Origin: a virus | DNA length: 64,000 nt | Virus record (IMG/VR): IMGVR_UViG_3300006919_000045 | Span: 1 to 64,000 of that record | Direction: 5' to 3' (one strand) | Shown: piece by piece, positions 1 through 64,000 of the stretch | How positions within the stretch are numbered: the first letter of the stretch is position 1 | How the letters are laid out: each line of letters opens with the position of its first letter | Notes under the pieces: model-generated | Databases searched by the model: none | What the model was told of the DNA's origin: nothing | Seen by the model: the letters and a program-made list of their open reading frames with translations, nothing else | Translations under genes and position numbers: made by a program

Positions 1-1224
1 AGAGGCTGTTGGAGCTGCTGGAGTACCTGTAAATGTTGGACTTGCTAAAGGTGCTTTTGCAGCTAAACTATTTGTAACCGTTGTAGAAAAGCTTGCATCA
101 TCATTAAGAGCTGCTGCAAGTTCGTTTAATGTATTTAGTGTTGCAGGCGCGGAATCTACAAGAGCAGAAACTTGAGTATCTACATAACTTTTGTTTGCGA
201 GTTCTATCCAGTTTCCGCCGTGTGCAAAGTATGCCGCTCCAGTTGCGTGAACGTGTGCAAACATACCATGATAAGTTGTAGCGCTAGGTAAATCAGAAAG
301 CGCTGAATACATATTTGCGAATAAAACTTTACCTGTTGTAATAAAATCATTGCTACCAATATCAATATCTGCATTTTTATGTGCTATGGTAGTAGGTACC
401 CCAGTTAAAGAGCTATAAGCGCCATTAAATAAAGCAGTATTTCCTGCAAGTGCAGTTGTAGCCGAAGTTCCTAGTGTAAGTGCATCAGTAATACCATACC
501 CTGCTATAGTAGTAGGCTTACCTGTAAGAGCACTAAATGCTCCGCTAAATAAAGCGGTGTTGCCAGCAAGTGCAGTTGTAGCCGAAGTTCCTAATGTAAG
601 TGCATCAGTAATACCATACCCTGCTATAGTAGTAGGCTTACCTGTAAGACTTGCAAAGGAGAATGTAGTATTTCCTGCAAGTGCAGTTGTAGCTGAAGTT
701 CCTAATGTGAGAGCATCAGTAATACCATATCCAGCTATAGTTGTAGGTTTACCAGAAAGACTTGCAAAAGTAATTCCCGCCCCTCCTGCCTGTAGTGCAC
801 CTCCAGAACCGCTTAGAGTTACTTGGTTAGCGCCTGTACCAATTTTTAGTTGAGGAAGAACTATAGAAGTTGCATCTGATTCAATTGTTATACTGCCTAA
901 GTGCAAACTACTTCCACTTAGATAAAGATCCCTAAACTTTTTACTGCTCGTACCTAAATCTCGAGTCGAATCAGCATCAGGAATAATATTTTGGGCTACA
1001 GAAGATAAATCTATAGGGTCAGCTGAAGCATCAATAAGAGTACGTATTTCAGCAGCAGTAATTCCAGAAGCCAGACTAGGAGTAGTACCATTACTTAATA
1101 TGGCAGGACTTTGACCCCCTCCGGTCTTCCATGCATTATCTGTAGAGTCATAGGTATAGATAACACCTGCAACATTTACAGTATCTCCATTGCTTGGACT
1201 ATTTGGAAAATTATATGCTGACAT
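1..1224 (-). CDS. Tail fibre protein (partial, runs off the window)
   Basis: Not in the ORF track. ATG at 1224 with GGAG SD. Reads MSAYNFPNSPSNGDTV..., then GKPTTIAGYGITDA repeats, a YHGMFAHVHATG module and a DSAPATLNTLNELAAAL fibre motif. Confidence 0.85.
   Translation of the reverse strand, partial: MSAYNFPNSPSNGDTVNVAGVIYTYDSTDNAWKTGGGQSPAILSNGTTPSLASGITAAEIRTLIDASADPIDLSSVAQNIIPDADSTRDLGTSSKKFRDLYLSGSSLHLGSITIESDATSIVLPQLKIGTGANQVTLSGSGGALQAGGAGITFASLSGKPTTIAGYGITDALTLGTSATTALAGNTTFSFASLTGKPTTIAGYGITDALTLGTSATTALAGNTALFSGAFSALTGKPTTIAGYGITDALTLGTSATTALAGNTALFNGAYSSLTGVPTTIAHKNADIDIGSNDFITTGKVLFANMYSALSDLPSATTYHGMFAHVHATGAAYFAHGGNWIELANKSYVDTQVSALVDSAPATLNTLNELAAALNDDASFSTTVTNSLAAKAPLASPTFTGTPAAPTAS
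430..775 (-). repeat. Three tandem ~114-120 bp coding repeats (KPTTIAGYGITDALTLGTSATTALAGNT)
   Basis: Near-identical gcaagtgcagttgtagc(c/t)gaagttcct...gcatcagtaataccata blocks occur three times. Confidence 0.9.
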
Positions 1225-1238
1225 TATTTACTCCTACT

Positions 1239-2687
1239 TTAAAACGTAATGCTGCCATTGCCTGTGAAAGTATATACATAATATCCAGACCTACTACTAG
1301 TACTTAGACTATATGTACCTGTAATTGTATTTGCGGCATCTTGGGCAGCAATAATTACAATTCCATTGTTTCCTGCGGTTGAAACCAAACTACTATTATT
1401 CCAGATTCCCCCCTTGCCTCCATTACCTACTACACTAGCGCCCCCTCCTGTTCCATAAGAGCCCATACTCACATCATAGCCTCCTCCAGGACCGCCTCCT
1501 GCATAGTATGTTGCAACTCCAGTAATTGAAGATTGTTTTGCAGCTCCTCCATTACCTCCGGTACCTCCAGAAGCTGCACCGTCCGCACCTACACCCCCGG
1601 CTCCACCACCGCCACCGGCCCCTTGGTTAGAGTTATCATTTCCGCCGTTATTACCAAAACCTTTTCCACTATATGAAGCCTGTAATCCTAACCCTGGGCC
1701 GTCTGAAGCTCGACCAGCGCCGCCGCCGGAGCCTCCATTTAAAGCAGTTGATAAATCACTGCCAGTAAAGTTACCTACACCACCGCCACCACCGCCTCCC
1801 GTAGCAACATAAATATCAGACCCTCCAGTAGCAAAAGTACTATTACCACCTCTTGACCCAAGTGTATCCTGTGCTGTTGCAACTGCTCCTCCTGTTCCTA
1901 CTGTAATATTATATGTAGTGCCCGAAGAAAATACATATGAAGCATCTTCAACATATCCACCACCACCACCAGCACCGCCAGCAGAATGATTACCTCCTCC
2001 TCCGCCTGCAACCAGTAAAATTCCTGCAGTAACATCAAAGGTTAAACCAAAATCTACAAATCGAGTTGTAGTATTTGCTCCATCAGATGCACTTAATCTA
2101 GCTTTAAAGCTTCCAGCATGTGCTTGGTTATTACTTGCTGTAAAAGTATAAACTCCAGTACTTTGATTAATAGTAGTATCCGCCGATAATTGAGTAGGCC
2201 GTACATTACTTGCAGTTTTATATGCAATTCCATATTGAATATCAAAACCTTCTGGATCTTGAGCTACCATTGTAACTGTGCTAGTACTGCCGCCGGTTAG
2301 TGTTTGCTGAGAAGTCGGAGGCTCTGTTAAAATTACTGGAGATTCATCTCCGCTATCAATTCTATCCCATGAAGAGCCCTTTCGCACATACAAAGCATCT
2401 GTATCGTTTGCGTATGCTAAGTCTCCTTCGCTAGGGCTACCAGAAAATGCAGCAAAGTTTGCGTATACAGTTACTCCTGCACCTGACCCGCTACCAGACC
2501 CGCTACCAGAAGGATTTGTTTGCACCCACTGATTTGAAGAACCATCTTGATAATATACAAAAGTTTTTAATACGCTAGGATCAAACCATAAATCACCCGC
2601 ACTAGGACTAGTAGGTGCTGTTTCTGATACAGTTACAGAAGCTCCACCACTACCTGAAACATATCTTATACTTGAATAAGTTGCCAT
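1239..2687 (-). CDS. Fibre tip/adhesin with glycine-rich C-terminal domain
   Basis: APTSPSAGDLWFD module, an Ig/cadherin-like middle, and VAGGGGG...YYAGGG...GIVII...YTFTGNG Gly-rich domain. Confidence 0.8.
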   Translation of the reverse strand: MATYSSIRYVSGSGGASVTVSETAPTSPSAGDLWFDPSVLKTFVYYQDGSSNQWVQTNPSGSGSGSGSGAGVTVYANFAAFSGSPSEGDLAYANDTDALYVRKGSSWDRIDSGDESPVILTEPPTSQQTLTGGSTSTVTMVAQDPEGFDIQYGIAYKTASNVRPTQLSADTTINQSTGVYTFTASNNQAHAGSFKARLSASDGANTTTRFVDFGLTFDVTAGILLVAGGGGGNHSAGGAGGGGGYVEDASYVFSSGTTYNITVGTGGAVATAQDTLGSRGGNSTFATGGSDIYVATGGGGGGGVGNFTGSDLSTALNGGSGGGAGRASDGPGLGLQASYSGKGFGNNGGNDNSNQGAGGGGGAGGVGADGAASGGTGGNGGAAKQSSITGVATYYAGGGPGGGYDVSMGSYGTGGGASVVGNGGKGGIWNNSSLVSTAGNNGIVIIAAQDAANTITGTYSLSTSSRSGYYVYTFTGNGSITF

Positions 2688-5572
2688 TATCGCTCCGTTA
2701 ATAACCAGCCTTGGGCTGCGTTATAGTATACCAATCCAAATGCAGCTCTAGCAGTAGATACTGTTAAGTCCTGCGCCGCTCCTTGAATTTTATGTCCGTT
2801 TCTTGCTATTGTAATACTATTTGTTCCGGCATTTCCTGTGCCATCTATAATTCTTACTTCGTCGCCTAATGTTGCACTTGTAGGCAAGGTTATAGTAACT
2901 GCACTAGAAGTATCTACTATTAGATTATTTCCTGCCACTGCTGTATAAGAACTAGTTTTTTCTGTCCAGGTTGCAGCAGCTCCACTATTTGATACCCAAT
3001 CATAGTCACTACCATTCCAGCTTAGTACTTCTCCAGTTGCGGCAGTACTTTTATTTAAGTGAGTATCTACAGACGCATCATTGTAACCACCTGCTGAAGA
3101 TATTTCTTGTTGTACAAAAGCGGTTGTTGCTATCTGTCCAGTATTTGTTCCGCTTGATGCAGTCGGAGCACTTGGCGTACCTGTAAAACTCGGTGAATTT
3201 GTAGAAGCTGCATCTGTTATTCCATAGCCAGATATAGTAGTTGGCTTTCCTGTAAGACTACTAAATGCTCCATCAAAACCGGCTGGTTCTATAGAACTTG
3301 GATTTGTTTGCACCCACTGGTTGGAAGTTCCATCAGCATAGTATACATAAAGTATTAGCTCACTTGAATCAAACCATAAGTCTCCTGCCGCCGGACTACT
3401 TGGAGCAGAAGTAGATACGGATACATTTGCACCGGCACTAAATCCTGAAATAGCGGTTTGAACAAATGCTGTAGTAGCAAGCTGTGTTGTATTCGTACCA
3501 CTTGTAGCAGTTGGACCTGCAGGAGTTCCTGTAAGAGCCGGGGAGGCCAACGGAGCAGCATCCGTAATACCATAGCCAGCAATAGTAGTGGGTCTTCCTG
3601 TGAGACTACTAAACGCCCCGTCAAAGGCATCAGTGATACCATAACCAGCAATAGTAGTTGGTTTATTGCTAAGAGCCGTAAAAGATCCACTAAATAATTC
3701 GCTATGGTTTGCTAAGCGTACCCAGCTACCTCCATGGGCAAAATATCCTGCTCCAGTAGCGTGTACATGGGCAAACATACCATGATATGTTGTAGCATTT
3801 GGAAGGTTGCTTGTATTGGCAAACATATTTGCAAAATATGCTTTTCCAGTTGTAATAAAATCATTACTACCAATATCTGCATCTGCACCTGTTGTAAGTG
3901 CGTCTGTAATACCATATCCTGCTACAGTTGTAGGTTTACCACTAATATTGGCAAAAGTTACTGTAGAGGGAGGAGTATAGCTAAATACTCCGGTTGAATT
4001 ATTATAAGACAATGCTCCTGTTCCGGAAGCAGAGTTTTGTGTTACACTTAAATCTGTAAGTGCAATTTTACTTGCAATCGCACCTGTTACAAATGCTGCT
4101 GTTGCGATTTGAGTTGTATTTGATCCCGCTGAAGCGGTAGGAGCTGTTGGAGTTCCTGTAAGAACAGGAGAAGCTAAAGGTGCTTTTGTTGCTAAGGTAT
4201 TTGTTAATGTTGTAGAAAAGTTTGCATCGTCCCCAAGAGCAGCAGCTAATTCATTTAAAGTATCTAAAGCTCCTGGAGCTGAGTCTATTACTGCATCAAC
4301 TTTTGATTGAATATGACTTTCTTGTACTTGCCATTCAGGTTTCCCAGAAACTGTTATTGTCATATGGGAAACATTTGAATTACTTATACCGCCGGAGTAG
4401 TATGTAAAACTTTTTACTTTCTTATCTAAAGCATTTCCAGAAGCTCTAGTTATACTTGTAGTATTTGCAGTCGCAGTAGTATTATCGTGATATGTTAAAG
4501 TGCCTAAAGTAGGCTGATTACTGCCTGTAGAGGAAAAAGCTTCTAGAAATACAGGAATACTGAATGTTATACTTCCAAAAGGAGTACCCGCAGATAGTTC
4601 TAATCTTGTATCTGTTGCTCCTGCGGCAGGAATAGTTACACTTGCTGAAGAAGACGAAACTAAACTACTATCCAGAGGAACTATTGAAGAACCTGGTGTA
4701 GCTTTATAAAATGCTCCTGCATTAGTATCAAGCCATACTTCATCTAATGCCAGTATTGTAGGAGCAGTTTCTTGAAAGTACAATTTTGCAGTTGCATCTA
4801 TTTCTGCATACGGAGTAAGCGCCGTATTTACAAATGCGGTTGTAGCAATTTGAGTAGTGTTTGTACCATTTGTCGCAGTAGGAGCTGTTGGAGTTCCTGT
4901 AAGAGCCGGGGAGGCCAACGGAGCAGCATCTGTAATTGCATACCCAGCAAGAGTAGTTGGTTTACCTGTTAAAGAGCTAAATGCACCATCAAAAGCATCA
5001 GTAATTCCGTAGCCTGCTATAGTAGTTGGTTTACCTGTTAAAGAGCTAAATGCACCGTCAAAAGCATCAGTGATACCATAACCCGAAATAGTCGTTGGCT
5101 TACCTGTTAAAGAACTAAATGCTCCATCAAAAGCATCAGTAATACCATAACCAGCAAGAGTGGTTGGTCGATTTTGGATTATTCCAAAAGTAACAGAAGT
5201 TAGAGCATCAGTAATACCATATCCTGCTACAGTTGTTGGCTTGCCTGTTACTTGAGCAAAAGATACCCCAGTAAGTGCATCAGTAATACCATATCCTGCT
5301 ACAGTTGTGGGCTTACCAGATAAGCTGTTAAAAGCTCCATCAAATGCGTCAGTAATACCATATCCAGCTATAGTGGTTGGAGTAGACGTTAGGTCAGAAA
5401 AAGCTTTTTCATACACAATATAGTCTAGATTTTGCCAACTATTTGTGCCGTCTCCAACTTTTATCTTTTTAGTATCTGTTTCTAAGCCGAGCTCGCCCGC
5501 ATTAAGAACAGTATTTGCAGTAGTCCATGCAGAGGCAGTGTCTCGTCTTAATTGTATTCTTGCTATTGCCAC
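2687..5572 (-). CDS. Long tail fibre with Mtd_N-like N-terminus and repeat shaft
   Basis: N-terminal RIQLRRDTASAW...GELGLETDT...KVGDG; many GKPTTIAGYGITDA and APLASPALTGTPTAPT repeats; C-terminal DTSSAVTITLP...GDEVRIID module. Confidence 0.88.
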   Translation of the reverse strand: MAIARIQLRRDTASAWTTANTVLNAGELGLETDTKKIKVGDGTNSWQNLDYIVYEKAFSDLTSTPTTIAGYGITDAFDGAFNSLSGKPTTVAGYGITDALTGVSFAQVTGKPTTVAGYGITDALTSVTFGIIQNRPTTLAGYGITDAFDGAFSSLTGKPTTISGYGITDAFDGAFSSLTGKPTTIAGYGITDAFDGAFSSLTGKPTTLAGYAITDAAPLASPALTGTPTAPTATNGTNTTQIATTAFVNTALTPYAEIDATAKLYFQETAPTILALDEVWLDTNAGAFYKATPGSSIVPLDSSLVSSSSASVTIPAAGATDTRLELSAGTPFGSITFSIPVFLEAFSSTGSNQPTLGTLTYHDNTTATANTTSITRASGNALDKKVKSFTYYSGGISNSNVSHMTITVSGKPEWQVQESHIQSKVDAVIDSAPGALDTLNELAAALGDDANFSTTLTNTLATKAPLASPVLTGTPTAPTASAGSNTTQIATAAFVTGAIASKIALTDLSVTQNSASGTGALSYNNSTGVFSYTPPSTVTFANISGKPTTVAGYGITDALTTGADADIGSNDFITTGKAYFANMFANTSNLPNATTYHGMFAHVHATGAGYFAHGGSWVRLANHSELFSGSFTALSNKPTTIAGYGITDAFDGAFSSLTGRPTTIAGYGITDAAPLASPALTGTPAGPTATSGTNTTQLATTAFVQTAISGFSAGANVSVSTSAPSSPAAGDLWFDSSELILYVYYADGTSNQWVQTNPSSIEPAGFDGAFSSLTGKPTTISGYGITDAASTNSPSFTGTPSAPTASSGTNTGQIATTAFVQQEISSAGGYNDASVDTHLNKSTAATGEVLSWNGSDYDWVSNSGAAATWTEKTSSYTAVAGNNLIVDTSSAVTITLPTSATLGDEVRIIDGTGNAGTNSITIARNGHKIQGAAQDLTVSTARAAFGLVYYNAAQGWLLTER
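4930..5390 (-). repeat. Tandem 60-66 bp coding repeats (GKPTTxAGYGITDAFDGAFSSLT)
   Basis: About seven consecutive copies are visible in both DNA and protein. Confidence 0.9.
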
Positions 5573-7506
5573 TATGCACTGCCCCCGTCTAGTATTATCT
5601 GGATAGAAGTTGCCGCTGTTGTAGCTGTACCTCCATCCACTATAAAGTCTATTCCTGCACCCCCGCCTCCGCCTACTAGTCCATTTTCAAATCTTGATGT
5701 AGTAGAATTATATACGATCCCATGTCCATTTAAAGGATTATTTATAACAACATCTGATAATGTATTTAATGGGGTAGCTGCAATTTTATTTGCAACATAT
5801 GCGGTTGTTGCAATTTGTGTACTTTCTTCGCTTGTACCTGCCGTTGTAGCAGTGGGTGTTCCTGTAAGATTTGCGTTGTGCTGACTTGGAGCAGTTGCTG
5901 CAATTTTACTTGTTACATATGCTGTTGTAGCAATTTGTGTGGAAGGGTTATCGCCTACTCCTGCAGTAGGTGCTGTTGGAGTACCTGTTAACGCAGGACT
6001 TGCTTTTTCAGCAAAAATTCCTAAATTTGGAGGAGTAAAAGAAAACACTCCTGTTGCAGCATTATAGCTCAATCCACCATTAGAACTAGCTGCTAGTGTA
6101 GAAATAGAAAAATCTGACAAACTTACTTTATCTTGATTTAGTACATATGGATCAATTGGTGTACTAAATAAAAATAACTCTGTTGTACTTGTTGCTATTC
6201 CTACCTTTTTTGTTGTACTTGAGGCTGTTTCTGTTAAAACTCCGCCAGTAGTTATATGATAAACAGCATTTGCAGTTAAATTACTAAAACCTGTTACAGG
6301 GCCATGTACAATTACAAATCCACTACCATTCGATTCGATTCGGGCTTCTGTAAATCCTATAAAAGAGTTTAAATTTCCGCTTACTACATCTACTAGTTCG
6401 CCATTTGAATCTAAACATACTGGAGTTCTTGCAGATATTACTGTACCGGCTGAAGCAAAAGTACCTCTTAATTTATTATATCCTGTAGCTTTTGAGATTT
6501 TCTCATCTAGTACAGTCGAAAAAATTCCACTAGAGATAACATTTTCTGCATCTCCAATCGAAGTACCGTCTGGAAGATTTACGCCTCCATTTGTATTACC
6601 AGAAATAGAATCATCCCCAATAAACAGAGTATTGATTGCGAGCCTACCAGTATTTGCAAATATTGTTCCAAAAGGCTGTGTAGCGCTTCCTATATTTTGT
6701 TGATCTGTTTTTGGAAGAATGTCTCCCTTTATATAAATATCGTTAAATTCTTTTCCAGAGGCTCCTAAATCAAGAAGTACACTTCCACTTGTAGGAACAA
6801 TACTAACTGAAGTATTTTGTAATTCCGTTCTAATTTTTTGCGCCGTGTACAGCGTTGTTGCAATTTTTGTACTTTCATCCGTCAAAATTGGATTTGTTGT
6901 CATTGACGGAGACCCTGTAAAAATAGGGCTATTTGAAGGTGCTACAGTATTTCTACTAAGTATTGATTTCGAACTCTGTGCAGGTAGATCTGGAAAATGA
7001 TCAAAACTTGCAGGAATATTTCCGTTAGTTGTAAAAGAAGGCCCCGCTTTCGGGGCTAAAGTATTAATTGCAGCAATTAAGTTTGTTTTTGTCGAAGTTG
7101 TCAGTGCTGCAAGACTTGTACTTTCATTTGCGCCAGGAGCCGCTGTTCCTCCCAGTTGCTTTTCTAGTGTAAATACACGAGAAACAGCTGCATTTAAGTT
7201 AATTGATGTATTTTTATGTATTCTTTGAAACTCAAACTCAGAGTCTAATATTGCTTGCTTTAAGTTTACAATATTACTATCAACTTCTTCAATGCTTAAA
7301 AGCTGATGTGATAATTTAGAGGAAACATCAGTAAGGTTTGTTGCTCCAAAAGTGTATTGCTGAAGTTTATTTTTAGTAACTACAGTTGTATTTTCACCAA
7401 TAGCACTTTCCCACAGGCCGATACTAGAATTATAATTCCAAGTAATACCGAACTCAGTGTGAGCCTGTCCGTTGGACGGGCCTGCAGGAAAGGTAGGTGA
7501 ACTCAT
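5572..7506 (-). CDS. Tail fibre/fibre adaptor protein
   Basis: N-terminal TFPAGPSNG module, a coiled coil, TQIATTAYV repeats and C-terminal DGG motifs. Confidence 0.75.
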   Translation of the reverse strand: MSSPTFPAGPSNGQAHTEFGITWNYNSSIGLWESAIGENTTVVTKNKLQQYTFGATNLTDVSSKLSHQLLSIEEVDSNIVNLKQAILDSEFEFQRIHKNTSINLNAAVSRVFTLEKQLGGTAAPGANESTSLAALTTSTKTNLIAAINTLAPKAGPSFTTNGNIPASFDHFPDLPAQSSKSILSRNTVAPSNSPIFTGSPSMTTNPILTDESTKIATTLYTAQKIRTELQNTSVSIVPTSGSVLLDLGASGKEFNDIYIKGDILPKTDQQNIGSATQPFGTIFANTGRLAINTLFIGDDSISGNTNGGVNLPDGTSIGDAENVISSGIFSTVLDEKISKATGYNKLRGTFASAGTVISARTPVCLDSNGELVDVVSGNLNSFIGFTEARIESNGSGFVIVHGPVTGFSNLTANAVYHITTGGVLTETASSTTKKVGIATSTTELFLFSTPIDPYVLNQDKVSLSDFSISTLAASSNGGLSYNAATGVFSFTPPNLGIFAEKASPALTGTPTAPTAGVGDNPSTQIATTAYVTSKIAATAPSQHNANLTGTPTATTAGTSEESTQIATTAYVANKIAATPLNTLSDVVINNPLNGHGIVYNSTTSRFENGLVGGGGGAGIDFIVDGGTATTAATSIQIILDGGSA

Positions 7507-7516
7507 TTACGGTCTC

Positions 7517-9610
7517 TTATGAAACGCTGTTATCCGTAAGCTGAACAGACCAAGTAATCTGAAGGGTATCCGATACAGCTTTATTGATAGGATCAAAAGT
7601 AGTACGGCAAAGCATTGTTTGTGTAATCGGACCTTGAGTAAAGCCTCGAGCATTTGCAATAACTTTTTCGTTACCTCCAGTTAATACGTCTTTGATTTCT
7701 TGATGCTCAACATTTTTTCCAATAGCTAAAGGAACTGTTTGATTAGCACCTGTAATCGCAGTATTTTGATTAGCATCTCTAGCATCTTGATTTGCTTTAT
7801 TTGCAGGAGAGCTTCCAACCGTACGATTGAAAATATCAAAAATACCTACATCTTTCTTGTGATTATTAAAGATACCGGCTTCTGTAATCGGATAAACTCC
7901 ATCTTGAGGGGAGTTTATATGCGTATACGCAGCACCTCCTGTAGAATTAGCCATGCCTTCCTCAGTAAGAGGCAGGTAGTCTGTTTCAAGACGAGGATTG
8001 TGCTCTTTAAAAGTTCCAATATAAACAATTCTTTTGCCTACTTTCTTAGTTCCTGCTTGAGCATTTGCAGTATAAACATCATTTGAACTATAGTTAAGTA
8101 GATTAGCAGTTGGAATAGTATAATTTACAGCACTACCAACTTTTTGCAATCCACCAACTACACCGTAGTTATTCTCATTTTTTGGGTAACCTTCGGCTTG
8201 AGTTCCTGCATCTTCTACAATACTGCCACCAAGTTCAGAACCTTGGAAAATACCATCTACAGAAGTACCGAATTGCTCAAATACAGTTCCTAAAAGGAAA
8301 TTATCTTCTCCCTCTGCACGACCAGAAGGCTTATTCTCTGCAGTTCCCAAAAAGGGAAAACCTGCCCGAGTTGTTCCTGTAATTGGAACAGAATATCCTG
8401 TTAGAGTTGGAGTCTCTTGTCCCGCAGTATCAGTATAAGACGCAGCATTTGGAAAACTTGCTGCACTACTATCTGTATTGAACAGTCGAGGCCTTTCAAT
8501 TTGACGCTCATAAAAAGCTCCGATTCGACCCCTTTGAATACCCAGAAGACTTATATCATTTTCAAACGGAGCAGAGCCGCCGTTTGCTACAAGGAATGGG
8601 CCTCTACTAGATGATGCTGTAGCTGAAAATATACCTGCGCTTCCTCCGGTGATTCCATCAGGTTTACCATTTGCAGTTTTATCTCCGCCAAAATCCATAT
8701 GAACTCGCGTAGAGTCAAAAGTAGGATGCATTAATGCAGCAGTATTTAATCCAAGATCTGTTCTTTCTTCTGACTTATTTTTTAGGCGTCCAACATACTC
8801 TACATCTAAGAATAGAGTACCAGATGCACCAGCAGCGATTTGAGCAGCAATTGCAGTATTATTTTTAACAAGAGTTGCAGGATTAGTGCCTTTTGCATTA
8901 CCAAGCACGGCATCCAGCTTAATTGTAACCGCACCTGATAAAGTATTTCCATTTGCATCTTTACCACTAATAATTTCTTTTATGGTAAGCATACTGTCCG
9001 TTGGCTCTACTAGAGTGCCTCCTGCTGAGGTTCTTAATCCAACTACTCGAAGAGCATCTCCACCACGAAGAGTTCTAAAAGTTTTAATTTGATTGCTATT
9101 TGCACTTGTGCTATTAATAACAAAATAGCCTATACCGCCTACTTCTTGATAAACGGCGCCTCCTCCTGTAATAGCTGTTAAGTTAAGATCTTGTTCAATA
9201 GCATAATCTGTAGCAAGACTAGAATCTTTCATAAGCTGAACTCGACGGCCTCGCTCATTTTGCAGCATTCTATCAAAAGTTGCTGCTTCAGATGCTTTTT
9301 TCAGATCAAGAGTGCCAAAAGTTCTATCTTCATATAGATTTTGAACACTGTTGCTATCTCGAGTAGATGTAGTGGTATGAGTACCATTCTGACCTGCAGC
9401 ACCCACTCCGATGCCCATATGACTCATCATGCGTGGCATAATATGAGCTCCCGCCTTATCTTGATTATCATCAATCATGCGGCCAATCATATGTGCAATA
9501 CCATAATCAGTTACTTTATTGCGAATTGTTTTATGTTGCTTCACCTTGCCGTCCTTATCTCGAAGAACGAGGTTTACAACCCCCTTTAATCGACAATCGT
9601 CTTTATACAT
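7517..9610 (-). CDS. Tail collar/fibre-anchor-type protein with large insertions
   Basis: Core motifs LKGVVNLVL..N.VT..G, MSHMGIG, ITEAGIFN and TMLCRTTF..INK..SDTLQITW are separated by long inserts. Confidence 0.65.
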   Translation of the reverse strand: MYKDDCRLKGVVNLVLRDKDGKVKQHKTIRNKVTDYGIAHMIGRMIDDNQDKAGAHIMPRMMSHMGIGVGAAGQNGTHTTTSTRDSNSVQNLYEDRTFGTLDLKKASEAATFDRMLQNERGRRVQLMKDSSLATDYAIEQDLNLTAITGGGAVYQEVGGIGYFVINSTSANSNQIKTFRTLRGGDALRVVGLRTSAGGTLVEPTDSMLTIKEIISGKDANGNTLSGAVTIKLDAVLGNAKGTNPATLVKNNTAIAAQIAAGASGTLFLDVEYVGRLKNKSEERTDLGLNTAALMHPTFDSTRVHMDFGGDKTANGKPDGITGGSAGIFSATASSSRGPFLVANGGSAPFENDISLLGIQRGRIGAFYERQIERPRLFNTDSSAASFPNAASYTDTAGQETPTLTGYSVPITGTTRAGFPFLGTAENKPSGRAEGEDNFLLGTVFEQFGTSVDGIFQGSELGGSIVEDAGTQAEGYPKNENNYGVVGGLQKVGSAVNYTIPTANLLNYSSNDVYTANAQAGTKKVGKRIVYIGTFKEHNPRLETDYLPLTEEGMANSTGGAAYTHINSPQDGVYPITEAGIFNNHKKDVGIFDIFNRTVGSSPANKANQDARDANQNTAITGANQTVPLAIGKNVEHQEIKDVLTGGNEKVIANARGFTQGPITQTMLCRTTFDPINKAVSDTLQITWSVQLTDNSVS

Positions 9611-9621
9611 TTAATTTCTCC

Positions 9622-11871
9622 TTAGAATTGGCTTGCTAAGCCAGGCGCACCTGGCGCAGCAGGTGAATCAGAAACATATGCTTCTAAATAGTATGGGCCG
9701 CTCAGATACTCTTTGTCCCTGTTCCAAGCGGACCCTTTCATACTCGTAGATGCTGTATCCACGTGTAATTCTTTCATAAATTTGTTTAGATTCTGAACAT
9801 TTATATCTATATCAGTATCTAAACGGTTAACTAATCCTTTTCGCACTGTTAGTGCTGCTATAGTGCTGTTTTCTAATAAACCGTCTTTTATTCCTTTAGC
9901 AAGAATAATTGATTGACTTGCTTCAGCACTGTTTGTAATATCGTTTCTAGCAAAGAATTTTCGTATTCTTTCTATAAAACTAACATCTACAACTAAATTT
10001 TTGTTTGAGTGAGCAGTAGAACTTTCTTCTGTTTGTGCATTATCGAAAGTAATACCTTCACTTAAAACTCTATGCAATTCTTCATAATTTTTTGTGCTAA
10101 CAGAGTTTTTCAGGTCTGCAAAAGTTTTTTTCCGTACAGTAGATTTTGTGTCTATAAACTGAAATAATTTTCTTCCAAATTTATAGAAATGTATTTCACT
10201 AATTGCTTTTATTGTATCCCTTAAAAGCTCGTCCGGAACTCTACTTTTAGATACTATAAGCTCATTTAGTTGACTTTCAGATTCTAATACTTTACTAAAC
10301 AAATTTCGGTTAAATACTTCTGAAGCTATAAAGTCTTTTGGATCTGCAATTCTTCTTAAATCTATATCAAAAGAAGTTTCTACTATATTTTTAAAAATTT
10401 CTTGTGACTTACCTACATAAATTGCTTCATTAGATACATTTGCTTTAGTAGTAAGATTCCTTTTTGGACTAAAACTAAGTAAATTTTTAAGTAATACCTC
10501 ATCAATTTCGGGTAAAATTACTTTTAACTGGGTAAACATATTTGTTTTTAATGTTTGTTCAAATATATCTGCCTTTGCAGCTATAGTTTCATCTAAAATA
10601 CCTACTTTATTTGATTTTATTAAAGAAACTATAAAGTCTCTAAAACTTTCTAAAACAACGTCTTCTTTAAGATTTTTATCTAATTTTTTACGTTGCTCTA
10701 AATTAAGCTGTATTAGTTCTTCTGCTATTCTTGCTCGAGCTACTAAATCTGTATCTGTTATTAATACTTTATAAAAGTTAAAGCCTTTAAAAGTCTTAAA
10801 GAATCTATCCATCGAAGTTTCAGCTAGATTACTATTGTGGACTCCTTTAAATACATCTCGCCCATCAAAATCTTCTATGCCTATTGACTCTTCTGCTACC
10901 CTTGCTTTAGGAGTTAGTGCTGATTCTTTTGTAAATAATCTTTCATTAAAGCCTTTGCCAATTAAAAAAGCAGGATCAAACTCTTCTACGAATGCCTCAT
11001 CTAGCTTTCCTAATCCTCGAAAGAATCTAATATCTGTTGCATTTGCTTTAACTTTATCTCGTTCAATTCTAGCTCTTGCAGGAATTACTAATTGTCTTGT
11101 ATGTATTCTTTCTCTAAACGCTTTTGTTCTATTAAGTATTTCTACAAATATTTCTGTTTGTGCAGAACTTAATGTTCCGCCCTTCCCGGGCTTTTGAGTA
11201 TTACTATCCTGTAAAGTTAGTGTATCTCGTATTAAATTGTGCTTTCCGCTAAATAAATTAGTATTATTTACATGTACAAGCTGTTTAAACTCGCGTCTTA
11301 CTTGTAAAAAGGTTTCTATTTCTTCTATTACTTCTACATCAAAATCAAAAGATCGTCGAGTAAATAATTGTAATAAAGTTTTTATACTTGCAGCATTTAA
11401 AAACTCTTTATCTAAAGTTAAATCTTGGAGTACATCAGCTACAGATACATTCTGAAAATTTAGTACTTGTTTTGCGTAAAGAGTTTCTGCTTCTGCATTT
11501 ATAAGTATTCGGTCTCGCATTCCTTGGAAACCGCGTTTTAATTCTGTTACTACTTCATCAATAGTAGTTAATAATTCTACCGGATTTTCTTTTGAGATCC
11601 TAAGTATTTGTGAAAGGTCTATTACATCTAATTCTTCTGTAGGTATAATCTCTTGACGAGTCACAAACATATCCAAACGTAAATCTAAAAAATTTGGAGT
11701 ATCTGAATCAAACGAAAAAAGTACTGGCTGATCTGGACTTAAAACATCTTGTACCAAAGGCTCAGCATTTCTTTCTGCAGAATTTAGTCTAGGAGCATTA
11801 TCTATTGCTTCTGCTATTTCTGGGTCTGATAATAATTTTGCAATTGAAAATTTTAATTTAAAATCAGACAT
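9622..11871 (-). CDS. Putative virion structural protein, degenerate repeats
   Basis: 749-aa ORF with SD in the tail operon; C-terminal EY...YYLEAYV motif; precedes the collar-type gene. Confidence 0.55.
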   Translation of the reverse strand: MSDFKLKFSIAKLLSDPEIAEAIDNAPRLNSAERNAEPLVQDVLSPDQPVLFSFDSDTPNFLDLRLDMFVTRQEIIPTEELDVIDLSQILRISKENPVELLTTIDEVVTELKRGFQGMRDRILINAEAETLYAKQVLNFQNVSVADVLQDLTLDKEFLNAASIKTLLQLFTRRSFDFDVEVIEEIETFLQVRREFKQLVHVNNTNLFSGKHNLIRDTLTLQDSNTQKPGKGGTLSSAQTEIFVEILNRTKAFRERIHTRQLVIPARARIERDKVKANATDIRFFRGLGKLDEAFVEEFDPAFLIGKGFNERLFTKESALTPKARVAEESIGIEDFDGRDVFKGVHNSNLAETSMDRFFKTFKGFNFYKVLITDTDLVARARIAEELIQLNLEQRKKLDKNLKEDVVLESFRDFIVSLIKSNKVGILDETIAAKADIFEQTLKTNMFTQLKVILPEIDEVLLKNLLSFSPKRNLTTKANVSNEAIYVGKSQEIFKNIVETSFDIDLRRIADPKDFIASEVFNRNLFSKVLESESQLNELIVSKSRVPDELLRDTIKAISEIHFYKFGRKLFQFIDTKSTVRKKTFADLKNSVSTKNYEELHRVLSEGITFDNAQTEESSTAHSNKNLVVDVSFIERIRKFFARNDITNSAEASQSIILAKGIKDGLLENSTIAALTVRKGLVNRLDTDIDINVQNLNKFMKELHVDTASTSMKGSAWNRDKEYLSGPYYLEAYVSDSPAAPGAPGLASQF

Positions 11872-11875
11872 TTAT

Positions 11876-12052
11876 TTAAGTTGTGCCTACCACCGTTACT
11901 GTTGCAAGTAGAGGAGTGTCTGAGGACTTTTTAAAAAATACTGGGACACTAATACTACTAGTATTAAGGATAGGGCCGTTTGTATAATATTTGCCACGTT
12001 CAGGAACATTAAATAGCTTAACAGGCTCTCTATATACTAAACTTTTTTTCAT
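11876..12052 (-). CDS. Small hypothetical protein (58 aa, MKKSLVYREP...)
   Basis: Hand-translated ORF that fills the gap between its neighbours almost exactly. Confidence 0.6.
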   Translation of the reverse strand: MKKSLVYREPVKLFNVPERGKYYTNGPILNTSSISVPVFFKKSSDTPLLATVTVVGTT

Positions 12053-12053
12053 T

Positions 12054-12386
12054 TTAGAAATCTTCTCGAACTTTAAAGTCTATTAGCTCAAATACACTCA
12101 TAGTAGTATTATCTGTCAGAGTAAATGTAATTTCTCCCTCATAAAATCCCTCCACTGTATTATTATCAGTCAAGAAAGAAGACAAAGGAAATACTAATGT
12201 TCCTGTAGCAAGATTAGATGCAGCTGCATTAAGGGAAATCGTTGAGATTACTACTGTAGTTCCTTTTTTACGTATCTTTAAGATACAGTTACTCGTCCCT
12301 ACAAAAGCTCCTCCAGTATCTGAGCGAGTCACAGTTGCTCTAAGGTTTGGGCCTGTATCGCCTTTTACTACTTGAATTATATCCAT
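12054..12386 (-). CDS. BppU-like/collar Ig-fold protein (T5 p132 position)
   Basis: VKGDTGPNL...GFYEGEITF...FKVREDF pattern and synteny with T5. Confidence 0.7.
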   Translation of the reverse strand: MDIIQVVKGDTGPNLRATVTRSDTGGAFVGTSNCILKIRKKGTTVVISTISLNAAASNLATGTLVFPLSSFLTDNNTVEGFYEGEITFTLTDNTTMSVFELIDFKVREDF

Positions 12387-12434
12387 TGAGGTTTAACTTA
12401 CTCACGAGGAGGCTTTTATATTTAATTAAAAATG

Positions 12435-12463
12435 ATTATAACAATACAGACATAAAATGTCAA
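12435..12463 (-). promoter_or_regulatory. Sigma70-type promoter for the fibre operon
   Basis: TTGACA-17-TATAAT on the minus strand. Confidence 0.85.
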
Positions 12464-12485
12464 GATTTATTTTTGGGGGGTATGA

Positions 12486-12884
12486 TTACCAAGGTAAAAC
12501 TGCAGGTACAGTAGCAGTTCTTATTTCGGCTAACTCAGCTTCTACTATCATTTCTACATGGGCTTTAGGATCCGCATTTGGGAAATTGTCATATGCGTCT
12601 ATAGTAGGGTACCCCAAGTCGTCAAGTTCTATTGTCTGGTGTTCCTCGGCGTTAGAATCCGAATCCACGTTATGCGCCCATCCTAATACTATTTCTTCGG
12701 TTAAACTTTCATAAGGAATAAAATTTGCTGAAGTAGGATCGGGCTCAAAAGTTAGTACATAAGCAAAATCTGCTACCTGATCTACTCCATGTATAGTTTC
12801 TGCTTTAGAGCAGTAAATATGAGCACTATAAACTCCACCCTCAGAATCTTTTAGCATTCCTGTTACTTTCCAATTAAAAGACAT
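12486..12884 (-). CDS. Tail-associated hypothetical protein (possible fibre chaperone)
   Basis: FIPYESLTEEIVLGW...LPW motif; follows the tail tip gene. Confidence 0.6.
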   Translation of the reverse strand: MSFNWKVTGMLKDSEGGVYSAHIYCSKAETIHGVDQVADFAYVLTFEPDPTSANFIPYESLTEEIVLGWAHNVDSDSNAEEHQTIELDDLGYPTIDAYDNFPNADPKAHVEMIVEAELAEIRTATVPAVLPW

Positions 12885-12895
12885 ATTTTCTCTCC

Positions 12896-15800
12896 TTATA
12901 CTGAATAGCCAAAAGTTCCCCCTACAAAACGCACGGCTAATGAAATACTACTGCCGCCAGCTGCATTAGTGCTAGTATGAACACTATTAGTTGTATGATG
13001 TACAATAGTCGTTTTTGCAGTTAATTCAACTGGAGACGTATGAACTCTTTTTGGCAGTCTAAAGTTTATGGGCATTACACAAACTCCAGGCCCAGAAGCT
13101 TTATAAATACCTCCTATTCTGGCTCGCATAGAGACCTGTGCTATGCTAGGAGTGCCAGATAAACTAGTGTTATAGATACTAGGCCAATTTTCCCAAATCA
13201 TGTAACTAGGACTAAAAGTACCTTTAAGATTGGCTCTATTGTTTGAACTAAGACTATTATTACTATAAAAGTAGACTCGAGTACGCTCCGAACTATTACT
13301 GCCTAGAGCCCCTGTAGGATAATACTCCAAACCAACTATAGGAGAGTAGCCTCCTGTACCTCCATGTTTATAAAGTAAGCCCCCAATATTTAGTTCATCC
13401 ATTTTATCTCCATTTATCTCTAAATACTTAAGCGCGGAACCAGCGAAAGGGGACACTGGAGTATTTGAAACGAAAGTATAACCATTAAAGTTTTGTCTGT
13501 ACATAGTACCTGATGCTGCTCCCGATACTGTTCCTGATTTTAAGAAAATTTCAGTATATGCACGAATAATATATTGACTACTGCTTTCTAAAACTACGTG
13601 CATATTTCCAAAAAGCGATCTCGCAACATTTGCAGAAACTCCATTCAGAGTTACACCATTATCTTTAGGGGCTGGTACGGTAAAGTGAAAAATACTAGTA
13701 CTAGCTTGAGTAAAATTACCTGCAATACCTGCTTGTTGATCTCCAAAAGAAAGCGTATAAGTTTCAGTAACATCACCCGAGAAGTTTCCAGCTCGAATTG
13801 AACCTGCGCTTATATTTCCTCCATCAATTATTGTTTGAGTGACTCCGGAGGTACCATTTACTTCATTTGCTGTAAGTGGGTCAATAGTAACACTACCATC
13901 AGTTAATTGAGTTCCTGAGCTAAAAGTAACTACTCCAGTGAAATTAGTATGTTTAACAACAGTTGAGTAACTTACGCCTATTGAAGTAGCTCCTGAGGAA
14001 CTTTCTGTTCCATAATATCGAACAGTCCATACTGTTTCTAGTGCGGCTGCATTTGTTGTTTGAGGTGAATTTTGCCATACATTATCTAGAGGTGTTGTTC
14101 CAGTATTAATATCTGGAGGACTTACAGGAAAAGTAGCACTTACAATTCCTGTTGAAAAAGTATATGTATTACCATTAGGAGCGGATGGAGCGATGGCATG
14201 ATTAGGTCCTGTTTTTCTATAGTACAGGTATCCTTGAATAGTTCTTGGGCCCGAAGCCCCTTGCTCTTGTTCCAAAATAGGTACTGTTTCGGTATCTATA
14301 ACAACACTGTTTTTGATTAGCTCAAATTTAATTGAACTAGCAGAACCATAATTAGCAGACGAGGTAAGAGTCATATTACCATTACTGCTAGTGGCATGGG
14401 CGCTGGTCGCTGAATTTAGATACGCCTTTATAATTACTTCGTTTGCAGGCAAAGGTGACTGTGTTACAGTAGTTCCTGCTGTTTTAATTGTTGAAACATT
14501 TAGAGTAGTAAAATCAAAAGTTGCAGAACCAGTAGCGGGTATTGTCTTTTTGATTACTGAAGGAACTATATTCAAACTATATACGACTGCATCGTCTCCA
14601 TCTGTTTTCACTGCATATCGTGCCGCAGCCCCAAAAGTAACGGTTGGGGTGCCTCTAGGGGTGCCTGTAGCTAATCCTACAGCCACGTATATTTGGTCGC
14701 CATCGTTTACTAGACTTGGAGGATCCTTGTTCCAGCTAGCGTCATTAATAGTAAGAGTACTGGTTCTAAAGTTATATGTTGATGACGTAGGAGGAGTTGG
14801 TATATTGTTTCCAGTAATAACATTAGAGTAAACATAAACTTCTGCTACTGAATCACCATCAACTCTATAGGGAGTACTCCAGACAAAATTAGTTGCTCCT
14901 GAAGCTTTTGTACCTCTCGAAGCATATAAAGGGTCTCCTTGGTCTGCAGGAGGATTATCATACCATCCAATACTATTATTAGGACTAGCAGAGTTTGCAG
15001 GTGTGCCCGGTGGAGGGTTTGCTGCAGAGAATCTACCAAATATAATGTTTACAGACTCTCCCTCGGCTCCCGACGCTCCCGCATTAATTTTAGTTATAGT
15101 AAATGTTTTAGTTAAAGTAGTGCCTAGATAGCTAGCACTAATAGTAACTGTTGCTTCTGTTAGTGCTGCGGACATGGAAGTGATCTGAAGAATTTTTGTA
15201 GTACCATTCCAGCTAAATCCTAGTCCTGAATTACTTGCCACAGGAGTAGCAAAAGTCCAATTATTTGTTACATTTGTTGCACCTTCATAAATAGCAACAG
15301 CAGTGTTTGCACCAGGAAAATTACTATTAACAACATTTCCAAATCTATCTGCTGTAACACTGTGATTTTCATTTGTTAAATCCATTCGCGGAGTACCAGG
15401 GCCATCTGGACCTACAGCGCCGTCCTCTCGCCTAGCTACAATTACTGGAGGTGACCAAGCTGCATCTTGAGGAGAAAGACCATCTGTTGTAAAGACTCTT
15501 TCTACCATAAAGATTACATCTAGATTTTGAGTAAGATCTTGCTGTGTTGTTGACCATCCCGAAATACCATTTGTAGGATTTGCAAATGTTTGCTGAGCAG
15601 GATTTGTAATACCTGTTATAACATTGACATTATTTAATTTTTTAAATAGTTTTACTGTTTTTTGAGTTTGTGGCTGTTGAACGGCCACCAATGTAAGTGT
15701 TTCTTCTATTTTTGTGCCACCAGCCGCACCTTCCTGAATTTCAACCTTTATGTCTTTTACACCGGTAAAGATAGTTGATGGCACAGTTATATTAAAAGTT

Positions 15801-18800
15801 TTTTGAGAACCACTTGCAGGGGCAGTAAACGAGGGTTCTGCTGCCCCGTCAAATGTAAACTTAAACCTTGGATCTAAAAAGTTAAAAGCTGTTGCAGTAT
15901 ATGTAAAAGTACTTCCAGACAACAGATCCCCTGCAGCATCATAGTTTGCTGTTTGAGGCCCAAAAAAGTCTACACTATAAGATCTATTATCTAGAGCGGT
16001 AGCACTAACTCCAGGTTCATTTCTTCCGGGATGAAAACCTGAAAATTGTTTTACTCCGGCTGCTCCCTTATTAGAAGGCAGCCTATATCGAATCCAGTAA
16101 TAATATGTAAGATCAGGATCAAGATTTGCATCATCCGTCGTAGTATTTACAGAAGATGTTTTATGTGCTTTTTCTACATCATTTTCTGTGCCAAAAGTAG
16201 GAAAAGAAGTACTAAAACTAGAATTACTACTTCTCCAAACTTCTACTATGTGAGTTTCTTGACTAAAGTTAACTACATTATTCCAATTGAGACGTATTCC
16301 ATCAGTAGTTCCTACTGCAGTAAGTCCAGTTGGGGTAATAGGGTTAACCACGGGGAATCCTGGACCTTCTGGATAAATAGATTCTACTAGATCAGAAGGA
16401 AGAGCTTCAAGTACATAGGCATCGTCATTATGTTCAATAACTGTAAAATCTACTAATAAGTCGTCTCTGGGGCTCATTGATTGTATGCGAAAGAGTTTAC
16501 TTGCCCAGTTGAATCTTTCGTAAGTAATAGCTATAATATTACCCGGAAGCAGCACATAAGTTTCGGGAGAGCCGGTAAAAGTAGCAGTAAGGCCAGAACG
16601 AGATTCATCAAGCATTTGCTTGATGTTCATTCGATTGTTAAAGTAATTTGTAATTCCTGGGGCTTTATACTGCCCTTGACGAGAAATTCCTTTATCTTGT
16701 TTTTTGTAGTCTGAATTATAGTATGTTATATTTTTAGAGTTAAATCCATTTTGTGGATCAATATAGCCAGTAGTAACAGAATTATATGTTTTACTGAGTC
16801 CCTTATCAGTTATTTTTATATCACCAATAATTCTATCCGTAGTTATTTGTTCAAGAGAACTAATAGTAGTGGGCGCTTTAGTTTTTAAATCTAGCTCGTA
16901 TTTTCCATTGGAATATCGAAGAATTCCATTAAATTGGGTAAGCATCTGATTTACATTATCAAAGAGAGGAGCACTCGTATCAAGAGTTTGATTCAGTTGA
17001 TGGCGCGTAGCGTGTCGCTGAGTTCTTTCTTCCCAGCCTAAATATTTCCAGTATCTTACGTCACAAGAATCATACAAATCATAGCCAGAAGCAATTCTAC
17101 CATCCCCAACCAATTTTTTGACAATAGGATTTCCCGTACCTCCTGAGTGCACCTCAGTATCTAGATGCAGTTCCGTATCGCTATTTGTATTTGATGCGCC
17201 ACTTACTTTTGTAAGATAAACCACCCCTCCTGTGGCACCTCCGCCCGTATATCCAGCACTTATGGTAGCTTGAGGTAGCGGAGTGGTTGGCTGTGATATG
17301 GTTTTAGGATAAGGATCGTTGATGGTTCCGGGATCTACAATAAGGGCTTTTCCCTCTACTGTCCATACAATCTCTCCCCGGTGATACTTAGTGTAACTAT
17401 ACCACTTTCTTCCAAGTTTTCCAATTACATCTTTAAAAGTATACTGTTTATAACTTCTAGTTACTGTAGTTGTCGTATTTGTAGTTGGATTGTACTCTGC
17501 AACATCATATTGTATTGTATCGGATATTTCTTCAAGAGTACCTCTAAAAAATACTTTACTACTTGTTTCAGGGAATCTATACTCGTATACATCTCCCACA
17601 CTTATATGTGTAGGAGGTCGTATATGAGAACCAAGAACTGTTACGCGAGACTGCTGATCGCATGCTCGTGCAGTTTCTCGAAAAGACTCAATATTTAAAA
17701 GATCATCGGAGAGTCCTTTACCATATGTAGTGCTTCTTAAGTAGTCTAATAACTGTAACGCAGGGTTAATTGAAACTCTACGATCAGACTTATTGGGAAC
17801 ACCACTGCCTTCATAACTTTTTCCTCCATAGGAATATTTTGAGGATCCTCCATGGTCTGTAGTATTTAAATGTTCCGTAAGTACTAATAAGTTAGCATTT
17901 CTAAGTGCAATATTAAGGTTTGTGCCACTTACTGCAGTTTCAGTATCACTGGGGTATGCAAGCCCTACTGTTTTATCTTCGACATTGTCTTTCTTAAAGG
18001 TAATAGTAGTTCCATCTAGTGTATCTGCATGGGTAGTATCTATATCTGGAGCTGTTGAGTCTTGAACCAGAACTTGAAAAAACTGTAAAGTTGCAGTAAC
18101 ATTGGATGAATGTATTTTTGTATCTACATTTTCTTGCTGAACGGGGTTTGCAGGGTCAGTATTATCGATTTGCCCCGCTCCTGGAGCATCTGTATTTACA
18201 GCATCAAATAGTTCGTCTAGTTGAGTATTAAACCCATTAAGTATTATTTTATCAGTGCTTACGTCATAAGCAGCGGCAAGTCCTGGCCAGCCACTCACAG
18301 TTGTAAAAGGACTTACTTTTACAGTTGTTCCGTCTTGCAAAACTCCATTTACAACGGTACCACCTTTATGCTCTCGCTTTATCTGTAAGTCAATTGCTTG
18401 TGCAGCAGATGGCGTACCTTTTATTGCTTTTATAAGATTTCTTGCTAATGCGGGGGCAGCAGCTATATTTAGTGAAGGATCTCCAGAAAAATCGATTTCA
18501 TATACGTATGAGTCACCTGTTGGAAGAGAGTTCCCCACTGCAGCAAAATCAGCTTGTGTAAGCGGATTGCCGCTCCCCAAAGAGGCGGTGATTGCCGCTG
18601 CTTGAGCCGCCGTTATCCCGTCTTTAAAAAGCGTAACTAAAGCTTCTGGAACATTTGTACCAAAAACATTTACCATGGCGCCCGTATCAATTCCAAATTC
18701 ATTTGAAAACAGAGTATGGTCTATCTGTTTTCCACGAGTAACTGTTCGTTTTATAGAAATAGGAAAAGGTGCAAGAGGGTTGGGATCTTGCTGATGAATA

Positions 18801-21484
18801 TATCCTTCACTAGTATATTCGACATTTGAAACATTAATGTCGCTTCCTCCGCCAAAAGTTTCCGAAGTACAGGTAAAGAAGTGTTGATTGGGATTATTTG
18901 CGTGTCTAACTTTAAATCTTTTTATTCCATCATTAATAAGTTGCTCATCTAAAAATGTTTGCTCTAATAAATGAGTTCCTGAAGTTATGGTTGTTGCAGC
19001 TATTGGTAAAATTACTGCAGGAGATGCTAGTGCTTTTTCTTTTGTTTCTGCGAGATGAATTTGATTTACACCAATGCCTAATCCTGGCGACTGACCCGCT
19101 GCTACAACAAAATATTCTTTACCATTTATTAACGGACTAATTGGACTGTTATCAGTATTTATGTATGTAACCTTATCTCCTGTTTCTAATCCTAAGGCAC
19201 CCATTCCTCCTGTCATAATTAAGGAGCTTGCGCCTCGAGCCTCGCTTATAGTTAGATTATCTACCTTAAATCGAAACCTATAATCATACTCTGCATCCAT
19301 GTCCACAAAGAACCACTTATCAATAATAGTGGATCTATACTGTAATCCCGGTCTATAATGGGGCTCAATATCTACCTTGTCAGCTAAATCAAAGTTATCA
19401 AAATGCTGGGCACTATTAGGATCGTCTACCAGATTATTTCTGTAAGTTCCATCATAATTAAAACAATTTACAAATTTTCCTTTTACAACATAACTTATAT
19501 CAGGAAGTTGTGCATCTGTGTCGCTAACTTTATCTTCAAGTACTACATAGGCAGTATCCAGCAATCTATGAGACTGTCCCCAGTATGTTCCCGGATCTAG
19601 CCCCAGTTTTATATATTGTTGTTGCCCTAAAAACAGAGGAGATCCGCTACCTTCTCCGGCAGCCTTATTCATTAAAATTTTATTTGCTTCTTGGTCATCT
19701 TTTCCGGAATGAAACGTTAATTTCAAATTTTTAGCTTGGGGCAAAGGTCCTAAGCTTTTTTCATGTAAAACTCCTCTTTGATCTTGTTTTTGTGAGAAAT
19801 ACCCCCCTATTTGATTTCCACTCGAATCAAACACAGCTGGGTCCGCTGGATTTATTGTACTTCCATCAGGTAAAACCATTGTGACCTGTATACCCAGACC
19901 TGAGGGATCTGCTCCACCACTTATTATAAAAGTACCGTACTGTGTATGCGATATTTGGCCTGCCGCTTGTGAAGAAATTATATTAAAAAAGTCCCCTCCT
20001 GCTACATCTCCTTTTTCCATCGAACCGAAACAAGCAACTCCTTTTACATTGTCATCGTTTGAAACCGTCCCAGGATCGTCCATTCTCCGTACACTTCTAT
20101 CTGCTTCATCTTTACAAACTAGGCTTTCATCATCTACAAATACATCAAATAATCCTGAAATAGGTCCTTCACATAGAACATTTGCAGAATACATAGTTGT
20201 AAATCCACCGTCAAATTGAGCTGTACTTGAACCCGTCTGGTTTGGAGTAACATCGGGAGTAATTATTATATCTGCGAATGCAGGAAAAGAGTCAATTTTT
20301 TGTACCCCATAGACAACGGGAATATGCTTCGCTTCTAGGTTAAGTCTTAAATCAAGTTGTCTTTCAACTTCAAAATATTCTGTTGAGTATTTTCTACCCC
20401 CCATCATACCTGCAAGGCCGCCTCTTCTACGAGATTTCAATCTAGAGTCAGTACCTGTGTATTTTGCTAAAACATTTAGTGATTTATCAGCATGCTCGAA
20501 TCCAAAATCACTAGCATATTGAGGTTTTAAAGCTGTATTTTCTAAAGAGTATCCTGCTGAGTCTAATCCTCTATGAAATTCATCCGAAGTTAATCGTCCT
20601 TGTACTCTTACAAAGTCCCCCCAATGGCTAGTTAAAGACCAAGTAATCGTAGGCTGTCCTGAAATTTTTTCATTGAGAGTACCTTGAGCAATAACCCCTT
20701 TAAAATAAAGAAAAGGACTCCCAATTATAACTCCAGTATCGGGATGTGCAAAAACTCTATAAATTTCTACGCTTCTATTCACATAGCTTTCATAGCTTAA
20801 AGAGCCTATGTTTTTTGCGGTAAGAGTAGTTACTTCCGGATTAACATAATCTATGTTACATTCCAGTGGAGTAGTAAATGCTACAATTCCTTCTTTTTCT
20901 AAACTTGTAACATGAATTGATTTTCCATCATTGCTAATTCTATCAATTTGGACTGTAAGTACAGTTGGTGCTGCTCCCGTAAAATTTGTATTTTTAGGGA
21001 ATGCAAGTGGATTTCCGATAAAATCTAGACTTGTTCGAGTTAGGCTTATAGTATCTCCTACATAAAAGCCTGCCGAAAAAAGATCAAAGTCTAAAGTAAG
21101 TAATCCTGCAGCGCCATTTCCATTTCCGTTAGCTGCGGGCAAAGTACTAGGAATATTTGTCGCTATTTCAGCTTGTGCAACAGCAGTTGCTCCTAGTTTA
21201 ACGGCAGAAAGAGTTAAGCTCATTTTAGTGGCTCTTGCTTCTATTGCCTCTTGCACTTTTCCTATTTTTACAATTCCGCCTGCCTTATAACCATTGGTAG
21301 AGCCATCTCCATCTTCATCAAAGTCTACATCATAAGGAGCATCCGTAAGATAAGTAAAATCAGTCCTTCGAGTAGCTTTTTGCAGACTTGAAGGTTTTTC
21401 AAATTTTACCAAATGATAGGTTAAAAGAGGCACTCGATTCTGTAGCGCCGTTATAATATCATCATGTATATTTCGTAATGCCAT
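12896..21484 (-). CDS. Giant tail tip/baseplate hub and central fibre (T5 pb3-like, extended)
   Basis: Follows Dit; LTSHWGDF, IPVVYG and NPALQLLDYL..YGKGL motifs; FN3 domain (TPTGLTA...YYYWIRY); long C-terminal Ig-like array. Confidence 0.85.
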   Translation of the reverse strand: MALRNIHDDIITALQNRVPLLTYHLVKFEKPSSLQKATRRTDFTYLTDAPYDVDFDEDGDGSTNGYKAGGIVKIGKVQEAIEARATKMSLTLSAVKLGATAVAQAEIATNIPSTLPAANGNGNGAAGLLTLDFDLFSAGFYVGDTISLTRTSLDFIGNPLAFPKNTNFTGAAPTVLTVQIDRISNDGKSIHVTSLEKEGIVAFTTPLECNIDYVNPEVTTLTAKNIGSLSYESYVNRSVEIYRVFAHPDTGVIIGSPFLYFKGVIAQGTLNEKISGQPTITWSLTSHWGDFVRVQGRLTSDEFHRGLDSAGYSLENTALKPQYASDFGFEHADKSLNVLAKYTGTDSRLKSRRRGGLAGMMGGRKYSTEYFEVERQLDLRLNLEAKHIPVVYGVQKIDSFPAFADIIITPDVTPNQTGSSTAQFDGGFTTMYSANVLCEGPISGLFDVFVDDESLVCKDEADRSVRRMDDPGTVSNDDNVKGVACFGSMEKGDVAGGDFFNIISSQAAGQISHTQYGTFIISGGADPSGLGIQVTMVLPDGSTINPADPAVFDSSGNQIGGYFSQKQDQRGVLHEKSLGPLPQAKNLKLTFHSGKDDQEANKILMNKAAGEGSGSPLFLGQQQYIKLGLDPGTYWGQSHRLLDTAYVVLEDKVSDTDAQLPDISYVVKGKFVNCFNYDGTYRNNLVDDPNSAQHFDNFDLADKVDIEPHYRPGLQYRSTIIDKWFFVDMDAEYDYRFRFKVDNLTISEARGASSLIMTGGMGALGLETGDKVTYINTDNSPISPLINGKEYFVVAAGQSPGLGIGVNQIHLAETKEKALASPAVILPIAATTITSGTHLLEQTFLDEQLINDGIKRFKVRHANNPNQHFFTCTSETFGGGSDINVSNVEYTSEGYIHQQDPNPLAPFPISIKRTVTRGKQIDHTLFSNEFGIDTGAMVNVFGTNVPEALVTLFKDGITAAQAAAITASLGSGNPLTQADFAAVGNSLPTGDSYVYEIDFSGDPSLNIAAAPALARNLIKAIKGTPSAAQAIDLQIKREHKGGTVVNGVLQDGTTVKVSPFTTVSGWPGLAAAYDVSTDKIILNGFNTQLDELFDAVNTDAPGAGQIDNTDPANPVQQENVDTKIHSSNVTATLQFFQVLVQDSTAPDIDTTHADTLDGTTITFKKDNVEDKTVGLAYPSDTETAVSGTNLNIALRNANLLVLTEHLNTTDHGGSSKYSYGGKSYEGSGVPNKSDRRVSINPALQLLDYLRSTTYGKGLSDDLLNIESFRETARACDQQSRVTVLGSHIRPPTHISVGDVYEYRFPETSSKVFFRGTLEEISDTIQYDVAEYNPTTNTTTTVTRSYKQYTFKDVIGKLGRKWYSYTKYHRGEIVWTVEGKALIVDPGTINDPYPKTISQPTTPLPQATISAGYTGGGATGGVVYLTKVSGASNTNSDTELHLDTEVHSGGTGNPIVKKLVGDGRIASGYDLYDSCDVRYWKYLGWEERTQRHATRHQLNQTLDTSAPLFDNVNQMLTQFNGILRYSNGKYELDLKTKAPTTISSLEQITTDRIIGDIKITDKGLSKTYNSVTTGYIDPQNGFNSKNITYYNSDYKKQDKGISRQGQYKAPGITNYFNNRMNIKQMLDESRSGLTATFTGSPETYVLLPGNIIAITYERFNWASKLFRIQSMSPRDDLLVDFTVIEHNDDAYVLEALPSDLVESIYPEGPGFPVVNPITPTGLTAVGTTDGIRLNWNNVVNFSQETHIVEVWRSSNSSFSTSFPTFGTENDVEKAHKTSSVNTTTDDANLDPDLTYYYWIRYRLPSNKGAAGVKQFSGFHPGRNEPGVSATALDNRSYSVDFFGPQTANYDAAGDLLSGSTFTYTATAFNFLDPRFKFTFDGAAEPSFTAPASGSQKTFNITVPSTIFTGVKDIKVEIQEGAAGGTKIEETLTLVAVQQPQTQKTVKLFKKLNNVNVITGITNPAQQTFANPTNGISGWSTTQQDLTQNLDVIFMVERVFTTDGLSPQDAAWSPPVIVARREDGAVGPDGPGTPRMDLTNENHSVTADRFGNVVNSNFPGANTAVAIYEGATNVTNNWTFATPVASNSGLGFSWNGTTKILQITSMSAALTEATVTISASYLGTTLTKTFTITKINAGASGAEGESVNIIFGRFSAANPPPGTPANSASPNNSIGWYDNPPADQGDPLYASRGTKASGATNFVWSTPYRVDGDSVAEVYVYSNVITGNNIPTPPTSSTYNFRTSTLTINDASWNKDPPSLVNDGDQIYVAVGLATGTPRGTPTVTFGAAARYAVKTDGDDAVVYSLNIVPSVIKKTIPATGSATFDFTTLNVSTIKTAGTTVTQSPLPANEVIIKAYLNSATSAHATSSNGNMTLTSSANYGSASSIKFELIKNSVVIDTETVPILEQEQGASGPRTIQGYLYYRKTGPNHAIAPSAPNGNTYTFSTGIVSATFPVSPPDINTGTTPLDNVWQNSPQTTNAAALETVWTVRYYGTESSSGATSIGVSYSTVVKHTNFTGVVTFSSGTQLTDGSVTIDPLTANEVNGTSGVTQTIIDGGNISAGSIRAGNFSGDVTETYTLSFGDQQAGIAGNFTQASTSIFHFTVPAPKDNGVTLNGVSANVARSLFGNMHVVLESSSQYIIRAYTEIFLKSGTVSGAASGTMYRQNFNGYTFVSNTPVSPFAGSALKYLEINGDKMDELNIGGLLYKHGGTGGYSPIVGLEYYPTGALGSNSSERTRVYFYSNNSLSSNNRANLKGTFSPSYMIWENWPSIYNTSLSGTPSIAQVSMRARIGGIYKASGPGVCVMPINFRLPKRVHTSPVELTAKTTIVHHTTNSVHTSTNAAGGSSISLAVRFVGGTFGYSV

Positions 21485-22141
21485 TTATGCCAAAGCCTCT
21501 TCTACATTGACTGAAAAAGTATACAGTCCATTTGCTTTTACTGAGTAAGTGAGCATAGCTCCTTTAACTCGTACACGAAGGCGCGGACGAGTCATAAGAA
21601 TTCTTGCAGTATCCCCCGCAGTAATTTTTCGCTGTAACCCCGGGGAAAAGAAAACTCTATTATTTACTGTATCAATTTTTGTAACTTTATATGCTTTTAA
21701 GTGTAAACTATCATCATTATTAATTAAATGAAACATATCGCCCATATTAATATCATCTACATCAGTACCCGTTAAATTTAAAAACTCTCTTCCCGGACTT
21801 GTACTAGCTGTAGTATTTATTATCTGGGTGGCTGCAACAGCATTTCCATACTGAGGAACCTCTACAAAAAAGGCTTCTTGACTTTGTTGTCTTTCTAGTA
21901 GAAAAGGATACACTACATTGAAATCAGATTTTGTAAGATCATTATACTTAATATCCAATTCCCACTGATGATACTTTACAATGGAACGAAAAGAAAGACC
22001 AGAGTTTGATTTATTTGAAACAACAGGCTGATTTGATTTTAAAGTTACAGATGAAAATCCAGGACCGTAAGAACCACTGTCATCATTGCCAGCAATACTA
22101 ATACGGTTATTTGGATCAGGTAAAGTAGTTTGAGCTGTCAT
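21485..22141 (-). CDS. Distal tail protein Dit (T5 pb9-like)
   Basis: LPDP N-terminus, GPGFSSV, ends EEAL; lies between TMP and tail tip. Confidence 0.85.
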   Translation of the reverse strand: MTAQTTLPDPNNRISIAGNDDSGSYGPGFSSVTLKSNQPVVSNKSNSGLSFRSIVKYHQWELDIKYNDLTKSDFNVVYPFLLERQQSQEAFFVEVPQYGNAVAATQIINTTASTSPGREFLNLTGTDVDDINMGDMFHLINNDDSLHLKAYKVTKIDTVNNRVFFSPGLQRKITAGDTARILMTRPRLRVRVKGAMLTYSVKANGLYTFSVNVEEALA

Positions 22142-25100
22142 TTATAACTCCGAGGTTCTTATGTTTTCTAGGAACTCTTCTCCGTTTGCATTTGCTGCTT
22201 CACGAATCATATCAATAATATTACCGCGTTGATTTGTAAGTAGATCTTCCACGCCTGTTGCATCTACAGCTGAGATATTAAATGTTGCATTTACAGCAGT
22301 CGGAGCTACAATATCATCATTTGGAATAATTGTACCTGCCCTATCTGGGACAAACATTTCTGGTCCTTGTTCTCCAACCATAAATGCGGTATTTCCCCCT
22401 TCTGCACGATTTCTATATCCTGAGAATGCGGGAGTAAAGTCTTCTGGACCTCCTACCCCTCTTTCGCCTCGGAAGTATGAGAGTTCTCCTGTTCCTCCAG
22501 AGGACTTGGCTAAGTCTACGCTAGTTCTTCTTTGTCCTACAGATGCGGAAGATATGCCTCCTGAGTCAGCGGCGGAGCCTCCACCTGCATAGCTTGTCCC
22601 TGCTACGATTGCTAGTTGTGCCGCACCAAGTGCAGCATATACAGCTGCTAGTGCTAAACCTGCAGGGAATCCTGCACCTAGTGGGGGAGGAGCTACAGCT
22701 GAGGCAATTGCTGCTGCTGTATTTGCAACAATACTTGCCATTTGAATTTTCTTTTGCTGCTCGAAAGCTTTTCGCTGCATTTGCTCTTTTCGCTTTTCAA
22801 GCTGTTTAATTTTATTTACACTGTCTCGAGATTTTCCATCTCTCTTCTTCTCAGCTGCAATTTCTTTATCGATTCCGGCAATTTTTGCTGCAGAAGAGGC
22901 TGCTTGAATTTGTCCAATTGATTGAATTACTCCTGCAACTGCCTCTAGTTTTGCTGCAGTTGTTGCTCCGGACTCTCCCAACGCTTGGAAATTATCCATT
23001 AACATTACTGTACCATCAACCATTGCAGCCATAGCTTCGCCTTCCGGCCCGAGATTCTTTAAGTCTGCGGAGAAACCAGCAAGAATCATTTTGCCACCTT
23101 CAATTACTCCTCCAAGCTCTCCAAATTTTTCTTTTAATGCTTCTAATTTCTGAGGGTTATCTGGATTGAAAAGATCTGTAGCCATTGTGGCACCCGCAAG
23201 GAGTCCTCCTCCAAAGTTGCTTTCTCCGGCTCCCTCTCTTGCAGCTTGCATTATTGCCAAGGTTTCTTCATTGGCAACTTTTGCTTTCATTAACGCATAC
23301 TGTTGATTTATAACCTCAATCTCTAAATCAGCAACTTGTCGAGCAGTGTCTAGTTGAGCATCAAATTTATCAAGTGCAGCCTGTTCTTGCGCATCCAGTC
23401 CATCTTTTGCCATTTCTAATGCTAAAAGATCTCTTCTTGCTTGTAATACTGCGAATTCATTGTTAACTGTAGCAATTTTTAAATCTTTTTCTAATTCAGC
23501 AAATTTTAATCTTTCTTGTCTTTCTGTTTGGGCAGCGCGAACAGCCTCTGTAATACTTCGTACATTACCAAACATATCCGTGTTTTGTAAATCTGCGATT
23601 TCTTTATTTATCTTGGAAAGTTCTTTTCCTGAATCTATAGTAGCACTTAATAATCTATTAGCCTCTTCGAACTGGGCTTCCATTAAGTCTAACTCAATTT
23701 CTCGCTTTGCAATTATATTATTTTGTAAGTCTAGCCTTACTTTTGCAGCGTCAGCCGCACTTAAACCACCGTTTGCCAAACGCTGTGTTTGATCTGCAAT
23801 TTGAACTTCTAAGTCTAGTCTTTCCGCATTAAGAGAAACTAAATTAGTGCCAAGAGCCATTTGTAGCTGAAGATTCGCAGATATACTTGCTAGAGCTCGC
23901 TCTTGCTTTTGTCGAGCTTCTTGTGCTTTTTTCAATTCTGTGGTTCCAGCTCTAATCTCTGCATTATGCTCCTGCTCCCTATTTACACCGTCTATCTGAG
24001 CATCTACTATATTTTGTCGAATGCCTAAAATTTCGTTATTTAAAGCTATTTGTGTTTGTGCTGCAAGTGCTTCTTCGGTAAATTGAGGGGTGCTTGTGCC
24101 TAGTTTATCAGTTGCAGTATCAGGTACAAACTTTTGCCTGGCCGCTTCTGCTAGCCTTGCATTTGCTGCTTTTGTTTGTGCTTCTAGCAGTGCAAACTCT
24201 AACTCTATGATTCTGATTTTTTCAGCAGCAATTGCTTTTTCAGCTACAATTAACTCACCCTCTCTTTGTTCCAAAAGGGCGATTTCATCTGTAATGTCTA
24301 AACCACTTCCTGCACGTGCACGAGCTGTTTTCACTGCAAGAGATGCAAGAGCCCTTTCATTTTCTATTTCTTTTTTTGTTGCTTCTACTGCTGCTGTTTT
24401 TGCCTGTGCCAGCAGTCTTTCTTTTTTCATTCGTGCCTCTAAAACACGAACTCTTCTATCTTCTTCACTTATTATTTTAGTTTCTAGTTGAAGTATTTCT
24501 GTTTCTAGAGTTTGTATTCCTGCAAGTATTGCTGCTCGATCTTTAGAACTAGTGTTTGCGTTAAGCATTGCTTTATTAACTTCAATTTGTGTACGGAGCT
24601 GTTCTTGCTTTTGACGTGTAAGATTATTTTCTGCATCTACTGTTATAGCAATACCCTCTTGGGTTGTAAAATTAAGACTTTTTATAATAGCTAATTCGTC
24701 TTTTGCTGTTGTAATTCGGTCTTGTGCGCTTCTCAAAGACTCTTGCTGTTTTGAAATTAATCTATTTATTCCTTGAATTCTTTCCTCTAAACTAGAACCT
24801 TCTTGGCTATCTATAAGAGCTCGAAGAGTTGATCCTTGAGCAGCTTTTTCATCGAGAATTTTTTCTAAATCTCCTACTTCAGTAGCAGATGCTGCAGCTT
24901 TTGCTAAGTCACTTAAACTATCTGCCATTGCATCAACAGGAGTAGTTTTAATAAATGAGTTCACAAAATCCTGAGTAGCAGTAGAGGCTGCTTTTGCAGA
25001 TTCTGCAAGTGCTTGTGTTTGTTTTGATGCTCTTTCTGCCGCTTCTGCAATATCAATTACTCTTGCTATAGTGTCTTTATTAATTTTTTGTATTCCCGCC

Positions 25101-26908
25101 TCTTTTAAAGCGGCAGCAAAAAGATCACTCTCTTCAGCGGCTTCTCTAAATAACTCAATAGTTCCCTCTACAGAATCATCATATCCTGTGGCTTTGAGTT
25201 TATCAACTTCGTCTAGTATTCCTCCTAAAGCACTACCATATGCAATTGTTCTTGCAGTTACTGTAGTAATCTTTTTTGAGGTTCCTTCTACAGCAGCATC
25301 TACCTCGCGCAAAGATTTACCGAACTCGGCTGTTGTTTCGCGAGCTGACTCCAGTGTATCTTTATACTCTTTGTATGCTTTAGACTGAAAAAGTCCAATA
25401 ACAAATTTAAAGCCTTCAATTAAAAGACTTACTACTGCAATTATTGCTGAAATCGGGCCCAGAAGTGCAGTAACCGCTGCGCCTGCAATACGAAATGCCC
25501 CTGCAGCAAGTAGTGCAGAAGCTCTAGTAATATGCAGAGTTTTACTAAGTCTACTTGTTTGAAATGTAGCCATAGAAACATTGAGTCTATAGGCAGCTAC
25601 CATATCTTTGGTTTTTGATAAACCATCTTTGAAGTCGCCATTAGCTACTGCAGCAATTGCATCTGCAGTAGCTGCTTGTTGTTGAGCTTTTCCGTAGTCT
25701 ATTGCGCTCTTTCGTATTGCTTCTTGAGCAGCTCTAGCCGCTTTAATTCTTTGAGTGTACTCCTCTGTTTTGTCTTTGTTTCTATTTAACGCGGTTGTAA
25801 GTCCTCCAACAGCGCCTTGTTGCGCAAGAATTGCATCTTTGAATTGTTGTGCATTAGCGGTACCTTTTAGCATACCTGTGCCCAACTTGGTAATGTTGTC
25901 CTTAGCACTACCAATTTCTGATAGTCCGTCAACTGTTTCTTGGTTCATTTGTTTTGTATCTTCAGCCGCCTGTGCTGCGGCCGCACCATATTCTTTTATT
26001 CCTCCTAGTATCTGACCAGATATAGTAGCTCCAAGGCCTGTGAGTGCCGCTAATAATAGTCCTGAATTACTTGCGAGTGCAGATACAAAAGGAACAATGG
26101 CGATATTAAGTATGCCAAGAAGTTGTTTAGATAAATCATTAAAGGTAGCAGCAAGTTTATCAAAAGAGCTAACATCAAGATCTCCTAATGCTCCATACTT
26201 TTCATTTGCTTGATCAAGGGCTTCGTTTGCAAACGCTTGGCGTTTTTCGAAGTTTGTAAGTTCTCCTGCACTTTTTCCTATGGAACGTGCATACTTTTCT
26301 GCTGCATCATCGACGCGAACAAATAAACCTAATTCATCAAGAAGTTCAGGCTCAAGCTTTGTAACACCACGAGTAAATCGTTCTAATGATTCTGCAGTGT
26401 CTCTACCGAGTGCGAGAGAAGCATTTTTTGCAGCTTTACCAAACTCTTCAACACTGCTTGGATCTAGCCCGGCACTTGTTATCAATGCAGTAGATCTCAT
26501 AGCTTCTTCAAGACTTAGTGCAAATCCTGTTGATTCTTGTAAACCACGAGAAAGAGTGCCTAAAGCGAGTCCGCTGGCAGCACCCATCTCACTCAGACCT
26601 TTTGTAAGTTGCTCTACTCTTGCAGCTCCTCGTAAAGCATTAAAAAGTGCAGTAATTGCAAAGATATTTGCTGCCAATGCGGCATACGCAGGCACAAGGC
26701 CTCCACTGATGCCTTGTGACATTTTTGCAAAGTTTTTCGTACTATTGGAAGATGCTTGGGCGGCACCTTTTAGCGCTCGATCTTGACTTCTGGCAGATTT
26801 AGAAAGATTATCTGTAGAAGCGGCCGCTTTATCAGCATCAGCTGCGAGTGCTTTTAGATTACCGTCGGCATCTAATTTAAACTTTACGACTACTTCGTTG
26901 GCTGCCAC
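22142..26908 (-). CDS. Tape measure protein (T5 pb2-like)
   Basis: Ala-rich coiled coil; GGLVPAYAALAANIFA, KLEPELLDELG and C-terminal VGEQGPEMFVP motifs. Confidence 0.92.
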   Translation of the reverse strand: MAANEVVVKFKLDADGNLKALAADADKAAASTDNLSKSARSQDRALKGAAQASSNSTKNFAKMSQGISGGLVPAYAALAANIFAITALFNALRGAARVEQLTKGLSEMGAASGLALGTLSRGLQESTGFALSLEEAMRSTALITSAGLDPSSVEEFGKAAKNASLALGRDTAESLERFTRGVTKLEPELLDELGLFVRVDDAAEKYARSIGKSAGELTNFEKRQAFANEALDQANEKYGALGDLDVSSFDKLAATFNDLSKQLLGILNIAIVPFVSALASNSGLLLAALTGLGATISGQILGGIKEYGAAAAQAAEDTKQMNQETVDGLSEIGSAKDNITKLGTGMLKGTANAQQFKDAILAQQGAVGGLTTALNRNKDKTEEYTQRIKAARAAQEAIRKSAIDYGKAQQQAATADAIAAVANGDFKDGLSKTKDMVAAYRLNVSMATFQTSRLSKTLHITRASALLAAGAFRIAGAAVTALLGPISAIIAVVSLLIEGFKFVIGLFQSKAYKEYKDTLESARETTAEFGKSLREVDAAVEGTSKKITTVTARTIAYGSALGGILDEVDKLKATGYDDSVEGTIELFREAAEESDLFAAALKEAGIQKINKDTIARVIDIAEAAERASKQTQALAESAKAASTATQDFVNSFIKTTPVDAMADSLSDLAKAAASATEVGDLEKILDEKAAQGSTLRALIDSQEGSSLEERIQGINRLISKQQESLRSAQDRITTAKDELAIIKSLNFTTQEGIAITVDAENNLTRQKQEQLRTQIEVNKAMLNANTSSKDRAAILAGIQTLETEILQLETKIISEEDRRVRVLEARMKKERLLAQAKTAAVEATKKEIENERALASLAVKTARARAGSGLDITDEIALLEQREGELIVAEKAIAAEKIRIIELEFALLEAQTKAANARLAEAARQKFVPDTATDKLGTSTPQFTEEALAAQTQIALNNEILGIRQNIVDAQIDGVNREQEHNAEIRAGTTELKKAQEARQKQERALASISANLQLQMALGTNLVSLNAERLDLEVQIADQTQRLANGGLSAADAAKVRLDLQNNIIAKREIELDLMEAQFEEANRLLSATIDSGKELSKINKEIADLQNTDMFGNVRSITEAVRAAQTERQERLKFAELEKDLKIATVNNEFAVLQARRDLLALEMAKDGLDAQEQAALDKFDAQLDTARQVADLEIEVINQQYALMKAKVANEETLAIMQAAREGAGESNFGGGLLAGATMATDLFNPDNPQKLEALKEKFGELGGVIEGGKMILAGFSADLKNLGPEGEAMAAMVDGTVMLMDNFQALGESGATTAAKLEAVAGVIQSIGQIQAASSAAKIAGIDKEIAAEKKRDGKSRDSVNKIKQLEKRKEQMQRKAFEQQKKIQMASIVANTAAAIASAVAPPPLGAGFPAGLALAAVYAALGAAQLAIVAGTSYAGGGSAADSGGISSASVGQRRTSVDLAKSSGGTGELSYFRGERGVGGPEDFTPAFSGYRNRAEGGNTAFMVGEQGPEMFVPDRAGTIIPNDDIVAPTAVNATFNISAVDATGVEDLLTNQRGNIIDMIREAANANGEEFLENIRTSEL

Positions 26909-27251
26909 TTGTTGATCTCTTTAACTTATCTCGCTCTCGCTTCAAAGTTTCTGCGGACTTTTCAATCGCTCGTCCATCTAAAAAGTGCAATACTTCTATT
27001 AAGTATTCTGTGTCATTAATTCCAAAAACGTCTATAAGAATAGGTAAATTTGTGTAATCTTTTCCTATGTATCCTATGTCGGGATATGCTCTATCTCCTA
27101 AAGAATTAAATACAGAAATTGCTTGCTGCATTTCGGGAGGAAAATCTTCAAAGTCTGGAGGTATTTCATCCGGATTTGGTTCTTTTTGTAACTGTTCGCA
27201 CATTTGTAAATAACGCTCTCGCGTCATTTTTGCGTCTAAGTTTTTATACAT
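26877..27251 (-). CDS. Tail assembly chaperone, downstream segment (probably frameshift-expressed)
   Basis: MTRERYLQMCEQL..EP.PDEIPPDFEDFP; directly upstream of the TMP gene. Confidence 0.8.
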   Translation of the reverse strand: MYKNLDAKMTRERYLQMCEQLQKEPNPDEIPPDFEDFPPEMQQAISVFNSLGDRAYPDIGYIGKDYTNLPILIDVFGINDTEYLIEVLHFLDGRAIEKSAETLKRERDKLKRSTSGSQRSSRKV

Positions 27252-27687
27252 CCTCTCCAGGCGCTTCAGACTCTCCTCTTTCTCGTTGGCTACGAAAATT
27301 ATCTAAATCAAAGACTACCTCGTTGAGCCAAGTATCAAATTCAGTTGAAGAAGAGACAAGTACTTCTGCGTTATCAATACTGTAAGGGAGCTCTTCACTC
27401 ATATCCTTATCCTCTGTATCAATTAAAAGAAGAGTTTCTAAATGTTCAAGAGTAAGACCTTCCCACCCTTTTACTACTGCTCCTGTGAACTCTACAATAA
27501 ACTTTTCATCATCAAGTTCTTCGTTTAACTGTCGAGTTTTACGATCAAATTTTTGTACAGTACAGCGCTTTCGAAGTCCAAGAAGCTCTTTTCGAGAAAG
27601 ATTTGCTACTTTTACTTTAAACCCAGATAAACCTGGAAAGTCTACCCAGACTTCTTTTACGTTGACTACTAGTTTTTTTAATTCCAT
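27244..27687 (-). CDS. Tail assembly chaperone
   Basis: Start revised to ATG 27687 (AAGGAG SD); VKGWEGLT and FDTWLNEVVFDLDNFR motifs. Confidence 0.82.
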   Translation of the reverse strand: MELKKLVVNVKEVWVDFPGLSGFKVKVANLSRKELLGLRKRCTVQKFDRKTRQLNEELDDEKFIVEFTGAVVKGWEGLTLEHLETLLLIDTEDKDMSEELPYSIDNAEVLVSSSTEFDTWLNEVVFDLDNFRSQRERGESEAPGEDV

Positions 27688-27701
27688 TACTACAATGCTC
27701 C

Positions 27702-30011
27702 TTATGTGAGAGTAAAATATTTTAAAATGCCGTTTAATTCGGCGTTGCTTGTGAGTCTCCAATCAAAGTTTTGTGTATAAATTTCTTTTGGGTTAACTCG
27801 ATTTGTGAAAGAACAAGACGCCATATTGAAGTCAAGTCCGTAAAATATATTGGATATTGTTTTGCCTACTTTTATTCTTAGCGGTGCTTCTTTATCAAAG
27901 TTTATTAATGTTGACTCATCTCCTGTTGCAACATACTTTGTAATTGATCCTGCAAAAATTCTTTTGTTTAAAACAAAATTAGAAGGATACATCGCGTTTC
28001 CTTTATCTACAACTTTTATTGCTTGATTCATTGTTTCATAAGGAACCCACTTTATATCATTCTGTATTTCTGCTTGAATATCTGCTATAAGTAAACTAAT
28101 ATCCCTACCATTGAGAATTATTTTAACTCCCGGAATAAACGGAGTTCTTACTGTGCTAGGAATGACGTCTATTCCAGGGATTGTGTAACTCTCGTCGCCT
28201 ACTCTCTGTAATAATGCGCCTTGTCCTGAGACACCTAACTTTAAAATAGAATTTCGTCCTATCTCAAAGTTTCCATTTGTAAATATCGCTCTGTCAATTT
28301 TAAAAGTCGCATGACTAGTTTGAAAATATAAATCACAAAATCTTGGGTTTATTAAGTTATCAAATAATATTTGAGCATCATTTTGTAATAATAAATTAGC
28401 TCTAAACTCAAAATCTGCCGGATTTGCTTTTACAATGGAGGACGACTCAAAATGTTGAGTATTATGTAGAGTATTTGAAGAAGTTGATTTTTCTGAAAAT
28501 GTTTGACTAAAATCAAAATCTCCATCTAACTTTATCTCATAGTTTGAGCCATCTTGATATAAAAATAGTTTTGTTTCCCGCATATAGTTAATGTCTGTTG
28601 CGGGTCCTTCACTAAGTGGAGGATTACTTCCTCCGCCGGTAGCGTTGAGTACAATATTTATAGGAAATCTAAGGTCAGTTGCGAAGGGTAAGGTAGGTGG
28701 CACAAAAATAGGAGTATTCAGTCCTTCTTTTGTTCCGAGACCAATTGCATGTTTTCCACTTAATCCATTTGGTACTGTGAATTTAAAAGATGCCTGCCAC
28801 CGTTCTCCTCTATCTGCATTTTGTACTGTAAGTACGCGATTAGTTGAATTATGATCTATATAATTTAAATCAAGTATGTCCTCAGGATCCCTATATTCTG
28901 TCTCAATTGCAACTGAAGGAAATGTTACAGAATTATTTGTTGTTGGATTCGGGGGCGTCAGAGTAGGAAACGGAACAGTTCCAGTTGTAGGATTTAGAAA
29001 TACTATAGTTGGATCATCAGGTTGTAGTAATCCTCCTACAGTTGCTGAATTAATTGTATTATTAAGAGAAGATATAAGATAAACTTCATCTTCTCCTCCA
29101 ATTAAAGTTAGACTATCATTTACTTGTACAGTAAGTACTAACTCATCTCCTACTTCTGCATCTAAAATTGAAAAAACATTTCGTCCTCCTTGAGCAACGT
29201 ATCCTAAAGCGGAAGATATTACTTGCCTTCCTTTTGTTGCATTTTTAAGTTTTGCCCATATTCGTCCAGGGAATATATCAGTAGTATTTATTAAACTCGT
29301 AGGAAAGGTAGGCTCTGTTGGGGGAACTGGATCTGTTGGGTTTGAAAGTACTGTTTCAACATTTATGGGTATTTTTACCGTCATAATTGTAGAAGCAGAA
29401 GCAGGCACGGTAATCGGGTTTGGGTGACCTCCTGATACTTTTACATGAAGCGCATTAAAATTTTCGCTATTTATAGTAAATTTTATTCCAAACTGAAAGC
29501 GATCTGCACTATCCGCATTTTGAAGTTCTAATGCTTGGTACTCCTCTGTATCCCACCCTGACAAGGAATTATCTCCTATAGGAATATACCCCGTGTGATT
29601 TTCTATAGGATCAGTGCCAAGCATATATAAAAGGGTTAAAAATTGATTTGAAAGAGGAGAAGAAGGCTGGGGGTTTTCAGAAGCGAACTTATTTAAATAT
29701 AAAATATTTGCATCATCTATAAGTCCTCCTATTGTTGCATATACTGGCTCATCTGACTCTGCTTTTAAAAAAAGCATATCATTGCCACCCGTAGTTTCGT
29801 CTCTACCTTCAAACGTAACTATTATCTCGTCTCCGACGGCTGCTTCAAGAACGGAATAGTTTCCTACCCATGGATTTGTAGTATCAGCTCCTGCCTGAAT
29901 ACCGTCTGCAATTACCTGAGTATTTTTAGTAAGATTTCTAACCAAAACTTGATATGTCCCTCCGCTGACTCCGGATTGACTTAGAAATGTGGTTTCAAAA
30001 TCTGTTGTCAT
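27702..30011 (-). CDS. Minor tail/baseplate tube protein (T5 p140-like) with duplicated N-terminal domains
   Basis: The C-terminal ~300 aa have FSQTF..TLH...ANPADFEF and IQNDIKW; synteny after the major tail gene. Confidence 0.75.
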   Translation of the reverse strand: MTTDFETTFLSQSGVSGGTYQVLVRNLTKNTQVIADGIQAGADTTNPWVGNYSVLEAAVGDEIIVTFEGRDETTGGNDMLFLKAESDEPVYATIGGLIDDANILYLNKFASENPQPSSPLSNQFLTLLYMLGTDPIENHTGYIPIGDNSLSGWDTEEYQALELQNADSADRFQFGIKFTINSENFNALHVKVSGGHPNPITVPASASTIMTVKIPINVETVLSNPTDPVPPTEPTFPTSLINTTDIFPGRIWAKLKNATKGRQVISSALGYVAQGGRNVFSILDAEVGDELVLTVQVNDSLTLIGGEDEVYLISSLNNTINSATVGGLLQPDDPTIVFLNPTTGTVPFPTLTPPNPTTNNSVTFPSVAIETEYRDPEDILDLNYIDHNSTNRVLTVQNADRGERWQASFKFTVPNGLSGKHAIGLGTKEGLNTPIFVPPTLPFATDLRFPINIVLNATGGGSNPPLSEGPATDINYMRETKLFLYQDGSNYEIKLDGDFDFSQTFSEKSTSSNTLHNTQHFESSSIVKANPADFEFRANLLLQNDAQILFDNLINPRFCDLYFQTSHATFKIDRAIFTNGNFEIGRNSILKLGVSGQGALLQRVGDESYTIPGIDVIPSTVRTPFIPGVKIILNGRDISLLIADIQAEIQNDIKWVPYETMNQAIKVVDKGNAMYPSNFVLNKRIFAGSITKYVATGDESTLINFDKEAPLRIKVGKTISNIFYGLDFNMASCSFTNRVNPKEIYTQNFDWRLTSNAELNGILKYFTLT

Positions 30012-30035
30012 TTATTTTGCTCCTTGGTACAGCCT

Positions 30036-30064
30036 ATGATACTTCAGTTGAACTATTTTGTCAA
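30036..30064 (-). promoter_or_regulatory. Sigma70-type promoter
   Basis: TTGACA-17-TATCAT. Confidence 0.75.
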
Positions 30065-30086
30065 GAAATTTTTTTCTGTCGGTGAT

Positions 30087-30112
30087 AAAGAAAAACCCGC
30101 CGAAGCGGGTTT
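30087..30112 (-). terminator. Intrinsic terminator after the major tail gene
   Basis: AAACCCGC-TTCG-GCGGGTTT followed by a T tract. Confidence 0.9.
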
Positions 30113-30129
30113 GTCGTCTAAAATAATTA

Positions 30130-32013
30130 TTAGAGTGCAATACCAAAGTACTCAAGTTGTACCTCATTAGCAACGTTAAAGTCATCTGTGTAAGAAGCAA
30201 ACGTAGTTTCAAGAGAAATTACATCTTCAATTGAGTGCGTAGGAACGTTGATGTGTACTTTCGGGAACTTAACATTTAGACGGGGAGTATTTGCTACCGT
30301 ACCGCCTACTGAGAATATTGTCTCGAAGTTGTTTACAACTTTTTCGAGACCTTTACCTGCTCCACTTGTAGTCATATCATTAAAGAGTTCTACAGAACTA
30401 CCGTTATTTCCAGTTGAATCATCCAGAGTCAAGTAACAAGTAAAGCTTCCAGAAGCTGATCGAGTTCCTGTTACGTGCTCAATTGGAACGTTTACAGCAC
30501 CAAGTTCTTCTGGTACCAAGTATGAAATATTATTTGTAATTGTAATATTTCCTCCAGTAAGAGTAAGCTGATACTTACCATTTCCACCGACACCTGGGAA
30601 TGCTCCACGATCTGCGGCAGCTGCAGTAATGTCAAGCTGAGTCAATCGATTTCGAATGAAGGTCTTAGTAGAGCCTACACCATCATCGATTGCAAAAGCT
30701 GCGGCGGAAGCTCCAGTACATACTCCGAGCTTCAAGCCGTCATTGCTATCAAGTATTACGTCGCCTGCCGTTTTACCGCTAACCACTTTGCCTGACTGCA
30801 CTGTAACTGTGCTACCTGCAATACTTGAGCTTTGCATGTCAGCAATTTCAGCTGCAAAACCAGACCAGTTAATTGTAGCGATACCATCTACTTCAAAGTC
30901 AATCGATGCTTCGTTAAAAGCTGCTCCTAAGAGTTTATATACCATTGGATTTGCTGAGCTTGTTTCCATTACAAAGTAAAGATCACAAGTTCCAAGAGTT
31001 GATCGGTTTGATTGACCAAAGTTAATGCTTGCTTTACCTGAAGCTCCAGTACCGACGGGGCCTGCTACTGTAGGGCCAAAGGGAGAAGCAGGATCAGGCT
31101 GTGAATCACGGTAGAAAGTTGCGCCTTGATCTGTAAGACCTGTTACTGTAACTTGAAAAGCAGTACCACTTCCACCTAAAACGGTATTTTGAACTGTAAT
31201 TGTATCCGACGCTGCAAAGCCTGTACCTGCAGATCGAATAGTAGTTACTGTAACAGTTCCATTTGCGGCCGCTGTAAGTTCTAGTTCATATCCTACACCA
31301 TTACCGCTGGTTGTAGAATTTGCACTAGTAATTGAATAAGTTTTGCTAGCTGTACGACTTGTATTATTTGCTACATTGGTTGTTGCGATTCCACCAGTTA
31401 GCGTGGTTATAGATGAAACAGTTAGTACTCCTGCGGTTGATCCACCAATAAGACTGGTTGGAAGAGTAATTGTATTAGTTGCGGCGAAGCCTTCGCCTGC
31501 ATCAATAACTGTTACTGCAGTGATTGCATTACTAGATACAGTTACTTCAATTTCCCAACCTACAGCACCCGCGCCGTGAGTGCCTCCAATACCTGTGGTA
31601 TTATCATTTACAATATACGTGCCATTAGTCGCATCACTACTTGCAGTAGTAATAGCAATTTGTCCTTGTATAAGACCGCCAGCACCACTTACGCTATCTT
31701 TATACTTATCAGCACCCGCCATAACTGCCCAAAGGACTTCTTCTACAGCTCGATGCTCTTCCCCGTCTGTTGTCGTTTGAAAAGGACGCACATAAGTACT
31801 AAACGACCATTCTGCCGGAGCAAGAGAGTCGGTAAATACACGTTGTCCTCTTCGACTCAAACCATCAGTTCCTTGCATCTCTGAAAGACCAATTTCACTC
31901 TGGTTTGTAGACTGAGAGAAACTAAAGCCGTCGAGAATCGGAACTTCCCAGACTTTGTTATCAAAGCCTACGTATAGTTTCGAATCTCTACTAAAATATA
32001 ATTGTTCTGCCAT
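30130..32013 (-). CDS. Major tail tube protein (T5 pb6-like)
   Basis: ILDGFSFSQ, SLAPAEWSFSTYVRP, IDFEVDGIATINWSG and ITNNISYLVPEELG motifs; internal Thr/Gly-rich insert. Confidence 0.9.
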   Translation of the reverse strand: MAEQLYFSRDSKLYVGFDNKVWEVPILDGFSFSQSTNQSEIGLSEMQGTDGLSRRGQRVFTDSLAPAEWSFSTYVRPFQTTTDGEEHRAVEEVLWAVMAGADKYKDSVSGAGGLIQGQIAITTASSDATNGTYIVNDNTTGIGGTHGAGAVGWEIEVTVSSNAITAVTVIDAGEGFAATNTITLPTSLIGGSTAGVLTVSSITTLTGGIATTNVANNTSRTASKTYSITSANSTTSGNGVGYELELTAAANGTVTVTTIRSAGTGFAASDTITVQNTVLGGSGTAFQVTVTGLTDQGATFYRDSQPDPASPFGPTVAGPVGTGASGKASINFGQSNRSTLGTCDLYFVMETSSANPMVYKLLGAAFNEASIDFEVDGIATINWSGFAAEIADMQSSSIAGSTVTVQSGKVVSGKTAGDVILDSNDGLKLGVCTGASAAAFAIDDGVGSTKTFIRNRLTQLDITAAAADRGAFPGVGGNGKYQLTLTGGNITITNNISYLVPEELGAVNVPIEHVTGTRSASGSFTCYLTLDDSTGNNGSSVELFNDMTTSGAGKGLEKVVNNFETIFSVGGTVANTPRLNVKFPKVHINVPTHSIEDVISLETTFASYTDDFNVANEVQLEYFGIAL

Positions 32014-32073
32014 AAATTATCTCCTAGAGATTGAAAGGGCTAGGACGTGAACCTTTGTTCGTGCCTGCCGTTT

Positions 32074-32523
32074 CTAGTAATGAACCTGTACCAGCATTTC
32101 AGCAACGCCGAATGGTTCAAGAACACCTTCGTCAGTTTCAATACTGACTATTAAAATATCTAAGGTTTTTTGACTGTTTCCTTGCCTATCTGTATAGGCT
32201 AACTGCCCGTTTTCTTCGATAACAGTTTCTACATCTTCCAGTAATCTGTCAAGAGCTGCTGTAGCATCGGTTTCTTTTACATAGCAGCGAAGAGTGATAT
32301 TTAAGAATCTATCTTTGTAACCACCTCCTTGATACTCTCTTGTTTCAGACCCGGCATTCAAATGAATTGCAGGAAATGCATCGACTTCATCCCAGAACTT
32401 CAAGCGAGGATGTACATTATCAAATACATCAGTCAAAAAGTTCCCAGTTTGATTTATTTTCTTTAATTCAACAACTAGGGCTTCTACGATAGCGGACCTA
32501 CGTGTCGTATATAGTCTTGCCAC
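32074..32523 (-). CDS. Tail terminator protein (T5 p142-like)
   Basis: LKFWDEV..FP, ETREY and TDEGVL.P.G motifs; synteny. Confidence 0.85.
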   Translation of the reverse strand: MARLYTTRRSAIVEALVVELKKINQTGNFLTDVFDNVHPRLKFWDEVDAFPAIHLNAGSETREYQGGGYKDRFLNITLRCYVKETDATAALDRLLEDVETVIEENGQLAYTDRQGNSQKTLDILIVSIETDEGVLEPFGVAEMLVQVHY

Positions 32524-32525
32524 AG

Positions 32526-33887
32526 TTATACTCTCCTAGTAAAGAATCTTCCTATTGCGTACTCGGCTGCGATTTCTCGTATAGACAGATCGATTAATTT
32601 TCGAGGGTCTCGATCTGTACTGCCTTGACGATTGCCTACTTCGAATGTTTCGTATGGCCCTCTCATATAAGTATAGCCAATACTTGGAAACCCTTTACCC
32701 GTTGTTGCTATATCTGTAATTCTTGTTGATCTTGCAAATCGTCCTGTTCTAAATGCTAATCGAGGAGGCCCCATATTCTTTGCAACTACTTGAGGTAATT
32801 TACTATTTAGAGCTCCTATTAGCATTTCGAAAGGTTGAGACCCAACACCTTTTTTTGCAAATCTTGGAGCAGCTCCACTAGCTCTTTTATTTTTAAGACT
32901 TGGATTTTTAGTAGAAAAAGTATTGCTTCCTTTCTTTTTTCCTTTAGTATGAGTGCGAGACTCTTGAGGCTTTACATTTTCACGCTTTACTTTTGCTTTG
33001 GTTTTTTTAACAAAAGGATCAGTTGCTGCTTTTACTACTTTTTTTCGATGTTTTGTTTTAAAACTATCAGAGCCACCTAGTTCTACTAATACTGCACTTG
33101 GATCTGCTCTAAGTTTTTCTAATCCTTCGCGTACAAGATTTCTTAATTCTTTTTTTGCATCTTGAGCTTTTCTTCCCTCTTGAGCATTTAGTATTGAGGA
33201 ACCAACTCCTACTGACATGGTATCATTTTTAGAGTCTCGAATAACTTCTAAAACTCCTGCATCTTCTGTTTGTGTTTCTACCCACCGTTTAAAACTTGCA
33301 TGATCTATTTCAGTTTGTTCTTGTCGAGCGTTATCTATTATATCATATATGTAGTTTTCTATAACACCTTGGAATAAGGCATGAGATAAATTTACTATTT
33401 GTTTACCTTTTATTTCTTGTTTTTTGCCTCCAAGTACAATGGTGAGTTCTTCTGCAACTTCTGCCGCTAACTCTCCTATCTCTGTTTGGTATAAGCGATA
33501 GATTTTTCTATATACATCATTATCTTCAAAGTTGAAACCTACACTAAAAGATGTTACTTTATCCCAGTCTGGTTCTTTTACTACAGTTTCTGCGGGCAAA
33601 GCATTAATTTTATTTCTAATTTTTGTTACAAAACTTTGAACTTTTGTAGCAATTTCTTTATCAGTTATAAAACCTATCGGAGTTGTTGAAGGGTCGGCAT
33701 TTTTTAAGTCGTCAATATAATTTTTTACTAAAAAATCAGTTATTCCTTTAATAATCTTATCTACACTCATGCTAAAGTTATGAAACTTTCTATTTGCAAC
33801 TTGCCTTCTGTATAGTTTATTGCCCTTTTTCTTGGACATTTCAGCATCTAGCTTTGATAAAAAAACTATCTGATCAGCACGAGACAT
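32526..33887 (-). CDS. Tail completion/neck protein (T5 p143-like)
   Basis: C-terminal RTGRFA.S...YTY...PYETFE...RDPRKLI..SIREIA. Confidence 0.8.
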   Translation of the reverse strand: MSRADQIVFLSKLDAEMSKKKGNKLYRRQVANRKFHNFSMSVDKIIKGITDFLVKNYIDDLKNADPSTTPIGFITDKEIATKVQSFVTKIRNKINALPAETVVKEPDWDKVTSFSVGFNFEDNDVYRKIYRLYQTEIGELAAEVAEELTIVLGGKKQEIKGKQIVNLSHALFQGVIENYIYDIIDNARQEQTEIDHASFKRWVETQTEDAGVLEVIRDSKNDTMSVGVGSSILNAQEGRKAQDAKKELRNLVREGLEKLRADPSAVLVELGGSDSFKTKHRKKVVKAATDPFVKKTKAKVKRENVKPQESRTHTKGKKKGSNTFSTKNPSLKNKRASGAAPRFAKKGVGSQPFEMLIGALNSKLPQVVAKNMGPPRLAFRTGRFARSTRITDIATTGKGFPSIGYTYMRGPYETFEVGNRQGSTDRDPRKLIDLSIREIAAEYAIGRFFTRRV

Positions 33888-34459
33888 TAAAAGTTTTTGT
33901 ACATATCTAAAACTCGTTTGATGTGATCGGGGAAACCTTTTGTTTCACCGCTAGGTGCATTTTCCATGCTTGCACCTTGCAAAGTTCGTCGAGTTTTATG
34001 CTCATCTTTGAAATAGTAGTTGACTAAATCAATTACTGCTATTTGAAGATCATGAGGAGTGGCTGCATATCCGGCTGTGTAAATTACTTTTACGGAACCT
34101 GCGCCTTGAGGCCAATTTTGATAAGAGGATCCGGCAACGTACAGTACACTATCCGTGTTTTTGTCTAGATAATAATCTGTAGTTGGTACAGTAGTGTAAC
34201 TGGACGCTGCCGTATCCCTTTTTTCAACTGAAACGATCGCATTAACTGGGCTCTCTGTTAGCTGAATTACATGAGTACCCCAATTAATAGTAAATTCTTC
34301 TGTAAAATTTGTAGAATAGTAGTCAATAATACTATTTCCACAGTAAGTTTTTACCATTTGGCTCACAGAATCAATTATGCGAGAAAGCTTATAGTCATCC
34401 CTTGGATTCGTAATCTGCTCCGCATCTTTAAATTGCTGTAAAGTAATCAATAATGCCAT
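33887..34459 (-). CDS. Head-tail adaptor/head completion protein
   Basis: VKVIYTAGY..P.DLQIA and FPDHIKRVLDMY motifs; follows the capsid gene. Confidence 0.85.
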   Translation of the reverse strand: MALLITLQQFKDAEQITNPRDDYKLSRIIDSVSQMVKTYCGNSIIDYYSTNFTEEFTINWGTHVIQLTESPVNAIVSVEKRDTAASSYTTVPTTDYYLDKNTDSVLYVAGSSYQNWPQGAGSVKVIYTAGYAATPHDLQIAVIDLVNYYFKDEHKTRRTLQGASMENAPSGETKGFPDHIKRVLDMYKNF

Positions 34460-34471
34460 AAGTCAAATGAT

Positions 34472-34502
34472 AAAAACTTGGGGAGGCGAACCTCCCCAGT
34501 TT
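34472..34502 (-). terminator. Intrinsic terminator after the capsid gene
   Basis: TGGGGAGG-TTCG-CCTCCCCA-type stem followed by a T tract. Confidence 0.85.
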
Positions 34503-34514
34503 GCAAGGCTAATA

Positions 34515-36524
34515 TTAAGCCTGGAATACTACTTTAACACAAGGCTGATCAGTACCAGAGGCAGCGAACATCTCGTGGAAACCAAGTGACTGAGTAGCAA
34601 CGATCAGCTGACGCTGTCGAGCAATCTCATAGTCCTGCTCTACGGTTACACCGCGGAGGCGAGGAATCACATAGTTAGCAACATTCACAGCATATGCAAC
34701 ACTGTTACCAGCAGATTCTGCTTCTACATGGTCTGTAAGAACTACGGGCGAGCCGTATACAGCACCAATGCTACCAGTGATCTTGGTTGCAATATTTGAA
34801 CCAACATCAGTGATGTCTGCAAAACCTGGATCTGCAATCAGATCGTAGTAACGGTTCATGCCTACGACGTAGACTACGTCTGCAGGGTCGAGACCATACT
34901 TACCCATTGAGCGACGAGCGCCAAGAAGCAGACCTGAAGACAGGGTAGCTGAGTCAATGTCGTTACCTGTGGCACCGAGAGTAGCGCCGTCAAGGTCAAG
35001 CTCACCATAGTTAGAAGCTTGAGCTGCACCTTCCAAGCCAGTAATGGCAGGAGAAGATTCTCCAAGTACGACCATCTTATCTACTGCTTTTGCGTGAGCA
35101 CGTGCAACACCTTCGGTCAACATAGGAAGAAGATTTACGAGAACTTCTTCGTCAATGTGGTTGTCCATGAAAGTGGTTGAAATTAATCGATGTGCTTGCA
35201 TTACTGCTTGTGTAACAGCATATGTACCTGCAGTACCACCGGCAGCAGAAAGACCTGTACCAGCACCTGAGTTAGCAGTACCACCTACACCCAGCTCACT
35301 CTCACCGCCCGTGTGGAAAACAGCAGTGCTAGTATCTTTTTGCAGGGGTAGAACCATAGATTGAGAGTTCATTTGAATCTCGCGGAAAAGTTGAGCTACT
35401 TTATACTGGAACTGTACTTCTTTCTCGATCTGCGTTGAAACAGTCAAGGAAAGCAAGTTATCCGTAGCGCCTGTAATAGCACCCGTGGGGTAGCTAATAC
35501 CTGCTTTTTGGAATACATTTCGAGCATAGTTAGTATCAAAACCTTTTTGCGTATAAACACCCAGCATGTGAGCATACATGAGGTCTTTTGCATAAGCGTC
35601 AACATTTCCTGAATCACGATCAGAGAATACACGCTTAGACTCACGCATTGCATCAAGCTCTTCTTGCTTCTCTTTAAGGACTTCGGCGTGCTCTGCTACA
35701 ATCTTATTCAGATCAGCATCCTTCTCTTGCATCTTGGCTTCCATATCAGACATGAGGCGATCAGCACCGGATTCAACACCGACTTTGATTGCTGCCTGTA
35801 CTTCTTCTTCCTGCTGAGCTTTAGCTTCAGCGGCTTTAGCCATTTTTTGTTGTTCTTGAGCTACAGCTTGCTCAGCTGCGGCTTTTTCTTCGGCCTGACG
35901 AATTGCAATCTTAGCAGCAGTCTCTTCCGCTACCTTCTTAGCAAAAGCATCTAGGTCGATTTCGGGAGTTTTAGTTTCTTCCGACATTTCTTTCTCCATT
36001 GAAGAGGAATCTTCCTCGCTTTTAAAAGTTTTCTTGAAGTCCTCATAATCCTGCTCAGAATCGAAAGACTTCGCCAGAGAGAATGTAGCTGCTTGATTAC
36101 AAGGTACCGATACCACTGATACCTCAAACAACTCAGCATCCTTTATTTTTAATCCGTCGGTTTCTTCAAGGTAATCAGCATCCTTGACTTTGAAACCGAC
36201 AGAAAACGCTCCAAGGATACCTTCTTTAACAAGTTGAGCAACAGAATCAGGAGCTGATTTTGAAATTTTTGCTTTCATTTCTAGTCCATTTTCTGTAACT
36301 TTTAACCCAGTGGCTCGGCCAATGGGTTTGTTATAATCATGATTGAACAAAATAATTGGATTTTTCTCAAAATTACTTAGTCCGCCTTTTGTCCAGGCTT
36401 CGGGTACAATTGTATCTCCTGCCCGATCAAAGTCTTTTGTACTAGCCATTCCAGTAATGGTGACGCATCCGTCATCATCCTCGAGAGCTTTGAACGTAGA
36501 AGTTAGGTTAAAAATCTTATTCAT
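34515..36524 (-). CDS. Prohead protease - scaffold - HK97-fold major capsid fusion
   Basis: N-terminal HK97-type protease (ILFNH...PIG, AFSVGF, ELFEVSVVSVPCN), a coiled-coil delta region, then the capsid domain. Confidence 0.9.
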   Translation of the reverse strand: MNKIFNLTSTFKALEDDDGCVTITGMASTKDFDRAGDTIVPEAWTKGGLSNFEKNPIILFNHDYNKPIGRATGLKVTENGLEMKAKISKSAPDSVAQLVKEGILGAFSVGFKVKDADYLEETDGLKIKDAELFEVSVVSVPCNQAATFSLAKSFDSEQDYEDFKKTFKSEEDSSSMEKEMSEETKTPEIDLDAFAKKVAEETAAKIAIRQAEEKAAAEQAVAQEQQKMAKAAEAKAQQEEEVQAAIKVGVESGADRLMSDMEAKMQEKDADLNKIVAEHAEVLKEKQEELDAMRESKRVFSDRDSGNVDAYAKDLMYAHMLGVYTQKGFDTNYARNVFQKAGISYPTGAITGATDNLLSLTVSTQIEKEVQFQYKVAQLFREIQMNSQSMVLPLQKDTSTAVFHTGGESELGVGGTANSGAGTGLSAAGGTAGTYAVTQAVMQAHRLISTTFMDNHIDEEVLVNLLPMLTEGVARAHAKAVDKMVVLGESSPAITGLEGAAQASNYGELDLDGATLGATGNDIDSATLSSGLLLGARRSMGKYGLDPADVVYVVGMNRYYDLIADPGFADITDVGSNIATKITGSIGAVYGSPVVLTDHVEAESAGNSVAYAVNVANYVIPRLRGVTVEQDYEIARQRQLIVATQSLGFHEMFAASGTDQPCVKVVFQA

Positions 36525-36829
36525 TTATCTTTACTCTTTACTTCTGCTTTAGGTGCAGCTTGGCTCAGTTTCTCTAAAGGATCTGCTTTGGGAGCAGCTT
36601 TAGGTGCCGGAGCCGGCTTCTTCTTGAAAATTTCTGGAGCAGCCTGTACAACAGAGAGTACTGCTGTTTTCCAATTGTAGTAAGATTTTTGAATCTCTAT
36701 TGGAAGAACAGGCCTGTCAACAATACCACAGTAACTTTTGTAGTCAATGTCACGTGGTAGTTCCCAATCTCTAAATTGGGGGACTAATTTAGCAGTAACT
36801 TGACGTCGCATTCTATTTCTGGATGCCAT
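36521..36829 (-). CDS. Hypothetical head-region protein with a PAPKA-rich tail
   Basis: Translationally coupled between portal and protease. Confidence 0.65.
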   Translation of the reverse strand: MASRNRMRRQVTAKLVPQFRDWELPRDIDYKSYCGIVDRPVLPIEIQKSYYNWKTAVLSVVQAAPEIFKKKPAPAPKAAPKADPLEKLSQAAPKAEVKSKDK

Positions 36830-38031
36830 TAATCTTCCTCTTGCTCTACTGGTCGACCGCCTTGTGCGGGGTCAACCGCGCTGCCTGCAATATTAGCAGG
36901 GATTCTAATTTCATCTGCATCGGGCAGCTCATCAAAATTCATAGCTGTACGTGCTTCATTTGGCGTAATGATTCCTGCATTTACGAGAGAAGTATAAAAA
37001 GTTGCTTGATCTCGTAGCTCAGGCTGCAGTGCAGGAATGTTTGTAATATCTTCGTTAATTACAAATCCAAAGAATCTGGAGTATGCTGCATTTACTTTTC
37101 TTACAATCGGTAAAATAGTTTCTAAATAGTACATTCGCATATTTGGTCGAATGTTTGCATTGTTTCCAGAATCTAACATTATTGGGGGAACTCCAAGAGC
37201 TTTCAAAATAATTTTTTCGTTTTCTTCAATTGCTGCTTGAAAGTCAAGTTCCTTGAAATTTATATTTGAAATTTCGTCTACTTCTAGTCCACCATCTAGA
37301 ATAAGTGGTCTCCTACCTCCTGCGTCCGGTCTATATCGTAAAGACCAAGACTGAATCATTCTTTCTTTAATCTTTTCTGAGAGGGTATTCGGAGACTTTA
37401 GTACAAGTCCGGGAACTGCTCCATTCTTAAAGAAGTTATCTTGAAAATCTCTCATGCTTCTCATGAGATTCATTGTTCGAAGTGCCGGCTTTAGTCTAGA
37501 CACTCCTCTATAAATGGAGTAAAATGAATTGTCTTTTATGTGAATAATCTCATTAGGAGAAAAACGCTCTTCTGAAGCTTCGAATTTATAGTGATCCACA
37601 TAAGTTGTTTTGCTTGCATGAATTGACATTTTACTTGCAGGCATATGGTACACATGGGCACCATCAAAATATATAAAAATGTTTCCGTCTAGGATGTAGT
37701 CTGTGAATAAGTTTCGTCTAAAAGAAGAAATATCCTGAAAAGGATTTGGCTCTCTATTAAGTAAAATTGAAACTTTGCTAGCTTTAGTGCCTTTTACGAT
37801 TCCAGGATAGCTACCTAGAGGTTGAACGATTGTGTCTATCTCTGCACAATCATCCACAATTAAATTTACGCCTCTGTTTACAATTTCGAGCTCTTCGTAG
37901 GCTCTCTCATAATTAAAAGTAAACTCGCGTGAGCGTTCGGAAGTTTTATCATAGTATGGCTGAATCGGATTTAGTTTTTCTTCTAAATCTTCATCTTTCT
38001 TTTCGCCAAAAATGTTATTATACCATGCCAT
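36829..38031 (-). CDS. Portal protein (HK97 family)
   Basis: LLNREPNPFQ, LDGN, EIIHIKD, FFKNGAVP and IITPNEAR motifs. Confidence 0.95.
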   Translation of the reverse strand: MAWYNNIFGEKKDEDLEEKLNPIQPYYDKTSERSREFTFNYERAYEELEIVNRGVNLIVDDCAEIDTIVQPLGSYPGIVKGTKASKVSILLNREPNPFQDISSFRRNLFTDYILDGNIFIYFDGAHVYHMPASKMSIHASKTTYVDHYKFEASEERFSPNEIIHIKDNSFYSIYRGVSRLKPALRTMNLMRSMRDFQDNFFKNGAVPGLVLKSPNTLSEKIKERMIQSWSLRYRPDAGGRRPLILDGGLEVDEISNINFKELDFQAAIEENEKIILKALGVPPIMLDSGNNANIRPNMRMYYLETILPIVRKVNAAYSRFFGFVINEDITNIPALQPELRDQATFYTSLVNAGIITPNEARTAMNFDELPDADEIRIPANIAGSAVDPAQGGRPVEQEED

Positions 38032-38401
38032 GCTTTTCTCTTTGAATGTCTACCCAGCGCATTTGTTTTGTCGCTGTTCCTAGTCCAGGATTTCTTCCAT
38101 AAACTTTATGTAATTCCATGTGGTGTGCATGACAGATAGTAACGGTATGGTCATAGAGTTCTGCCCAGTTATCTTCTATAAATTCATCTCTCCAAATGAC
38201 AATATACTCATTAGTATAATGTTCTGGACGTTCTTTTGTTTTTACTTTTAGCCACTGTCTAAGTAGGGGAGCTAAAGAATAAAAATGATGAAAATCTAAC
38301 TGAGAGTCCGTTCCGCAGATGTAACATTCACTTTCTTTTTCGTATTTTGATTTCGCTCGATCCCTTATGTATTTCACTGGATCTCTTTTGAGCTTTTTCA
38401 T
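38018..38401 (-). CDS. HNH nicking endonuclease (T5-like, between TerL and portal)
   Basis: CYICG...LDFHH...TICHAHH..LH..YG; start revised to ATG 38401. Confidence 0.85.
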   Translation of the reverse strand: MKKLKRDPVKYIRDRAKSKYEKESECYICGTDSQLDFHHFYSLAPLLRQWLKVKTKERPEHYTNEYIVIWRDEFIEDNWAELYDHTVTICHAHHMELHKVYGRNPGLGTATKQMRWVDIQREKHGMV

Positions 38402-38408
38402 ACTTTGC

Positions 38409-38437
38409 ATTATAGCCTCTGTAAGATAAATTGTCAA
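38409..38437 (-). promoter_or_regulatory. Sigma70-type promoter, probably leaderless transcript
   Basis: TTGACA-17-TATAAT-7-ATG. Confidence 0.8.
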
Positions 38438-38459
38438 ACATTATTTTTCTGAGGTATTA

Positions 38460-39764
38460 CTAAAAGCCGGTCTGCGATGTCTCAAATGAATACAGTGCGT
38501 ATCGCAAAGCGTCAGCCATGTGAGATGCCATATTATGCCTGGGTTTCTCCCTAGCTAAATTTGGATTTGAGTCCCATTGATACTGATCAAGGCAAGAAAG
38601 TACTTGATCGGATCGTTGATCGACTAGTAGCTTATCGTTATCAACTATAGCGGCTACGTGTGCGATTCCATCTAAAACTGACTTTTTTGCATTTATAGTA
38701 GAAATATCGTAATTCTGTGCGAAGTCAAATCGAGTTTGTTGTGCGGCGGAATCTATATAAATATAATCAATTTCCCACTTATCGATCATTTCTTGTATTT
38801 TAGCGGCATGTTGTTCCGTTGTTTTTTCAGCATCCATGTACTCATCAAGTACATGATACACTTGCTCATCCCAATCATATGCAATTACACAAAAAGCAGT
38901 AGGGTCTCGATAACCTACATCAAGCCCTGCAAATACATCCATACCGCTGGTATCCAACGCTTCGTTATTAGCTATACATATTTCGTGGTTGAAGTTCCAA
39001 ATCTGACCTTCGTAAGTATTAAAGTCTGCTTCATACTCTTGTCTGAATTCAGCATCTGACATACTTTTTCTTGCTTCGGCAATATCAGTCTCGGACATTC
39101 GTGGGTTGTCTATATAAGTTGCACGAATTGAGCACCACTCGGAAAATTCATCGTTAAATCCTCTATCAAAAAACTCTGCAAACCAGTTGTTCCTGCCGCG
39201 AGGCGTCGAGATAAAGATAGCTTTTGAGTTATCCTTATCAAGAGTAGGTCGAAGTGCTACGTTAAATGCGTCACGCCCGTCTGCCAACGCCGCTTCGTCA
39301 AAGATAATTAAATCGTAGCTTCTACCTACACAGGAATCAACTTGGTTTACTGAGCCCATTCTTACTGTCGATCCATTACTCAGTTCGATAACTTTATCCT
39401 TTGCGTTATCTTTTACAACTTCCAAGTCAAAATGTTTTATTAAGTTCCTTTGAAGATCAAAAGAAATCTGAGACAACGCATAGTTAGGAGACATTATAAG
39501 AATGTTTGAATTCGGAACTAGGGAGACTAGTTGGCCGATAATGTTTGCGATATAGGTTTTACCCTGTCGGCGTGATACTGCCGCGCAAACAAAGCGATAT
39601 TTATTATTATTTATCGCATTGATAATTGCTACCTGGGACGGTAGTGGAGTTATGCCGAGCAGCTCTAAATAAGGCTCTACTGGCAGCTTGAGGAAGCGTG
39701 TCTCAGATTGTAAATCGAGCAGAGATTCCCATACTATATCGGCTCTGCTTATTTGTACTGTCAT
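38460..39764 (-). CDS. terL: Terminase large subunit
   Basis: SRRQGKT Walker A, IIFDE Walker B, ISTPRG, and nuclease GLDVG and HMADALRY motifs. Confidence 0.96.
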   Translation of the reverse strand: MTVQISRADIVWESLLDLQSETRFLKLPVEPYLELLGITPLPSQVAIINAINNNKYRFVCAAVSRRQGKTYIANIIGQLVSLVPNSNILIMSPNYALSQISFDLQRNLIKHFDLEVVKDNAKDKVIELSNGSTVRMGSVNQVDSCVGRSYDLIIFDEAALADGRDAFNVALRPTLDKDNSKAIFISTPRGRNNWFAEFFDRGFNDEFSEWCSIRATYIDNPRMSETDIAEARKSMSDAEFRQEYEADFNTYEGQIWNFNHEICIANNEALDTSGMDVFAGLDVGYRDPTAFCVIAYDWDEQVYHVLDEYMDAEKTTEQHAAKIQEMIDKWEIDYIYIDSAAQQTRFDFAQNYDISTINAKKSVLDGIAHVAAIVDNDKLLVDQRSDQVLSCLDQYQWDSNPNLAREKPRHNMASHMADALRYALYSFETSQTGF

Positions 39765-39767
39765 AAT

Positions 39768-40139
39768 TTACTGCTCTACTTTTGTTGCATCTCGATAGTA
39801 GATAATTATTTCTTTCTGCTGGCGTATATACCTACGAAGTTCTTGCAAGTTAAACGCCATATTTTCATAGTCTTGGGGAGTCATTCCAAATATAACAAAT
39901 GTTCCGCCTTGCATTTTACCGATACGAGCAATCTGCTCTTCAAGATTTTTTTCCGTGACTACAAAAAATTCTACATCCTGCAAATCTATTTTTCTAGGGA
40001 GTTGAGGCTGATAGATCTCCAGTGTTTTATATTCAGTTACAGTTTTTATGACCGGCTCGGGGGTTGGTAGAGGGTCACTTTTCATAAAAGAACAACCAGA
40101 TAAAAATAGTATAATTAAAAAACTAGTTGCTGTCCGCAT
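39768..40139 (-). CDS. O-spanin (Rz1-like lipoprotein)
   Basis: Lipobox LSGC, Pro-rich segment and YENMAFNLQELRRYI; overlaps the upstream i-spanin. Confidence 0.75.
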   Translation of the reverse strand: MRTATSFLIILFLSGCSFMKSDPLPTPEPVIKTVTEYKTLEIYQPQLPRKIDLQDVEFFVVTEKNLEEQIARIGKMQGGTFVIFGMTPQDYENMAFNLQELRRYIRQQKEIIIYYRDATKVEQ

Positions 40140-40545
40140 TTTCCACCTCTTCACTATCTTTTTCTATCTGTTCAAAAACTTTTTTTGTGCCGTTATTGAT
40201 TCGAGGCTCAATAAGCCCGGGCTTTACTCGGGCCAACTTAGTAAGATCATGCCTTTTGAAGATAGACAAGTAGTCATCCATCTCTGCCTGCATTTCGTTG
40301 TTTGCTTCAGTAAGTTTTCCAACGGCTTCTAATTGTACTCTTAAATTATTTTCTGCTTGTTCTCTTGAAGCGGTTTCTGTTTCCAAAGCTGTTTCTAGCT
40401 TTGTTGTATTTTCTTTTAAGATTACATTATTTGCTTCAAGCTGTGCGATTGTTGCTTCTGCTTTACTTACGGTTGTAGTATGATATGCGTATGCACCTCC
40501 AGCTACAACTAACATAAGTGGCATAGCTTTTATTAGTCCTAACAT
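40123..40545 (-). CDS. I-spanin (Rz-like)
   Basis: N-terminal TM segment, coiled coil and KPGLIE.RIN motif. Confidence 0.75.
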   Translation of the reverse strand: MLGLIKAMPLMLVVAGGAYAYHTTTVSKAEATIAQLEANNVILKENTTKLETALETETASREQAENNLRVQLEAVGKLTEANNEMQAEMDDYLSIFKRHDLTKLARVKPGLIEPRINNGTKKVFEQIEKDSEEVENADSN

Positions 40546-40844
40546 TAGTATATTTTCCTTAAATCATAGCCAACAGGATTTACAACTTTTATTTCATGCT
40601 TTACTCCGAGCAGATCTACAAAAATGATATGAGTAGTAGAAATCTTTTTTATTTCTTTTGCTCGATAAGTTTTAGGATCGCCACTTTCTATTCGTGATCC
40701 ATCCTCTAAAAATTTTACATCTCCGGGAAAGAAAACAGTAAGCTCCCACTCTTCCCGTATAAGTGTACGCCACCAGTGTTTAATTTTTGGCCAGATGCCA
40801 ACAGTTACTAATTCTTCTTCTTGTTTTTGTTCAATCTTAGTCAT
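40545..40844 (-). CDS. Hypothetical protein
   Basis: Coupled ORF in the late operon; start likely MTKIEQ. Confidence 0.55.
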   Translation of the reverse strand: MTKIEQKQEEELVTVGIWPKIKHWWRTLIREEWELTVFFPGDVKFLEDGSRIESGDPKTYRAKEIKKISTTHIIFVDLLGVKHEIKVVNPVGYDLRKIY

Positions 40845-41394
40845 TTTTCCTATGCCTATTCCAAGCAACGAATCCAAATAATCGTAAAGACCAGAAAGCT
40901 AAGTAATTTAAAACTTTAAATCCATTCTGTTCTATACAAATATCTCGAAAAATTATATCCATCTCTTTCTGTGTTTTAGGCACTTCGCCTTTTTCACATT
41001 TTACCAACTCAGCGTACTTATACCCATAATCGTGAACAAGCCCGCCCATAAGCAAGACTCCAACGGGCGAAAGCCACATTGCAAGAAACTTAGGTACTGA
41101 TGCACCATCAAATTCAAAACCTTTTTCAATAACATACTCTTCTCCATCTAGAAAATAATACCAATTTTCTATTAGCTCCCAGCGTCGAGTTCCTGTTAGC
41201 CATAACCAAATTGCTTTCCAGAAACCTTTATCTGCTGTGCAAATTTTTATAGGTTTTAACATGGGCATTTCTACATACTCGAAACCAATACGATCTTCTC
41301 CTTGCCCATCAAATATGCTAATAACAAAAGCTACTAAAATAATGGCAGCCACAACTACTGGCTGCCAGAACGTTACCATCAGATCAAGAATCAC
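40837..41394 (-). CDS. DUF1353-like membrane-anchored protein
   Basis: GFEFDGASVP...LVHDYGY...D.IF motif with an N-terminal TM segment. Confidence 0.75.
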   Translation of the reverse strand: MILDLMVTFWQPVVVAAIILVAFVISIFDGQGEDRIGFEYVEMPMLKPIKICTADKGFWKAIWLWLTGTRRWELIENWYYFLDGEEYVIEKGFEFDGASVPKFLAMWLSPVGVLLMGGLVHDYGYKYAELVKCEKGEVPKTQKEMDIIFRDICIEQNGFKVLNYLAFWSLRLFGFVAWNRHRKND

Positions 41395-41726
41395 TTTTTA
41401 CTCCAAGCAGTAGCTCCGAAGAATGCTGCAACAAGACCCGCTACAGCCACAAAATAGGTCGGGGCCATGTCTCCAAGGACATCAGCGGCATGCTCATATC
41501 CGGCAACTTGAGCACCAACAACAGCGAAAGGATATACCAACATGCCAAGCAAAGCAAACCAAGCCATGTTTCTTTGGGCATCTCGCATTGCGTCGGCATC
41601 TTCTAACTCCCTTCGTCGAAACTCTAGTTCCATTTCGTATTCTTCTTTTGACAAATGACCATCGCCATTTAGGTCCATTCTTTTAACAACTTCTTTATCC
41701 GCTGTTACTACTTCTTCATCTGCCAT
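41391..41726 (-). CDS. EF-hand plus two-TM protein, holin candidate
   Basis: DLNGDGHLSKEE loop, two hydrophobic helices and a basic C-terminus; near the spanins. Confidence 0.6.
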   Translation of the reverse strand: MADEEVVTADKEVVKRMDLNGDGHLSKEEYEMELEFRRRELEDADAMRDAQRNMAWFALLGMLVYPFAVVGAQVAGYEHAADVLGDMAPTYFVAVAGLVAAFFGATAWSKK

Positions 41727-41735
41727 GGTATATCT

Positions 41736-42137
41736 CTATGGAGAGCAGACACTCCCCTCTTCGGATGAGTCGAAATTAGTATCTCCACATCCATATTTTC
41801 CATCATTATCAGTATCACAATGCCGATTCCATGCAATCATGTCAAATGTAAGTCCTTCGCTCCAAGGAACATAGGCTTTACACCATTCATGAGACCCAAC
41901 CTGAAAAGGGTCTTGTGGTTCGGGTACGTAGTCTCTAGATGTCCAAGGTTTTTGAGCAGTAAAGAAAGTATCTTTATTACTCATAACCCTTCTTTTAAAA
42001 AGAGTACTAGACTTAGGACTGATATAGATTTCTTGCCCTTCCTTAAGCGTGTATGTTGATCCATCATCGTAGTTGATAACGGTTTCTGCTGCTACAGTTG
42101 TTGATACAATAGCTAGCAGTGCCAACAAATATTTCAT
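41736..42137 (-). CDS. Secreted Cys-containing protein
   Basis: Signal peptide MKYLLALLAIVSTTVAA, a DTDNDGK loop and four Cys. Confidence 0.65.
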   Translation of the reverse strand: MKYLLALLAIVSTTVAAETVINYDDGSTYTLKEGQEIYISPKSSTLFKRRVMSNKDTFFTAQKPWTSRDYVPEPQDPFQVGSHEWCKAYVPWSEGLTFDMIAWNRHCDTDNDGKYGCGDTNFDSSEEGSVCSP

Positions 42138-42145
42138 AATACCTC

Positions 42146-42451
42146 CTACCATTTTACTTTATCGGCCCAGTAGGCAGCGCTCATTTTACCTCGAGCAATA
42201 TTCCTACGGTGCCGGGCTTTAAAAGAAGCGCGTTTTTTCTTCATGCGCTCACTTTCCCCTTTTTTCGGCTTCCCTGCAGTTTTTGCTCCTTGCTGACCAA
42301 AACGAATAGTCTTGGTCTTGTTTCCTACTTTGGCCACAACAATATGTGACTTTTTCGGATGGCTTGGAGTACGTTTAGGTTTATTATACCCTGATACTCC
42401 CGCCCTCTTTAATCTTGAATCTTTCTTTTTACTTTTTCTTTTTGCGGCCAC
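42146..42451 (-). CDS. Highly basic protein (DUF6321-like)
   Basis: GYNKPKRTP.HPKKSHIVVAK...IRFGQQG...SFKARH...SAAYWA. Confidence 0.75.
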   Translation of the reverse strand: MAAKRKSKKKDSRLKRAGVSGYNKPKRTPSHPKKSHIVVAKVGNKTKTIRFGQQGAKTAGKPKKGESERMKKKRASFKARHRRNIARGKMSAAYWADKVKW

Positions 42452-42650
42452 TTGTTTTCTTCTTGCCTAATTCTACTCTTCGTTTAATTAGGGATCGAGG
42501 TACAGTTTTACCTTCTTTATAAAGTTTTGAAATCTTTTTTATAAGACCGGCAAGCTCTGATCGTCGAGATCCTTTTGTGCCGCTAAGATACTTTTTAGGT
42601 ATACGAGTCTTTTTATCTTTTGCGGGACCTCTCTTCTTTCGCTTCCTCAT
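42429..42650 (-). CDS. Highly basic small protein
   Basis: K/R-rich with IPKKYLSG; coupled ORF. Confidence 0.7.
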   Translation of the reverse strand: MRKRKKRGPAKDKKTRIPKKYLSGTKGSRRSELAGLIKKISKLYKEGKTVPRSLIKRRVELGKKKTSGRKKKK

Positions 42651-42841
42651 ACAATATAATCTAAGTAACGGACATTAGTGCTTACAGCTACTTTCCCGTT
42701 CCTGTCATAAGTAATGACATTATAAATAGTATCTGTAACTTTGTACCTAGTCTCTGACATTTTTGTCACAGATTGCGTAAGATATTCTTTTTGAGTAGTG
42801 CGAGGAACTGAACTTGGGGCTGCTACAGAGTCTCCGGCCAT
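42647..42841 (-). CDS. Hypothetical protein (MAGDSV...)
   Basis: Fills the gap between basic genes; start revised. Confidence 0.6.
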   Translation of the reverse strand: MAGDSVAAPSSVPRTTQKEYLTQSVTKMSETRYKVTDTIYNVITYDRNGKVAVSTNVRYLDYIV

Positions 42842-42842
42842 T

Positions 42843-43148
42843 CTACTTCTTCTTACGCTTCTTGGCTCCACGCTTAATATCATTATCTTGCGAGTGTCCT
42901 CCTCGAATAAATGAGTTTACACGACCCATTGCCCATCCGGCCATTCCTACTCCTGCCCTAGAGCCAGAAGAAAGGAAAGCTCCTTGACCTCTACGATATA
43001 CTTTTGCAAGTTGTCCATAGGTAAATCGAGTCTTTTTTGCCTTTGTCCTCAAAGTTTTTTGGGTTGTGGCACTAAGAGGTTTTGCTGCTCTTTTTCGCTT
43101 AGGGGCAGCTTTCCTTTTTTTAGTAGCCTTTTTTCGCTTTGCTGCCAC
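42843..43148 (-). CDS. Highly basic protein (DUF5824-like)
   Basis: Histone H1-like K/A N-terminus; LAKVYRRG.GA..SSGSR...WA..RVNSF. Confidence 0.7.
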   Translation of the reverse strand: MAAKRKKATKKRKAAPKRKRAAKPLSATTQKTLRTKAKKTRFTYGQLAKVYRRGQGAFLSSGSRAGVGMAGWAMGRVNSFIRGGHSQDNDIKRGAKKRKKK

Positions 43149-43308
43149 GTCGCTTTCTCCTCAGCGCTCTTTCGTACGCTGCATGGGATCTTCCCGGCAT
43201 ATAAATTTTTTTCTTTCCCTTTCCGTGCGAATGTACACCGCGCAACCCAAGTTTCCTTGCTCGACGTCGCGCAGCTATTTTTGTTGAGTATCTATTTCGC
43301 CGTCTCAT
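43120..43308 (-). CDS. Protamine-like basic protein
   Basis: R/K-rich with G.HSH...YMPG.SH. Confidence 0.7.
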   Translation of the reverse strand: MRRRNRYSTKIAARRRARKLGLRGVHSHGKGKKKIYMPGRSHAAYERALRRKRRGSKAKKGY

Positions 43309-43400
43309 TTGTCATTTAAGTCTACTAAGAGCGACCCCCACTTAGTCCATGCAATATGAGCAACCCAACCTATAACACAGCCAATTAGTACGTCAATCAT
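43305..43400 (-). CDS. 31-aa membrane peptide (MIDVLIGCVIGW...)
   Basis: Hand-translated; ATGA overlaps on both sides. Confidence 0.6.
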   Translation of the reverse strand: MIDVLIGCVIGWVAHIAWTKWGSLLVDLNDK

Positions 43401-43549
43401 TTTTTGCCTCGCTTCTTCTTTTTAAGAATTACTGCTCTTAAAGCAGGCGGCAATTTTTTCTGCTTGGCTGTCAATCCACCCATTGACTTTTTCTTCTTAC
43501 CATTCTTTTTCTTCTTTTTCTTCTTGCCGTTACCATACCCGTAAGCCAT
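43397..43549 (-). CDS. 50-aa poly-lysine protein (MAYGYGNGKKKKKKK...)
   Basis: Hand-translated; LTAKQKKLPPAL motif; coupled to the next ORF. Confidence 0.7.
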   Translation of the reverse strand: MAYGYGNGKKKKKKKNGKKKKSMGGLTAKQKKLPPALRAVILKKKKRGKK

Positions 43550-43572
43550 CTTATTTCTCTGCGCTTTCGCGT

Positions 43573-43782
43573 CTAAGGAAGATATGAATAATTATCCTTC
43601 CAGTGTTGTACTTCATCAAAATAACAATTGTGTTGCTGACTCTTTACCCAGCACAGCTCTTGAATGATGCGGTTGTACCACTGCTTATCATATTCATCGT
43701 GAGCTTTTTCCATATCTTGTTTAAGTTGGGCAATTCTCACATTGACATACTTTTCTAAGTCTTTTTCTCGGCCTCGTCTCAT
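43573..43782 (-). CDS. Hypothetical protein
   Basis: Coupled ORF. Confidence 0.6.
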   Translation of the reverse strand: MRRGREKDLEKYVNVRIAQLKQDMEKAHDEYDKQWYNRIIQELCWVKSQQHNCYFDEVQHWKDNYSYLP

Positions 43783-43985
43783 TACATTACCTGCGCTACT
43801 ATTAATCCTAGTAAAAACATTATGATTATACCAGAGGCTCCAATAATTCTACTTTCCATTCGCTGTAGCGTACTCTCTACGTCTTCGATGCGAGCAAAGA
43901 TAGTTTTCCATCTTTCTTCACATTGAATTGCGTGTACTTGGAGCTCATTCTCAATATGGTTAACTTGCTTTTCTAATTCATTCAT
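43782..43985 (-). CDS. XhlA-like coiled-coil plus TM protein (lysis-associated candidate)
   Basis: H...CEERW, a coiled coil and a C-terminal TM segment; start revised. Confidence 0.6.
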   Translation of the reverse strand: MNELEKQVNHIENELQVHAIQCEERWKTIFARIEDVESTLQRMESRIIGASGIIIMFLLGLIVAQVM

Positions 43986-44407
43986 TTTAGTATAGTCAGT
44001 ACAAGAAATAAAGTAGGCACAAAAATAACTAAACCACAAATAGCATAAAAGCAATATAGCAGCGTTTGCATTAACTCTGCTCTTGCTTGTCTAGCTTCTC
44101 TTTCCGCTTTCTCTCGTTCTTCCTTGGCTTGTTTTTGAAAAGCTAGCCAATCATCCCACATACCTGGGCGGCCTGCCCAGATCATTTGTTGTTTTAAGTG
44201 CTCCTCCATTTCCTTGATTTTCTCAAGTTCCATGAAGGCTTCCATATCGCTTTTGTATCCGTTCTTATTTGACTTTTTCTGTAAAGAAGTTTTGCTGTCA
44301 AAAAATTGTGCGGCAACAGAAGCCACATCGTACAACTCTTTTCCATTGCCGATAGCTTCTTTAAGCACACCAAAAGCTGCGTTTGCAATCGCAATTTCTG
44401 CGAGCAT
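43982..44407 (-). CDS. Conserved phage coiled-coil membrane protein
   Basis: MLAEIAIANAAF...GRPGMWDDW...; C-terminal TM segment. Confidence 0.65.
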   Translation of the reverse strand: MLAEIAIANAAFGVLKEAIGNGKELYDVASVAAQFFDSKTSLQKKSNKNGYKSDMEAFMELEKIKEMEEHLKQQMIWAGRPGMWDDWLAFQKQAKEEREKAEREARQARAELMQTLLYCFYAICGLVIFVPTLFLVLTILK

Positions 44408-44417
44408 TACTCTATCT

Positions 44418-44891
44418 CTAGGATTTATCCTCCTTGAGAAGCTTTTCCATCAGCTTTCCATAGTTACCTTGGCCGAAGGGTAGACTCTCATTTATTTGTA
44501 CGTTATTTTGAGTTTTTATGTTTGTAGTTTCAGCTTTTACTAGGTCTGCTTGTGCTTTAATTTCATCCATTCGCATCTTGTGAGCCATCTGAAGTAAGTC
44601 GGCCAAGTCCTTATTTGAGTACACTCCACTTTCCTGAGCTTCTTCTAGTTTGCTGGCGATCATTTCGTCGAGGACGGAAGCGATATTGTTTTTATTACGA
44701 TATCCCATGTCTAAATACACAGTGTCGATATACTTTTTAACTTCTCGTTTATTTAAAAGTTCGACTACTTTGTTTTCAGGCACTTGTAAATAATCACACA
44801 CTGCTCGTATGTTCCCATACTGCAGATAGCAATTCGCTACTTCCAATCCTTCTGGAGATATTGGAGTTATTTCTTTACCCATATCTCTCAA
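44418..44891 (-). CDS. terS: Terminase small subunit (T5-like)
   Basis: ISPEGLEVAN.YL..G, EVKKYID.V.LD.GYRN and NYGKLM motifs. Confidence 0.85.
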   Translation of the reverse strand: MRDMGKEITPISPEGLEVANCYLQYGNIRAVCDYLQVPENKVVELLNKREVKKYIDTVYLDMGYRNKNNIASVLDEMIASKLEEAQESGVYSNKDLADLLQMAHKMRMDEIKAQADLVKAETTNIKTQNNVQINESLPFGQGNYGKLMEKLLKEDKS

Positions 44892-44910
44892 TTCCTCCTA
44901 TTTCTGTGAA

Positions 44911-44939
44911 ATTATAATATGTAAGTTGTGGAAAGTCAA
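44911..44939 (-). promoter_or_regulatory. Late-operon promoter
   Basis: TTGACT-17-TATAAT. Confidence 0.85.
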
Positions 44940-44951
44940 GGTTTATTTTTC

Positions 44952-45548
44952 TCACCCCCACTGCAAAGCCATAGCTGCAGCGATTCCAAAAAATGTTACT
45001 GATCGTTCTTTGCCCTGGCCACCACCAAATTTATCATACCCCGTATCGCCTTGGTTACTCCAACGGGGCTTATCATTTACATATCTAGGTTCAATATATT
45101 CTGTGGGCTTTAAGTGAGGCAGCCCTTTTAACCATAGTCCTGTTTTCTTTGATGCATCCTCTCCAAAGTCGTAGGGTTGTACATACTGAGGTTTTGGCAT
45201 AAAATCTAATCGAGTGTTAATACACCCTACGGGGTTTTCTATGCACATCTTTTCTACTGGGGCTTCCCAGAGTTGTGTGATAAATCTAAGTGCTTCTTCT
45301 GTCTTTTCAGCTCTGCCTTCAATTTTGTTATTCCAATGTAGTCCAGAAGCAGCCAGATAAGTGCAAGGAGGGTGCAGAATAACAAGGTCCCATACGCCAC
45401 CATTATATAGTGCGTCAAGTACATCTCCTTGTATATGCGGACCCCGCGCCTCTGTTGGAAGTAAGTCGCAGGAAATCGCATCATGTCCCATTGCTAGGAA
45501 ACAATCTCGTACAGTACCACTAAATTCGCATCCAACTAATATTCTCAT
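44952..45548 (-). CDS. Phage C5-cytosine DNA methyltransferase-like protein
   Basis: ILVGCEFSG, catalytic HPPC, IENP and K.TGLW motifs. Confidence 0.8.
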   Translation of the reverse strand: MRILVGCEFSGTVRDCFLAMGHDAISCDLLPTEARGPHIQGDVLDALYNGGVWDLVILHPPCTYLAASGLHWNNKIEGRAEKTEEALRFITQLWEAPVEKMCIENPVGCINTRLDFMPKPQYVQPYDFGEDASKKTGLWLKGLPHLKPTEYIEPRYVNDKPRWSNQGDTGYDKFGGGQGKERSVTFFGIAAAMALQWG

Positions 45549-45555
45549 GCCAAGA

Positions 45556-45585
45556 ATTATATCGCGAAAGGAGCTTCCTTGTCAA
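45556..45585 (-). promoter_or_regulatory. Promoter, probably leaderless transcript
   Basis: TTGACA-18-TATAAT-7-ATG. Confidence 0.75.
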
Positions 45586-45606
45586 GCGTTATTTTTCTTA
45601 GGTTTG

Positions 45607-45628
45607 AAAAAAGGGGCCGTAGCCCCTT
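45607..45628 (-). terminator. Intrinsic terminator
   Basis: AAGGGGC-TACG-GCCCCTT followed by a T tract. Confidence 0.85.
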
Positions 45629-45649
45629 AAAAATATACTATACTAGAGT

Positions 45650-46570
45650 TTAACTTCCCAGTGTATGTATCCCTATTATAATTCCCATTGAGGCGGCTAC
45701 ACCTACCATGAGTTTTCCAAAGTCTTTTGCAATTATTGGCATTGACTTTTCCATTGCTCCGATTGCAAGCTCTCTACCACTAAGAAGTCCAATAAATACC
45801 CAAGTTGTTGACATTGGAATACTATTATACTCCTTAAAGTACCAAAGAATAATTAAATAGATAAGATCAATTAGAGTTGCAGATTTTACATAGCTTGTTC
45901 CGGTTTTGGATACAACAACATCTTGTATCTTTCCTCCTCTTTCGTAAAACATCCAACCCATTCCCGCCACAAATAAGGCACTAATACCTACGAGAATAAG
46001 TGCGGGGATTTCTCTAGGAAGAAATACTGCCATGTTTGCCATATCATGACTTAACCATGTCCACCACAACCAACCTGTTACAGTCCATTGCGCAATTCTC
46101 CAGTTTTTCTCTGAGCCTCTTATTTCTATATTTGAAAGAGCTTTTGTAACAAATGTCCAAATTACAAAGGCACTAGCAAAAGCAACTCCGTATCCTGCAA
46201 AAGATTTTATAAGCATCTTTTCCAAAATAAAAGTTGAAGCAAAGGCACTGAGAACAAGAAAAGAAGTACTTACAGGCACTCCAAATCTTGTTAAAGCAAG
46301 AAGAACTGCGGGAGCGGCAGCGTGATACCACTGCGGTTCTATGTAAGGTATTTTATCTAGTCTACCATAGGAAATATCCCCATGCACTCCAAATCCATAC
46401 CAGATGGCAAAAAGAAGTACACTACTTGCAGCGCCCCAAAGAATTTTCCAATCTATTTCTTTATTGGAAGCCATCCAAGTGCCGAGAGTTTGAATACTAT
46501 CATTTGCGATTACTGTGTAACTTGCTAAGCTGAAACCTAGCACAGTCCACAAAAGTGTCATCATATCCAT
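45650..46570 (-). CDS. PiT-like (phosphate/sulfate permease) inner-membrane transporter
   Basis: Polytopic; duplicated signatures IANDSIQT...PVSTS and HDMANM...PMSTT resemble the two PiT repeats. Confidence 0.65.
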   Translation of the reverse strand: MDMMTLLWTVLGFSLASYTVIANDSIQTLGTWMASNKEIDWKILWGAASSVLLFAIWYGFGVHGDISYGRLDKIPYIEPQWYHAAAPAVLLALTRFGVPVSTSFLVLSAFASTFILEKMLIKSFAGYGVAFASAFVIWTFVTKALSNIEIRGSEKNWRIAQWTVTGWLWWTWLSHDMANMAVFLPREIPALILVGISALFVAGMGWMFYERGGKIQDVVVSKTGTSYVKSATLIDLIYLIILWYFKEYNSIPMSTTWVFIGLLSGRELAIGAMEKSMPIIAKDFGKLMVGVAASMGIIIGIHTLGS

Positions 46571-47115
46571 TATAATTTAGCCTCCCAGTGTATTCCTGTC
46601 ACTGTAATTTTTCTAGCGTATCCCTCTGTAGATTTACGCTCTATAAAAGGAGTGACTTTCCAATTCTTTTCTTTATAAGTTATCCCGAGCTGGTCGCGAG
46701 CATCAAACTTTGTACCAGAATCCTTAAAGCTCCAGCGGGGTTGCCACTTTGCGTAAAGATAAAAAGGTCCGTAAAGGTGAGGAGTGTATTCTGCAATAAA
46801 GCGATATCTCCAGTGCGACTCCTTGTTGTTAAAGTGGCGATACTCCATACGGCCTTCAAAAACTAAGTCTTTATATGAAAAAAATTCTCCCGTGAATTTT
46901 ATGCGATTCTCCTGCGTAAGTCTTAAATCTGCGTAACGATACATGATTTCGATAGGCCCTATTTTATTTCCGATTTCGATATGTTTTCCCCCTTCACGGT
47001 GACGAAAAGTATACTCCCAGTCGTTTTTCTTTAATTTATAATTATATTCTTGTTGATCGGACGCTATCACAGCGGTCGGCATTGCTAAAACTAACGCTAA
47101 AAATAAATAACGCAT
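46570..47115 (-). CDS. Small outer-membrane beta-barrel protein
   Basis: Signal peptide and alternating aromatic beta strands (RMEYR, WRYRF); basic composition. Confidence 0.65.
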   Translation of the reverse strand: MRYLFLALVLAMPTAVIASDQQEYNYKLKKNDWEYTFRHREGGKHIEIGNKIGPIEIMYRYADLRLTQENRIKFTGEFFSYKDLVFEGRMEYRHFNNKESHWRYRFIAEYTPHLYGPFYLYAKWQPRWSFKDSGTKFDARDQLGITYKEKNWKVTPFIERKSTEGYARKITVTGIHWEAKL

Positions 47116-47159
47116 AATGCTCTCCTTTCTAACCTTGTGGAATTCTTACCACAGAATAT

Positions 47160-47193
47160 ATTATACCACAAGATTGTTACAATTTTATGAAAA
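47160..47193 (-). promoter_or_regulatory. Pho-box (PhoB-dependent) promoter
   Basis: TTTTCAT-AAAA-TTGTAAC, then 10 bp, then TATAAT; no TTGACA. Confidence 0.65.
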
Positions 47194-47256
47194 CACCAAA
47201 ACAACTTTTCTCAATTTTTCCAAAGTTGTACGTGTGGGGGTGCGTGGCGCGGCTAG

Positions 47257-47273
47257 ATGAGAATGAGTCTCAT
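47257..47273. promoter_or_regulatory. Fur-box-like palindrome
   Basis: ATGAGAAT-G-AGTCTCAT, a 7-1-7 inverted repeat with one mismatch. Confidence 0.5.
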
Positions 47274-47449
47274 TACCGCCCCACTCCTGGCGGATCGCAA
47301 GCACAATCCCGGCCCGGGGTCAAGCATTTTTTCAAATTTTTTTTGTGACATATTCACACAAAAAAAGCTGTACGGTGGGGCGCGAATGGTGTTATACTCT
47401 CAGCATGAGATGGGGGATTGGCTTCCATCACTTACTACCAAGGTGACTT

Positions 47450-47749
47450 ATGTCTAACTACACCAAGGCAATGGAGCAACGCATACGCGAAGCCGCTCCT
47501 CTCAACCTCGCTAAAGCCAAAGCATTGGCAGAGGAATTTGCGAGCGTAACACATCGCTCGGTCATTAGCAAGGCGCAGAGCATGGGCGTTGAATACGTCA
47601 AGGCCGCACCTGCGGCTCGCTCTCCGCGTCAAGCGGAACCGACCAAGGCCGACATTCTCGCGGAGATTCGCCGCGCTGTCGCCCTTGCAGATCGTGACGG
47701 CGATCTGACAAAGGCAGAGCTTTCCACAATCTTAATGGCGATCGCATGA
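47450..47749 (+). CDS. T5 A2/D3-like DNA-binding protein
   Basis: LAEEF..THRSVISKAQSMGVEYVK HTH-like pattern; upstream extended -10 TGTTATACT. Confidence 0.65.
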   Translation: MSNYTKAMEQRIREAAPLNLAKAKALAEEFASVTHRSVISKAQSMGVEYVKAAPAARSPRQAEPTKADILAEIRRAVALADRDGDLTKAELSTILMAIA

Positions 47750-47943
47750 TCGCCGTTATCGGATGGCTCGGTGCGCTCTGCATGGCGGGCGCTCCTTTCA
47801 TCATCGACACCGACGCGGGTAAGATCCTCGCAATTGCTGGCCTGTTGATGTTGACTCAACAGGCGGCAGATGGTAAACTCTGGAATCTGGTTTGCTTAAA
47901 CATTGCGGGAATTATTGGATACTCTTATGCACTTTATTTTTGA
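47746..47943 (+). CDS. Small membrane protein
   Basis: Hydrophobic, coupled ORF. Confidence 0.65.
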   Translation: MIAVIGWLGALCMAGAPFIIDTDAGKILAIAGLLMLTQQAADGKLWNLVCLNIAGIIGYSYALYF

Positions 47944-48406
47944 TCTTGACCATACCGTCATCGATTCCTCACACCGACAGATCACGCGGGCGGATGGCTC
48001 GCTTGACCTAGCGGCTTGGATTGAGAACAACACCCGCGAGAATATCATGGGTGACTCACTGCTACCGCTCGCCAGACAATGGCGACTAGCAGATAAGAAA
48101 GGCGCGACTATTGTTATCTGCACTGCCCGCGTTATGGGCGCGCATGATTTCGATTTTCTCGCATCGCATGGCCTACGGTGGGACGCTTGCCTCTCTCGCC
48201 CGATGGGAAACACACTAGCGGACGCGGAACTTAAGGAAACTCTGCTACGCAAATATGCCACGGCTCGGCCTATGTCATGGGCGCGATTCTGCTCTACATC
48301 AATCTTTTTTGATGATAACGAATCGGTGCTCTCAATGCTTGACGGGCTCGGCATCAGGGCTTATAATTCTATTTCTTTCAATCAATCGCTAAGGAAAACA
48401 GCATGA
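47927..48406 (+). CDS. HAD-superfamily phosphatase (possible nucleotidase, dmp analogue)
   Basis: FDLDHT motif I, CTAR motif II, K and FFDD motif IV. Confidence 0.85.
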   Translation: MHFIFDLDHTVIDSSHRQITRADGSLDLAAWIENNTRENIMGDSLLPLARQWRLADKKGATIVICTARVMGAHDFDFLASHGLRWDACLSRPMGNTLADAELKETLLRKYATARPMSWARFCSTSIFFDDNESVLSMLDGLGIRAYNSISFNQSLRKTA

Positions 48407-48990
48407 TTCGTTTACGCAAAATCGCCACCATTGACACTCAGGTAATGAAGCCTAGAGACTATCAGGAAAACGGCGACCCACAATCAGGCATGGGCTATAA
48501 CTATCTTTATGAGATTGTCGGCCTTGACAAATACAACGCGGCATTCGCTGGCGTTCGCATGACTAAGGATGGCTATGCCAAGGAATTTTATTCCACTGGT
48601 CACAATGGCCTTTTCTCTCGCGTTCGCACTACACTGCGAGAATTTGAGCGCGTTTTTTGCGACGGTGAATTTGGCGCTCTGGAGGCTATCGTCTACGGCA
48701 ACATCTGCAAGGGTGCAAATCGCTCACTCGCTCAGGAGCAATACATTCACAAACGCAATCAACACGGCGAAGAATGGATGCTTCCGACCATCGAAGCGGC
48801 TACGCCTCGCGGTCAGAAGCGACCTTCCGGCTCGACTGAATTTTACAACTGGTCACCGAAACGCGCTTATGGCAAATACCTTCAGAGCATGACGCGCAAA
48901 GCGATTGGCGAAGGGTGGCAGGATATTATCGACCACAATTTTCGCGGCCAATCTGGGTGGGCGCTTCCGACTGTCGGGCGGGAACTGTGA
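48403..48990 (+). CDS. Hypothetical pre-early protein
   Basis: 195-aa coupled ORF with SD. Confidence 0.7.
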   Translation: MIRLRKIATIDTQVMKPRDYQENGDPQSGMGYNYLYEIVGLDKYNAAFAGVRMTKDGYAKEFYSTGHNGLFSRVRTTLREFERVFCDGEFGALEAIVYGNICKGANRSLAQEQYIHKRNQHGEEWMLPTIEAATPRGQKRPSGSTEFYNWSPKRAYGKYLQSMTRKAIGEGWQDIIDHNFRGQSGWALPTVGREL

Positions 48991-49094
48991 GAGCGGGGGC
49001 GCTGATAGCTGGCGCATACCTTGTTTATTCCGTCGTCACTGATCTGGCGATCTGGGGCGGCGCGGTTTACTATTATTTCAATGGGGGCTTTTGA
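48987..49094 (+). CDS. 35-aa membrane peptide (MRAGALIAGAY...)
   Basis: Hand-translated; GTGA and TGATG overlaps. Confidence 0.6.
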   Translation: MRAGALIAGAYLVYSVVTDLAIWGGAVYYYFNGGF

Positions 49095-49693
49095 TGAAAG
49101 CACTACAAGCGAAACTCAACCGGCTCGCGGAGAATCTCTCCGCTCCGGTGGCGGTAATTTTAGAGGGGCGTGATACTGCTGGCAAATCCTCGACTATTCG
49201 GGAATTGACTCACTACCTACCGCCCGACCTTTACAGCGTTTGCCTATCGCACAAACCTAGCAAACGCGCAATGGCGGCATGGCTACCCTACTGGGAAACC
49301 AAACTACCAACGCAACCGCGCATCGTGTTTTTTGATCGAAGCTGGTACAGCCGCGCGATGGTTCAACATCTCAACGGATGGTGTACGCCGCGACAATACA
49401 ACAATTTTATGCGGCGTCATAAAAACTGGGAAGCTAATCAGCCGGTGCGCTTGATTAAATTTTGGCTTTCGATTTCGGAACAGGAACAGCAACGCCGAAT
49501 AATTCAACGCAAGCATTCACCGCTCACCTACTGGAAATTTTCGGAGAATGATGAAAACGCACTTTCGCATTATGACCGCATGAGCATTTTAAAAGAGCGC
49601 GTTATTGATTCGGAATGGCACACAATTAATTTCGAAAATAAATCAAAAGGAATTAAAAAATTGCTTGACAAATTATGCGGCGAGCTGGCATAA
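49094..49693 (+). CDS. ppk2: Polyphosphate kinase 2
   Basis: EGRDTAGKS Walker A, FFDRSWY Walker B, IKFWLSIS..EQ and WKFS..D motifs. Confidence 0.92.
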   Translation: MKALQAKLNRLAENLSAPVAVILEGRDTAGKSSTIRELTHYLPPDLYSVCLSHKPSKRAMAAWLPYWETKLPTQPRIVFFDRSWYSRAMVQHLNGWCTPRQYNNFMRRHKNWEANQPVRLIKFWLSISEQEQQRRIIQRKHSPLTYWKFSENDENALSHYDRMSILKERVIDSEWHTINFENKSKGIKKLLDKLCGELA

Positions 49694-49740
49694 TGTTTTT
49701 ATTGACTAGGGGATTGGCCCCAGGAAAAGGAGAAAGAAAA

Positions 49741-49908
49741 ATGTCACACTACGTAAACGAAGCCAACGCCGAAGCCTGCTACGAAGAAGCCTGCGAAGCG
49801 GGTTACGCTTTTTTCCCCGAAGCCGACTGGGACGGTCAAGCGTTCGAGGCTTGGGTAAACTGGAAAACGGACGAGCTTCTTTCTGAGCTTCCCGACGGGT
49901 ACCGTTAA
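49741..49908 (+). CDS. Small acidic protein
   Basis: AGGAG SD and its own promoter (TTGACA-18-CATAAT, 49665-49694); D/E-rich. Confidence 0.7.
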   Translation: MSHYVNEANAEACYEEACEAGYAFFPEADWDGQAFEAWVNWKTDELLSELPDGYR

Positions 49909-49924
49909 TGTTCCATGTGGAACA
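49909..49924. promoter_or_regulatory. parS-like site
   Basis: TGTTCCATGTGGAACA, one mismatch to TGTTCCACGTGGAACA. Confidence 0.7.
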
Positions 49925-49931
49925 CCTCGCC

Positions 49932-49953
49932 CAACTCCTTGATTTATCAAGGA
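49932..49953. promoter_or_regulatory. IHF consensus site within a palindrome
   Basis: Minus-strand AATCAAGGAGTTG matches WATCAANNNNTTR; palindrome TCCTTGAT-TT-ATCAAGGA. Confidence 0.55.
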
Positions 49954-49957
49954 TTTT

Positions 49958-50460
49958 GGCGCGCTCGCGCCAGTAGTAGTGCGACAGCGAAGTTGCTTAA
50001 AGGTGCAAATTAAGTTGAACAAAAACAGGTACTTAACAGTTAGTCTTTGAAAATTGGCGCGGGGGCGCCAGTAGTAGTGCAACGGTAGTTCAAATGTGGT
50101 GTTGCTTGCGCCATTATAAGTAGTAGTGCAACAAAAGTCAAGTCTTTTTTGCGGGTGTGGTGCAAATTATTTACAATTGTACCAGTCTTCGTGCCAGACC
50201 CCGTGCCCACCCTGGTAGTATACGCGCAAAACGTGGCAATGTCAAGGATTATTTGCAGCAAGTCCCGGGATAATCTTTTAAAAGCGCGGCGCCGATTATA
50301 CAGTAGTAGACCGGCAGTTGTCAAGTACTTTTTGCACAATTGGTGCAAATAAATCGCTTGACAAGTCTCTGCGGGGTAGCATATAATGGCAAATTGTGGC
50401 AAACCTGGGGCAAACAGTGGCAAATTTACGAAAATTTTGGCAGATTAGGTGCAAAAAACA
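49958..50460. repeat. Injection-stop-like repeat array
   Basis: AGTAGTAG(TGC) at 49972, 50070, 50119 and 50302, each near GCGCC; GGTGCAAA four times; GGCAAA four times at ~10-11 bp spacing. Confidence 0.75.
50113..50324 (-). promoter_or_regulatory. Three tandem leftward sigma70 promoters
   Basis: TTGACT-17-TATAAT (50141-50113), TTGACA-17-TATACT (50245-50217) and TTGACA-18-TATAAT (50324-50295). Confidence 0.8.
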
Positions 50461-50557
50461 CTTGACAGCCGAAATTTCGTACGCCGCCCCCCGGAATTCG
50501 CTTGCGTTGGGGTTACGACAAAAAAGATTTGACATTGGGAACCGGAGGTAGTATAAT
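50358..50557 (+). promoter_or_regulatory. Two rightward early promoters
   Basis: TTGACA-18-TATAAT (50358) and TTGACA-17-TATAAT (50529). Confidence 0.85.
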
Positions 50558-50581
50558 ATTTATCAAATCGGAGGAAACTGC

Positions 50582-50770
50582 ATGAACGATATTCAATTTG
50601 AAGCCTTTAGCTTGTACGCAGGTATGCGTATGGACGGTATGTCTAAGCTGGATGCATTTATGTGGACAATAAAGTGTCTGCTTCCAGAGGAAGACTACCC
50701 CAACGGATACGATGATGGTGCAGTAGAGCTGTACTCTTGGTTGCGGCAGAAGGTAAAGCTGGATGACTAA
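50582..50770 (+). CDS. Hypothetical protein
   Basis: GGAGG SD directly after the promoter. Confidence 0.7.
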   Translation: MNDIQFEAFSLYAGMRMDGMSKLDAFMWTIKCLLPEEDYPNGYDDGAVELYSWLRQKVKLDD

Positions 50771-51188
50771 GATTAGAGTAAAAGCAAAAAAGCAATGGTC
50801 TGAGGCTGAGCGACGTTTGGCCCGGGCTGCTGCAGCCTTTGCAACTAACGAACTAGCATTAGATGTAAGTCCGATACCTATTCACATTGTACTAAAGGGC
50901 AGAAACGAACAAGATTTTGGTGACTCTATAGACCTGGGGCATAAAGTTATTGTACGTATTAACAAAAGCCCAAACTGGCTGGGTACTTTATTTCACGAAC
51001 TAGAGCACGCTCGTCAATATGTTTACTGCGAACTTGAGCTAGAAACTGACCATGTTATATGGCGTGGAACACTATCTGCTAGAGATGCGGGCAACTATGA
51101 GGAGTACTGGAAATCTCCTTGGGAAGTGGAAGCAAGGCAAAAAGAAAGAGAATTATTTGCAGCTTTCCAAAAAAATCTCTTGACATAA
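50763..51188 (+). CDS. HExxH metallopeptidase-like protein
   Basis: LFHELEHARQY...PWEVEA. Confidence 0.75.
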   Translation: MTKIRVKAKKQWSEAERRLARAAAAFATNELALDVSPIPIHIVLKGRNEQDFGDSIDLGHKVIVRINKSPNWLGTLFHELEHARQYVYCELELETDHVIWRGTLSARDAGNYEEYWKSPWEVEARQKERELFAAFQKNLLT

Positions 51189-51254
51189 TCCTCAGAACCT
51201 TGTATAATATATTTTCAAAAGTGGTAAAACAAACTAATTTTTCGGGAGAAAAAA

Positions 51255-51578
51255 ATGACTGATATGACTGCAAAGGCTTCGGCCAACTACTCACAAGAGA
51301 TGGTTGAGTTCATCTCTAACTCTTACTCTGCTGCTCCGACTCGTGCTACAGTCGACCAGCTCGCTGAGAAGTTCAGCAAGACTCCACGTAGCATCATTGC
51401 TAAGCTCTCTGCTTTGGGTATCTACCAAAAAGTTGAGCGTGTAACCAAGCGCGGTGAGCCTGTCATTAAGAAGGAAGTCATCGTTGCTCAAGTAGCCGAG
51501 CGACTAGGTCGTGATCTGCCTTCTGTAGGTAAGATGACCAAGGTTGATCTTGAAGCTCTGCTCGAGATCTTGGGATAA
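51255..51578 (+). CDS. A2/D3-like DNA-binding protein
   Basis: NYSQEM...LAEKFSKTPRSIIAKLS..GIY; own promoter (TTGACA 51180) and terminator. Confidence 0.7.
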   Translation: MTDMTAKASANYSQEMVEFISNSYSAAPTRATVDQLAEKFSKTPRSIIAKLSALGIYQKVERVTKRGEPVIKKEVIVAQVAERLGRDLPSVGKMTKVDLEALLEILG

Positions 51579-51582
51579 ATCC

Positions 51583-51603
51583 CGGGGCCTAGTGCCCCGT
51601 TTA
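51583..51603 (+). terminator. Intrinsic terminator
   Basis: CGGGGC-CTAGT-GCCCCG followed by TTT. Confidence 0.7.
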
Positions 51604-51761
51604 CTTAAATACTTCTATGTATATAATATACTGTCGAATTGGAGCTTTAACTCTCGTGCTAAATGCATGGGAAGACTATTGGCTAGCATTTCGAGAAGCG
51701 GAGTCTTTAAATAAACGGGATTACAAGGCGTACTACTTTGTACGTTATAAGGAGAATTTTA

Positions 51762-51974
51762 ATGGCAAAAACAATGATTTTTGATGCCGCTACTACGCGT
51801 GCATACCGTAAAGGACGTTTTCAGGGCAAAAAAGTAATGTCACACGGTGCTTTTCGTGCAAAGCGAAAGCCTAACTCGCCTATCGTTAAGAGAGCGGAGG
51901 CCGTAAAAGCTGCTGCAACCTTTGGAAAAAGTCCTGAGTTCAAGTTCGCTATCTACGGCATTGAGGTAGAGTAA
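51762..51974 (+). CDS. Basic hypothetical protein
   Basis: AAGGAG SD; start revised. Confidence 0.65.
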   Translation: MAKTMIFDAATTRAYRKGRFQGKKVMSHGAFRAKRKPNSPIVKRAEAVKAAATFGKSPEFKFAIYGIEVE

Positions 51975-52159
51975 TGCATCTTGTTCAAGAGCAAGAAGAG
52001 CCAGGAAAAACTAAGTATAGAGTCTATACTAAAAACGGAGCACTAATTTATGTGGGCCATCACGCCGGTGCTGCCCAAGAAATGTACGAAAACGGAGAGC
52101 GGGAGGAGTTAGATGTTAGAAAAACAAGAGAGGCTCGCAGTAGTGGATCGAGCGACTGA
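51974..52159 (+). CDS. Hypothetical protein
   Basis: Coupled ORF with SD. Confidence 0.6.
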   Translation: MHLVQEQEEPGKTKYRVYTKNGALIYVGHHAGAAQEMYENGEREELDVRKTREARSSGSSD

Positions 52160-52352
52160 TACAATAGAAGTAGAAGGTCAACGTATGTCTTTCACAAGCC
52201 TGCAAAGAGTAAAAGATGAGCTGTGGCACAACTGGGCGCTTTCAGAAGCCGAGGTTGACCACGTAATTCGTACAATGTATCAAGAAGGGGAAATTCGTGA
52301 AACCTTTTCTCTTTCTTCCTTTTATCCTTCTACATGGGGAACGAAAATATGA
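52113..52352 (+). CDS. Hypothetical protein
   Basis: GGAG SD. Confidence 0.6.
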   Translation: MLEKQERLAVVDRATDTIEVEGQRMSFTSLQRVKDELWHNWALSEAEVDHVIRTMYQEGEIRETFSLSSFYPSTWGTKI

Positions 52353-52534
52353 GCTGTAACATTACAGAAGTGGATCAAGTGACAATTCAATTTGCTACAA
52401 ATGGGACTGTGCTTGAGTTTAGTGGGCGTATTGACGGAGACTGGTCTACTCGAAAAGAGTTGTTTTTAGTAGGAGATGAAGCTGATTTGTTTGCACGTAT
52501 CGCTGACCTTCAGGTGTGTCACCGTGGAACTTAA
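52349..52534 (+). CDS. Hypothetical protein
   Basis: ATGA overlap with the upstream ORF. Confidence 0.6.
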   Translation: MSCNITEVDQVTIQFATNGTVLEFSGRIDGDWSTRKELFLVGDEADLFARIADLQVCHRGT

Positions 52535-52715
52535 AGAAAGTGCAGAAGCAATAGTATTTTGTATAAGTAGCTTTTGTACTCATGAAGCTGACCTTAAAAA
52601 ATTCGAACCTAAACTTCACATGAACAGTGATGGGTTAGTCTTGGAATATAATGATAAGAGTACAGGACACAAAATGTTTGAAAAAATTTCTGGGCTGAAG
52701 AAAAATAATTCTTGA
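52476..52715 (+). CDS. Hypothetical protein (start uncertain)
   Basis: ORF fills the operon up to the next promoter. Confidence 0.45.
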   Translation: MKLICLHVSLTFRCVTVELKESAEAIVFCISSFCTHEADLKKFEPKLHMNSDGLVLEYNDKSTGHKMFEKISGLKKNNS

Positions 52716-52741
52716 CTTTTAGTTCAAAAACGGAGTATAAT
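52712..52741 (+). promoter_or_regulatory. Promoter of the noncoding unit
   Basis: A-tract, then TTGACT-18-TATAAT. Confidence 0.8.
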
Positions 52742-52747
52742 ATCTTC

Positions 52748-53429
52748 TTAAATGGGGGAAGTCAGGGACGCACAGTACGCCACCGCACTTGCGATAAGAC
52801 AGTAAAGATCCCGGTAAAAGTTAAGCCTATCCGGAGCCCCGACCTAATTTGTTCCGCCTTCGTTGACCCTGCCGTGTACAGGTTGAAAGGCATCGTCCGT
52901 GGGACAAAAGTGCTAATGCGGGATGGCAAAGCACTATAAAAAGTACCATCTTAGTTTAGTGCCACTTAGCGCACTTTTCCCTGTTCGAGGTACTATATCG
53001 AGCCCCCATGTGTACGGGCGGAGGTGCACGACCAGTTATGGCTTTGACACGTTTTCGGATTCTGGTTTAGCAAAAACGAAAAAGAGGTAGGTTGCATCTG
53101 CAGTGCTAACCTAGATACGTGATAGGAGGTAGGTGCGTATCACTACAACTATAGGAGGAAGTCCTTTTTATTATTGGTCTATTATTGCAAAGAGGCGTCG
53201 AAACCCTCGATCATAACGAAAGGCACTATATAGCCTAGTGGCAGTTCGCGGCTTTAAACCTAACTGCGGGTTTATCTACTCAGACCCGCTAACGCTAAGG
53301 GAGTAGGCAACTGACGAGTTGGACAATACGTAGATTTACTCAGTAGCTGCTTGGGAGTCATGCCCCAATGTAGACCTAACAAACGGTAATCGAAGGAATC
53401 CCTGCATAGAAATATGTGGGGATTTTTTT
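52748..53429 (+). ncRNA. Candidate large structured noncoding RNA (~680 nt)
   Basis: Own promoter and terminator, no credible ORF, many helices and at least two pseudoknots. Confidence 0.7.
53397..53429 (+). terminator. Intrinsic terminator
   Basis: AATCCCTGCATA-GAAA-TATGTGGGGATT followed by a T tract. Confidence 0.85.
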
Positions 53430-53449
53430 ATGTGTACAAAAAATTTTCC

Positions 53450-53478
53450 TTGACATTTTTCTTCAGAACCTGTATAAT
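53450..53478 (+). promoter_or_regulatory. Early promoter
   Basis: TTGACA-17-TATAAT. Confidence 0.9.
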
Positions 53479-53501
53479 ATGGATTCTATGGGAGAAACTA
53501 C

Positions 53502-53819
53502 ATGGCAAAAATACTAGAATTTCCAGACAATCGTTCGTTGGAAAGGCAGTTAAAGATACTTACTGATGAACTTGTTGAACTACACGAGACGATGGGTAAG
53601 TTGTACGATAGTCAAGCGGCCTTAGACGGGTTGATCCTGGAAAAAGAAGAAGCGTACTCTAATGTACTAAACAAATACTCGCACGCTATTGGAGCTGAGA
53701 ACATTGCTATCTCGCTACTACAGTTTGCGACCGACCATATTCAAGTGGACTTAGAAACAGGAGATATAAGATATGTCCCGCCAAAAGAGGAAGAGGAGCC
53801 TGATCCGGAAGTGCCGTAA
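53502..53819 (+). CDS. Acidic coiled-coil hypothetical protein
   Basis: SD present; MAKILEFP N-terminus. Confidence 0.7.
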   Translation: MAKILEFPDNRSLERQLKILTDELVELHETMGKLYDSQAALDGLILEKEEAYSNVLNKYSHAIGAENIAISLLQFATDHIQVDLETGDIRYVPPKEEEEPDPEVP

Positions 53820-53994
53820 GTGCGGTAAGGCTTTTAAAGCTGAAATCGACTCCGTGCACTATTGCTCCGTAAATTGTATATCGGCTTCTCACAACCCCGT
53901 TGCTGCTTTTAATCACAATCGCAGCGGGGTCCACAAGCCGAAGAAGGGCAAGGGAAGCTATACAAGAAAAACAAGAAGGAAGAGTTATGAGTAA
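53773..53994 (+). CDS. Zn-finger plus ArfA-motif protein
   Basis: CxxC...CSxxC followed by KKGKGSYTRK. Confidence 0.6.
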   Translation: MSRQKRKRSLIRKCRKCGKAFKAEIDSVHYCSVNCISASHNPVAAFNHNRSGVHKPKKGKGSYTRKTRRKSYE

Positions 53995-54310
53995 TTATTC
54001 GGAGAACGAAACGACTTATATGGTGCAACTGTACCAGGAAACCCCGTGCATGGCTACGGTGGATTTGCTCGTGGAACAATTAAAAAGAAGTAAGAAATCG
54101 ATTATAGGAAAGCTATCACGAGAAGGTGTATACCGAAGGGAGGTGTATGTATCGAAAACTGGAGAGAAACCTATTACAAAAGTGGAAATCGTTTCTCATA
54201 TTGCTGAAGGTTTGGGAGTTGAGGTTTCAGATCTGGCTGGTCTTGAGAAAGCTCCCAAAAACGTCCTTCGAATCCTATCAAAAGCTGCAGCGGGGTCAGC
54301 AATCTCCTAA
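53987..54310 (+). CDS. A2/D3-like DNA-binding protein
   Basis: MSNYSENE...KRSKKSIIGKLSREGVY...KTGEKPITK; clear paralogue of 51255. Confidence 0.7.
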   Translation: MSNYSENETTYMVQLYQETPCMATVDLLVEQLKRSKKSIIGKLSREGVYRREVYVSKTGEKPITKVEIVSHIAEGLGVEVSDLAGLEKAPKNVLRILSKAAAGSAIS

Positions 54311-54439
54311 TGACTAGGGGACAATTCTCGTATATTAGTAGGCTAGCGGAATAAATAAGGGAAAATTTACGAACGAATTGGCGCAAATTTTGAACAGTTG
54401 TTCGCAAATTTAAAAAAGATTTTTACTTAAAGTATTCGT

Positions 54440-54690
54440 TTGGGTCGTATGACCCGTATTATTCTTATTTAATTATCAGGGTCATAGAGATTGGTACAAT
54501 TCACACTTTGCTTTTACGAATGTAGTAGCGGGTTAGTTGCTGACTTAGCATATCTTGTAGACACCCCGTGTATATACCCTGCTCCCGCTAAGGCTCTGCA
54601 GGGTATTTATGCACGAAATAGCTACATTATGCTTACGTCAGCATGTAGTTAGTGAGAATCAGTAGACAGACCTTATTGTCTATCAATTTA
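54440..54690 (-). ncRNA. Candidate structured ncRNA or origin-associated hairpin
   Basis: Minus-strand promoter TTGCTA-17-TAAAAT (54725-54697); ~105-nt nested rod at 54538-54643. Confidence 0.5.
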
Positions 54691-54805
54691 TGATATATTT
54701 TACCACACTTTTTGGCATATAGCAAATACTATTTTTGCCCTGGTCCTGGATTACAGTATCTGAGCAGTGTGAAGTTAACAAAAAAATATTATTTTGGAGG
54801 GTTAG

Positions 54806-54889
54806 GTGGAAGACTATTTGTGGGTAGTAATTGGTTGTATGATTTTAGCAACAGTAAGTAAAGGATGTATTCCTGAAGGTATTATGTAA
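54806..54889 (+). CDS. 27-aa hydrophobic peptide
   Basis: GGAGG SD and GTG start; MEDYLWVVIGCMILATVSKGC. Confidence 0.45.
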   Translation: MEDYLWVVIGCMILATVSKGCIPEGIM

Positions 54890-54921
54890 CATCACAGCAG
54901 TAAGAGCATTCGCATAAAACT

Positions 54922-54946
54922 AAAGGGGCTTCAAGGCCCCTTTTTT
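54922..54946. terminator. Bidirectional terminator
   Basis: AAAGGGGC-TTCAAG-GCCCCTTTTTT between convergent genes. Confidence 0.8.
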
Positions 54947-55125
54947 ATATGACGTACAAATGGAGGGCATTTCGCAAGTATAGGAATATAGAAAGTGTAG
55001 GTAGTGCTATCCCGAGTATCATGATAATTTTTATACACGCAAACTCCAGTGGAGACAACTGAATTTCGATGGTTGTAGATTCCCGTTGCTCCTTCGAGAA
55101 CGAGGTAAAGCCAAAGAACTTCCAA
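54931..55125 (-). CDS. Hypothetical protein
   Basis: Last ORF of the leftward operon; frame choice uncertain. Confidence 0.4.
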   Translation of the reverse strand: MEVLWLYLVLEGATGIYNHRNSVVSTGVCVYKNYHDTRDSTTYTFYIPILAKCPPFVRHIKKGP

Positions 55126-55132
55126 AGGTCTC

Positions 55133-55516
55133 TCACTGGTTTAGAATACTCTCTAAATCTGGGGCGAAAAAGCCCGGGCCTTTCATTACTTTACCGTTGT
55201 CTGCTTTGATTGGTGTTCCATCATCTCCTAACTTACTCATATTAGAAGCATGTACCTCAGTAAAACACTCATCAAGGTCAATACCAAATGTATGACCAGC
55301 ACCGTATACAACATAGAGTATGTCGGTGAGAGCATCGGCGATTTCGACCATATCTTTATTTGCAATCGCTTCAACCAATTCATCTACTTCTTCTTGAATT
55401 AAATCTACTCGTAGTTCACGAGTACTAAAGTCGGGCCAGGTTGGTTGAGTCTCGACCGATTGACCGAAAGCCTGCATGAAATCTCCCACAAGTTCAAAAT
55501 TTGTTCCTTCTATCAT
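55133..55516 (-). CDS. MazG-like/PRA-PH nucleoside triphosphate pyrophosphohydrolase
   Basis: LIQEEVDEL...EIADALTDILYV...EVHASNMSK...GKVMKGP. Confidence 0.9.
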   Translation of the reverse strand: MIEGTNFELVGDFMQAFGQSVETQPTWPDFSTRELRVDLIQEEVDELVEAIANKDMVEIADALTDILYVVYGAGHTFGIDLDECFTEVHASNMSKLGDDGTPIKADNGKVMKGPGFFAPDLESILNQ

Positions 55517-55694
55517 TATCTTTTCTCTTTCGTTTAAATCTTGCGACTGCAGCCTGTTTAGCCAGTCGTCGTTTTTCGCTTCTTGGTACATGATACTCCT
55601 TTTGTTTATAATCCCATAGTGTTTCTGAACATTTTTTCTTGAAAACTCGTAGAGCAGCGTCTACATTGTTGTTACGTACTTTAACTTTTGGCAT
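55494..55694 (-). CDS. rpsU: Ribosomal protein bS21
   Basis: MPKVKVRNNNVDAALRVFKKKC...EY...SEKRR..KQAAV.R; AGGAG SD. Confidence 0.85.
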   Translation of the reverse strand: MPKVKVRNNNVDAALRVFKKKCSETLWDYKQKEYHVPRSEKRRLAKQAAVARFKRKRKDNDRRNKF

Positions 55695-55708
55695 GTATCT
55701 CCTTTTGC

Positions 55709-55879
55709 CTAAAAACTCCAACCTCTTTTACGTAGGTACGCTACTTGTTTGCGTATTGAGTTTTCTGTGCGATGAGGCAATACTTTTTCCTGTAGTTCAC
55801 CTACAGTCATTCCAGAGTAGTGCTCTTTCAACAGTACTCTCTCGCGTATCGACCATGGTCGCTTTGAATATTCTCTCAT
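55709..55879 (-). CDS. Myb/SANT-like HTH protein
   Basis: PWS..E..LL.EHY...LP.RT..SI; start revised, leaderless. Confidence 0.65.
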   Translation of the reverse strand: MREYSKRPWSIRERVLLKEHYSGMTVGELQEKVLPHRTENSIRKQVAYLRKRGWSF

Positions 55880-55886
55880 GACATAT

Positions 55887-55982
55887 ATTATATTCGAACT
55901 GAGCTTCAAAGTCAAGTGATATTTTTAAGAAGAGGTCCATAGAAAAATATTTCTTGACAACATTTTCAAAATCGAGTATAAT
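55887..55982. promoter_or_regulatory. Divergent promoter pair
   Basis: Minus TTGACT-17-TATAAT (55915-55887); plus TTGACA-17-TATAAT (55954-55982). Confidence 0.85.
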
Positions 55983-56020
55983 ATATCCAATAGAAAAATA
56001 AGCTGAAAAAGGAGAATCTC

Positions 56021-56170
56021 TTGGTCGCTACTTATCTTATATTTGGACTTTGTATGTGTGGATGTGCTGGACAAGCATACTTCCTAGGCAGACGTTTGGG
56101 AATTGAATCCACCGTAAATTATTTAGTAGAGGAAGGAATCTTACAGCTTGAAGAAGAAGGCAACGGGTGA
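56021..56170 (+). CDS. 49-aa membrane protein
   Basis: Hand-translated; AAGGAG SD, TTG start and an N-terminal TM segment. Confidence 0.6.
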   Translation: MVATYLIFGLCMCGCAGQAYFLGRRLGIESTVNYLVEEGILQLEEEGNG

Positions 56171-56259
56171 AGCCTTATAAAAGATCCCATTTTTAAAACC
56201 GGCGGCATCGAAAGAGCCCCAGCGTACCGAAAGGACGCAATTCATAAAAGGAGAACTTT

Positions 56260-56676
56260 ATGACTAAGCAATTAGCTATGGCTGACCTACATAAAATTTT
56301 ATTAGGTTTTGACCGTTTCATGGAACCAAATACATTCGCTCCAACCTTAGATGGCGGATACCCTCGATACAATGTGCTAAAAGTCGGAGACAACGGTTTC
56401 CGAGTAGAGTTAGCAGTTCCGGGCTGGAACAAAAATGACATTGAAATTGCTTTACACAAAGGCGTACTTACTGTTATTGGTAATGTAAAGCAAACCGAGG
56501 CGGAAAATGAATCCTATGTCTATAAGGGCCTAAGCGGTAAGTGTTTCACACGGACGTTCGGAGTAAGTGAGCACGTTAAAATTGATCGTGCTTATATGGA
56601 ACGTGGCCTGCTATGCATTGACTTGCATGAAGAAATTCCTAAGGAATTGCAACCAATTAAGGTTACTATTTCATAA
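56260..56676 (+). CDS. Small heat-shock protein Hsp20 (IbpA-like)
   Basis: GFDR...YPRYN...ELAVPG...GVLTV.G...FTRTF...GLLCIDL...P. Confidence 0.93.
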   Translation: MTKQLAMADLHKILLGFDRFMEPNTFAPTLDGGYPRYNVLKVGDNGFRVELAVPGWNKNDIEIALHKGVLTVIGNVKQTEAENESYVYKGLSGKCFTRTFGVSEHVKIDRAYMERGLLCIDLHEEIPKELQPIKVTIS

Positions 56677-56684
56677 GGAAAATT

Positions 56685-56777
56685 ATGTTTATATCACGAA
56701 CTGATTGTTGCGGCGAGTGTCTACTTTGTATGTGGACACTATCAATTATAACACTAGCGCTAGCACCACTCTTCTAA
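56685..56777 (+). CDS. 30-aa Cys-rich hydrophobic peptide
   Basis: Hand-translated with AAGGA SD; followed by hairpin 56783-56800. Confidence 0.45.
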   Translation: MFISRTDCCGECLLCMWTLSIITLALAPLF

Positions 56778-56819
56778 TCTTCGCGGGGTTTCGGCCCCGC
56801 ACTTACTTCAGGAAACACT

Positions 56820-57329
56820 ATGACACTTACAGGAACATATTACAATCCAGATACTCATCCGGATCAAAAGTATTTCTTAACTGAAAAATCAGAAGAAGAA
56901 CTAACCCAAATTCAGCCAGAGCTTGCAGAAGTAGTAAGACGAGCTGTGGCTATCTCAGACATTGAAATGCAAGTACTGCACGGTAGACGAAGTTTAAAAC
57001 AGCAAGATGAGTTTTTCAAAAAGGGTGCTACTGAAGGAATCACTTCTCCTCATCTATATGGATATGCTGTTGACCTAGTTGCAATAGTAGAGGGCCGTAT
57101 GTGTTTTGAAACAGAGGTATATGATGAAGTAGCAAACTGCATGAAGTATGCAGGACAAGATTTAAATACTCCCATACGGTGGGGAGGAGCTTGGCATTGC
57201 CCAAATCTATGTAACTTTACTGGACTTTTAGATGAACTACAAATGAGCTACATCGACATTTGTCGAGAGAGGGACGTTCGTCCCCGGTTAGATGTTAATC
57301 ACTTTGAGCTTACAATATCAACAGAATGA
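56820..57329 (+). CDS. M15-family L-Ala-D-Glu peptidase (T5-type endolysin)
   Basis: R...Q, SPHL.G.AVD, RWGGAW and D..HFEL zinc motifs. Confidence 0.85.
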   Translation: MTLTGTYYNPDTHPDQKYFLTEKSEEELTQIQPELAEVVRRAVAISDIEMQVLHGRRSLKQQDEFFKKGATEGITSPHLYGYAVDLVAIVEGRMCFETEVYDEVANCMKYAGQDLNTPIRWGGAWHCPNLCNFTGLLDELQMSYIDICRERDVRPRLDVNHFELTISTE

Positions 57330-57677
57330 ACTTTCCCACAGAACAAGTAATAGTTTCTTTAGTACTAGTGCTAGTTTTAGTATCTATGGTTACTTGTAGC
57401 CCTCAAGAAAGAAAGTGTGACGTTATTCATGAGAGTGCGTCTCCTCTTCAAAAATGCGAGGTATGGTAATGGAATTAATAGGAATATTGTGTATAATGAT
57501 GCTTCCAATGATAGCAGGAGGTTTTACTTTCGTAGTATCACAAAAAGCTGTAGAGGGTAAGTTTTGACACAGCAGGACACAGTATTTATATTATTTTTTA
57601 TGCTGGCAACTTTAAGTATAGTAGTAGGAATGTGGTACGGAGATAAAACGGATGAATCATCTAAAAGAAACAGGTAA
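57326..57677 (+). CDS. Three coupled small TM peptides (57326-57469, 57469-57567, 57564-57677)
   Basis: Hand-translated; start/stop overlaps; one hydrophobic helix each. Confidence 0.6.
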
Positions 57678-57825
57678 AGGATACTTTGAACATTTGTCAG
57701 GCGCCTGGAAATTAGCATTTGTATTGCTAGTACACGGGCTTCTACCAAATGTATGGAGAAACAAAGTCAGCGACGAACTGCACAAAGATCAAAAGAAGCT
57801 GCATGGAGTACGAGTCGTTGACTAA
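57652..57825 (+). CDS. DUF6356-like small protein
   Basis: HL.E....YFEH...A....LVH.LLP. Confidence 0.6.
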   Translation: MNHLKETGKGYFEHLSGAWKLAFVLLVHGLLPNVWRNKVSDELHKDQKKLHGVRVVD

Positions 57826-58390
57826 TTATTTTGCAAAGTCGATGACAAAGTTTTTTCGTTTCTTTGCAGATACATTCTTTGCAAAGAGATACGGACACCG
57901 AGCAGTCGTACTTGAAACAGTTGCAGGAGTCCCAGGTATGGTCGCAGGAATGCTTGTACACCTCAAGAGCTTGAGAACACACAAGCGAGGCTATGGCCCC
58001 ATCATACGAAAATTACTTGCAGAAGCAGAAAATGAACGTATGCATCTTATGTTTTTTATCGAAATTGCACAGCCAAATAAGCTGGAGCGGGGTCTCATAA
58101 TTACCGCACAATTTATATTCTGGCACTTTTATTTAGTACTGTACCTAATCTCTCCTCGTACTGCCCATATGATGACGCATTATTTTGAAGAGGAAGCAGT
58201 CAAAAGTTATACAGAATACTTAGATTTAATTTATAGAGAGGAGATAGAAGATGTTCCTGCTCCTCAGTTAGCAATCGAATACTATGGTATGGACGCAGAT
58301 GCACGACTTTCTACGATGGTAAAACACATTCGTGCTGATGAACAAAATCACAGCAAAGTAAACTTGGAGTATGCAAATGTACTCAGATAA
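57818..58390 (+). CDS. aox: Alternative oxidase (ubiquinol oxidase)
   Basis: LETVAGVPGM, EAENERMHL, FEEEAV.SY and RADE..H di-iron motifs; TTG start with GGAG SD. Confidence 0.95.
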   Translation: MTNYFAKSMTKFFRFFADTFFAKRYGHRAVVLETVAGVPGMVAGMLVHLKSLRTHKRGYGPIIRKLLAEAENERMHLMFFIEIAQPNKLERGLIITAQFIFWHFYLVLYLISPRTAHMMTHYFEEEAVKSYTEYLDLIYREEIEDVPAPQLAIEYYGMDADARLSTMVKHIRADEQNHSKVNLEYANVLR

Positions 58391-58778
58391 GGTATTGGAT
58401 CACTATGAAAATCCCAGAAATGTCGGAAAACTTAACGAGAATGATAAAGATGTCGGAACAGGCATGGTCGGGGCTCCAGCGTGTGGAGACGTCATGCGGC
58501 TTCAAATCCGAGTATCGCCCGACGGAATTATTGAAGATGCTAAATTCAAAACTTACGGATGCGGCAGTGCTATTGCTTCTTCATCATTACTCACAGAATG
58601 GGTTCGAGGAAAGTCCCTTGACGAAGCGGGAAAAATCAGCAATGTCCAAATTGCTCAAGACTTATCGCTCCCGCCTGTAAAGATACACTGTAGTGTACTT
58701 GCGGAAGATGCTATCAAAGCAGCCATCACGGATTATAGGACTAAACATGAAAGGAACTACCATGAAAAACAGAACTAA
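58371..58778 (+). CDS. iscU: Fe-S cluster scaffold IscU
   Basis: YSDKVLDHYENPRNVG, APACGD, GCGSAIASSS and LPPVKIHCS. Confidence 0.96.
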   Translation: MQMYSDKVLDHYENPRNVGKLNENDKDVGTGMVGAPACGDVMRLQIRVSPDGIIEDAKFKTYGCGSAIASSSLLTEWVRGKSLDEAGKISNVQIAQDLSLPPVKIHCSVLAEDAIKAAITDYRTKHERNYHEKQN

Positions 58779-59487
58779 ACTCAGCGCTCTTGCACTGTCC
58801 ACCGCTCTCGCCTGTGCGTTCGTACCGACCGCTCATGCAGGGGAATGGTCCGCAAATGCTTCGATGACCAGTAATTACATCTGGCGAGGGCTTACCCAGA
58901 CAGAGAATGAGGCGGCTGTGCAGGGCGGAATTGATTATGCCTCGGACAGCGGCTTTTATATTGGCACCTGGGCTTCCAATGTGAACTATGGCCCCTCCGA
59001 TGTTTACTCTTACGAGCACGACGTATACGCAGGGTTTGCTTTTGATACCGGCGCGGTTAACTGGGACGTTGGTTACCTCTATTACAACTACGACAAAGAA
59101 GCTAACTTTGACTTTGGCGAGGTTTATGTGGGCGCGGGTATTGGTGATTTCAGTGCAAAGCTTAACGTGCTGGCCAATACTGAAGCAGACGAGGCTGAGG
59201 GACAGGATTTTGGGTTCGGCGAGGCGTATTACCTCTCACTGGACTATGGTTTTGAAGTCGGCGACGGTGTGGGTATTGGCCTGCACGTAGGACATCACGA
59301 TGGTGATTTTGCTGAAGCTTTTAACGGTAACGCCGAAGGTTATTACGATTATAACGTAACGGTCTCAAAGGGCGGCTTTACTTTTATGATTTCGGATACT
59401 GATGTAAAAGGTGGAGCTGCAGAGGGTGGATACGATAACGATCAGATCAAATTTGTCGTCTCATACGCTGTTGATATCGCGCTCTAA
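58762..59487 (+). CDS. TorF-family putative outer-membrane porin
   Basis: Signal peptide; SNYIWRG.TQT...AVQGGIDY...GFYIGTWASNV. Confidence 0.88.
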   Translation: MKNRTKLSALALSTALACAFVPTAHAGEWSANASMTSNYIWRGLTQTENEAAVQGGIDYASDSGFYIGTWASNVNYGPSDVYSYEHDVYAGFAFDTGAVNWDVGYLYYNYDKEANFDFGEVYVGAGIGDFSAKLNVLANTEADEAEGQDFGFGEAYYLSLDYGFEVGDGVGIGLHVGHHDGDFAEAFNGNAEGYYDYNVTVSKGGFTFMISDTDVKGGAAEGGYDNDQIKFVVSYAVDIAL

Positions 59488-59490
59488 GTC

Positions 59491-59844
59491 ATGAATGAGT
59501 ATTATATCGAGCCTTATGATTCAATGCTACAAGTAACTCATAATGCCGCAAATTGGATGCACGAACAACTTTCTAAAAGAGGAAAGGGTAGAGGTATACG
59601 ATTAGGAGTTGCACCTGCGGGATGTACGGGATATAAATATATAGTCGAATTTGTAGATCAAGAGAACGAAGAAGATTATATAGTACAAAAGAAAGGATTA
59701 CTTTTCTTTATAGATCCTAAAAGCAGGCCCGTACTACAAGGTTCTGTAGTAGAGTTTAAAACTGAAGGTATGAACTCTGGAATAGAGATTATAAATCCCA
59801 ATACACAAGATAAGTGTGGATGTGGTGAGAGCTTTAATATATAA
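59491..59844 (+). CDS. iscA: Fe-S carrier IscA/HesB
   Basis: IRLGV..GCTGY.Y...NPN...CGCGESF. Confidence 0.92.
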   Translation: MNEYYIEPYDSMLQVTHNAANWMHEQLSKRGKGRGIRLGVAPAGCTGYKYIVEFVDQENEEDYIVQKKGLLFFIDPKSRPVLQGSVVEFKTEGMNSGIEIINPNTQDKCGCGESFNI

Positions 59845-59859
59845 GGCTAGGAAGATAGA

Positions 59860-60303
59860 ATGAACCGTGAAAGATTATATGAGGAAATTAAAGCAGATGA
59901 AGGCGAAGTTCTCGAGGTCTATCTTGACCACTTGGGGTATCCTACTATCGGTATTGGACACTTGGTCACAGAAGAAGATGAAGAGTCTGGAAAACCTGCC
60001 GGGACAGCCATTACGGCTGAGAGAAGCAGAGAGCTCTTCGATCGAGACATTCAGTGTGCCATTGAGGACTGCGAAAGACTTTACGGGCAGTGGCACAATT
60101 GGCCGGAAGAGGTTCAATTAGTTTTAGTAAATATGGCGTTCAATTTGGGCGCTACTCGTCTGTCGAAGTTTAAAAATATGCAGAATATGCTATCTCAAGG
60201 AAAGTGGAAAGAGGCTGCGGCAGAGGGCCGCGACTCTTTATGGTACCGACAAGTTACAAATCGAGCAGAAAGATTAATGACACGACTTGAAAATATCTCT
60301 TGA
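59860..60303 (+). CDS. T4-type (GH24) lysozyme
   Basis: DEG....YLD.LGYPTIGIGHL, NMAFNLG and DSLWYRQV..RA. Confidence 0.92.
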   Translation: MNRERLYEEIKADEGEVLEVYLDHLGYPTIGIGHLVTEEDEESGKPAGTAITAERSRELFDRDIQCAIEDCERLYGQWHNWPEEVQLVLVNMAFNLGATRLSKFKNMQNMLSQGKWKEAAAEGRDSLWYRQVTNRAERLMTRLENIS

Positions 60304-60328
60304 CTTTTATTACTAGTTAGTGTATAAT
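60300..60328 (+). promoter_or_regulatory. Early promoter
   Basis: TTGACT-17-TATAAT. Confidence 0.85.
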
Positions 60329-60348
60329 ATATGCTAACTGGAGGTAGT

Positions 60349-60945
60349 ATGAATCTTTTTTATCTTGATGAAGATTTAGATGCGTGTGCAGAAGCTCACG
60401 TCGACAAACATATTGTAAAAATGCCGTTGGAAGTAGCCCAGATATGCTGTACTGCTGTCTGGATCGACGTGCACTTGGGTTTTGTACCCCGGGCTTTGAA
60501 TAAATCAGAGTCCGACCATCTCAACTCCTTGAAGAAGGAGATTAAACACTTACCGCCTGAAAGCAGACCCCTCACTCCCTACTTGCCTATGATGTACAAT
60601 CATCCTTGTACTATATGGGCACGTAGTTCTTTGGATAATTATGAGTGGACGCACTGCTATGGCAATGCGTTAGGAGAGGAGTATCGTTATAGGTATGGGA
60701 AGCAGCACAAATCAGTCACAGTCATCAACGAACTACCCGATATTGTCAAAATGGAAAGAGTTGGATTTACCACTTTCGGATTGGCAATGCCAGACGTGCT
60801 CAAAGACTATGACAATCCTATACAGTCTTATCGTGACTACTATCATCTCGACAAGGCTACTTTTGCCAGCTGGACTGGGAGACCTGCCCCCTCATGGTGG
60901 GATGATTCTCTCGCAGATTACGAAACGAGGATTACAGCGAAATGA
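60349..60945 (+). CDS. Pyrimidine-dimer DNA glycosylase-like protein
   Basis: MNLFYLD...CA..H.DKHIVKM.LE, NHPCTIW and YRDYY motifs. Confidence 0.75.
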   Translation: MNLFYLDEDLDACAEAHVDKHIVKMPLEVAQICCTAVWIDVHLGFVPRALNKSESDHLNSLKKEIKHLPPESRPLTPYLPMMYNHPCTIWARSSLDNYEWTHCYGNALGEEYRYRYGKQHKSVTVINELPDIVKMERVGFTTFGLAMPDVLKDYDNPIQSYRDYYHLDKATFASWTGRPAPSWWDDSLADYETRITAK

Positions 60946-61229
60946 AAATATTTGATTTAGAACAAGAGATGCTGCAGTTTGCAAATGTCACCGAAGAAAT
61001 TGAGTTAGTAACCAAATACTTTTTAGAAGATTCTAAATGGGAAGATATGGCTCCTGAGTTAGCTGATGCTCTTATGAATAAGTATCTAGCTATTAAAGAC
61101 TTGTACGAAATCAAGTTTGAAAATATGTGGCATACCTTTGAAGACGTTTGTAAAGAGTATCATATTGCTCATAAATTGGCAGGGCTTGAGCGAGAAGAAG
61201 AGCTACAGGGATTGTTTGATGAAAAATAA
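60942..61229 (+). CDS. Hypothetical protein
   Basis: Coupled ORF. Confidence 0.65.
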   Translation: MKIFDLEQEMLQFANVTEEIELVTKYFLEDSKWEDMAPELADALMNKYLAIKDLYEIKFENMWHTFEDVCKEYHIAHKLAGLEREEELQGLFDEK

Positions 61230-61380
61230 AAAAAGTTATAACCATCTTAAACTCGTAGCTTCTCGCTCTGGCCTATCAAAAGTAGATGAGCAGTACTTAG
61301 AGTTAGAGAAGCAACAAGACGAGCTTGAAGAGCAAGCAAGGTTAATTGCTGAAATGTATGGAGAACCTGACGAAGAATGA
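61219..61380 (+). CDS. Hypothetical protein
   Basis: Start revised; coupled ORF. Confidence 0.55.
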   Translation: MKNKKSYNHLKLVASRSGLSKVDEQYLELEKQQDELEEQARLIAEMYGEPDEE

Positions 61381-61712
61381 AAAAACTAGGCTTTTGGGTG
61401 TATGACACCTATAATTTCTTTTTTAGTCTTAAAATGAACCCTTTAAGATTTATACCAAATGCGTTTACACAGTACATACTGATGTTTTATCTGTCAGTGA
61501 TGTGGACAGTTGTATTTACGCTTTGGACCGGATATAGTATTTATTTTGGTCTTGGAAGTGTCGGTGGACACTTGTTAGTAATTAGTGCATTTTTTATTAC
61601 TGCTCTTACATTTCAAGATGCAGAAAAGAATGGCCATTTATGGGTACAGAGAGCTAAGCCTGCCCCAGTAGAGAACAGGAGAGGTGTGTGGGACCTGGAA
61701 AAAGAGGGGTGA
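61377..61712 (+). CDS. Membrane protein
   Basis: NPLRFIP followed by two TM helices. Confidence 0.7.
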   Translation: MKKLGFWVYDTYNFFFSLKMNPLRFIPNAFTQYILMFYLSVMWTVVFTLWTGYSIYFGLGSVGGHLLVISAFFITALTFQDAEKNGHLWVQRAKPAPVENRRGVWDLEKEG

Positions 61713-61888
61713 GTACGTATGAGATTGTAGAAGTATTCTATGCTCAAAATGAAAGAGTATATAGAGTAATAGAAAAGAAAGCCGACGGACAAATACAAGA
61801 CGTAGCACGACTTACTAGTAGAGAAAAAGCTCAATACTACATAGATGTACGTCAACAACAAACAGCACCGGAGCATAATCAATGGTAG
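61709..61888 (+). CDS. Hypothetical protein
   Basis: GTGA overlap with the upstream ORF. Confidence 0.55.
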   Translation: MSTYEIVEVFYAQNERVYRVIEKKADGQIQDVARLTSREKAQYYIDVRQQQTAPEHNQW

Positions 61889-62256
61889 GCAAGTTTAAAA
61901 GTAAACTATTTAATGTATATCATCCTCCTCACTATAAAGCACACCCTAGTGGGGTGGAGTGTATTGAAATTACAGAACACATGAGTTTCTGTCTTGGAAA
62001 TGCGGTAAAGTATATCTGGAGAGCTGGAATAAAAACTCACGATCCTGTACATGATTTAAGCAAAGCAGTATGGTATCTAAATAGGGAGATAGCAAAAATT
62101 GAGAAGAATCAAGAAGAAAGAGTCAGAGAACTTGTCCGATACGAATATACGGAAAGTAATCGATCTTCTGAGTGGCAACAGTCCTATAACAAAAAAGGAA
62201 GCCTGTGGTATCCTGAATATAGCATACAATACAACCAGGCTTCAGAGAATAATTGA
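61882..62256 (+). CDS. DUF3310 (T7 gp1.7-like nucleotide kinase family) protein
   Basis: HPPHY...ECI....FCLGNAVKYIWRAG.K...DL.KA.WYL. Confidence 0.85.
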   Translation: MVGKFKSKLFNVYHPPHYKAHPSGVECIEITEHMSFCLGNAVKYIWRAGIKTHDPVHDLSKAVWYLNREIAKIEKNQEERVRELVRYEYTESNRSSEWQQSYNKKGSLWYPEYSIQYNQASENN

Positions 62257-62791
62257 TGAATTTGAAGAGACGCAGGCGTATCGTTCAAAAAGAAAAAGTC
62301 AAAACAAAGGAAAAGCAGCCACAAAAGATGAAGTGGCAGATGCGGTTACTCGATTTTTATCCGGCGACGCCATCTCAGAAATCGCAGTGGGGTTGTACAG
62401 ATCCTCAGGATTTGTCAAAGCCATCATCGAACGTACAGGAGTTCCCCAAAAAGGAGAAGGAAAGTACGACTACTTGCCAGACGAGTGCGTTGCAGAAGAT
62501 TTTGCTGATGGAGAGATAGTGTGGTCGGCCAAGTATCACGGCCCTGCTATAATTAAACAAGAATTGTCAATAGATTATCAGGCAGAGAAACCTGGAATCA
62601 AAGATGTAAACTACGAAAAGAAGTACGGCAGTAAATGCTATAACATCTGGGTAATTGAAAAAATTGACGATGATTACAGTGATCGCTGGACTACTACACA
62701 AGGCGGGGGGTTTACCGCAACACAGCTTGCATACGATTTGGGAAAGCTGACACACCTTCAAGAATACGGTGTAGATTTATCACGTATCTAA
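62099..62791 (+). CDS. D2: T5 D2-like protein
   Basis: PITKKEAC.ILNIAYNTTRL and GEIVWSAKY motifs; precedes D3. Confidence 0.75.
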   Translation: MRRIKKKESENLSDTNIRKVIDLLSGNSPITKKEACGILNIAYNTTRLQRIIDEFEETQAYRSKRKSQNKGKAATKDEVADAVTRFLSGDAISEIAVGLYRSSGFVKAIIERTGVPQKGEGKYDYLPDECVAEDFADGEIVWSAKYHGPAIIKQELSIDYQAEKPGIKDVNYEKKYGSKCYNIWVIEKIDDDYSDRWTTTQGGGFTATQLAYDLGKLTHLQEYGVDLSRI

Positions 62792-62800
62792 AAAAACTTC

Positions 62801-62829
62801 TTGACTTTCACTTCATATACAAGTATAAT
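62801..62829 (+). promoter_or_regulatory. Early promoter
   Basis: TTGACT-17-TATAAT. Confidence 0.85.
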
Positions 62830-62941
62830 ATGTATATTGAAGATGAGGGAACCAATGGGCGACCGATTTTATAAGCAACAACTAACGGCCACGGGAAACT
62901 GTCCCGGGGCTACCATTTCACAACGTAGAAGGAAACGAAGA

Positions 62942-63307
62942 ATGGCATGGGATGACGAAAAGAAAGCAGCAGTAATTGAGCAATACGAAGCTGCAAATCC
63001 AACTCCAGAGAACAGCATGGAGATCGTCGCGGAGCTTGCGGAAGAATTTGAAGAGTCACCAAACGGTGTTCGTATGATTCTTACTAAAGCAGGCGTGTAT
63101 GTAAAGAAAGCCCCCGCTTCTGGTGGAGCAAAAAGCACAGCCTCGAATGGTGGTAGTGGCGGGCGTGTATCAAAAGCTGCCGCCATTGAAAGTTTGTCTG
63201 CTGCAATCTCTGATGCAGGTCAAGAAGTTGACCAAGAGATTCTTGACAAGCTGACAGGCAAGGCCGCTGTATACTTTACAGGTGTTATTTCCGCAATCAA
63301 TAACTAA
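62942..63307 (+). CDS. D3: T5 D3-like DNA-binding protein (alternative start 62855)
   Basis: MAW...PTPENSMEIV...SPNGVRMIL.KAGVYVKK...KLTGKAA.YF. Confidence 0.8.
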   Translation: MAWDDEKKAAVIEQYEAANPTPENSMEIVAELAEEFEESPNGVRMILTKAGVYVKKAPASGGAKSTASNGGSGGRVSKAAAIESLSAAISDAGQEVDQEILDKLTGKAAVYFTGVISAINN

Positions 63308-63373
63308 TACCAATGCTCCTAAGTAGTACGGGACAGCAGAAGAGTCTGCCAACTCGCTTCACTAGGAGCATTT

Positions 63374-63640
63374 GTGAAAAAGGAAGAACTAGCACAGCTT
63401 GTCAACGAGTATGGCGATGCTGTAATTAGTTATCGTAGTGAAAACAGTGGTAAGTTGAAGTACAATGTTTGTACTCTTGACTTCACTACTCCTTACATTC
63501 AGAACAAGAAAAATCGGGCAAAAGAGTCTGACAGTACTCTTTTGCTTTTTTGTTGGGATACTGATTCTTACAGATTATTAAAACCTGCTAATGTAACGAG
63601 CGTAGTTCCATTGGCCTCCGTACTAAAAAACGGAGACTGA
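63374..63640 (+). CDS. Conserved T5-like SH3/WYL-type hypothetical protein
   Basis: CTLDF...YI...LFCWDTDSYR; T5 synteny. Confidence 0.7.
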   Translation: MKKEELAQLVNEYGDAVISYRSENSGKLKYNVCTLDFTTPYIQNKKNRAKESDSTLLLFCWDTDSYRLLKPANVTSVVPLASVLKNGD

Positions 63641-63641
63641 T

Positions 63642-63944
63642 ATGGAACTACATAATGCTCCAGAGGTTTTTGAAAGAGTCGTACACTACGATGAAGATAA
63701 ACAAATACAAATACGACTAACAGTAAATTGTTTTCGTGGTATCGAATACTTGCATCTACGCAAGTACTATATGGACTTTGAAGAAGAATGGAAACCTAGT
63801 AATGAAGGTATTGCCATGCCCCTCGACCTTACTAATAGTAGAGAACTATTTTGCGGGTTGGTAGAAATTTTAAGTCTTGCAGAAAGCAAAGAGATCATAG
63901 AAGAGCATTTTTCCGATCTTATCCAGGACATTTATACAAAATAG
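63642..63944 (+). CDS. PC4/p15-like ssDNA-binding protein
   Basis: FRGIEYLHLRKYY....WKPS.EGI. Confidence 0.85.
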   Translation: MELHNAPEVFERVVHYDEDKQIQIRLTVNCFRGIEYLHLRKYYMDFEEEWKPSNEGIAMPLDLTNSRELFCGLVEILSLAESKEIIEEHFSDLIQDIYTK

Positions 63945-63947
63945 TTC

Positions 63948-63976
63948 TTGACTTTTCTTTCTTCTTTCTGTATAAT
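63948..63976 (+). promoter_or_regulatory. Early promoter
   Basis: TTGACT-17-TATAAT. Confidence 0.8.
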
Positions 63977-64000
63977 ATATGGTCTGAGTGGGAGAAAGTA

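What the first reader, a model, noticed from the sequence alone, without database searches (positions are those of the whole stretch)
52712..53429. ~680-nt pseudoknot-rich noncoding RNA with its own promoter and terminator
Seen: a dedicated transcription unit with no credible ORF in an otherwise dense genome. Long-range helices: ATGGGGG 52752/CCCCCAT 53003, CAGGGA 52763/TCCCTG 52978, AAAAGTGC 52906/GCACTTTT 52971, TTCCGCC 52852/GGCGGAG 53017, GTTATG 53035/CATAAC 53212, GGTCTA 53176/TAGACC 53371. H-type pseudoknots: GATGG/CCATC interleaved with GCACTA/TAGTGC (52922-52962), and GCGGGT/ACCCGC with loop CTACTC/GAGTAG (53266-53306). Local hairpins at 53050, 53088, 53114 and 53241. tmRNA, RNase P and intron hallmarks were not seen. 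Inference: a large phage RNA in the GOLLD/ROOL size class, possibly a new class (ribozyme, scaffold or anti-defence sponge).
Basis: partly seen in the sequence, partly recalled or inferred. Interest (0 to 1): 0.88.

Follow-up and report, generated by a model that had tools for sequence, protein, structure and literature searches.

The report
New large folded marine-phage RNA
An uncultured marine T5-like phage carries a stand-alone early gene for a roughly 680-base, many-helix non-coding RNA that matches no catalogued RNA family, recurs in dozens of related viral sequences and in ocean RNA libraries, and has a hairpin loop that stays self-complementary, so copies may dock onto each other as the known phage RNAs GOLLD and ROOL do.

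Summary
Real feature. Window 52712-53429 is a promoter-to-terminator unit on the + strand with no conserved ORF. I collected 34 distinct full-length relatives (442-683 nt) from viral and metagenome contigs. A 16-helix model is 96.5% paired in them, and 26 of its 85 pairs changed on both sides; controls with slid partners give 32-45% and 4-13 pairs.

Its six long-range helices do not hold.

The family is modular. A near-invariant 5' three-way-junction domain and a core up to P12 are universal; the 3' modules come and go.

The P11 apical loop keeps a palindrome in 7 of 7 loop variants. Kretsch et al. used this same signature for intermolecular kissing loops in GOLLD and OLE.

My best reading is a new family of large phage RNA that probably self-associates. 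Its function is unknown.

RNA-library contigs identical to the window cover 52839-53371. No cultured phage carries it.

This scan has already found the same family on three other genomes.

The parts
52712..52741 (+). Sigma-70-type promoter TTGACT-18-TATAAT. The inferred start of the RNA is near 52748.
   Evidence: 11 of 12 consensus positions. Both hexamers are conserved in all aligned relatives. The start site is inferred, not mapped.
52754..52841 (+). Universal 5' domain, a three-way junction. P1 is 52754-58/52837-41, P2 is 52761-63/52798-800, P2a is 52769-71/52791-93, P2b is 52774-76/52787-89 and P3 is 52811-14/52831-34. The joining strand AGUAAAGAU at 52801-09 is invariant.
   Evidence: 21 pairs, 98.0% paired in 28 distinct sequences, 6 pairs changed on both sides, 0 of 500 shuffles reach the covariation score, slid partners 26-46% paired. 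P3 and P2a never vary, so they are untested. Model R1 scores 106.6 bits on the window. It matched in 10 of 11 further loci.
52819..52827 (+). Variable apical loop of the P3 arm, usually self-complementary (UUAA here; GUUAAC, AGCU or CAUG in relatives).
   Evidence: 5 of 7 loop variants (32 of 34 sequences) hold a palindrome of 4 nt or more, against a chance of 0.45 per loop. This is suggestive only.
52842..52851 (+). A/U-rich single-stranded linker between the 5' domain and the body.
   Evidence: Alignments. No pairing partner was found.
52852..52904 (+). P4 (52852-57/52899-904) encloses P4a (52861-67/52889-95, with conserved U-U and A-G mismatches) and the variable hairpin P5 (52868-71/52879-82).
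   Evidence: P4: 5 of 6 pairs changed on both sides, 97.5% paired (helix 6). P4a: 96.4% paired at its 5 Watson-Crick positions (helix 7). P5 is weak: 5 of 16 distinct segments close end to end by minimum free energy.
52910..52952 (+). H-type pseudoknot. S1 is 52910-14/52930-34 and P6 is 52920-26/52946-52.
   Evidence: P6: 7 pairs, 100% paired, 1 pair changed on both sides and 4 changed on one side (helix 9). S1: 97.1% paired but almost invariant, so it is little tested (helix 8).
52958..53029 (+). Hairpins P7 (52958-62/52971-75), P8 (52984-88/52998-53002) and P9 (53010-15/53024-29). In some lineages P8-P9 are replaced by other hairpin modules.
   Evidence: P8: 91.9% paired, 2 pairs changed on both sides (helix 10). 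P7: 17 of 22 distinct segments fold to the hairpin. P9: 15 of 17.
53031..53066 (+). P10 (53031-35/53062-66), which closes an interior that I did not resolve.
   Evidence: helix 11: 95.3% paired. The outermost pair shows 5 pair types.
53071..53084 (+). Conserved A-rich single strand, CAAAAACGAAAAAG.
   Evidence: Alignments.
53089..53112 (+). Hairpin P11. Its 9-nt apical loop AUCUGCAGU (53096-53104) holds the palindrome CUGCAG.
   Evidence: 22 of 22 distinct segments fold to one hairpin, median z = -3.3. The loop is palindromic in 7 of 7 loop variants and 34 of 34 sequences (cores CUGCAG, CGCG, CCAUGG, GUUGCAAC), against a chance of 0.38 per loop.
53114..53141 (+). Hairpin P12 (8 bp) with a purine-rich loop, AUAGGAGGUAGG at 53122-33 (Shine-Dalgarno-like GGAGG).
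   Evidence: helix 12: 97.0% paired, 3 pairs changed on both sides. There are 15 loop variants, all purine-rich and none palindromic.
53147..53164 (+). Conserved junction AACUAUAGGAGGAAGUCC, holding a second GGAGG. The universal core ends here.
   Evidence: Alignments. The shortest members end about here before the terminator (L014, 481 nt; L040, 488 nt; L063, 442 nt).
53175..53213 (+). Accessory module. P13 (53175-79/53209-13) encloses P14 (53192-95/53205-08), whose loop is CGUCGAAAC.
   Evidence: P14: 3 of 4 pairs changed on both sides, 94.4% paired (helix 13). P13 stems differ between lineages (UGGUC/GAUCA, ACAGUC/GACUGU, AAGUAGC/GCUACUU); 10 of 17 distinct segments close by minimum free energy. 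The module is present in 27 of 34 sequences.
53224..53266 (+). Accessory module. P15 is 53224-28/53236-40. P16 is 53242-46/53262-66, with a conserved 15-nt loop.
   Evidence: helices 14 and 15: P15 92.5% paired; P16 100% paired in the 4 rows where MAFFT aligned both arms, with 1 compensatory change. About 20 of 34 sequences hold the module.
53267..53396 (+). Accessory 130-nt 3' module. It includes the pseudoknot GCGGGU/ACCCGC (53266-71/53284-89) with CUACUC/GAGUAG (53276-81/53301-06).
   Evidence: Absent from most relatives. Present in the window, L027, L032, L036 and L059, with a variant form in L043 and L047. Each stem shows one compensatory change.
53397..53429 (+). Intrinsic terminator: a 12-bp hairpin with a GAAA loop, then a U run.
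   Evidence: helix 16: 96.1% paired. A different hairpin sequence sits at the same place in the L020, L021, L040 and L057 lineage. Also folded. Not listed by the scan.

Best explanation
The stretch is a stand-alone early gene of an uncultured marine T5-like phage. It encodes a roughly 680-nt structured RNA that does not code for protein and acts as RNA. It belongs to a family with no catalogued relatives.

Shown:
- It has its own consensus promoter and intrinsic terminator.
- It has at least 16 helices kept by compensatory change, including one H-type pseudoknot.
- The build is modular: a near-invariant 5' three-way-junction domain, a universal core up to P12, and 3' modules that are swapped or lost between lineages.

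Inferred mechanism (my odds about 0.4): the folded RNA self-associates through symmetric kissing loops into a dimer or a higher homo-oligomer, as OLE, ROOL and GOLLD do. The main contact would be the P11 apical loop; the P3-arm and P14 loops may help. The near-invariant unpaired stretches and the exposed purine loops would then form the working surface for a conserved host partner that is not yet known.

My odds for the identity alone (a new structured RNA family) are about 0.95.
For: - Transcription unit: promoter; terminator hairpin kept in 34 sequences, with a different hairpin sequence in one lineage.
- Family: 43 full-length copies, 33 distinct, 481-683 nt; with L063 (442 nt) 34 distinct. 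Pairwise identity is 0.60-1.0, mean 0.75.
- Structure, whole RNA: 85 pairs, 96.5% of 2495 cells paired, 26 pairs and 161 cells changed on both sides, covariation score 0.182. Of 500 shuffles, 0 reach the paired share, the pairs changed on both sides, the cells changed on both sides or the covariation score. Slid partners give 32-45% paired, 4-13 pairs and scores of 0.024-0.060.
- Structure, 5' domain: 98.0% paired.
- Strand: many conserved G-U pairs, for example 32 of 34 and 29 of 34 in P12 and the terminator. These would be A-C mismatches on the other strand.
- Not coding: no ORF is kept in place. 480 of 574 indel runs relative to the window are not multiples of 3. Variability by codon phase is 0.185, 0.200 and 0.193.
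- RNA libraries: contigs with 0 differences from the window cover 52869-53176 (run X1), 52839-53248 (X2) and 52867-53248 (X3), three runs from three studies.
- Self-association: the P11 hairpin folds in 22 of 22 distinct versions, with varied stems. Its loop core switches between CUGCAG, CGCG, CCAUGG and GUUGCAAC, so it is palindromic in 7 of 7 variants against a chance of 0.38 each. When the P14 loop changes, it goes from UCGA to CAUG.
- Precedent: Kretsch et al. (passages read) took exactly such switching between palindromic tetranucleotides as support for intermolecular kissing loops in OLE and GOLLD. Their argument is that adjacent bases cannot pair within one chain.
Against: - The count of further pair types is not above shuffles: 60 against a mean of 63.3, reached by 485 of 500 shuffles.
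- The single-sequence fold is no more stable than shuffles (z = -0.18).
- The sequences are related, so the shuffle counts are not probabilities.
- Five helices (P5, P7, P9, P11, P13) could not be counted on a common alignment, because MAFFT shifts their register. They rest on per-sequence folds, and P5 is weak.
- Of ten loops tested, only P11 is clearly above chance. The P3-arm loop (5 of 7 against 0.45) and P5 (6 of 12 against 0.34) are not. The P11 variants represent perhaps four or five independent events.
- Some P11 loops can close further within the chain; for example AUUCGCGGU folds down to a triloop.
- No oligomer has been observed, and no partner or phenotype is known.
Confidence: 0.5

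Rival explanations
1. Ribosome decoy. The abundant RNA presents Shine-Dalgarno-like GGAGG elements, in the P12 loop and the junction at 53147-64, to the anti-SD end of 16S rRNA. In this way it holds or re-programmes 30S subunits. It would be part of a phage translation-takeover module together with the nearby phage bS21 and the ribosome-rescue genes.
For: - In 33 variants GGAGG occurs 49 times against 19.2 expected from dinucleotide shuffles, and GGAAGG 24 times against 6.5. The complementary CCUCC is not enriched (11 against 13.4), so these elements have no obvious internal partner.
- The P12 loop is purine-rich in all 15 variants.
- bS21 lies at 55494-55721 on the minus strand (Pfam PF01165, 39.7 bits against a cut-off of 27). 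It is found in 26 of 51 related loci, mostly those with enough flank held.
- An ORF at 53773-53994 has a sub-threshold ArfA match (22.5 bits against 25.5).
- Related phages carry a permuted tmRNA.
- Kretsch et al. cite pull-downs of ribosomes with GGLLD's relative GOLLD, and a proposal that OLE sequesters RpsU, which is bS21 (passages read).
Against: - About 14 of 34 sequences have GGAAGG instead of GGAGG in the P12 loop, which is a poorer SD.
- The synteny may only reflect collinear genomes of close relatives.
- The variants are related, so the enrichment counts are not independent.
- No binding test exists.
Confidence: 0.12
2. Precursor of separate RNAs. The primary transcript is cut in the A/U-rich linker after P1. 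This releases a tRNA-sized 5' domain RNA of about 90 nt, and a body of 450-590 nt with a job of its own.
For: - The 5' domain is an autonomous, closed three-way junction.
- It is followed by a conserved A/U-rich single strand.
- Its sequence is far more conserved than the rest: 58 invariant columns in the 135-column alignment A3, where the window's piece is 103 nt.
Against: - No RNA end has been mapped.
- The only hint comes from missing contig cover.
- This reading is compatible with the best explanation and does not exclude it.
Confidence: 0.15
3. Ribozyme. The near-invariant junction strands of the 5' domain form a catalytic core, either self-cleaving or acting on a host RNA.
For: The unpaired stretches AGUAAAGAU, GGUAAAAG and GCCUAUCC are strictly invariant across 34 sequences, while the stems around them vary.
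Against: - No match to any ribozyme family in Rfam, even at E up to 10.
- No hammerhead, twister or HDV-type core was seen by eye.
- Invariance fits a protein- or ligand-binding site equally well.
Confidence: 0.07
4. Not an RNA gene. It is instead a cluster of small ORFs, a long leader of the next gene, or a DNA-level element with palindromes, such as an origin or a protein-binding array.
For: - ORFs of 55 and 27 aa exist in the window.
- A GUG four bases after the GGAGG of the P12 loop opens the 27-aa frame at 53133-53216.
- The stretch holds many DNA palindromes.
Against: - The ORFs differ in place and length between variants. One-base indels fall inside the 27-aa frame between close relatives: UAUCACUACAAC, UAUCACUUAUAAC and UAUCAUUCAAC.
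- A terminator and a fresh 12-of-12 promoter (53450-53478) separate it from the next gene.
- Two-sided compensatory changes and conserved G-U pairs point to selection on one RNA strand.
Confidence: 0.03

Closest known systems
ROOL RNA (Rfam RF03087, accession as given)
   Same: - A large phage-encoded RNA of about 500-700 nt with many helices and pseudoknots, no known protein partner and no known function.
- ROOL assembles through kissing loops into an octameric cage (Kretsch et al., passages read). Here one loop shows the palindrome-switching signature of a symmetric kissing loop.
   Different: - No match to the ROOL model in the window or in 8 related loci.
- There is no tRNA in the 72.5-kb contig, whereas ROOL often lies near tRNA islands.
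- The host is probably an alphaproteobacterium and the phage a lytic T5-like one, not a prophage of the rumen or Firmicutes type (the latter recalled).
- Oligomerisation has not been observed.
GOLLD RNA
   Same: - A large phage RNA, some members from marine metagenomes.
- It is built of one universally conserved half and one variable half.
- It has self-interacting kissing loops that covary between palindromes (passages read).
   Different: - No Rfam match.
- The polarity is reversed: GOLLD has a conserved 3' region and a variable 5' region, whereas here the 5' domain is conserved and the 3' modules vary.
- This RNA is smaller, and there is no tRNA next to it or inside it.
OLE RNA
   Same: - A structured RNA of about 600 nt that dimerises through a palindromic loop which covaries GGCC/GAUC/AGCU.
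- It has been proposed to bind RpsU, which is bS21. Here a phage bS21 gene lies 2 kb away.
   Different: - No Rfam match.
- OLE is a chromosomal RNA of extremophilic Firmicutes with the dedicated Oap proteins (recalled). None of these is present here.
HIV-1 dimerisation initiation site type kissing hairpin (recalled)
   Same: A 9-nt apical loop that carries a central 6-nt G/C-containing palindrome flanked by unpaired bases, as in the P11 loop AUCUGCAGU.
   Different: It is one element of a viral genome, not of a phage RNA gene. This is an analogy of mechanism only.

Membership tests
ROOL | Match to the Rfam covariance model at its gathering score | tested here: not met
   0 matches in the 64-kb window. 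No ROOL match at E up to 10 in 52500-53600. Nothing on the RNA gene in any of 8 related loci.
ROOL | Lies in prophages or phages, often near tRNA islands (Kretsch et al.) | tested here: not met
   It is in a phage, but there are 0 tRNA genes in the window and in the whole 72.5-kb contig.
ROOL | Forms an RNA-only octameric cage | not testable with these tools
   Only an indirect sign of self-pairing is available.
GOLLD | Match to the Rfam covariance model | tested here: not met
   no match.
GOLLD | Universally conserved 3' region and less conserved 5' region | tested here: not met
   The opposite holds here: an invariant 5' domain and optional 3' modules.
tmRNA | tRNA-like domain plus tag reading frame, as found by ARAGORN or Rfam | tested here: not met
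   None in the window. The same tools do find a permuted tmRNA elsewhere in relatives, so the tools work on this material.
RNase P RNA | Match to the bacterial RNase P models, including the conserved P4 core | tested here: not met
   No match at gathering score or at E up to 10. The GGAAGUC-like words that I noticed are chance resemblances recalled from memory.
CsrB/Rsm-type protein sponge | Many hairpins (seven or more) that each present GGA in the loop (recalled) | tested here: not met
   GGA is only 1.24 times the shuffled expectation (362 against 292.3 in 33 variants). Only the P12 loop and one junction present it consistently.
Symmetric kissing-loop homo-oligomer (works like, not a family) | An apical loop whose internal bases change between different palindromes across relatives (criterion of Kretsch et al.) | tested here: met
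   P11: 7 of 7 loop variants are palindromic, with four different cores. P14 has 2 cores. The P3-arm loop has 4 cores in 5 of 7 variants.
Symmetric kissing-loop homo-oligomer (works like, not a family) | Oligomer seen in solution | not testable with these tools
   Needs a native gel, mass photometry or cryo-EM.

The most novel reading that the evidence does not exclude
The RNA is the structural heart of a phage translation-takeover device. Copies join through their palindromic loops into a multimeric shell or lattice. The exposed Shine-Dalgarno-like loops of that assembly capture host 30S subunits, or the phage's own bS21. It would work together with the neighbouring phage bS21 and with the ribosome-rescue genes: an ArfA-like ORF here, a permuted tmRNA in sister phages. 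This would give the first function for a GOLLD/ROOL-like RNA assembly.
Probability: 0.08. Interest if true: 0.92.

Novelty: new variant of a known kind. Interest (0 to 1): 0.7.

Why it matters
Very few large non-ribosomal structured RNAs are known. The phage-borne ones, GOLLD and ROOL, were recently shown to form RNA-only cages whose purpose nobody knows.

A third, unrelated family would show that such RNAs are a recurrent phage invention. This one comes from lytic marine T5-like phages that probably infect Alphaproteobacteria, and it is present in RNA libraries of several ocean studies.

It also has useful properties for experiments. The shortest member is only 442 nt. The build is clearly modular. 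One loop offers a simple test of assembly: break the palindrome, then restore it. Its gene neighbourhood (bS21, ArfA-like ORF or tmRNA) suggests where to look for a partner.

Tried and rejected
KNOWN FAMILIES
- Rfam at gathering score on the whole window gave 0 matches.
- Rfam at E up to 10 on 52500-53600 gave 7 chance-level matches. The best was 20.2 bits against a gathering score of 54.
- Rfam on 8 related loci matched only tmRNA elsewhere in those loci.
- ARAGORN found nothing in the window or the contig.
- While reading I noticed resemblances to RNase P CR-I, to the tmRNA 5' end and to a class II tRNA. No tool supported any of them, so I dropped them.

RELATIVES IN CULTURED PHAGES OR GENOMES
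- blastn in distant mode against 50,697 phage records: no match.
- Model R1 on Vibrio phage vB_ValS_X1 and on T5: 0 matches.
- The conserved downstream protein (106 aa) by tblastn against phage records: no match.
- The exact two-block pattern in 185,579 prokaryote genomes: 0 matches.

THERMODYNAMIC STABILITY
- z = -0.18 on the + strand and -1.63 on the - strand. This says nothing for structure or for strand.

OTHER PAIRINGS
- CAGGGA 52763 with TCCCTG 52978: one position covaries in one lineage (G-C to A-U, 6 sequences each), but 14 of 32 cells at that pair are unpaired.
- I found no consistent change for these three pairings in the alignments: the P8 loop with the CUAUAG junction, the P12 loop with CCUAUC of the 5' domain, and a GAAA-receptor-like CCUAA/UAUGG pair.
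- Short MAFFT alignments of P11 and of P13-P14 shift register between lineages, so no common column structure could be counted.

- No contig of the 4 runs laid covers the 5' domain at 52748-52838.
- Contigs begin at 52839 (X2), 52867 (X3) and 52869 (X1, there joined to adapter-like letters), and at 52860 and 52871 (X6).
- None reaches the terminator.
- In X1 the contigs on the RNA body have depths of 255, 200 and 168. The exact-match contigs on the two flanking ORFs have depths of 10.2 and 2.
- The tool warns that contig depth cannot rank genes and that a hole proves nothing. I therefore treat this only as a lead for processing after P1 and for high abundance.

LITERATURE
- Searches found no paper on this RNA.
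- Fremin et al. 2023 (PMC10690425, passages read) predicted 8,495 unnamed candidate structured RNAs from IMG/VR intergenic regions.
Full report
WHERE IT LIES
- The window is bases 1-64000 of a 72,514-base IMG/VR virus record, classed as linear and about 70% complete.
- Its large terminase is about 50% identical to those of T5-like phages (Demerecviridae) of Vibrio, Yersinia and others. It also has an HK97-type portal and a prohead protease.
- The right part of the window is a block of small rightward genes with many perfect sigma-70 promoters. In 50000-56000 there are 20 promoter-like sites, against 11.2 +/- 3.9 in shuffles. I recall T5 early regions as having this look.
- Related contigs carry a permuted tmRNA of the alphaproteobacterial type. 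The host is therefore probably an alphaproteobacterium.

THE UNIT
- A TTGACT-18-TATAAT promoter lies at 52712-52741.
- About 680 bases follow without a conserved ORF.
- A 12-bp hairpin with a U run lies at 53397-53429. Twenty bases later comes a 12-of-12 promoter for the next gene.
- The terminator scan did not list the hairpin. The fold and the comparison do show it.

RELATIVES
- Flanking proteins and exact DNA patterns brought in viral and metagenome contigs.
- From these I extracted 43 full-length copies, 33 of them distinct (481-683 nt). With L063 (442 nt) that makes 34 distinct.
- Pairwise identity runs from 0.60 upward, with a mean of 0.75.
- Promoter and terminator are kept in all.
- The flanking proteins have diverged far more. 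The downstream 105-aa protein is 27-36% identical in several lineages whose RNA 5' core is letter-identical.
- The pattern occurs in none of 185,579 prokaryote genomes. The RNA occurs in no deposited phage record.

NOT CODING, AND ON THE + STRAND
- The longest + strand ORF ranges from 23 to 114 aa and starts at different places in different variants.
- 480 of 574 indel runs relative to the window are not multiples of three.
- Column variability shows no three-base rhythm.
- Conserved G-U pairs, the promoter and the terminator all fix the strand.

THE FOLD
- RNAalifold on 12 sequences gave a first sketch. I refined it with a pair-by-pair scan of my own and by eye on the alignments.
- Counted on the MAFFT alignment of 34 sequences, which was not fitted to any structure, the 16 helices that align in register have 85 pairs. 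Of 2495 cells, 96.5% are paired. 26 pairs and 161 cells changed on both sides. The covariation score is 0.182.
- None of 500 shuffles reaches the values for cells paired, pairs changed on both sides, cells changed on both sides or the covariation score. Partners slid by 1-3 columns give 32-45% paired, 4-13 pairs and scores of 0.024-0.060.
- One measure, further pair types, is not above shuffles (60 against 63.3).
- The 5' domain alone gives 98.0% paired.
- Five more hairpins (P5, P7, P9, P11, P13) differ in length or register between lineages, so I judged them by folding each distinct version. The numbers that close are: P11, 22 of 22; P9, 15 of 17; P7, 17 of 22; P13, 10 of 17; P5, 5 of 16.
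- The single-sequence energy is unremarkable.

- Counted in the same way, the six long-range helices are 60.3% paired. Their covariation is no better than that of slid partners.
- The comparison assigns other partners to these strands.

ARCHITECTURE
The family is a mosaic.
- Universal parts:
  - a closed three-way junction at 52754-52841, with invariant unpaired strands;
  - an A/U-rich linker;
  - P4 to P12, including the S1/P6 pseudoknot;
  - an A-rich strand;
  - the junction that ends at 53164.
- Within this core, whole hairpin modules are exchanged between lineages. For example, the S1/P6/P7 block is replaced in the L010 type, and P8-P9 exist in two forms.
- Downstream, P13-P14 are present in 27 of 34 sequences, P15-P16 in about 20 of 34, and the 130-nt module at 53267-53396 in 5, with 2 more holding a variant form.
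- The 130 nt that first looked like an insertion unique to the window are therefore a recurrent module.

SELF-COMPLEMENTARY LOOPS
- Of ten apical loops, P11 stands out. All 7 loop variants (34 of 34 sequences) hold a palindrome, with four different cores, while the stem below varies freely.
- Shuffled loops do so 38% of the time. That gives roughly 0.001 before allowing for ten loops tested and for relatedness.
- The P14 loop changes once, from one palindrome to another. The P3-arm loop shows four palindromes in 5 of 7 variants.
- The P12, P2b and P9 loops are not palindromic.
- Kretsch et al. used the same criterion for OLE and GOLLD (passages only).
- This is the basis for my mechanism. It is an inference, not an observation.

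OTHER LEADS
- GGAGG-type words are 2.5 times over-represented and lack a CCUCC partner.
- A phage bS21 gene and an ArfA-like ORF (sub-threshold) lie within 2.3 kb.
- Sister phages carry a permuted tmRNA instead of the ArfA-like ORF.
- These facts feed the ribosome-decoy rival and the novel case. They could also be mere neighbourhood in collinear genomes.

RNA LIBRARIES
- 24 runs from 15 studies hold some of the sampled words of the stretch, and 19 of them are on record as RNA.
- I laid four. Contigs without a single difference cover 52839-53371 in pieces.
- What the contigs do not cover, and their depths, are told under Tried and rejected, as the tool requires.

COMPARISON AND NOVELTY
- In size, in phage origin and in the loop signature the RNA works like GOLLD, ROOL and OLE. 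It fails the membership tests for each of them.
- I found no paper on it in four searches. The closed supplements of PMC10690425 may list fragments.
- This scan has already reported the same family on three other genomes, with the same verdict.
- My additions are: the formal rejection of the long-range helices; the modular map; the loop statistics with internal controls; the likely alphaproteobacterial host; and the ribosome-related neighbourhood.

Noticed in passing
L010 13327-13780 (+), L013 5227-5680 (-), L063 4472-4927 (-), L047 1710-2005 (-): Related marine T5-like phage contigs carry a permuted (two-piece) tmRNA of the alphaproteobacterial type, with tags ANDDIYALAA, ANDDVYTLAA and ANDDIYQLAA. 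It lies 2-4.5 kb downstream of the large RNA gene on the same strand. ARAGORN finds it in 8 of 16 loci, some of which are the same contig held twice. Rfam tmRNA_permuted and alpha_tmRNA find it in 4 of 8 loci. The window's contig has none. Phage-borne two-piece tmRNAs in marine phages are in print (PMC9004378, seen in the listing and abstract only).
   Followed up: partly
window 53773-53994 (+): A 73-aa ORF with a CxxC zinc ribbon and a C-terminal match to ArfA (PF03889, 22.5 bits, below the cut-off of 25.5). It is found in 9 of 51 related loci. In this sample it is never found in a locus that also holds the tmRNA. The two may be alternative ribosome-rescue devices of one phage group.
   Followed up: partly
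window 55494-55721 (-): A phage-encoded ribosomal protein bS21 (PF01165, 39.7 bits). It sits next to a MazG/PRA-PH pyrophosphohydrolase at 55133-55591. It is syntenic in 26 of 51 related loci.
   Followed up: partly
window 49091-49693, 56260-56676, 57749-58390, 58693-59487 (+): Auxiliary genes in the early block: PPK2 polyphosphate kinase, an HSP20 small heat-shock protein, an alternative oxidase (AOX) and a Gcw_chp outer-membrane-type protein.
   Followed up: no
window 54360-54900: Another stretch of about 500 bp without a credible ORF lies between 54310 and 54931, with a bidirectional terminator-like hairpin at 54922-54943. Other first-stage notes flag it as a second structured element. I did not examine it.
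   Followed up: no
5' leader of the RNA in L010, L012 and L020-type relatives (alignment A3, columns 7-25): About half of the family (16 of 28 distinct 5' ends) has an extra 5' hairpin of about 20 nt before P1. Its stems differ between lineages (GGUGAG..UCACC, GUC..GAC, CUUGG..CCAAG). The window lacks it.
   Followed up: no
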